A stretch of DNA of 63,660 nt, the filler included, from Stramenopiles sp. TOSAG23-6 (lineage: Eukaryota): NCBI GenBank assembly GCA_900128565.1. It is 42 parts of 42 records of this genome, joined end to end, with 100 filler letters (N's around TTAATTAATTAA, not from the genome) between each part and the next. Parts side by side here need not be neighbours in the genome. Positions count along the whole stretch, not along the records: positions 22,950 to 24,370 come from LT639070.1; 41 more parts are not named here. One strand, written 5' to 3'. A model generated the notes under the pieces. That model worked only from the letters and a program-made list of their open reading frames with translations, searched no databases and was not told where the DNA came from. The translations under genes and the position numbers were made by a program. Positions 1 through 63,660 of the stretch are shown piece after piece (position 1 is the stretch's first letter; the number at the start of each line of letters is the position of its first letter).

Positions 1-13626: not shown

Positions 13627-13808
13627 GTATGTTTTATTTTTTTTTCAAATTTGATTTTTTTTTTATAAAAATTTTGTACCTAACGATTTTTTTTTGAAAT
13701 ATTTTTCCNNNNNNNNNNNNNNNNNNNNNNNNNNNNNNNNNNNNNNNNNNNNTTAATTAATTAANNNNNNNNNNNNNNNNNNNNNNNNNNNNNNNNNNNN
13801 NNNNNNNN

Positions 13809-15108
13809 AGCAGCATTTGAACGATACATTGCACCATTTTCAGCAGCATTTGAACGATACATTACACCATTTTCAGTAGAAAATTGTAAGTGGTTTTGTT
13901 TCCTCATTGATGATATTTCCCCTCGAAATGACGATTCAGATGATGATCCAAGAAATGGCAATGATTTGCTACACTTTGGAGCATTCATGATTTCATCGAA
14001 TGCCTCTCTGAATGATCCTCTTCGATTTGAAGTAGATCGTCGCTTGGTCAAACTTGACATATACTATAAAAAATATAAAAATTAAAAATTGTTTAGGTAC
14101 AANATTTCNTATNAAAAAAAATCCGAAACATTCATGTGTAAAATGTATCGAAATAAAAACTAAAGAAAGCTGTTAGGTACAACATTTCGTATGAAAAAAA
14201 AATCCGAAACATTCATGAGTAAAATGTACATAATGCTTGTTGGCGAAGTATCAAACCGTTTAAACTTGTAATTCGGTATTCTTGCTCTCTGTTCCATCTC
14301 CTTTACAGCCATATCAAAATCAGAAAGACCGCCAGGATTAGGTGGAGGGAATTCATAAGAACATCTTTCACGATGTATTGTAAAAAAAATTGAAATTTTT
14401 GAAAAAATGTTAGCTTAGCTAAAGATGAAATACAAAATAATTATTAGGTACAAAATTTCGTATGAAAACAAATATAAAGTACACTTGGATGAGCCCGTTG
14501 GACACTCTCTACAGTTGCACCTTCGGCAAAAATTGCATCTAATTTTGCTTCAGTTTCTTTTTTCGTCAAACCACCAAAGAATCTCGAACCAAAATTCAAG
14601 TGTAAAGGAAATCTCTCAGCGGGTAGACTATTACATGTATTGTGAAAAATATTTTTTTTTGTAAAATTTGTTAGGTACGGAATTTCGTACGAAAAAAAAA
14701 TTTAGACAAAAAATTGAAAAAAATAAAAGATACATGGAAAACCATTATCCAACAATGATAGTACTTCTCTAGGTTTAGGCTTCTCATTCTTTTCGTGATA
14801 TTTGACAAACGATTCAAATGCATAGTGAAAAAATATTTAAAATTTTTTTAATTTTTTTGGTACAAAAATGTTTTGAAAAAAAAAAATTTAAAATGATGAA
14901 AAACATATTCCAAAAAAAAACGTTTTTTTTTTGTTAGGTACAAAATTTCGTATGAAAAAAAAATTAAAATTCCAAAAAAAAAAAGTTTTTGTTTTTTTTT
15001 GTTAGGTACAAAATTTCGTATGAAAAAACATACACGCACTTTCATTAACTTCGACAACATCTTCAGATACAGATATCTTTTTGATTTTCTTGTTATAGTA
15101 TTTACCAC
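13809..15108 (-). CDS. Multi-exon uncharacterised protein with four family introns
   Basis: Exons join into an open frame using GT...AT boundaries. Confidence 0.5.
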
Positions 15109-15618
15109 TTGTTTTAACGAGAACTTGGGACTTTATTTCGAAAATATGAGGATACTTTGAAAGAAAATCTTTTACCATTTTGTAAACAATATTCTACATT
15201 TTAAAATTTTAGCATATATTACAAAATTGTATACNNNNNNNNNNNNNNNNNNNNNNNNNNNNNNNNNNNNNNNNNNNNTTAATTAATTAANNNNNNNNNN
15301 NNNNNNNNNNNNNNNNNNNNNNNNNNNNNNNNNNTTTTTTCATAATTTTGTTTTGTAGGAACTTTTGTACCTAACAAATGTTTTTTTTTTACCAAAAAAA
15401 AAAATATATATATTTTTTACAAAACATTTAATGCACAAAGTAGATGGAACGTTTTAAGTTCTACATATCGTGCAATCAGAATACTTAAAATGGGAGGTCC
15501 GGCTATGGCATTGAAGAGAGCTAAAGATAGTGAAATTAGAAAGAGTAAAAAAACTTAAAAAAGAAAGAACATGAAAGTTTGAAAAAAGTTTATAAATCCC
15601 AAAAGACTTTTTTTTTTC

Positions 15619-16518
15619 TTAGTAATCAAGTTTTTCCAAAAGTTCATTCAATTTTTGTTTGTTAATTCTATTTCTCCAAAGGTGGTCAGAATGCAAAAAC
15701 TGTTGCAACGCAGGCTCCAGCAAGTGTTTCACTTCCTTATCTAGTTTTTTCTTTGTTTCATTTACCAATGGGTAGTCCTTTAATCCACTTCTATCCTCTT
15801 TCTCAATTATGGCTCGCTTCAAATTTTCGACGCGTTGAATCCAAAGTTGGGCGATTTCTTGTTTTGTAAATGTAATAAATTTTGGCATGGATTCAATTCC
15901 ACTGGTGTTGAAGTCAATTACAAGCGCAATCTCAATAGGTCTCTCTATTGGTAGTTTATCAGTAGAAATACCAATAATTGTACCTTGTTTTGTTTCTCTT
16001 GAGTATTCTGATAAATCACGTAAAGAGTGCCTCATGGAGGGGAGCACCAAACTCTGCCATGGTAATACAACGAGACCGGAACTACCCTCAGGGCCTTCAT
16101 TTTCCATGCGAATATTTGGTCCGCTACTGTTATCAAACTTGATTATGAACTTCATAGCCCACATTTCTCTCTCGGACCACATTTCATCGACTTTGAATTT
16201 ATAAAAAACTTCTCGTTTTCTTTCCGCAGTGGTTATCAGGTAATCAACTGGTTCAAAAACGCCTGTTCTGAACCAATAATCCATCATGCCCGTTTCACTT
16301 TCTTTTCTATAAGATTCCATGTCGTAATAATACGTATTTGAGTTCGTTATTCCCAACTTTATGCATCGTGCCAATAACCAAGGACAATCTTTTTCTTGGT
16401 GTGGACTCTTCTTTCGTCTCTTTGCCCGACGAAGCGAAGTTTTAACAACCGTATTGATTGTGTCAGCAGCACTGCAAATTTGGATGGTCAGTAGCATTAT
16501 CAATAAGCATTTCGTCAT
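15619..16518 (-). CDS. Putative secreted protein, 299 aa, intronless
   Basis: Long ORF with a signal-peptide-like N-terminus (MTKCLLIMLLTIQICSA). Confidence 0.6.
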   Translation of the reverse strand: MTKCLLIMLLTIQICSAADTINTVVKTSLRRAKRRKKSPHQEKDCPWLLARCIKLGITNSNTYYYDMESYRKESETGMMDYWFRTGVFEPVDYLITTAERKREVFYKFKVDEMWSEREMWAMKFIIKFDNSSGPNIRMENEGPEGSSGLVVLPWQSLVLPSMRHSLRDLSEYSRETKQGTIIGISTDKLPIERPIEIALVIDFNTSGIESMPKFITFTKQEIAQLWIQRVENLKRAIIEKEDRSGLKDYPLVNETKKKLDKEVKHLLEPALQQFLHSDHLWRNRINKQKLNELLEKLDY

Positions 16519-16857
16519 ATTTTAAGGAGTGAAGCTTGGATGAATAGAAATAATATTACGGTATTTAAGCTTTATTAAATTTCCATGGACTGACTTTTTT
16601 TGGTTGTCAAAATAGACCTTTATTTCCGATTTCGCGCTCAAGTTCAACAGTAGTACGTATATCGTTCAAGATACGCTCCAAGATACGCTCAAAATATCGT
16701 AAGGCGCACACACCTAGCAAGCGCAAGGGCTACGTAATTGTACACTTCATTTTTAAANNNNNNNNNNNNNNNNNNNNNNNNNNNNNNNNNNNNNNNNNNN
16801 NTTAATTAATTAANNNNNNNNNNNNNNNNNNNNNNNNNNNNNNNNNNNNNNNNNNNN

Positions 16858-17759
16858 CTGGGAGGCAAAGCAAAAGAGAAAGAAAAATTTTTAATTCTTG
16901 GATCATTGGAAGAAATACTTGTATGGATACAAGAACCAAAAAGAGACTGTGATGTACGGTTTTCAGACAAATCGTTTCGTTTTGAAAAAGATGAAACATT
17001 TTTTTTCTTACAAAACTCAGTACTACTACCTAGTGATGTCATTGTTGCTTTAGTTTCTTTCATTCCATTTTTACTCTTCTGAGTTTTACAATCTTGAAAC
17101 TTTGAATTATTATCTAGACAATCATTAGATAAACATATTTTGAATGCACTTTGTTTACTAACAACATCTTTTGAAGTAAAATTATCCACTTGAAGTTCAG
17201 ATAAAACTTTACGACTTGAAAAAGTGTTTCCAAAATGAGAGTTGGAAAGACAATGCGTAGGGTTAGGGTTATGAGCTGCAAATGAACTCGTCCAAGGCTT
17301 CAAACTGTCATTTTCAGATGTACAAGACATTGTTCCTCGTATAGCCAATAGTAAACGTAACATAGATTTGAACGTGTTATTTTGGAATGAAAAGCTGGCC
17401 GCTGAAGCACCTCCAGGTTCCACTAATTGACGTAAAAGTTCTTGAAGACGATTCGCTCGTTTACAATCACAATCACAACGAAGTTTGAATATATGTGCCG
17501 ACAGTTTAATCTCTATATCGTCGTTTGGATCCGTGCACTTTTCAAATAACGACTTTGGAGATATCTGAGCTTGCTCTAATTGTCTCTTTTCCGGAGTACC
17601 AAATAGAAGAATCTCATAACCGAGATGTTTCACACCCTTAGAGAACCTTTGACGATAATCACGTACGCCTTTCACGTGATTTTTGGAGAGACTTCTATGG
17701 GGTGATATTAGATTGTAATGCAACTCTTGGAGGAGACGCAATGGTGAATCTGAAGCCAT
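16858..17759 (-). CDS. TUBGCP6: Gamma-tubulin complex component 6, N-terminal part
   Basis: K.LGYEILL...F.LR.....RANRLQEL...SMLRLLLAI.G resembles the GCP6 N-terminal helical domain. Confidence 0.6.
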
Positions 17760-17917
17760 TTTCAAACAGAGAATCTGATTGAAAACCTTTCTCTTGAAAA
17801 AGAAAAAAAAGATGAATGAATGACGGAAATTTAATTCAATTTTTTCATGATACCCGGTAATACAAAAAATTTTAACAAAAAGAAAAAAAAAAAAAATAAA
17901 AAAATTTTGTTTCAAGT

Positions 17918-18280
17918 TTATTCAATTTCCATCTTTAAAAGTCCTATTTGCAATAATTGCTCACTTGTATCATGGATATTTTTTCTTGGATCCATAAAAC
18001 AGTGTAACACATTTTTTCCAGCTGATAATTCTGAATGTCCTGAATTTCTATGATCAACATACTTATCAAAAAGAATTATTTCTTTTTCTCTTTTTGTATT
18101 ATTTTGTGGTATTTTATGAAGATAATCCAAAGTATATAATGAATACATTTGAGTTTGAACAAGAATATTAACAAATACTGAAGAATCTGGATGACTATCA
18201 AACGATTCTTCAATTATATGAAACTCTCTACTAGGGTTAGGGCTTGAAGGAATTGAGTCCTGATGTTTCATACGATATTT
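17918..18280 (-). CDS. C-terminal end of a probable DENN-domain protein (dDENN)
   Basis: F...LVQTQMYS.Y...EIILFD pattern. Confidence 0.4.
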   Translation of the reverse strand, partial: KYRMKHQDSIPSSPNPSREFHIIEESFDSHPDSSVFVNILVQTQMYSLYTLDYLHKIPQNNTKREKEIILFDKYVDHRNSGHSELSAGKNVLHCFMDPRKNIHDTSEQLLQIGLLKMEIE

Positions 18281-19903
18281 NNNNNNNNNNNNNNNNNNNN
18301 NNNNNNNNNNNNNNNNNNNNNNNNTTAATTAATTAANNNNNNNNNNNNNNNNNNNNNNNNNNNNNNNNNNNNNNNNNNNNAGTTGAGAAAGTGAAAAGTT
18401 ATGGCCATTATATTTCAGAGTTCGTGAGCACTGTCTCCAAATTTGTTCGAATGCAAATTGAAAGCAGGAACTTTTCTTGCTCGTTTTTGATCATTTCATT
18501 TCTTCGCTCTATTTTTGATATTTTGTGTCTTTTAAGTCCCGATGTTTGTGGTAAATACCATGATCAATTCAAAAATAAATGTGATGAATTTATGGCCATA
18601 CTGAATACAAAACTAGAGGAAAATCTGCCAAACACGTATATGAATGTTCAAACATGTAAAGACTTATTCGTTCACATCAATTTTGCTGAGAAAGAAATCA
18701 ACATCATTCCGTGTTTCCAAAAAAAAAGCATGGGATACTGCGTTGATGAATGTACTAAATCAGGCGGGAACAGTCGGGTTCAAATGCCCAGTGCTGAATG
18801 AGTTTTGTGCTGGAAAGTGGGGCAAGAACTACCCCCTTTTGGTATCTCGATTCAAAATAGAAGTTCTTAATAGTGGTGTGCCAACATCGGAGAGTCCACC
18901 CAAAAGACTCCGTCGACACACGAGTGCGCCAAGCTAATGTTGTACCTATTTCCATCTGCCGCATTTGTCTATAATCGAAGGATATATGTCTTCTCAAAGA
19001 GAGAGCCGCAAACGCAAAAAGAAACATTCTCTACATTTGCAAAATGAGTTTGGCAAAAAAACAAAATGCCTAATTCTTAGTGTGCTAAAAAGTTTTAATA
19101 AAATAAGAGAATGTCTTCTCTTAGTATGCCTAAAATTTTATAATAAAATAAGAGAATGATCAATGAGAGCCGCGAGCTAATACGCAAACTAATGATGCTA
19201 GATATTTAAGGATTAATATGTAGCATATAATTAAAAACAAAACAATTGCTGTTATTAAGGTATTTAAAATTTGTGCCCAGTAAGTTTTACTTCCTATTTG
19301 ATGTACTGCGATTTATTTCTGCTCTTGTAGTTTTCTTAATCAATTTACTCATTTAGTCTTCTTTATTTCCCTCTTGTATACTCCATGCATGATCAGAAGT
19401 GATATTACGATGTCAAATATCCCATGGTCAACTTCTTTATCCGGTATCTCGCTCATAGATGAGTCAGAACTTGTGTGATTTATCAAGCAGCGGCGTAAAA
19501 GTTTTTAAGGCGCTCGTTTTCTGTCTTGTAAATCAGTCAAGGGGTTGTCATCTGTGGGTTGAGATGTCGGGGGAGGGTCGTTTGTGATATTTTCGATCGG
19601 CGGTGCAATAGCCAAGGTTCGGTGGCGTGCCTTCGTCCTACTTCTCTTGAGTAATTCTTACGTAAGATTTAGCGACTTATCATATTCTTAACATAGTAAA
19701 AAACGATACGTTCTTAGCATAATGGTTTATAAGTTAAACTGATTTAATTAAAACAGTACAATCTCACAAAAAGGTGCTAACTGACTTTAATACCCCCCCC
19801 CCCNNNNNNNNNNNNNNNNNNNNNNNNNNNNNNNNNNNNNNNNNNNNTTAATTAATTAANNNNNNNNNNNNNNNNNNNNNNNNNNNNNNNNNNNNNNNNN
19901 NNN

Positions 19904-20790
19904 CAGGTTTGCTTATATTTGGTGATGATAGTTGTAATATGAATGATGCTGCTGTATCGTTGCCTCCCCAAATTACAAACAAAACATTTCCAAATAAATG
20001 CAATATTAGTCATCCTACTTTTCCTAGAAAAAAAGAAGAAATTTCATTTCCAATAATTTCTAGTGAAAATACATTTCCCAACAGGAATAAGCCAATGGAT
20101 TGTAGTAATACTATAAATAATAAGCCAATGGATTGTAGTAATACTATAAATAATAATGTTATCAAGGATTTTTCACCTCATTTGACAAGTGAAGACATTT
20201 CAGACGCTCGATTTGTTAGATCTATGATTTGGGGATTTTCAAAGAAAATATCTGACTGTAATTCTAACCGCAATGATTATCAACAAACAGAAAACAATAA
20301 AAAAGAGTTTGAAAAGAAGGATATAAAGTGCGCCATTCCATTAGCTATTCTAATAAGACGTTGCGTTTTGACACCACTAAGACTTCAAAAAATCTGTGTA
20401 GAACTTGCTATTTCTTATCACGTCTTATTTGATATCGGATTAATGAAACATTTGAAAAGTTTAAGACGTTTCTTATTTTTTGAGGATGGTGCGTATGGAT
20501 CATTTTTAGTAACGGGTATACATAATTGTATTTTATCAGGTTTGTTCCCTGTACATATGAGTCATGTACGTTTTCATTTCAATTTTTTTGACCAAATATT
20601 TTTTTCATAGTAAATTTTGTACCTAACAAATTTTAGTTTTTTTTTGAAATATTTTTTCATCATACATGTTCTAAGTGAAGCAGGAATTTCATCAGACTTA
20701 TCAAATGATATTCATTGTAAGAATTTTTCATATTTGTATAATCAAACAAAATCAAATGAGTTTCTTGAAGATTCTGGTTTATATGCTTGT
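19904..20790 (+). CDS. TUBGCP6: Gamma-tubulin complex component (GCP6-like), GRIP2 region; intron 20566-20667 (GT-AT)
   Basis: PLAILIRRCVLTPL..Q....L..HL.SLRRFLFFEDG. Confidence 0.75.
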
Positions 20791-21426
20791 NNNNNNNNNN
20801 NNNNNNNNNNNNNNNNNNNNNNNNNNNNNNNNNNNNNNNNNNNNNNNNNNNNNNNNNNNNNNNNNNNNNNNNNNNNNNNNNNNNNNNNNAAAAACGTACT
20901 ACAATTTTAGAACAAGAATCGTCATTAGGGTTAGGGTTTGGATCATCGAGATATGACGATTGTATTCACTCCGTAGTAGGTGATAACGTATCAGATGATT
21001 TTTCATTACCGGGTACTCCCACTTGTCGTACACCACATACAGAAAATAATATTGATACATCATTTTCAAGGGAGAGTCGTACTCAAGAAATTCGAAATTC
21101 ATTAGGTACGAATTTTGGTACAGAATCTCAAAATTCTATTTCAGATTTGCCAAATGACTCTTGTCTCTCTTTTTCGTCAGCACCAATTGATATTATACGT
21201 ATGAATCAACTAGGAAAAAATAGTACGGACGGAGAAATGTCGCCCAAGAGTTCAACTCAACAAGATACTCAATTTGAAAATTCTTTTTTCAAAAACAAAA
21301 AAATGAAGGTTTCCCAGGACCAAAAANNNNNNNNNNNNNNNNNNNNNNNNNNNNNNNNNNNNNNNNNNNNTTAATTAATTAANNNNNNNNNNNNNNNNNN
21401 NNNNNNNNNNNNNNNNNNNNNNNNNN

Positions 21427-22620
21427 TTTTATTTTTTTTTGTTAGGTGCAAATTTTTCATACTAAAAAAATATATTTTACATTTAATTTTAAAAAAACGT
21501 ACGACCTCCACTAGGAGCCATTTGGCCCGCAAGTTCACGCCTCTGTCGTCTTAAAATTCGCTCTTCTCGGAGATTATGTCTTATGAAAAAATATTTTTGA
21601 AAAATCGTTAGGTACAAAATTTCGTATGAAAAAATTAAATACATTTGAAATTCATCATGAAAACGTACATCCGCTGCGAGTTTTTCTTTTTCAACTCGGG
21701 TTCTTTCTTCCTTTTCAGCAATTTGTTTACGCAACTCTTCGGCTTGCATACGTTGATATGCTTTTTTTCGAGCAGGAGGTATGGAAATATTCATACTTCG
21801 GGTATAATCATGATATGGAGATTTCGTAGAATCAATATTAACTGGTGGCTGTTGATTTTCTTGTAGCTGGGCATTATTCATATTCCAAAGAGCAGCAGGT
21901 CTCTCGGTAGAACCTAATGGTTTTTGTTGATTTTTTTCGTATATTTGGTTCGATCTGACATTGAAATCTTTTTGATACTGCATCGGTAAACTACGCTGAG
22001 ATGACCATGATGTGGGTTCCGCCGTCTGTAGAGTCCGGTTTTGATTCATATGGGGAAGTGAATTAGGAGGAGGAATATGAATATTCGGACCTAATTGCTG
22101 TGGGGACATTGAATNNNNNNNNNNNNNNNNNNNNNNNNNNNGAGGGCGAAAAAAATTTGTTGGAGCAGAATTTGGAGCAGAACGAGAAATGGGGGCATTA
22201 AAATGACTAGCGCCACGTTGTTCATAACTTGATTGTTGCTGTAAGACTTGGTTATTTAACCATGTTTCCTGTCTCAACATTTCTTCACGCACGTCATTCG
22301 TAAACTGTGTATCACCTTTTGAAGGTCCCAATTGACCACTGTTACTAAAACTACGATGACCATATTGCTGAATTTTCTGCGTCGGTTTGTGTAATCGAGA
22401 TTGGTGTGATGTTGCATTGATATTATGGGCATCGCGTTCACGTTTTTCTCGCATTTGCTCCTGTAACTCTCGTGCATATATTTTCTGCTGTTGACGTTTT
22501 TCACTAGGCGNNNNNNNNNNNNNNNNNNNNNNNNNNNNNNNNNNNNNNNNNNNNNNNNNNNNNNNNNNNNNGGAAACATCACTGTCTGCTTCTAAATATT
22601 ACTATAATCTATGATGGTAT
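21427..22620 (-). CDS. Coiled-coil centrosomal/ciliary protein (CCDC66/CSPP1-like segment), partial
   Basis: Y....AEELRKQIAEKEER...EK...EER..R.QR.EL after removing one GT-AT intron. Confidence 0.4.
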
Positions 22621-23075
22621 GTCCAATTGTCTTTGAGTAATACTAATTCAAATTGGGTGAAACCAAACACAAAAGGAGGAGAGAAAAAGAGAGCAGAGAA
22701 AGCTTGATTGAGATAATTTCAATTTGCGAATTTTTTTTGATCAATTGAATTTTGATTTTCGAGCCCGGATTTTTTGACATTTAAAATATTTTTGATCCCT
22801 TGAATCTACCAAACGCATCGACATGTACATTAAAAATTTAATTACGAAANNNNNNNNNNNNNNNNNNNNNNNNNNNNNNNNNNNNNNNNNNNNTTAATTA
22901 ATTAANNNNNNNNNNNNNNNNNNNNNNNNNNNNNNNNNNNNNNNNNNNNTTTATTTTTATTTTTTAAACAAGAATTTTTTTTTTTTTTTTTTTTTTTTTG
23001 GTTTTCGTACGACATTTTGTACCTAAGCTAACAAAAATGTTGTACAATGTTTTGAAATATTTCTTCACAATGTAT

Positions 23076-24370
23076 ATTTAGCTGAATTTTCAGATGATGC
23101 AAAGGCAGTTGGTGTTGGGACAATTGGAGATCTTCCTGGTACAGAGGATAACCCTAACCCTAGTTTAACAAACTCTAACCCTAATCTAACAAACCCTAAC
23201 CCTAGAAACCCTAATCAAACAAAAAGTGTGGATAAAATGAATTCATTACCATCATCATCAATAGATACAAAAAAAAACCAAAAAAATCAAAAAAATCAAC
23301 TACATACAAATAATAATGCCACGTGTCAATGGCAAGGTGTCAATTATACATTTGATGGTCGATTTTCTGAATCATTAGCAGGAGGTCATGGTGATACGAT
23401 TGGTTGTTGTTGTTATTGTGGGAAAAAATATGGAATTCTATCGGAAAGTATAGTTTGTCGAGTTTGTCATGATCAAATTCTAATTTGTAAAGATTGTCAA
23501 AAACAATGTCACGAAAAAAATAATACAAAAATACAAATTCGAAATTCATCGTCAAATTCGTTGTCCACTGGCGATTGTGTTACACATGTGAATATGGTAC
23601 ATATGAAAAATACAAAACAAAAAAATCAAAAAAATCAAAAAAATCAAAAAAATCAAAAAAATCAAAAAAAACGAAAGTTAAATGACATTAGTAATCAAAT
23701 GCAATCAATACAAAAAACAATCGATACTCACCCTAACCCTAATCATACAATNTTTGATACAGCGAATGATGAAACGCTAACAGATGTAGAAAAATATACA
23801 AATGAAAATAAATTACGTATTCAAAAAAGAATAGAAATAGAAACATCATCTCCATTTTTATGTGCTGAACATGGATTGCTCAGTGACACGTGGCGTGATT
23901 ACATGTACGTTTTCATCATGAATTTATTAATTTATTTATTTTTTCGTACGAAATTTCGTACCTAACGATTTTTTTTTTTATAAAATTCGTGTTTTTTTTC
24001 ACAATACATGCAACAATTAACAACCAATGGGTTAACCCGTACAAAACTAAACACTTTACGAAATGAACTGTTATGTCAAATGAAAGCAAGTATTTTCCGA
24101 AAGAGGAGAAAATCACGTCCAGGACGACAAGGAAGGAAGAGGAAACGATCTCTGCAGATACAAATAAATCGAATTAGTGAATTTTTAGGTCTCAATTCAT
24201 TTGATTTTGAACATTTCTTGAAGAATCAAGGGAATGAAAAAACAACAAAACAAAAAAGAGAGGAGTTGTTACTACAATGTGAAAAACAATTTTCAAAAAT
24301 GATAACTTCAAATGGAGATGAAGAGAAAGAATGGAGTGGATTTTTTCCGTTGTTAAATTTGTTTTCATAA
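23076..24370 (+). CDS. Rhodanese-domain protein (TSTD2/TrhO-like), C-terminal part; intron 23905-24009 (GT-AT)
   Basis: YL.EF...WQGVNYTFDGRF...IG.C.YCG...C.VC...ILIC..C. Confidence 0.65.
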
Positions 24371-24470
24371 NNNNNNNNNNNNNNNNNNNNNNNNNNNNNN
24401 NNNNNNNNNNNNNNTTAATTAATTAANNNNNNNNNNNNNNNNNNNNNNNNNNNNNNNNNNNNNNNNNNNN

Positions 24471-25142
24471 AGAAGAGGAGACAAGACTATCTGCTGTAGT
24501 GGAACCATTTGATGATACTGTTGATGAGAATGTAGCACCTGTCGTATCAAGTAGTAGTAGTAGTGGGAAAAAACAAAAATCAAGTTCATCATCATCATCT
24601 AATAGTGTAGTGAAACGTCAAAAAATAGAAAATAAAGGTGTACAGAATTTATTTGAACTTGGTTATTCAAAATACTGGGGCATAGATTTTCAGACAAAAG
24701 ATATAGAGTTTATGGTTGGAATGGTTATAAAATGGATCTTGAAAAAGCATTTAAAATGTATATGGATAATAGTGATTATAGTTATGCTCAATGTTATATT
24801 GGTCATTGTTATTATGATGGTTGTGGTATTGATGAAGACTATGAAGAAGCTTTCAAGTGGTATACTAAATCTGCAAATGCTGGTAATAGTGAAGGACAAT
24901 GTGAAGTTGGTTATTCTTATTTTAATGGTGAAGGTGTTGCTGAAGACTACAAAGAAGCTTTTAAGTGGTATACTAAATCAGCTAATGCAGGTCATTGTAA
25001 AGGACAATTCTATCTTGGTACTTGCTATTTAAATGGTGAAGGTGTTGCTATAGACAAAAATGAAGCTAAAAAGTGGTATACTAAATCAGCTAATGCTGGT
25101 TATATTGACGCAAAAGAAATGCTTGATAATAATGAATTTTAA
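24471..25142 (+). CDS. Sel1-repeat protein with a frame break near 24705-24715
   Basis: AQ..G.CY..G.G...DY.EAFKWY.KSA.AG repeats. Confidence 0.8.
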
Positions 25143-25601
25143 ATGTATTTGTTGTATCTATTAATAGAAATTCTTTTTATTTGTATATTTAGTTATAAAA
25201 AAGAATAAATTATGCATTATGAAGTCCTTTTTTAGCTAATTCAATAGCAGCTGTAACCATCTCATGACATAAATCTTTAATAAGCCTATTGATATTTTCT
25301 TTCTTACTTGTATTAACAAACTCAAATTGCTGTTATGTAAGATCAATACCATCAGCATCAATATTATCATGTATAAGAAGTTCATCTATAAAACTATCAT
25401 CATTTACCATGATTGTAATAGAAAAAGAAGAAATTTATCAATTAGGCTAGTACTAGGGTTAGGGTTTGTCAGAAAATCGCGAAAAAAAAGTTTTTTTTGA
25501 GTTTTTTTTTGACTCGTCGAATTCTTTACAGAAGTTCTTCGATATTATATTACGTATATGTAATAAATCCATTGTGTCTTTCTGAAAATAATATAGAGAT
25601 A

Positions 25602-25889
25602 ATGCCACAGGATGATGTACCAAATAATTTATGCTGTCCCATTACCCAAGACTTATTTAAAGATCCTGTGATGGCTGCGGATGGTCACACGTATGAAAGA
25701 GCTGCAATTTTGCAACACTTTGCTACAAAAAATACGTCGCCTTTAACAAATGAAGTGTTGGATAATTTAAACCTTGTGACAAATTTTCGTTGTAAATCTC
25801 AATGCTTGGAATGGAAACAACAACAAGATAACAAGACGAATGATCTTGATGCATTGTTGTGGAAATGCTTCCAAGCGAAGAATTCCGCA
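25602..25889 (+). CDS. U-box domain protein, N-terminal part
   Basis: CPITQDLFKDPVMAADGHTYERAAI..HF....TSPLTNE.L....L..N. Confidence 0.9.
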
Positions 25890-26059
25890 NNNNNNNNNNN
25901 NNNNNNNNNNNNNNNNNNNNNNNNNNNNNNNNNTTAATTAATTAANNNNNNNNNNNNNNNNNNNNNNNNNNNNNNNNNNNNNNNNNNNNAAAATTTTTTT
26001 CAAAAAAAAAAAAAAAAAAAAAAAAAATTTAAAAAAAAAAAAAAAAAAATAAAACATAC

Positions 26060-27355
26060 ATGTAATGTGCTTACTCCTAAATTTTGAAAAGGAATTATCA
26101 AATTTAAGAATTACAGTACCAGCCTCGGGGCACACAAACGCACCATATTGTTCATCTAGATGACACTGAACTCGCTCTGAGGGCATAAAGTGTACAACGT
26201 GTGAAGGCTGCGAAGTGACAATATTGTTGACTGAATTAGGTGAGTTATCTGAGATTGTATTCATTTGCTTTGGAGGTGTCATTGTAGTTGGACTGACTTT
26301 TTCTCTTTGAATCTCCTTATGGTTTTTGTAAGAGTTTTGAAGTTCTTGCCAATTTGTATTTGACTGAAACGTAGCACTGAAATTAATGTCATTTTTTGCT
26401 GAGAAAAAATTCCATGTAACTAGCTGACCAGGACAAAATATTGGAATTCTCACTTCATGACAACTACCACGGCTAACCCATAAAGTTTCGCCGCCTTTTT
26501 TTATACACTGATTTTGGGTTTCAGAACTTTCATTATCATCTATAATGTTATTACTTTCTATATCGCTTGTACAAGATTTAAAAGAACGAAAACTTGAAAT
26601 TCTATCAGTATCTTTTAAATCAATTGGTTCCATTCCATCTGCTATATTTACATTTATCGCGACTTCATCGTTATTATCGATTTGGTGTTGGGAATGCTTA
26701 GGGTTAGGGTTAGTCAGTTGAGTATCATCATTTTCTTTTTCTTCTTTTTGATCATTAGGGTTAGGGTTATCTTCTCTTTGCTTAATTTTCCAGCGTCTCC
26801 ACAAAAGTTCACTTTTAATACTATTAATTTGAACACTATTTGTAGTTTCGGATTTCCTGTTTCCACTTTTTTTGTCTTGATCTTTTTGAGAAGTCAAAGA
26901 TAATTTCCTGATTACAGATTCATCATGTATTTTGGAAAAATATTTCAAAAAAAATCTTAAAAAATTTGTTAGGTACAAATCCGAAAAACGAAATCCTTCT
27001 AATTTGCCTAATCCAATAGATGTTGTAACCGATGGCATGAGACTTTTCGGATATGAACCAAATAAAAGATCACAAGTATAAGTAACATTTTTACTACATT
27101 TTAACTCGCTTATATTTTTCCATTCCAAAATGACGTCACCAGCACAAGGGCTTATGAAAGCTCCATGCTGTTCATCACGATGAGAGTTAACTTTTTGGAG
27201 ATTTCGGATTATTTTTGTCTCATTGTTCTGAGCTTTACTGCGGAATTGTGCGCCAAAATGAATAAATGTTTTTGTAGAAACAAAGTGCCATATAATCAAC
27301 TGACCAGGATAATTGACTGAAATTTTGGTATATTTTGAAGAGTTGGAAGCAATCC
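26060..27355 (-). CDS. Protein with two GOLD-like domains, partial
   Basis: GQL..W.F......I.F...F...G.F..P.AG.V.L...N occurs twice; the second copy ends FDNSFSKFRSK. Confidence 0.7.
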
Positions 27356-27539
27356 ATGTATTTTGGAAAAATATTTCAAAAAAAAATCGTTAGGTACAAA
27401 ATTTCGTNNNNNNNNNNNNNNNNNNNNNNNNNNNNNNNNNNNNNNNNNNNNTTAATTAATTAANNNNNNNNNNNNNNNNNNNNNNNNNNNNNNNNNNNNN
27501 NNNNNNNAAATATAATAAAATCCATGATTGATGAAAACA

Positions 27540-28812
27540 AACATTTGTTGTAATTCAGATTCTCTTCCAAAAAACGAAAGTGGCGCAGGACAATCGTTGA
27601 CCATCCGATTATTTTCTGTATGATTTATATATTGTTGGAAAAAATAGTAGAAAAAAAAAATCATTAAGTACAAAATTTCAATACAAAAATCATCAAGTAC
27701 AAAATTTTCTATGAAATGATGATTATATACATGTGAGTTCCAGAAGACACAGAACCACGGGAAAAAATAACTTTCGAATGTCTTTTATCATTTTCAGATT
27801 TGTATTTTGGAAAATATTTCAAAAAAAAATCGTTAGGTACAAAATTTCGTACGAAAAATAAATTCAAATTTGAAAAAAAATAAAACATACTTTTTTGATG
27901 GTAAAAGTAAAAATTTTGTTTCTTCTCCCTTCCCTTTAGTAACAGGGCTTAGCTCTATCATAGATTTTCCAATATCAACTGCTTCCTCAACTGTTTTACC
28001 AGCTAAAAGTGAACAATAAAAGTTAGTTGCAAAGATGTATTGTGAAAAATATTTCAAATTTGTTTTTTGTTTAGGTACAAAATTACGTATGAAAAAATAA
28101 ATTCGAAATTCATGATGAAAAGGTACATTATAGATGCATCGTCTAGGACCACCTTGCTATCTTGAATAGCAATGACATGAGGAACACCACATTCTACAAA
28201 AGCATGACCAATTCTTTCGGAATGGCAAACACTAACAAGAACGACTTTCACTCCACGGTGAGTACCCCCAGATCGAAAGAGTCGTTTTATCTCAGTACTC
28301 GTAATCACTTGAGCAATTCCTCGATCATCTTCAAGTAAAAGTTCTCCACCACTCAATCCATGACCTGAAAAATGTACAATTTTGCAGCCTTGTGTAAGCG
28401 TACGTTTAATATTATCTAGAGTGCCAAACTCTGATTTCCAATGGACTTGGTGTTGAATACGATCAAAAATTTGGGTGAGTCCATTTAACTCTCTTGCAAT
28501 ATCGAGTTGTTGAACGCTGATAAGTTTTGAACTATCATCGCCCATTTTGACTTTCATCAATGGAGAAGCAAAAAAATGACCGATATGATATTGATGTTGA
28601 CTTGGTACACGCTGAGATATTTCACTTTTGAAACTATTAGCTACTTCAGACGTTAACTCTGATGGAAATTCTTTACTATCAGATTCTGCGCTTCGACTTT
28701 TATGAGCTCGCCACAAGCTTTGCAACAAGCGAGTAGCACTATCCATGTCATCATTATCTTGAATGTCTTGAACATTCAACGTTTCAGATGCTTTAGGTAT
28801 AGATGAATTCAT
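27540..28812 (-). CDS. IQ motif + CHAT (caspase-like) domain followed by the start of a probable STAND/NB-ARC NTPase; introns 28035-28126 (GT-AT), 27800-27890 (GT-AA) and a third starting at 27730
   Basis: AT.LLQSLWRAH..R; FASPL, LD..RE, VHFSGHG, LLLED, SVCHSE, GVPHVI, D.AS|IIF...FY..L..G.TV.EA; FFGRESEL. Confidence 0.75.
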
Positions 28813-29271
28813 TGAATGTTCAATGCAAATTCAGCCACATTCGAATGCGCGATTGGCAGATTCAAGAATTCGAGAGCAAGCTTTTTCGATTTATGAACGA
28901 ACGTCGTTCGAACGATGACGTTTGNNNNNNNNNNNNNNNNNNNNNNNNNNNNNNNNNNNNNNNNNNNNTTAATTAATTAANNNNNNNNNNNNNNNNNNNN
29001 NNNNNNNNNNNNNNNNNNNNNNNNCCCTAGAAATTTCATCTTCCCACCAACGCTTTTTTTTTATTTTTGTTTCATTTTCCCCCTTTTTTTTTATTTTTTT
29101 TTTATTATGTATGGACAACTACCATACATTCATTTATTTTTTTTCCTTGGGAACATTTCACCTTCCACTTATCAACACTCTTTTTTTCTTTTTTTTATAT
29201 ATATCTTGTTCACATCAATCCCCATCACCCACTACCTCCACCTCAAACACTTTTCAAATTTAAATTTAATT

Positions 29272-29500
29272 TTGTTTTTTTATTTTTCCCAATTTTTATA
29301 TTGTTTTTTTATTTTTCCCAATTTTTATATTGTTTTTTTATTTTTCCCAATTTTGATACTGTTTTTTTATTTTTCCCAATTTTTATACTGTTTTTTTATT
29401 TTGCCCAATTTTTATATTGTTTTTTTATTTTGCCCAATTTTTATACTGTTTTTTTATTTTTCCCAATTTTTATATTGTTTTTTTATTTTTCCCAATTTTT
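29272..29500. repeat. 29-bp tandem minisatellite, about 7.5 copies
   Basis: CCCAA anchors at 29288, 29317, 29346, 29375, 29404, 29433, 29462 and 29491. Confidence 0.9.
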
Positions 29501-30540
29501 TTTCTATTCAATCTATCAAATCTTTCACATGTAAATTCAAAATGAATTTACATGGTAGCAGCAAATACTGACCCAAAAAAGCACAGCATTAGTACTGGGA
29601 CAACTGCTGATGATGGTGAATCAACAATCAGCAATCTTCGAATCTGTGATGATTTATCCTCTGTTGATGGTGTCATACTTGACATTACCTCTTTACTACA
29701 ATATGTGCAAAATTAAACAAACACTAAAAATAAATAAAACATTACTGAACAATTCAAGGATTATAGTTGTTTCCAATGATAACATGCCCAATTTTTCATG
29801 TGCAATATAAAATGGTACATAAAAAGTCAAAAACATGGATTTCTACAAAGTTTATCATTATAAATATAACAGATGACATTCAATTTACCTTCTGTTGTAT
29901 ATTCAATATTAAAACTACTTTTATAATTTGTAAATGAATTATAATAATACATAATGTGTGGAAAAAAAACATAGTAAGATATAAAAGTTACAACATGGAA
30001 TTATTGGAATATATATACTACAAAACAAATTAAGCAAATATAAAAACCATTGTGAATTTACCATTTAAGGATCTAACTATATATAACAAACCTTATATTA
30101 TTTATGAAAATATTCCATTCAAGTATTTATTAATCATCAGTCATATATACTTAATTTTAACACACTTGTATAAAGTGTAATTACCGTATGTGGAAAGAAC
30201 TATATGTATATATTATAAAACAAATGAATCGACAATGGTATAATGAAATATTGTTGTATTGATTTGTATAATATATAAAACATACTTCAAACAACATTAA
30301 CAATATTAGAATTATAAAACAAATGAATAAACAAGAATTATATCAAATATTGTTGTATTGATTCGTATAAAATATACAATACCCTAAACAACATCAACAA
30401 TATCACAATTATAAAACAAATGAATAAACAACAATGATATNNNNNNNNNNNNNNNNNNNNNNNNNNNNNNNNNNNNNNNNNNNNTTAATTAATTAANNNN
30501 NNNNNNNNNNNNNNNNNNNNNNNNNNNNNNNNNNNNNNNN

Positions 30541-31504
30541 GTAGAGCTCTCTCTGCAATGCTACTCGTTTTCTCCAAAAAATCTTGAAATTCAACGGATT
30601 TGAATGTCTTTTGGATTTCATCTGTACTCAATTGATCTTTTTTATGATTTTTTTGATTTTTATGATTTTCATGATTCATACTTAAATCTGTACCGTCATT
30701 AGTGTCCCATAATTGTTGTGCAATTCTAGGAGTAGTAGGGTTAGGGTTTGATGTTTCCTGTATACCATCGACTACGGGCTGAAATAGTTCCCCATCATCT
30801 TGTCTGTCGATAGAAGTCGTAAAACTACTTTGTCTACTATTTGTGTTTGCGTTTGTGTTAGAGTTAGTATTATGTGTAGGGTTATGAACGAATCCTGTTG
30901 TGGATCGAGGATTATGAAGGAATGGCGTAGTGGATCGTGAACGTCGTGGGGATGTTCGCGGAGATGCCCGAGGCGATGTTTTCCTTCTTGAACTTTCTGC
31001 TGAAAAAAGAGTATGTGTATTTGAATCCGTCTGCGTACTCTTTGAATAGTATTCTGAAGTAGAGCCTCTATTATTTACACTACATACATTTTCAAATACA
31101 CAAAGGGAAACTATTGTTTCATTGTTTTCAGATGTGCATATAGTCTTGTTGTGAAGTTGGTTTTCATTCTCAGTATTCTCAGTATTCTCAGTATTCTCAC
31201 ATGTTTTGAGTGGGGACGTGCTTGATTGGTGCCCAGTAGTTGTATCAGAAATCTCATCATTTGGCGTCTTAATTGATTCTTCAGTAGCTTTAGGAGGTGA
31301 AGTGGTCGGGCCAGGAGCAGCAAGCAAATTAGAAATAAGATTATCCAAGTCCGAGCTTTCTACGTTTGGTTCTGGTACAGGTTGCGGAATGTCATTTTTT
31401 GCTGGAGGAGTGTGAATGCTTTTTTGTTGACCACTGCTTCTCTTTTGCCGTAATGCTGCTAACCGTGCACGTTTCTCTGCAAGTTTTGCTTTGCGTGCCT
31501 CCAT
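30541..31504 (-). CDS. DYNC1I: Cytoplasmic dynein intermediate chain, N-terminal part
   Basis: RKAKLAEKRARLAALR coiled coil, YSKSTQT (LC8-binding) motif, S.EFQDFLEKTSSIAERAL. Confidence 0.88.
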
Positions 31505-32128
31505 TAGATTAAATAATATTTTCTAAAACGTATTATTGTGCATTATATAAATAGGACTTGATAGAGAGAGGTTGACTGCTGTGTAATAATTTAATTATGT
31601 GAATGTGATTGACTGTCAAAAGTGATTGGATTGAAACTTCACGATACACGAAATCATGAAAAAACAGTTTTTTTTTCATAGGAAATTTCGTACCTAACGT
31701 GTTTTCATGATTTTTATTATAAGAAACGCCCGATTTATTTCGTGTTTTTTCCGCGAAATCATGGAAATACGTTAGGTACAAAATTTACTACGGAAACTTA
31801 TTAAAACTTCATGACAAAAAAAAAATTGTGAAGTTTCCAATCAGTCAAGAGTCTAGAGTCAAGACTGTCAAAATCCGAAAAGAAAACGAAAAAGCGATTG
31901 CGAAGACTTTGGAAAAATCTGGAAATTAAAAATTCGTCATAAAAAATTGCCAAANNNNNNNNNNNNNNNNNNNNNNNNNNNNNNNNNNNNNNNNNNNNTT
32001 AATTAATTAANNNNNNNNNNNNNNNNNNNNNNNNNNNNNNNNNNNNNNNNNNNNAACGAACTCTCTCTCGATACACACGAGTTATTAAACAAGAACGTGA
32101 TAAAGTTTACAAAAAAATACATAAGGGG

Positions 32129-32822
32129 ATGTTATTGTGTCGTAATCGATTTCCTCGAAATATATACAATACCTGTCGTCGCAGAATACATTGTATTCGG
32201 CTTGATCGGTCTATTCTTTCAGTACAGGGAAGAGATGCTTTGAAATTACTTCACGACTTAACAACAAATGATGTGCGTCCACTGGCTGCGTCTAGTGGAA
32301 ACGAGTCAATCTTTACTGCCTTTCTGAATAATAAGGGACGTATTATTGCTGATGCATTTATATCCGTCGGTAAACATCCTATATTTCCCGAAATATCGAA
32401 ATCTCAAGTGAAACATGATATTGAATCAACTTTAACAACAGACTGTAACCCTGAAAGCATCTTTTATATTGATTGTGCCCCAGAGCATGCAGCTATACTG
32501 AAGTTGTATAGACACATGTGATACATGGGCAATATTTCCAACGAAAGAGTCTATACTGTCGACTCAAAATTTTCTAGAAACACAACCAGATACAACTGTG
32601 TGGGGAAAAAACAATGAAACACAAAATGTATTAACAAAATCAGTAACACAATCACTTCAAAACCTATTACAATCTACAGATATGTCTTTATGGTCCTTAT
32701 CATCCGATCCACGTATGCCTCATTTAGGATCAAGATTAATTATGCCACGTTCAAATGTCGATTCTGACGCAATCAAGCAACATTTGTCGAACCCTAACCC
32801 TACATTGTCTGTACATTCTCAA
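32129..32822 (+). CDS. IBA57: IBA57/YgfZ-like folate-binding Fe-S assembly factor, partial, frame broken near 32500-32597
   Basis: DRS.L.V.G.DA..LL..LTTND, FLNNKGRI.AD, IDC, DPR...LG.R. Confidence 0.75.
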
Positions 32823-33812
32823 AAAGATGAAAAATCATTTTCNNNNNNNNNNNNNNNNNNNNNNNNNNNNNNNNNNNNNNNNNNNNNNNNNNNNNNNNNN
32901 NNNNNNNNNNNNNNNNNNNNNNNNNNNNNNNNNNNNNNNNNNNNNNNNNNNNNNNNNNNNNNNNNNNNNNNNNNNNNNNNNNNNNNNNNNNNNNNNNNNN
33001 NNNNNCCCTAACCCTAATTCAAACTTGATTTTTTTTTTTTCATACGATTTCAAAATTTTTAAAAATTTTGTGCAAAAACATCCAAAAAAAAAAAAAAAAG
33101 TTAAATCATTTTTTTCAAGACTTGTACAACATTATCATAATGATGATATAATTTATTGTCAATGTTTTTATGAAAGCCCTAACCCTAGCTAATATTTTTT
33201 GAATTTGATATTTTTTTTAAATGACAGGGTCACTTACCCTAACCCTAATTCAAACTTGATTTTTTTTTTTTCATACGATTTCAAAATTTTTAAAAATTTT
33301 GTGCAAAAACATCCAAAAAAAAAAAAAAAAGTTAAATCATTTTTTTCAAGACTTGTACAACATTATCATAATGATGATATAATTTATTGTCAATGTTTTT
33401 ATGAAAGCCCTAACCCTAGCTAATATTTTTTGAATTTGATATTTTTTTTAAATGACAGGGTCACTTACNNNNNNNNNNNNNNNNNNNNNNNNNNNNNNNN
33501 NNNNNNNNNNNNTTAATTAATTAANNNNNNNNNNNNNNNNNNNNNNNNNNNNNNNNNNNNNNNNNNNNAAAAAAACAACTGACTCTTCTGAACAGGTTTG
33601 CGCAAAAATATGATGGGTTTCATACAAAATTTTGTACCTAAAAAAACTCTTCCAGAAATGAGAAAAACGACACAACACGTGGTGTGTGAAAATTCCAGTC
33701 TATACTACAATAGTACTAACAATCACACGACAACTACTTACTATATATAGTAAAACACGACGGGGTTAAAGTTATTTCTCCATTGTATTACACGCCATAT
33801 TTATTTATAAGA

Positions 33813-34505
33813 ATGCTATCTAGAGTTTTGAAAATTCAACAAGCATCACCACTAGTGGCCCGTGCTTTTTGTAATAGATTGAACAGTACTTCCGTACACG
33901 ATGCGGATGCAACACGGGTTGACACTCAGCGTCAAATTATACAACAAAAGTCTGCATTCAAAGAGGCTGCAAGAGCACTTAGATCACAATATATGCGTGA
34001 AATTGATTCACGTGAGAAGACAATTCAAATATTAGAAAGAGAGGTTGAGGTACGTAAAGAAAAAGAGAGAAAAGATCTGATCAAATTGAAACGGACTCGT
34101 GCAGAAGCCAATGTAAAGGCGAGAACTCTTGAGGAAAAAAAACGTATTGCTGAGACCGCTGCGAAACGCCAATCGAATGCNGAAGAAGCNAANAAATGGG
34201 CTGATCATGTATGTAAACGTCGAAATGACAGATTCGAATTTTTAGCCAATGAGGAAAAGTATTGGCTTGANGGTAGTCAACTAAATCCTAATCATGAAGA
34301 AGAATCAGAAAACATTATCAAAAAATATTGTGAAGATGCTTTCTCCAAACGTGTTCCGTGGGATACATGGATTCAAGAAATTAATACACGAAATCAACAC
34401 CGTGCNACGGCNGTNAAAACAAAACATATGCCTAAACCAAAATTTGAAAAACGTAATTTCTTGATTGAACATGAACGTCAAAAAGGTNTTTNGAGTACAA
34501 TCTAG
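33813..34505 (+). CDS. Coiled-coil protein with a mitochondrial-presequence-like N-terminus; duplicated at 35326-36018
   Basis: MLSRVLK..ARAF N-terminus followed by a charged helical body. Confidence 0.55.
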   Translation: MLSRVLKIQQASPLVARAFCNRLNSTSVHDADATRVDTQRQIIQQKSAFKEAARALRSQYMREIDSREKTIQILEREVEVRKEKERKDLIKLKRTRAEANVKARTLEEKKRIAETAAKRQSNXEEXXKWADHVCKRRNDRFEFLANEEKYWLXGSQLNPNHEEESENIIKKYCEDAFSKRVPWDTWIQEINTRNQHRXTXXKTKHMPKPKFEKRNFLIEHERQKGXXSTI

Positions 34506-36733
34506 TTGTTTTTTTTCGTACGAAATTTTGTACCTAACAAACGAAAATTGGAAAATTGGATTTTTGAAACATTATTATTACAAATGTAGTAAGAAATCAT
34601 TTTCCTTACATTTTTTTTAAACATTTTCTTGTGTATTTATGTATATAATAAANGTNATGTATGATACTATCTATTTAGATGATATTTTGTTGATATATGT
34701 ATGTATAATGCAATGAAAAATTAAATNTAATGTTTTTAATTTTATTTTTTTTTTGTATGAAATTTTCTTAGTAAAAAAAAAGGAAAAATTATTTATTTTC
34801 AACTGATTTCACTTTCTTGATTCAAATATTTTTGATCTTCACATTAANAATTCATGATGGAGACTTAATTCTTTTTCAGTAAGCATATATATTTATGGTA
34901 TGTATTGANTCTTTATTTTTTNAAATCATTTAGGTTTACTTTTGTTTTTGTATATTATTATGATTCATTATTTGAGCCAATNNNNNNNNNNNNNNNNNNN
35001 NNNNNNNNNNNNNNNNNNNNNNNNNTTAATTAATTAANNNNNNNNNNNNNNNNNNNNNNNNNNNNNNNNNNNNNNNNNNNNAAAAAAACAACTGACTCTT
35101 CTGAACAGGTTTGCGCAAAAATATGATGGGTTTCATACAAAATTTTGTACCTAAAAAAACTCTTCCAGAAATGAGAAAAACGACACAACACGTGGTGTGT
35201 GAAAATTCCAGTCTATACTACAATAGTACTAACAATCACACGACAACTACTTACTATATATAGTAAAACACGACGGGGTTAAAGTTATTTCTCCATTGTA
35301 TTACACGCCATATTTATTTATAAGAATGCTATCTAGAGTTTTGAAAATTCAACAAGCATCACCACTAGTGGCCCGTGCTTTTTGTAATAGATTGAACAGT
35401 ACTTCCGTACACGATGCGGATGCAACACGGGTTGACACTCAGCGTCAAATTATACAACAAAAGTCTGCATTCAAAGAGGCTGCAAGAGCACTTAGATCAC
35501 AATATATGCGTGAAATTGATTCACGTGAGAAGACAATTCAAATATTAGAAAGAGAGGTTGAGGTACGTAAAGAAAAAGAGAGAAAAGATCTGATCAAATT
35601 GAAACGGACTCGTGCAGAAGCCAATGTAAAGGCGAGAACTCTTGAGGAAAAAAAACGTATTGCTGAGACCGCTGCGAAACGCCAATCGAATGCNGAAGAA
35701 GCNAANAAATGGGCTGATCATGTATGTAAACGTCGAAATGACAGATTCGAATTTTTAGCCAATGAGGAAAAGTATTGGCTTGANGGTAGTCAACTAAATC
35801 CTAATCATGAAGAAGAATCAGAAAACATTATCAAAAAATATTGTGAAGATGCTTTCTCCAAACGTGTTCCGTGGGATACATGGATTCAAGAAATTAATAC
35901 ACGAAATCAACACCGTGCNACGGCNGTNAAAACAAAACATATGCCTAAACCAAAATTTGAAAAACGTAATTTCTTGATTGAACATGAACGTCAAAAAGGT
36001 CTTTTGAGTACAATCTAGTTGTTTTTTTTCGTACGAAATTTTGTACCTAACAAACGAAAATTGGAAAATTGGATTTTTGAAACATTATTATTACAAATGT
36101 AGTAAGAAATCATTTTCCTTACATTTTTTTTAAACATTTTCTTGTGTATTTATGTATATAATAAANGTNATGTATGATACTATCTATTTAGATGATATTT
36201 TGTTGATATATGTATGTATAATGCAATGAAAAATTAAATGTAATGTTTTTAATTTTATTTTTTTTTTGTATGAAATTTTCTTAGTAAAAAAAAAGGAAAA
36301 ATTATTTATTTTCAACTGATTTCACTTTCTTGATTCAAATATTTTTGATCTTCACATTAAGAATTCATGATGGAGACTTAATTCTTTTTCAGTAAGCATA
36401 TATATTTATGGTATGTATTGANTCTTTATTTTTTNAAATCATTTAGGTTTACTTTTGTTTTTGTATATTATTATGATTCATTATTTGAGCCAATNNNNNN
36501 NNNNNNNNNNNNNNNNNNNNNNNNNNNNNNNNNNNNNNTTAATTAATTAANNNNNNNNNNNNNNNNNNNNNNNNNNNNNNNNNNNNNNNNNNNNTTTTTT
36601 TTTTTTTTGAATTTTATTTTAAAATTTATTTTTTTTGTAAATTTTATTTTAATTTTATTTTATTTTTTTTTTTTTTTCTCATACAAAATTTCCTAACAAA
36701 TTCAAACTTTTAAACATATTGTTGTACAATACA

Positions 36734-37857
36734 TATCGCAGCAAATCGATGCAATGGTGTTCTTGGTGCAAAAGCAACACTAAATGCAAAATATGGAAAT
36801 GTATTTGCTATAGTTCGAGGTGCTACCAATGCTGCATTATTGAAGGTTGAACTCGCAAAACGATTAACAGCAATGNNNNNNNNNNNNNNNNNNNNNNNNN
36901 NNNNNNNNNNNNNNNNNNNNNNNNNNNNNNNNNNNNNNNNNNNNNNNNNNNNNNNNNNNNNNNNNNNNNNNNNNNNNNNNNNNNNNNNNNNNNNNNNNNN
37001 NNNNNNNNNNNNNNNNNNNNNNNNNNNNNNNNNNNNNNNNNNNNNNNNNNNNNNNNNNNNNNNNNNNNNNNNNNNNNNNNNNNNNNNNNNNNNTTTTTTT
37101 TTTTTTTGAATTTTATTTTAAAATTTATTTTTTTTGTAAATTTTATTTTAATTTTATTTTATTTTTTTTTTTTTTTCTCATACAAAATTTCCTAACAAAT
37201 TCAAACTTTTAAACATATTGTTGTACAATACATATCGCAGCAAATCGATGCAATGGTGTTCTTGGTGCAAAAGCAACACTAAATGCAAAATATGGAAATG
37301 TATTTGCTATAGTTCGAGGTGCTACCAATGCTGCATTATTGAAGGTTGAACTCGCAAAACGATTAACAGCAATGNNNNNNNNNNNNNNNNNNNNNNNNNN
37401 NNNNNNNNNNNNNNNNNNNNNNNNNNNNNNTTTTTTTACCAAAAAAAAAAAAAATATATATATATATATTTTACAATACATGGATCTTTTAATGGAAAGA
37501 AATGAAGAGCTAAAAGAAATAAATAATAGTAAGATCAATGATAAAGAAACATCTGAATCTTTGAACAATAATTGTTCATTTGATATTAGAATGCATTCAT
37601 TTATGTATGATATTTCGTGTAGTAGCAAAGGGCGAGGCATGTGCCATTTGAAAGATGTACTTTTTTTTTTCACAATTCATGCCACAATTGAAGATGATAC
37701 AAAATCACACAAAAACAACCAATTTTGGGAAGATTTCGTTGCGCGTAGTATTTTGGTAGCTACAATGGGCGCATGGGCTGCCATAGCATATGCTACAATA
37801 ACCAGAACTGAGAATAAAACGAAAAAAAATGCTCGATTTTATGGAATTTTTTATTAA
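36734..37857 (+). CDS. Uncharacterised multi-exon protein with a possible C-terminal TM helix; an exon is duplicated across a gap
   Basis: Open exons after family-type acceptors; hydrophobic SILVATMGAWAAIAYATIT segment. Confidence 0.35.
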
Positions 37858-38528
37858 AAAATTTGAAATTTCAACTTAAAATTATAAACATCTGATTTTT
37901 TTTTTGAATGTATTTTATTTTTGAACTTTTTGTCTAAGAATTAAAAAGTTAAATTGTGAGTTGCACAAAATCTTTCCATTTTTGCATTACGGAAATGATA
38001 AAGTTGCNNNNNNNNNNNNNNNNNNNNNNNNNNNNNNNNNNNNNNNNNNNNTTAATTAATTAANNNNNNNNNNNNNNNNNNNNNNNNNNNNNNNNNNNNN
38101 NNNNNNNAGTTAAATGGTACAAATAATACACATCTGTTGTAAATAAAAATAACCAGCCTAAACTAACAATGTTCAATAGTACAACGAATTATTCAACATA
38201 TTAAAACTTAAAAGGATAGTCTTAAAATATATTTATATTACACTACTATATCAATTATACCCGAATCTCATATAATAATATCCACTACATTATTATATGT
38301 ATTATTATATACTACAAATAATACGCCATATATATCAAATCCTCAAGAAACAATAACCCTAACCCTAAGCCAACCCCACAGATTACCCCCCCGCAGCGCG
38401 TCTACACGCGGTGCAAAAAAGATTTTTAAATTGTCAATTTGTCATAGTAGTATATACTATAAATTATAATCTCAGGCGATTACTACTCTAGCTATTGATA
38501 GTTTCCATTCGAGTGTTTTGCCGATTTC

Positions 38529-39371
38529 ATGCTACTAGAAGCTAAAACTATGCTGCGCGTAATGACCTGGAATTTATGGAAGAAGGATGGTACCCCCGCA
38601 CTATGGGCGGAGCGTCGTCCACAGATAGTTTCCTTACTCCGAACGTTTTCTCCCACAGTATTGCTTGTTCAAGAACTTCACCCTTGGATAACTGAAGCCA
38701 TTCTCGAAGCGTTGCCACACCACACATGTATTACCTCTCCAAAAGATGACACGGATTCGTGGGAGAAAGAGGGTAATATTTTTTGGGATAAGCGTATATT
38801 TGACGTAGAACCTGTACAATCTGGTGCCGAGGTCATTGGAATGTGTGAAAAACTTCGTCGATTATTCTGGGTTCGCTTAAAAATGCTATCCAATAAAAAG
38901 GAAATACTTTTTAGCACAGCTCATTACACATGGTACGGAGGTACAGACGAAAGTGGTAATAAAGTGTTTAATGTTAGACATACATGTGCAACGAATACAG
39001 TTGCAGCACTACAAAAACTTCTTGTGACGTCAGATCCAGAAAAACACGAAATTCCAGCTGTATTTGGTGGTGACTTGAACGAGGCTTACACTCCAAGGTT
39101 AGTATTAACCAAAGCTGGTTATAACGACTGCTTCACATCCCTTAATTTACCTTGTATGCCGACTCATCCCTGGCGTCCATCTCTTCCTGAAGAAGACAAC
39201 CTTTGTGATGAAGTTTTAGATTGGTTGTACCATAATGAAAAGTATAATTCGAATTTACGACCTCTGCTAGCTTCTGTTATTAGACCTCAACGTATTCACA
39301 TCGGGGGGGAATATGTTTCATGTGGTGCATCGGATCACTATCCTGTTATTGCGCATTATGAATTTTCATAG
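38529..39371 (+). CDS. Exonuclease/endonuclease/phosphatase (EEP) family protein; complete and intronless
   Basis: LRVMTWNL, LVQE, TAH, GDLN, LDWL, SDHYPV. Confidence 0.9.
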   Translation: MLLEAKTMLRVMTWNLWKKDGTPALWAERRPQIVSLLRTFSPTVLLVQELHPWITEAILEALPHHTCITSPKDDTDSWEKEGNIFWDKRIFDVEPVQSGAEVIGMCEKLRRLFWVRLKMLSNKKEILFSTAHYTWYGGTDESGNKVFNVRHTCATNTVAALQKLLVTSDPEKHEIPAVFGGDLNEAYTPRLVLTKAGYNDCFTSLNLPCMPTHPWRPSLPEEDNLCDEVLDWLYHNEKYNSNLRPLLASVIRPQRIHIGGEYVSCGASDHYPVIAHYEFS

Positions 39372-39660
39372 ACTAAGAAACTTCTAAAGTTGTAGAAATA
39401 TGTAGAGAACAAATACAAGTTGGTTTAAAGATTTAATTCCTTTTTATAGATAATTTTATATCAACAAATTTTTAGTGATACTTTTCGCAAAGGTCTTAGA
39501 ATATATTATAGTGTGTTTCNNNNNNNNNNNNNNNNNNNNNNNNNNNNNNNNNNNNNNNNNNNNTTAATTAATTAANNNNNNNNNNNNNNNNNNNNNNNNN
39601 NNNNNNNNNNNNNNNNNNNAATAATTCGATTTTTTTGTAAAAAAAAAAAATAAAACATAC

Positions 39661-40786
39661 ATGCCCACTAATTCTATCATCTATCTTACAATACTCATGA
39701 TGTTTTCTAAGTAATGCTTTGCTTTCCCAACTTTCACCACATACATCACAATACGTACTTACACGCATTCCACAATCAGCATCATCAGCTCTTTGTAAAC
39801 CATATGGAAATTTGTATGAACTCATTGCTGGAGCTATATGTATTTTGGAAAAATATTTGAAATTTTGTTTGTTAGGTACGAAATTTCGTACGAAAAAAAC
39901 AAATCGATTTTTTTGTAAAAAAAAAAAAATAAAACATACATCTAATTCATTTGTTTGTTTCATGTATTCAGATGCAGCAGATGCTGCTTTATCAACATCA
40001 AGTCTTCTATCACGCATGATTTGTTTTACTCTATATTGTTGTGCCCACCAAAGAGGAGGTATAAAAGGTGACCATGCATCAAGTCTATGTACAACTACTG
40101 ATGGTAAGGCTAGAAAAATAAAACCACCTGTTTCATCACTTGGATGTTGAAGGCGTAAAATATGTGATTGAAAATGTGTTGTACGACCATATTTATCCGT
40201 ATAATCACGAACACCATAACATCGAACATGCCCTTCAACTAATTGATGATGTCTCATTTCAGCGACCTGCACGAGATATTTTAGTATACGCAACACCAAT
40301 TGTAAGAGATGATAATAATACACTCACCATAAATTCTGTAAATATGAGAGCACTTGCTCTTGTACAGTTATTGAAGAAAGGATCTCTTGCGCCATAGCCA
40401 ATTGTTGTCAGCGTAATTAAAGAAAAAACAAAGGCATCGTTAAAAGTGCTAATTCCAGCCTCACATTCATTATCTAGAGACCACCAAAATAAAGAAAAAA
40501 CTATATTGACTACGAAATAGACACAAAATACTATAGCAATAATACTTGAAGCACGCTTTGCTAAAAGACTATGGAACCAATCACTCACATACAAATGGTA
40601 CGATAACCTACTCTTTTTTATGTGAAGTCGACCTCTTGATTGATGAAAGTAACTACGTCTATCACAGATACGAAATGGTAAATCGTCAATAGCAGGTGCA
40701 ACACTCACCCGAGATCGATCTTCATCTCTACTTGTAGTAGGATTTACCATTTTTAAACCATTTCTTTCCGAACCTTTTGCTTCCAT
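39661..40786 (-). CDS. Inward-rectifier K+ channel (Kir), partial; frame break at ~40262; intron 39838-39939 (GT-AT)
   Basis: F.FSL.TLTTIGYG selectivity filter, KISR, HQLVEGHVR, LP..VVH.LD..SP; C2H2-like insert (CDVCGE...H..YC). Confidence 0.88.
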
Positions 40787-53210: not shown

Positions 53211-54619
53211 ATGTTTTTTGGGGTAGTGCCATAGACTGACATTATCACTAAGACCAGTTCTATCATTCGGAATACGCCGGCGTCTCCCTGTTCTAAACGA
53301 TATCAAATCCTTATTTTTATTCCTCATTGAATAATTACTCGGCTTACTTTTACAATACATTGAGTTTTCTTCTTTTTTGGAAGCTTTTATTTGTAACGAA
53401 ATATTGGAATGTTTTGGTAATTTAATGCGCAAAGATGTGATTGGCCGACGGTCAAATTTTCTATTTATATCTGAATCACATCTATTGTAATGTAATGCAC
53501 TATGTAATCGTTTTGAATGTTTTGTATACTCAGTATGTGGTCTTCTGTCATTCACTGATTGTTCTAAAATCAGATTTGTACGATTCATACAGGTCCTTGG
53601 TCGATTTTTTCCTGCCCAATATCCATCCGCTGCTTTTCCATATACACCAAAATCATGTGGCTTATTTGATATAATACTGGATTCATTGGTGTCATCTATA
53701 CACTCATCTATTCTACTGCTAATGTCAAGATCTAATTGTAAATCGCCTAATTTCCCTGAAACACCTTTTAATTTTCTACGTTCATCACGTATTGCGAAAA
53801 AATATTGCAAAAAAAAATCGTTAGGTACAAAATTTCGTACGAAAAAAAACTACATTCGAAATTGAAATTGAAAAAAACGTACACGTTCCCTCATTTTAGC
53901 CTTCCATTGAAGGACTTTTTTTCTACGTTTTTTTAGTTTTATGATAAGGTTCTGTTTTGCATCAGCTCTCTCTTCAAGATACTTTTCATTCTCCATTTGT
54001 GCTACTTGCTTCGCTGGTGTACATGTATTTTGGAAAAAAAATTCAAATGTTTTTTCGTTAGGTACAAAATTTCGTACGAAACAAAAATCGAATTTGAAAA
54101 AAAGTAAAACATACATTCCCGTTTTGGCTTCATCAAACCCATAGCAATGAGCTTCTCTTCCCTCTTTCTTTTTATTTCATCTGCAACTTTATTTTCTTCA
54201 ATTGTCTGAATCGCTTTCATTAAAACTGAATTACTATTTTTTATGATTGCTGCTGTTTTTGTTTCATTATTATTTTTTTTTTTCATACTTTTTATATTTG
54301 CTTTTATTACCCCCGCCCGCATTCGACGGCCCTTCAAATTACTATACAAACACTCAGGATCTTCAAGCTTCCGTTTGTTCTCTTCTTCTTCTATACGTTT
54401 GATGTGAGCCCTTTCAGCTGCAATTTTCAACTGCTCTTTATAAGTCAAACCTGAAGTATCGTGTGATAGTAAAACAATCATGCGAAGGTAACCTAGAGGA
54501 TAATTTCCAGGTTTTATTGCCATAAGAGCCTCTTCCTTTTCAGCTAGTAACTTGGCCTCCTTCTCCATTAGCTCAGCCTCGACACGTTCTTGTTCTTTCG
54601 CTTTTTCAGCATCTATTTG
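53211..54619 (-). CDS. Uncharacterised coiled-coil protein, partial; includes intron 53787-53882 (GT...GT)
   Basis: Three exons join in frame using family boundaries. Confidence 0.55.
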
Positions 54620-54719
54620 NNNNNNNNNNNNNNNNNNNNNNNNNNNNNNNNNNNNNNNNNNNNTTAATTAATTAANNNNNNNNNNNNNNNNNNNNNNNNN
54701 NNNNNNNNNNNNNNNNNNN

Positions 54720-56128
54720 TTTCAAAATGTCCTGGTATAATTTTAGTTTTTTTACCTGGGAAGACACGCGAGCTAGTATATCTCGTGCATGAAATTTATC
54801 ATCATTGCACTCTTTCGGTGCTGTTCCACTTTGCAAGTTGGAAATATATTCTTTCAGACGGCACTCACACATATTTAGGACTGGAATTGAAACAGTTACA
54901 GGCCATTCTTTAGCTGCTTTTAGAGCCATTTCAATAGGTTTCTGGATTCCTTGCATCCTAATAAAATTTTGTATATTGCAATCCATGTTTCTGCCTGGTT
55001 GGAAAGAAAAATTTTGAACCATGTCATTCGGCAAATCAATGGAGGTAATGTTGCGTCACAAAGATCAATTGCTGCTTCCAGTTTTCCGCAATTTACAAGG
55101 TTTTGAACGATTCCTTTGTAAATAATACACATCTGAGTGTCGTTCTCGACAAGAACATGATCGATACATTGTTGCTGTACCACTGTCAATTTTGTATATT
55201 TTTCCCATCCGTATACTTGCGTTGACCATTTTTTAAAGTGTTTGAAATTATAAGAGATGAAATGAGATACGGCGTCGGTATACTGGTCATTTTTATTGTT
55301 TCCGTCAATGTTTTGGTTGTCATTATTTGTATCAAAGGTAGGAAAACACATAATGGATTGCTTGTGCTTTAATACATATCCATCTATGCAGTGTTGTGTG
55401 TGCAATAGACTGTTCTAATGCGTACCAAATAAAACGTCCATCTAATGCATTATGGGACTGTCTTAGTACACAGCAAAGTGGTGCCAAAAACAATCCATTT
55501 ATAGGAGATGAACTATTACGAGTGTCATCTAGAGCACTCTGGCTAAATAGATAATCTCTTTCAAGGTCAGCAATAAATCGAACGACTTCTAGATTCAATC
55601 GATAGTGTCGATATTCTTCAGAATTTTTCCTGTATATCTTCGGTGACGCAACAGAATGAGACGATGCTTTTCGACTAAATTCATTTACTATTGTAGATCT
55701 CAACGACAATTTCAAAAGATCTATCCCCATTAACTTGGACAGAGCTCGTGCTTCCACTATTCCGTGATTTTCAAATATTACTCTGGCAAGGATGGAGCAG
55801 GGTGAATGTTCGAGTACTGATAAGTTGTGTGAATCAACTCCACAGGAACGAAGAAGAGATCTAACCTCTACAATGTATTGTAAAAACTGCAACAAGTAAT
55901 GCATAGTCCCGTTCGATGATTTAATACATTGTTTATGTACTCCATATTCGGGGTTTTCTTCTTGTGAACTAGTATGTGGCTCTATATCATCTGCCGAAAA
56001 TGTTTTCATCACAGATTCCATAAATGTGTCAAGATATGTGTCCGAGGGCTTACCTTGACGACCTCGCTTTAATAATGAAAACACCTGACTAAGAGCCCCA
56101 AGAGCTTGCATCTTTGACTTTTTACGCG
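54720..56128 (-). CDS. Possible spastizin/ZFYVE26-like protein, internal part, with two frame breaks
   Basis: AL.....WP......VL..C and V...L.LYQ.IL resemble spastizin; three overlapping ORFs. Confidence 0.45.
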
Positions 56129-56228
56129 NNNNNNNNNNNNNNNNNNNNNNNNNNNNNNNNNNNNNNNNNNNNTTAATTAATTAANNNNNNNNNNNNNNNN
56201 NNNNNNNNNNNNNNNNNNNNNNNNNNNN

Positions 56229-56631
56229 CGAGCTGAAGAAGTCTGTTAAGCAGTTATTACACGAATATGTACTTTCTTCAGATGTACACGAAGCAACTCG
56301 ATGTGTACAGGAATTAAATTCAAAGTTTTTTCATCACGAAGTTGTTAAAGATGCTATAGAGATTGGTATGGATGGTGATGCAAATCGCCGTTCACAAATT
56401 TCGACACTTTTTGCGTTTCTTCACACGCAAGAAGTGATTGACATTGCTCAAATACAGAAAGGTTTTGACAGAGTTATGGAAAGACTTCCAGATACTATAT
56501 TGGATGTGCCTAATGCAGTTGACCTTCTCAGTGATTTTATTCAAAGAGCAATTAAAAGTGGATACTTACCTCCAAGTTTTGAGAAAAAATTTCAGGAACA
56601 GAAAAAAAATCCAAAATTTCAAGAAATGTAA
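56229..56631 (+). CDS. MA3-domain protein (PDCD4-like), C-terminal end
   Basis: LL.EY..S.D..EA.RC..EL...FFHHEVVK.A...Q..KGF.RV...L.D..LDVPNA. Confidence 0.9.
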
Positions 56632-56886
56632 CTCACCAAGAACCTTTTGAACACTAGTAATGTGTGATGTATTGAAATAATGGATATATAGAATTGTTAC
56701 ATTATATTGTGTGTAGACTGCACTCAAGTACATTAAAAAGAATAAATGTACTGATGCTTATAATCTTTTTCTTTGTATTTTAGATTATTTTCTTTTTCTT
56801 GGAATCGATATAAAAAAAACAACTATTTCTAAATTTCCAATACAATAATTCATGATTTTTATGTATATTAAAAAATTAGGATAGAG

Positions 56887-57571
56887 CTATCGACTTTTTC
56901 TACACGTTGTACGCGCAGATGAAAAATAAGAACTAGTCCAAGAGTATTTTTTATCTAGTGTAGAATTTTTGATTTGCCGTTTGCTTTTAATTGGTTGTTT
57001 GCACTGTATTGATCGAAAATCGACATTTTGGTGATTTTCACCAACATTGGAAATAGAATTGACTTTAACTGGCTTCCTATCCAATATTTTACCTACGTTT
57101 TGAACAAGATTTGATGACGTTGAATGTATAACTGTGTGGGATTTTACTGTGCTATTAAACATGTCACCTTCAGCAACATTAGGGTTAGGGTTACTATCTT
57201 TATCAAAGTTAAGTGTATCTATACCAAGGAGAGAAATTTCATCATCAATATCTTTTGATATATCATTAGTAGTACAATGACGTTGTAAGAGTTTCCTATA
57301 ATATATATCACGTGATGTACCTTGTAATGTACCTAACTTGAAAAGTATATCATTTGCACTTTGAGTTTCACAATGAACAATTTCATCCACAAGATTTCCA
57401 ACTTTTGTTAACTCAAGATGAATAGTTTCCCATAATAAAGTATCAAAACTTATAGTATCTTGTTGTACTGTTGAATGATCAGATCGTAGTCTTTGTATCA
57501 CTTGACAGCCTTTATTTTGTAAACCTAACATTTTTAAGTAACATTGTACTTGAATGACGTCATAAAGGGGC
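56887..57571 (-). CDS. Last exon of an uncharacterised protein
   Basis: 228-aa ORF directly after a family-type acceptor (AAAAACAT). Confidence 0.5.
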
Positions 57572-57735
57572 ATGTTTTTTGGAAAAATATTTCAAAAAAA
57601 ATCGTTAGGTACAAAATGTACAAAAAAAAAATCAANNNNNNNNNNNNNNNNNNNNNNNNNNNNNNNNNNNNNNNNNNNNTTAATTAATTAANNNNNNNNN
57701 NNNNNNNNNNNNNNNNNNNNNNNNNNNNNNNNNNN

Positions 57736-57899
57736 GTTTCACCTTCATTTTTTTCAGCCACCCCAGAATCCATGGTATCATTTGCACTTTCTTCAGGTTT
57801 CGCCCCAGAAGCTAAGGCTTCATTTGCACTTTTTCCCGCGCTCACCCCAGAACCCTTTTTTTTATTTGCATCTTTCTTACTGCTCGCCCCAGAACCCAT
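57736..57899 (-). CDS. N-terminus of a probably N-myristoylated protein, divergent from the AP5B1-like gene
   Basis: MGSGASSKK consensus. Confidence 0.55.
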
Positions 57900-58152
57900 T
57901 TTTATGAGGAAACTAGCCTATATCTTTTCTTTCCAGTTGTTATCACAAGTAGTACCGTTGTAACGGCTACGATGATTGCTGCCGGCCGGCGTTTTTCCTT
58001 TTTTTTTTTCTTACATTCGGGTGTTTTTTTTTCGTTTTTGAAAAAAACGCTCCTGAGTCAAATCTCAAACTTCAGTACTCTGTAGCTTCTCTATACTGAC
58101 AGTCGAGAGCTCCTTCTAAATTGTGAACTCAATATCATCAGCGAGTTCCGTC

Positions 58153-59142
58153 ATGGTTTTGACACCAACTCATGAAAGCTGGTGGTTATTAATGAAGCGT
58201 AACCTTCAAGTTGAAGCAGATCCAACGGATGAAATGTTTTCTGTGATTGTGACGAAAGCACTACTAATTTTATTGGAAAAAAATGCTACACCGAGAGTCA
58301 AAGTTATTGTGTTGATATTTTTACAGGAGCACAGTAGACGTCTTTTCGCCAACATGGACCGCCTTTCAAAGTTTATGCGTACCGCCGAACATATACTTGA
58401 AAATTCTAGTGGTGATGGTATCAGTAGCAAATTTAGTGCAATACAAGATGATAACAGTCTGGTACAGGGACAACTTTTAATCACCATGACAACGGTTCTT
58501 CTTGAGATAGATGCTTATGAAAAACACCGAGCTTTGTTCAATGGATTCCTGAATTTACTCTGTCATATAGCATTTGCCACTGAGTCGCATTTATATTCAA
58601 GCAATAGTTTTATACGCCAAACTGTGTGTGAGAGTCTAAGAGAGCTTGAATTAACTTATCCTTGCATTTTATCTTGTCTACTTGGGAAACTTATATCTGA
58701 AGAAAAGTTGGAATCTCAAGATGTTATAGATCATAATTTGCCAGAATCATCAAACTCAGATATACCATTTCAATGGGGTGGTGNNNNNNNNNNNNACGAA
58801 TCACTAATAGTGCTACTTATTCTAGCCCGTTGTTACATGCCTGTAAAACTGAACGCTCGCACGCCAGTCATTCTTACACTGTGCTTTTTGCTACAGTACT
58901 AGAGCACATGTGCACCAAAATGGTTTCAAGTGACAATCCTCTAAAAAACAATTCATCCCATGACCCATTCCAATTTCAGTGGCATTATCCTAGATCAATG
59001 TATGCATCTGCACTCGATATTCGTGACGCTACAAACGACTCAATTCTAGCTCAATCTGTAACTACTGATAAAAGTAACTCAAAGCTTGCATTGTATGATA
59101 TTGAGCGTGTTGTTCCAATAATTGGATTTATACTTGATAATA
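58153..59142 (+). CDS. AP5B1: AP-5 complex subunit beta-1, N-terminal part
   Basis: KV..LIFLQE, GQLLIT.TT.L, RQTVCESLRELE..YP..L. Confidence 0.7.
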
Positions 59143-59355
59143 NNNNNNNNNNNNNNNNNNNNNNNNNNNNNNNNNNNNNNNNNNNNTTAATTAATTAANN
59201 NNNNNNNNNNNNNNNNNNNNNNNNNNNNNNNNNNNNNNNNNNAAAAAAAATTCGTTAGGGAAAAAATGTTTTGAAAAAAAAAATCGATTTTTTTTTTTTT
59301 TTTTTTTTTTTACCGAAATAAAAAAAAATAATAAAAAAAAATAAAATAAACCGTA

Positions 59356-60478
59356 CATGACAATCAGTAATACAAGACCACCAATTTTTACATTGATTGT
59401 TATTATTATTATTATTATTATTATTCTGTGATGTTTTTCCTCTGCAACTTTGCGTTGTTTTTATTGTATTCATTGGATTGTTTTTGATTTCTCTTTTTTG
59501 ATGGTTTTGATGATTTGTTTCTTTTGAATCTTCATTTTTATCAAGAGTAGGATGAACACTATTGAATTGATGATTAGATGAATACGATGATATATTAGTA
59601 GCAATATCTGCAGAGATGTTCTCATCCAATGGAGCATACAAAATTTCAGTAGAATGTAAAGTAGAATTCTTATTGTTTTTTTGCTGATTGGTTGTATTGG
59701 TTGTATTGTTTTTTTGGCTAGGGTTAGGGTTAGGGTTAGGGCATTCCTCAATGTCCACCGAAACGATACGTGATAAATGTACTATAATAAATGCAGCTAT
59801 GGTTGATAATTCTACCATGGTTTCATCATCAGTACTTGAAGTTTGATGTGTTGGAGAATATATTTTGAAACAATATTTCAAAAAAAATAGTAAAACAATT
59901 GTTAGGTACAATTTGTTTTGAAAAAAACAAAAAAAAAATTCAAATTCAAATTTAAAATTCAAATGTAAAATTCAAATTTAAAATTCAAATGTAAAAAAAA
60001 TAAAACATACATCTATCAAGTATCTACATGTTTGGATAGATCCCAAAAACAAAGATGCATTTCTGTCAACAGTACAATTATCACGATTAAATTTCGTTTG
60101 ACTGTTTTGATTGTTTTGATTGTTTAGATTGTTTAGATTTTCATCAAAATTTATGTTCAACTCCTCCCATTGCAAACATCGAAGCGGATCGAAATTTTCA
60201 TCGTGTTGAATAAATCTATTATTTTTATTATTTTTATTATTCTGGATTATTTGTTTTGGGTTTTCATCTCCACATTTGCTTTCGCGCACCCCATGACCTG
60301 AAAACGAATCAGGAATTTCTTTCAAAATTGGATTGTTTTGAGTTTTTACATTGTCTGTTGAAACAACAGAGAATGGACGCACTAAAATCATATTATACTT
60401 ATCACCGACAGCTAACTGTGTAACATAAAGTTTTCTATCATTCAACCAAGTGACTACACGTGGAGTAGACTCATCTTT
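59356..60478 (-). CDS. Uncharacterised protein with an RCC1-like repeat fragment, partial
   Basis: PR.V..L......V.Q.A.G....M.L. Confidence 0.4.
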
Positions 60479-60554
60479 ATGTATTTCGGAAAAATATTTC
60501 AAAATATTTCAAATTTAAAAAAAAAAAAAAAAAATGTTAGGTAAAAAATTTCAT

Positions 60555-60595
<41 letters not shown>

Positions 60596-60840
60596 TTTAA
60601 AATTTTTAAAAATTTTTAAATTTTTAAAAAAAAAAAAAAAAAAAAAAANNNNNNNNNNNNNNNNNNNNNNNNNNNNNNNNNNNNNNNNNNNNTTAATTAA
60701 TTAANNNNNNNNNNNNNNNNNNNNNNNNNNNNNNNNNNNNNNNNNNNNTGTATGTTTTATTTTTTTTCAAATTCGATTTTTGTTTCGTATGAAATTTTGT
60801 ATCTAACGATTTTTTTCTTAAATATCTTTTCACAATACTT

Positions 60841-62069
60841 TGATGTCACTCAATATTTTGAAATTAATCGATGGAAAGCGTTCCGTGAGAGAGATTTTTC
60901 ATACATTATTTGATAAGCAAATACTACAGACAAATGAAAAAATACAAGAGGAACTCGCAGTGGGATGGACTATTCTTTTTCAAAAATTAAATGGTATACA
61001 TCGATTATTTTTATCAGCCAGACCAATTGAAGATAATAATTATAATTCATCGAAATACCAAAAAAACAAAAATGCAACAACAACAACAACAACAACAGAT
61101 GATGTTTTTATATATTCAGATGATGAATTCAGTAATTTCGATAGTACTTCAAAGTCGACATCCACATCCACAATACAAAATCAACTTAATTCTACCAAAT
61201 ACAATCTTGCTATCACTGTAGTCACTGTGGTTATAGTCATGAAAGATTGTATTGTACTAGCAGGAGCAAATGAAACATCATCATTGCAATTGTTTGATAA
61301 CATTGTTGTTGGAATATACACTTTTGATTGTCTCTTTCGAATTTCTATTATGGGTATGTTTAAATATTGTATTGATTGGTTATGCGTAATTGATCTTTTA
61401 GTGTTGATGATGGACTATTTCATAATTATACTTTTATCAATGGACAAGACAACAACAAGAACTTTACGACTTTTTCGGCTATGTATGTTTTATTTATTTT
61501 TTTTGGTTTTCGTACGAAATTTTGTACCTAACAAAATGTTTTAGATTTTTTTTGAAATTTTGAAATTGAATTTTTTGTTTCGTACGAAATTTTATACCTA
61601 ACAAATTTTCAATTTGTTTTTGAAATATTTTTTCAAAATACATTTCGACTACTTCGAATAGTACGCCATGTGCGTCTTTGTAAAGTGTCTTCTATATCGA
61701 AGCAAACAACATTAAAATATACATTCGTACCTCGACACGCAACAAAAACACTAAATAAAAAGTATTTATATCAAAATGGTTCTAAATTGGGCATGGAAAC
61801 GAAACTCGTTCAAGTTCAAGTGTTTCGAAATATGTAGGTGTTATACAATTTTATATATTTGTTTTAATTTTTCGTAGTGAATTTTGTACCTAACAAATTT
61901 TGTACATTAAAAAAAAATTTTTTTTTCGTAGTGAATTTTGTACCTAACATATTTTGTACATCAAAAAAAACGAATATTTTCTTCACAAAACATTTCTGCT
62001 CTATCCATAGAACGAAAACTTGGAATGATTTTTAGTATGCTGCAACAGCCAGCAAGTGTGTATGGTATT
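60841..62069 (+). CDS. Protein containing a voltage-sensor-like (S1-S4) domain; intron 61483-61643 (GT-AT) splits S4
   Basis: IYTFDCLFRI..G...Y..D....ID; spliced RTLRLFRL|FRLLRIVRHVR keeps Arg at every third residue. Confidence 0.75.
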
Positions 62070-62414
62070 GTATGTTTTATTTTTTTTTTACAGAAAAATC
62101 GATTTTTTTTTTCGTACGAAATTTTGTACCTAACAAATTTTAGTTTTTTTTTTTNNNNNNNNNNNNNNNNNNNNNNNNNNNNNNNNNNNNNNNNNNNNTT
62201 AATTAATTAANNNNNNNNNNNNNNNNNNNNNNNNNNNNNNNNNNNNNNNNNNNNAAAAATATAAAAAAAATGTAAAAAAAATATTTAAAAAAAAATGTAA
62301 AAAAAAAAAATGTAAAAAAAAAATATAAAAAAAAATATAAAAAAAATATAAAAAAAAATATAAAAAAAATATAAAAAAAATATAAAAAAAAAATGTAGGG
62401 TTAGGGTTACGTAC

Positions 62415-63660
62415 TATATTGTGTCCGTAGTAAAGAAACACTCACTGAATCCTTTGGTAAAAATACTTTTGTATTATGTTTTGTACTACTTTTTGTATCT
62501 ACCAAAGTATGTTCTAAATGATGTCTTGCCAAACGTTCAAATAAACTGATTTTTAGTGGATGAGGAGAATTGTTAGGGTTAGGGTTTTGTGAATGAGGCA
62601 AACTATTACATCCAAACTCATCTTGTTTTGTATTTGTTGTATTTGTTGAATTTGTTGTATTTGTTATATTTTCATCATCATTTATATAATGTACATTTTT
62701 TTCTGATAAAACTGTAGGTGGTAATTGGCAATGGTCTCCTGCCAAGACTAGTAAACCATTATTACTTAATCTACAAATAGGAACAAGGGCTTCTGGTTCT
62801 TGACATTGAGACGCTTCATCTAATAATACAAGTATTGTGAAAAAATATTTCAAAAAAAAAACGTTAGGTACGAAATTTCGTATGAAAACAAAATTAAATT
62901 ATAAATTCATGTAAAACATACAAGATCAAATTCAAGATTTTTTAATGTTGCACTTCCACTACTAGCACAGGTGCAACACAACACACGAGCATCACCAAGA
63001 ATATCTCGCATTGCATGATTACGTATAGCATTATGAAATTTTGAACTTTCTTGTGCTTCTCTTGTTGCATGTTTAACATTTTGTCTTGTCTGAGGATCAG
63101 AAGAAATTAAATTTGTTTCTACAGCATATCGAAGTTCCGATAATGAATTTTCTTTTAATTGTTGAGCAGCATTCCAACCATTATCTTTTGAATCACTCAA
63201 TCGTGATTCCATTGATAAAGACAACAAATTTTGTCTAATTTTTGATTCATGACCAAGACGAATAGCAGGAACGTCAAGTTGTTGAAGTTGAGATAAAAGA
63301 GCATCTACACCGACATTTGATGGTGCTGTGACTAATGCCATTCCTGTATTAGGATTTCCACTAGAATCTGGACGATCTAACCACTCTTTAACAAGATGTG
63401 CAATTGAAAATGTTTTACCTGTACCAGGTGGACCTTGAATTAAGCTAAGTTTTTGACCTGGTGCGAGTGCTGTTTCAATACTTTCTCTTTGACTTTTGTT
63501 TAATCTTTTTTCATTGTTTGTTTTTTCGTTTTGACTTTTGTTTAATGTTTTTTCATTGATTGTTTTGTTTATTTTGTTTATTTTGTTTTTTTTGTTATTA
63601 CTACTATTATTTTGTAGTAATAAACTTCGTTCCATTGGATTATTTTGTAGTAATAAACTT
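62415..63660 (-). CDS. Duplicate of the SF1 helicase fragment at 1-1439, one 33-nt repeat shorter
   Basis: Same sequence at offset 62254. Confidence 0.9.

Follow-up and report, generated by a model that had tools for sequence, protein, structure and literature searches.

The stretch of DNA analysed here (the window, 63,660 nucleotides with filler, from Stramenopiles sp. TOSAG23-6, GenBank assembly GCA_900128565.1) contains a family of short, repeated intron-like segments, referred to below as introns. One member of this family, located at positions 23905 to 24009, carries the 25-nt palindromic motif singled out in the initial annotation. The elements of this copy, together with other copies relevant to the argument, are as follows, with positions counted along the window.

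23903-23904, + strand: exon bases AT immediately before the intron, a putative copy of a target-site duplication; the same dinucleotide ends the intron
23905-24009, + strand: complete 105-nt family intron, from GTACGT to CACAATAC plus AT; its removal joins ..WRDYM to QQLTTNG.. in frame
23905-23925, + strand: 5' module, consisting of the 5' splice site GTACGT and TTTCATCATGAATTT (the subfamily with CATCATGAA), from the 13-seed alignment
23942-23966, + strand: the 25-nt motif TTTCGTACGAAATTTCGTACCTAAC, the family's middle module; 43 matches against 0 expected
23942-23953, + strand: palindrome 1, TTTCGTACGAAA; perfect in 8/25 introns, with zero compensatory change
23946-23961, + strand: palindrome 2, GTACGAAATTTCGTAC; predicted stem of 6 bp with a 4-nt loop, perfect in 2/25 introns
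23959-23966, + strand: putative branch-site box TACCTAAC, with the candidate branch adenosine at 23965
23969-23999, + strand: T-rich tract separating the branch box from the 3' block, with T runs at 23969-23979 and 23992-23999
24000-24007, + strand: 3' terminal block CACAATAC, right before the last two intron bases
24008-24009, + strand: last two intron bases, AT rather than AG, identical to 23903-23904
52645-52749, + strand: duplicate of the 23905-24009 intron, in the duplicated contig 51702-53110
12726-12816, + strand: family intron in a RecQ-type helicase gene, with flank TT and last two bases CG
21101-21125, - strand: motif copy antisense in a + strand ORF, read as ..IRNSLGTNFGT..
46810-46834, - strand: motif copy antisense in a + strand ORF, read as ..IRNPLGTKFGT..
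31674-31698, + strand: motif copy outside introns, forming an inverted pair with 31771-31795 within a palindromic stretch that precedes a gene start
31771-31795, - strand: partner of the preceding copy, in the same palindromic stretch

The core of the motif had been described as containing two overlapping perfect palindromes (TTTCGTACGAAA and GTACGAAATTTCGTAC), and both can be read directly in the sequence. At up to 3 mismatches, the motif has 43 matches on the two strands of the whole window, a count that takes in some copies from duplicated contigs, whereas 100 dinucleotide-preserving shuffles gave a mean of 0.00 matches and none reached 43. The motif is thus confirmed as real and far above chance. 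Exact matches occur four times in the window (2419+, 23942+, 39871-39895 on the - strand, and 52682+), and the one at 52682 is a duplicate, since it is sited in contig 51702-53110, which repeats 22950-24370. The commoner form across copies has TTTTGTAC, and palindrome 1 includes two CpG sites that are decaying in other copies. Outside introns, the inverted pair at 31674-31698 and 31771-31795 belongs to a 41-nt inverted repeat with 85% complementarity, and further copies lie near gene ends at 33618 and 34514.

Introns of the family are 91 to 192 nt long and are built from three modules: 5' GTAYGTTTT, the motif, and a 3' module, GAAATATTTT..AATAC followed by two bases. Both the family alignment and the 5' module were drawn from 13 seed introns, and a whole-intron profile gave 75 nhmmer matches in approximately 59 kb of non-N sequence, or about one copy per kb of window. 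Twenty complete introns, each set in different genes, were curated; all of them begin with GT, and several family introns are near-identical to one another. Because the family includes many young copies, grouped into subfamilies, the counts given for its members are not independent of one another, and the conservation described below partly reflects shared descent.

The absence of a 3' AG, proposed in the initial annotation, was borne out by the reading frames, tails, and protein-homology boundaries of the family introns. The last two bases of 22 introns are AT in 17 cases and TT, AA, GT, CG, and AG once each, so that the element plus its duplication does not yield a canonical GT-AG intron. 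Directly before these two bases, ..A(T/A)AC or a close variant is present in all 20 curated introns. When the 3' end was placed two bases past AC by profile alignment alone and compared with ends shifted by 1 to 2 nt, the joined ORF was longest at the aligned position in 17 of 19 well-defined introns; for the copy at 23905-24009, the joined frame stays open for 50 codons on the shorter side, versus at most 21 with shifted ends. Internal AG dinucleotides occur in only 3/20 intron tails, and use of the one in the intron at 3627 (- strand) would lead to a stop after 11 codons. At the intron at 667 (- strand), the Pfam AAA_11 profile covers positions 2 to 217 in one exon and 216 to 257 in the next. 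The exon after the intron at 41483 (- strand) aligns from its first residue onward to residue 106 of ABCB10 chain 3zdq_A (E = 7.8e-10), and the upstream exon reaches residue 103 of the same chain, with two residues to spare, at an E value of 0.78. The intron at 12726-12816 can show which cut is used, because its TT flank differs from its CG end; at this RecQ junction, the position ahead of the conserved D varies across 120 relatives, and C and G are indistinguishable there. One stored gene model reads straight into an intron, and gene prediction that presupposes GT-AG will fail for this genome.

The dinucleotide flanking the intron is identical to the one ending it in 18 of 22 introns (17/19 among the well-defined ones), which is the signature of a target-site duplication, and the non-AT pairs of flank and end covary (TT/TT, AA/AA, and GT/GT). 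Flank and end disagree in four introns: 12726-12816 (+), 43204-43093 (-), 14482-14373 (-), and 1741-1930 (+). Since removal of the element together with one duplicate restores the frame, the intron can be read as GT...AT without AG or, equivalently, as NN...AC.

The conservation of the motif is asymmetric. Among 25 introns picked by the 5' module alone, CTAAC is present in 21 and GTACCTAAC in 18, and the right GTAC is intact in 19 versus 10 for the left GTAC (Fisher p = 0.02). In the 20 complete introns, TTTGTACCTAAC is found with no more than one mismatch in 18, the best of five 12-mers, the other four scoring 3 to 14; the 5' half of the motif is also fairly well kept, at the same tolerance, in 14/20. 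Decayed copies retain only TTGTACCTAAC of the motif, and in copies with 7 to 9 mismatches TT(T)GTACCTAAC survives, although the palindrome has been lost and the rest has decayed to A/T runs. Only the last dozen bases of the motif appear to be kept by selection. A distance of 30 to 50 nt from the 3' end had been proposed for the motif, and the second A of CTAAC indeed lies 32 to 44 nt (median, 36) from the last base in 20/20 introns, including 44 nt in the copy at 23905-24009. This spacing holds even in introns of 153 to 192 nt and in introns with two copies of the motif. The tract 3' of CTAAC is T rich in the tails of the 20 curated introns.

The canonical U2 box pairs with TACTAAC. The TTGTACCTAAC block most likely serves as a U2-type branch site whose core, CTAAC, is canonical, and we infer a branch point at the A of this core. 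The conserved block spans at least 11 nt, longer than the usual branch box, and reaches upstream through TTGTAC; this length and the extra C in TACCTAAC suggest that something beyond plain U2 pairing may act. The extended branch element of the initial annotation survives in part: there is indirect support for branch-site behaviour of the motif's 3' part, but the palindromes are not maintained. The statement that the blocks are conserved as the spacers decay also holds in part: in decayed copies only the 3' half persists, and palindromes 1 and 2 are perfect in only 8/25 and 2/25 introns, respectively. A second near-palindrome just before the 3' end, GAAATATTT, is found exactly in 7/20 introns and with no more than one mismatch in 16/20, but it is absent from the copy at 23905-24009.

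Because the borders carry the signature of a target-site duplication and copies are found between genes and antisense in ORFs, the family was read as a MITE-like introner, and the 25-mer is probably the central module of such an element, one that carries its own splicing signals. We hypothesize that many genes of an AT-rich marine eukaryote have taken up a short mobile element (about 90 to 190 nt) that leaves their transcripts as an intron. The element would begin with a U1-type 5' splice site, GTAYGT, and would further bring the branch-site box TTGTACCTAAC, with its CTAAC core, in the 3' half of the motif, as well as T runs and a terminal ..AATAC block. Its insertion would duplicate two target bases, mostly AT, and exact removal of the element plus one duplicate would restore the reading frame. 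The element would also be the source of the palindromes that occupy the motif's 5' half; these would be decaying, mostly at CpG sites, and would not be needed for splicing. Removal of the segments is probably spliceosomal, and the family probably spread by transposition. Against the introner reading, the candidate terminal inverted repeats are short (GTAT..ATAC plus AT flanks), and the reading itself contains no rule for choosing a non-AG 3' site with variable last bases. An unlikely extension would make the single mobile element a self-sufficient splicing code, in which a canonical 5' site is combined with an unusually long branch region, UUGUACCUAAC, recognized either by a branch-binding protein of extended footprint or by a co-evolved U2 snRNA, and the cut falls two bases past ..AAUAC, whatever their identity, the 3' site being set without AG by the end of the element and the duplication.

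The initial annotation had instead envisaged that a variant U2 with a GUAGGUA-type box or a dedicated protein recognizes the whole palindromic 25-mer as an extended branch element or hairpin, and that the 3' end is defined by this motif instead of by AG. It is true that TACCTAAC matches neither textbook box exactly, that the conserved block of at least 11 nt is more than canonical U2 pairing needs, that a 3' AG is absent, and that the CpG-intact copy at 23942 folds into a small predicted stem (-6.5 kcal/mol, z = -2.45) ending just before CCTAAC. However, the stem weakens to -4.4 kcal/mol in the common variant and is not predicted in old copies, and a covariation analysis across copies, one of the checks proposed for the hairpin, did not support it as a functional element, as not a single pair had changed on both sides. 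The pairs kept in the two palindromes amount to 83.7% versus a shuffle mean of 84.6% and 89.0% versus one of 90.0%, with no excess, and the changes fall on the left arm only; moreover, decayed copies lacking any left arm still sit in open genes. The motif is likewise unlikely as the determinant of the 3' end: it is a poor ruler, since its distance from the end varies by 12 nt while a separate ..AATAC block always adjoins that end. Neither a variant U2 nor a dedicated protein is required, because CTAAC is already an ordinary U2-type core, and we consider this explanation improbable. We also give little credence to the possibility that the motif plays no part in splicing and has been kept by the recency of the copies or by some service to the element at the DNA level, such as transposase binding or a promoter-like function. 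Several introns are indeed near-identical, copies occur outside introns (the inverted pair, 33618, and 34514) and antisense in ORFs, and the motif is palindromic at the DNA level, a common trait of protein-binding sites. Yet dead copies would be expected to lose a site that serves the element only, and the copies with 7 to 9 mismatches have lost the palindrome and not the TT(T)GTACCTAAC box; the preferential retention of the right over the identical left GTAC, and the distance held in the longest and the two-motif introns, also argue against such a role.

A more radical alternative is that the segments are not spliceosomal introns at all and are removed by DNA excision, in the manner of the internal eliminated sequences of ciliates, or by structure-guided removal, in the manner of the nonconventional introns of euglenids, with the 2-nt direct repeats and the complementary GTAT..ATAC termini as guides. 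The 2-nt direct repeats at both borders with retention of one copy, the short complementary ends, and the absence of AG would all fit. However, GTAYGT, CTAAC at branch-site distance, and T runs make up a complete spliceosomal signal set, and environmental DNA contigs carry the family introns still joined to their exons. The intron as a whole folds modestly (-13.9 kcal/mol, z = -2.71), and although the termini are complementary over 4 nt (6 with the AT flanks), the minimum free energy fold leaves both ends unpaired. Pairing of the intron ends was also considered as a ruler for the 3' site and was set aside, as no covariation was visible by eye between the 3' block and the C/T at position 4 of the 5' site. 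We regard removal of this kind as very unlikely.

For the region 12283-13708, assembled contigs from three metatranscriptome runs included none bridging an intron; the poly-A RNA contigs fall on exon parts only (12434-12585, 13038-13206, and 13149-13351), in a data set where missing cover over the region's two complete introns is uninformative. In a seawater DNA run, summed contig depth was approximately 7 over exons and 1,200 to 59,000 over family segments, a hint rather than a copy number, and no joint exactly skipping an intron was present among 15 of 63 joints listed for the same region. Rfam models at gathering thresholds detected no snRNA in the window, and no U2 was found at E <= 1; the one match at this limit, which resembles U6atac, lies at 24090-24216, with a duplicate, and scores 21.6 bits (E = 0.37) where the cut-off is 33. 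It falls inside an ORF and was taken as noise. No transposase was found among 86 ORFs of the window scanned against Pfam. Beyond the window, a metagenome scan yielded a single further locus, a family intron with an AT duplication, and a scan of prokaryote genome contigs returned no copy of the family motif; 35 viral contigs matching a 16-mer were dismissed as chance, since the longer motif is absent from all of them. Among the literature matches listed for the motif, which are primers and the like, none describes it as a splicing signal. As for the host genes, the RecQ exon has its best identities, approximately 54 to 58%, to stramenopiles, plants, and fish alike; the repeat protein at 10755-12179 has no relatives found; and the best named match of the alpha-tubulin acetyltransferase is to Paramecium (47%). 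A foraminiferan, diplonemid, or larvacean affinity of the host found no support.

The signals of the family can be set beside two familiar splicing systems. Yeast-type strict splicing signals comprise GTATGT and TACTAAC, and the family resembles them in its near-invariant GTAYGT, its long near-invariant box ending in CTAAC, and a similar distance from branch to 3' end, but differs in the extra C of TACCTAAC, in conservation that extends further upstream (TTG), and in the lack of a YAG 3' end. U12-type introns have the 5' site RTATCCTT and the box TCCTTAAC about 10 to 26 nt from the 3' end; the family shares with their branch site a long, highly conserved box ending in TAAC, whereas its 5' site is GTAYGT and its box, TACCTAAC, differs in sequence and lies at 32 to 44 nt.

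Introners, as presented in the sections of PMC11282704, PMC9860276, and PMC12130899 drawn on here, are MITE-like, intron-making transposons of Micromonas pusilla, Aureococcus anophagefferens, and dinoflagellates. Like them, the family consists of many near-identical short introns at unrelated gene positions with short border duplications, the element supplies at least one splice site, and the host is marine. The introners of M. pusilla co-opt their 3' AG from a duplication of 3 nt (PMC11282704, Fig. 2 legend), whereas the duplication here is 2 nt, mostly AT, and gives no AG; in addition, relative to the introners covered in those sections, the present element adds a strict branch box and has candidate inverted repeats of only 4 to 6 nt. 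A parallel for the 3' end is offered by the larvacean tunicates of the genus Fritillaria, in which, according to the part of PMC13326754 used here, AT is the commonest 3' end (44% in F. pellucida and 34% in F. borealis). Their introns are characterized, in the portions of PMC13326754 and PMC11282704 considered, by a pyrimidine-A-pyrimidine sequence as the last three bases, a U-rich tract, and a MITE origin with duplications and inverted repeats. The family shares these features, with AT, after a C or T, at the end of 17 of 22 introns (CAT in most copies), a U-rich tract, and an apparent MITE origin with duplications and candidate inverted repeats. In contrast, noncanonical Fritillaria introns include AG/AC and AG/AT classes with 5' ends other than GT, and the introns of F. 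borealis mostly start with AG, whereas the family has a textbook GTAYGT, and a conserved branch box is not described for Fritillaria in those portions of the two papers. The host of the family is probably not a tunicate, since for its Kir-type channel the match to bacterial KirBac (E = 3e-08) is stronger than the one to animal Kir (E = 2.5e-05).

Two further lineages show similar borders. The introner elements of Amoebophrya, in the excerpted account of PMC7789003, are noncanonical repeated introns with direct repeats of 3 to 5 nt across their borders, inverted repeats of 8 to 20 nt that pair the intron ends, and unconserved terminal dinucleotides, in a host in which U1 was not found. The family resembles them in its marine protist host, repeated noncanonical introns, border direct repeats, and transposon-like spread, but its 5' site is canonical and its ends barely pair. 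The nonconventional introns of euglenids and diplonemids, as far as the consulted parts of PMC6221363 and PMC12621601 describe them, have neither a U1-complementary 5' end nor a pyrimidine tract and form a stable end-to-end helix; non-AG borders, short border direct repeats, and a suspected MITE origin are common to both, whereas the family has GTAYGT, T runs, and unpaired ends.

If the introner reading is correct, this genome would be a natural experiment in which a transposon has turned itself into an intron. The element would provide the 5' site, branch site, and pyrimidine tract, and the spliceosome would have to accept a 3' end set by a 2-nt duplication rather than by AG. The series of decaying copies would separate what the element needs from what splicing needs, the palindromes being lost and GTAYGT, TTGTACCTAAC, and ..AATAC being kept. 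The family may thereby add a case with canonical GT to the few lineages that splice non-AG introns at scale (Fritillaria, Amoebophrya, and euglenozoans), and since its introns combine a canonical GT with a 3' end lacking AG, the choice of a 3' site without AG would be testable in this system by simple minigenes.

The palindromic 25-mer at 23942-23966 (+) contains two overlapping palindromes (23942-23953 and 23946-23961), both perfect in this copy, as the initial annotation had described. The window has 43 matches to it when at most 3 mismatches are allowed (0.00 expected from 100 shuffles) and 54 when at most 4 are allowed, both counts including some copies from duplicated contigs. Printing the flanks of the copies revealed a single repeated unit around the motif, composed of three modules:

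Module 1 (5'): GTAYGTTTT, then ATTTTTTTTCAATTTCGAATTT-like or CATCATGAATTT-like sequence
Module 2 (middle): the 25-nt motif
Module 3 (3'): T-rich, often with GAAATATTTT, ending ..C(A/C)AA(T/A)AC plus two bases

Searching with a profile of 13 complete units gave 75 matches (E ≤ 0.01) in ~59 kb of non-N sequence, and many contigs terminate within a family unit. Two tandem copies of the motif plus its spacer are present in introns 45132+, 46353+, 61483+, and 15033- (named by window start position and strand). At 26926-26997 (-), a family copy lacks the usual GTAYGT 5' module and the frame is open throughout (ORF 25938-27389); this copy may be 5' truncated or exonised.

The window is made up of 53 pieces of ~1.4 kb each, in descending size and separated by N runs that contain a TTAATTAATTAA linker, and is not one chromosome stretch. 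At least five contigs are present twice (1-1439 = 62255-63660, 4617-6052 = 6153-7588, 22950-24370 = 51702-53110, 33569-34981 = 35082-36494, and 48684-50092 = 50193-51601). The GC content is ~30%, and the gene content is eukaryotic, including a RecQ-type helicase (one exon 54 to 58% identical to stramenopile, plant, and fish sequences alike), an alpha-tubulin acetyltransferase (top named relative a Paramecium protein, 47%), an ABCB-type transporter, and a Kir-type channel that resembles bacterial KirBac more closely than animal Kir, as well as U-box, FYVE, CW, and MA3 domains. Seawater metagenomes contain near-identical DNA, with a word share of up to 0.56. An ORF of ~475 residues at 10701-12230 (+), made of ~70-residue repeats (..RVKDKFKLFGRQIVLHNAQDKATNEPEGA..), had zero relatives at E ≤ 1e-5 among 8000 candidates scored. 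At 40259-40323 and 55332-55414, adjacent ORFs that belong to the same gene overlap out of frame with each other and without an intron signal, probably owing to single-base sequencing errors in homopolymer runs. Telomere-like AACCCTAACCCTAA (at most 1 mismatch) occurs 44 times versus 0.01 expected (e.g., 23150-23205, 23729-23742, 46598-46629, and 47467-47486); many copies lie within ORFs, where they are translated as NPNP, and others lie in introns.

Intron 3' ends were taken solely from the profile alignment, two bases beyond ..AC, and 5' ends at GT. We found 23 distinct complete units, four of which were excluded (upstream exon cut by the contig end, one; N in the flank, one; wrong 5' site chosen by the script, two), leaving 19 for a frame test. 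In 17 of these 19 (one marginal), the open frame spanning the joint was longer with the assigned ends than with ends displaced by 1 or 2 bases; the other two tied or did worse. As phase alone is blind to 3-base shifts, homology was used to examine two junctions. At intron 667-, the Pfam AAA_11 profile is covered from 2 to 217 by the upstream exon and from 216 to 257 by the downstream exon. At intron 41483-, the match of the downstream exon to the ABCB10 chain 3zdq_A begins with the exon's first residue aligned to residue 106 (E = 7.8e-10), and that of the upstream exon, weak but collinear (E = 0.78), extends to residue 103, leaving exactly two exon residues over. An AG occurs anywhere within the tail in only 3/20 introns, and use of the internal AG in intron 3627- would shift the frame and lead to a stop after 11 codons. 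Poly-A RNA contigs on one window contig touched exons only, with no junction-spanning contig there. The proposal of a 3' end without AG is borne out by frames, homology, and AG scarcity, and we infer from reading frames and protein homology that the family units are introns lacking a 3' AG, spliced at these predicted sites.

The two exon bases before GT are identical to the last two intron bases in 17/19 introns, and in 18/22 after the addition of 61483+, 14482-, and 1741+; the intron ends in AT in 17 of the 22. Flank and end covary as TT/TT (667-), AA/AA (27890-), and GT/GT (53882-), which points to duplication rather than consensus. Flank and end differ in four introns, three of which end in AT or AG with a variable exon flank. 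Because of this border repeat, DNA does not separate GT..NN from NN..AC, and the textbook GTAYGT favours the GT..NN reading.

To avoid circularity, conservation within the motif was assessed in 25 distinct introns ascertained through the 5' module only (GTAYGTTTT, at least 90 N-free bases); the copies form subfamilies, so that these counts are not independent events. The initial annotation's picture of conserved blocks among decaying spacers holds for the 3' half of the motif, with GTACCTAAC in 18/25 and CTAAC in 21/25, and fails for the left half, with palindrome 2 perfect in 2/25 and palindrome 1 in 8/25. The left GTAC is intact in 10/25 versus 19/25 for the identical right GTAC (Fisher p = 0.02). 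The four introns without CTAAC comprise one with CTAAT, one cut by N, one probable non-intron, and one keeping only ..AACTAAA... Among 20 curated complete introns, TTTGTACCTAAC was found with at most 1 mismatch in 18, TTTCGTACGAAA in 14, TGAAATATTTTT in 11, CATCATGAATTT in 4, and AATTTCGAATTT in 3. In four copies with 7 to 9 mismatches, the left half has given way to A/T runs and TT(T)GTACCTAAC is retained. The three CpG sites are the least conserved positions; across copies, changes cluster at positions 4-5, 8-9, and 16-17 as CG to TG or CA, suggesting CpG hypermutability, perhaps through methylation of the elements.

A hairpin role, as had been envisaged, is not supported. Stem energy is -6.5 kcal/mol in the 23942-23966 copy and -4.4 kcal/mol in the common TTTTGTAC form, and the stem is absent in old copies. 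In an alignment of 52 distinct copies (at most 5 mismatches overall and 1 in ACCTAA, which biases the right end), no pair had changed on both sides in either palindrome, and pairing did not exceed that of shuffles (palindrome 1, 89.0% versus 90.0%; palindrome 2, 83.7% versus 84.6%). G-C pairs were broken in 11 to 19 of 50 rows, and the responsible change was almost always in the left arm. The distance from the second A of CTAAC to the last intron base is 32 to 44 nt (median, 36) in 20/20 introns, agreeing with the 30 to 50 nt estimated before; it also holds in introns of 153 to 192 nt and, in three introns with two motif copies, for the last copy. T runs lie downstream of CTAAC. The idea that the motif defines the 3' end fares less well: the distance spreads over 12 nt, whereas the ..AATAC block is fixed at the very end, which argues that the motif is not measuring out the 3' end.

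CTAAC is the ordinary U2-type core, and a variant snRNA is therefore unneeded. The kept block is longer than the usual branch box and has one C more than TACTAAC, so that a U2 co-evolved with it, or a protein with an extended footprint, is possible. Rfam searches of the window found no snRNA. A weak full-length U6atac-like match at 24090-24216 and its duplicate at 52830-52956 (+) (21.6 bits versus a cut-off of 33; E = 0.37) falls within a coding exon rich in purines and was taken as chance. The best reading of the motif takes its 3' half as a putative U2-type branch site within a MITE-like introner and its 5' half as element legacy, decaying chiefly at CpG sites.

Copies outside introns are as follows:

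31674-31698 and 31771-31795: inverted motif pair, non-intronic, part of a longer palindrome that precedes a gene start
33618 and 34514: motif copies flanking one gene, just upstream and just downstream
21101-21125 (-) and 46810-46834 (-): antisense motif copies inside + strand ORFs, translated as IRN(S/P)LGT(K/N)FGT, with common flank GATTTCGAATTT

Each motif of the inverted pair precedes sequence resembling the intron 5' module. The surrounding palindrome (31623-31847), with inverted 5' modules and inverted ATTGG/CCAAT-containing arms, could represent two intergenic copies of the element or else a divergent promoter. The antisense copies look like exonised element copies. The only metagenome contig with the motif, L001, holds a further family intron, again with the AT repeat; at about 1760-1830 it also carries an inverted CCCTAA/TTAGGG pair after a stop codon. 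In a seawater DNA run, summed contig depth was ~7 over exons versus 1,200 to 59,000 over family segments, a contrast that is not a copy number and fits a very large family.

None of the papers found in our literature search describes the motif as a splicing signal, and a prior description elsewhere is possible. Some introners are already known to obtain their second splice site through duplication (PMC11282704), Fritillaria has non-AG introns of MITE origin that end in AT, with pyrimidine-A-pyrimidine as the last triplet (PMC13326754), Amoebophrya has repeated non-canonical introns with 3- to 5-nt direct repeats (PMC7789003), and euglenids and diplonemids have nonconventional introns (PMC6221363, PMC12621601). 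Unlike these systems, the present family combines a canonical GT 5' site, a strict putative branch box, and a non-AG 3' end dictated by duplication.
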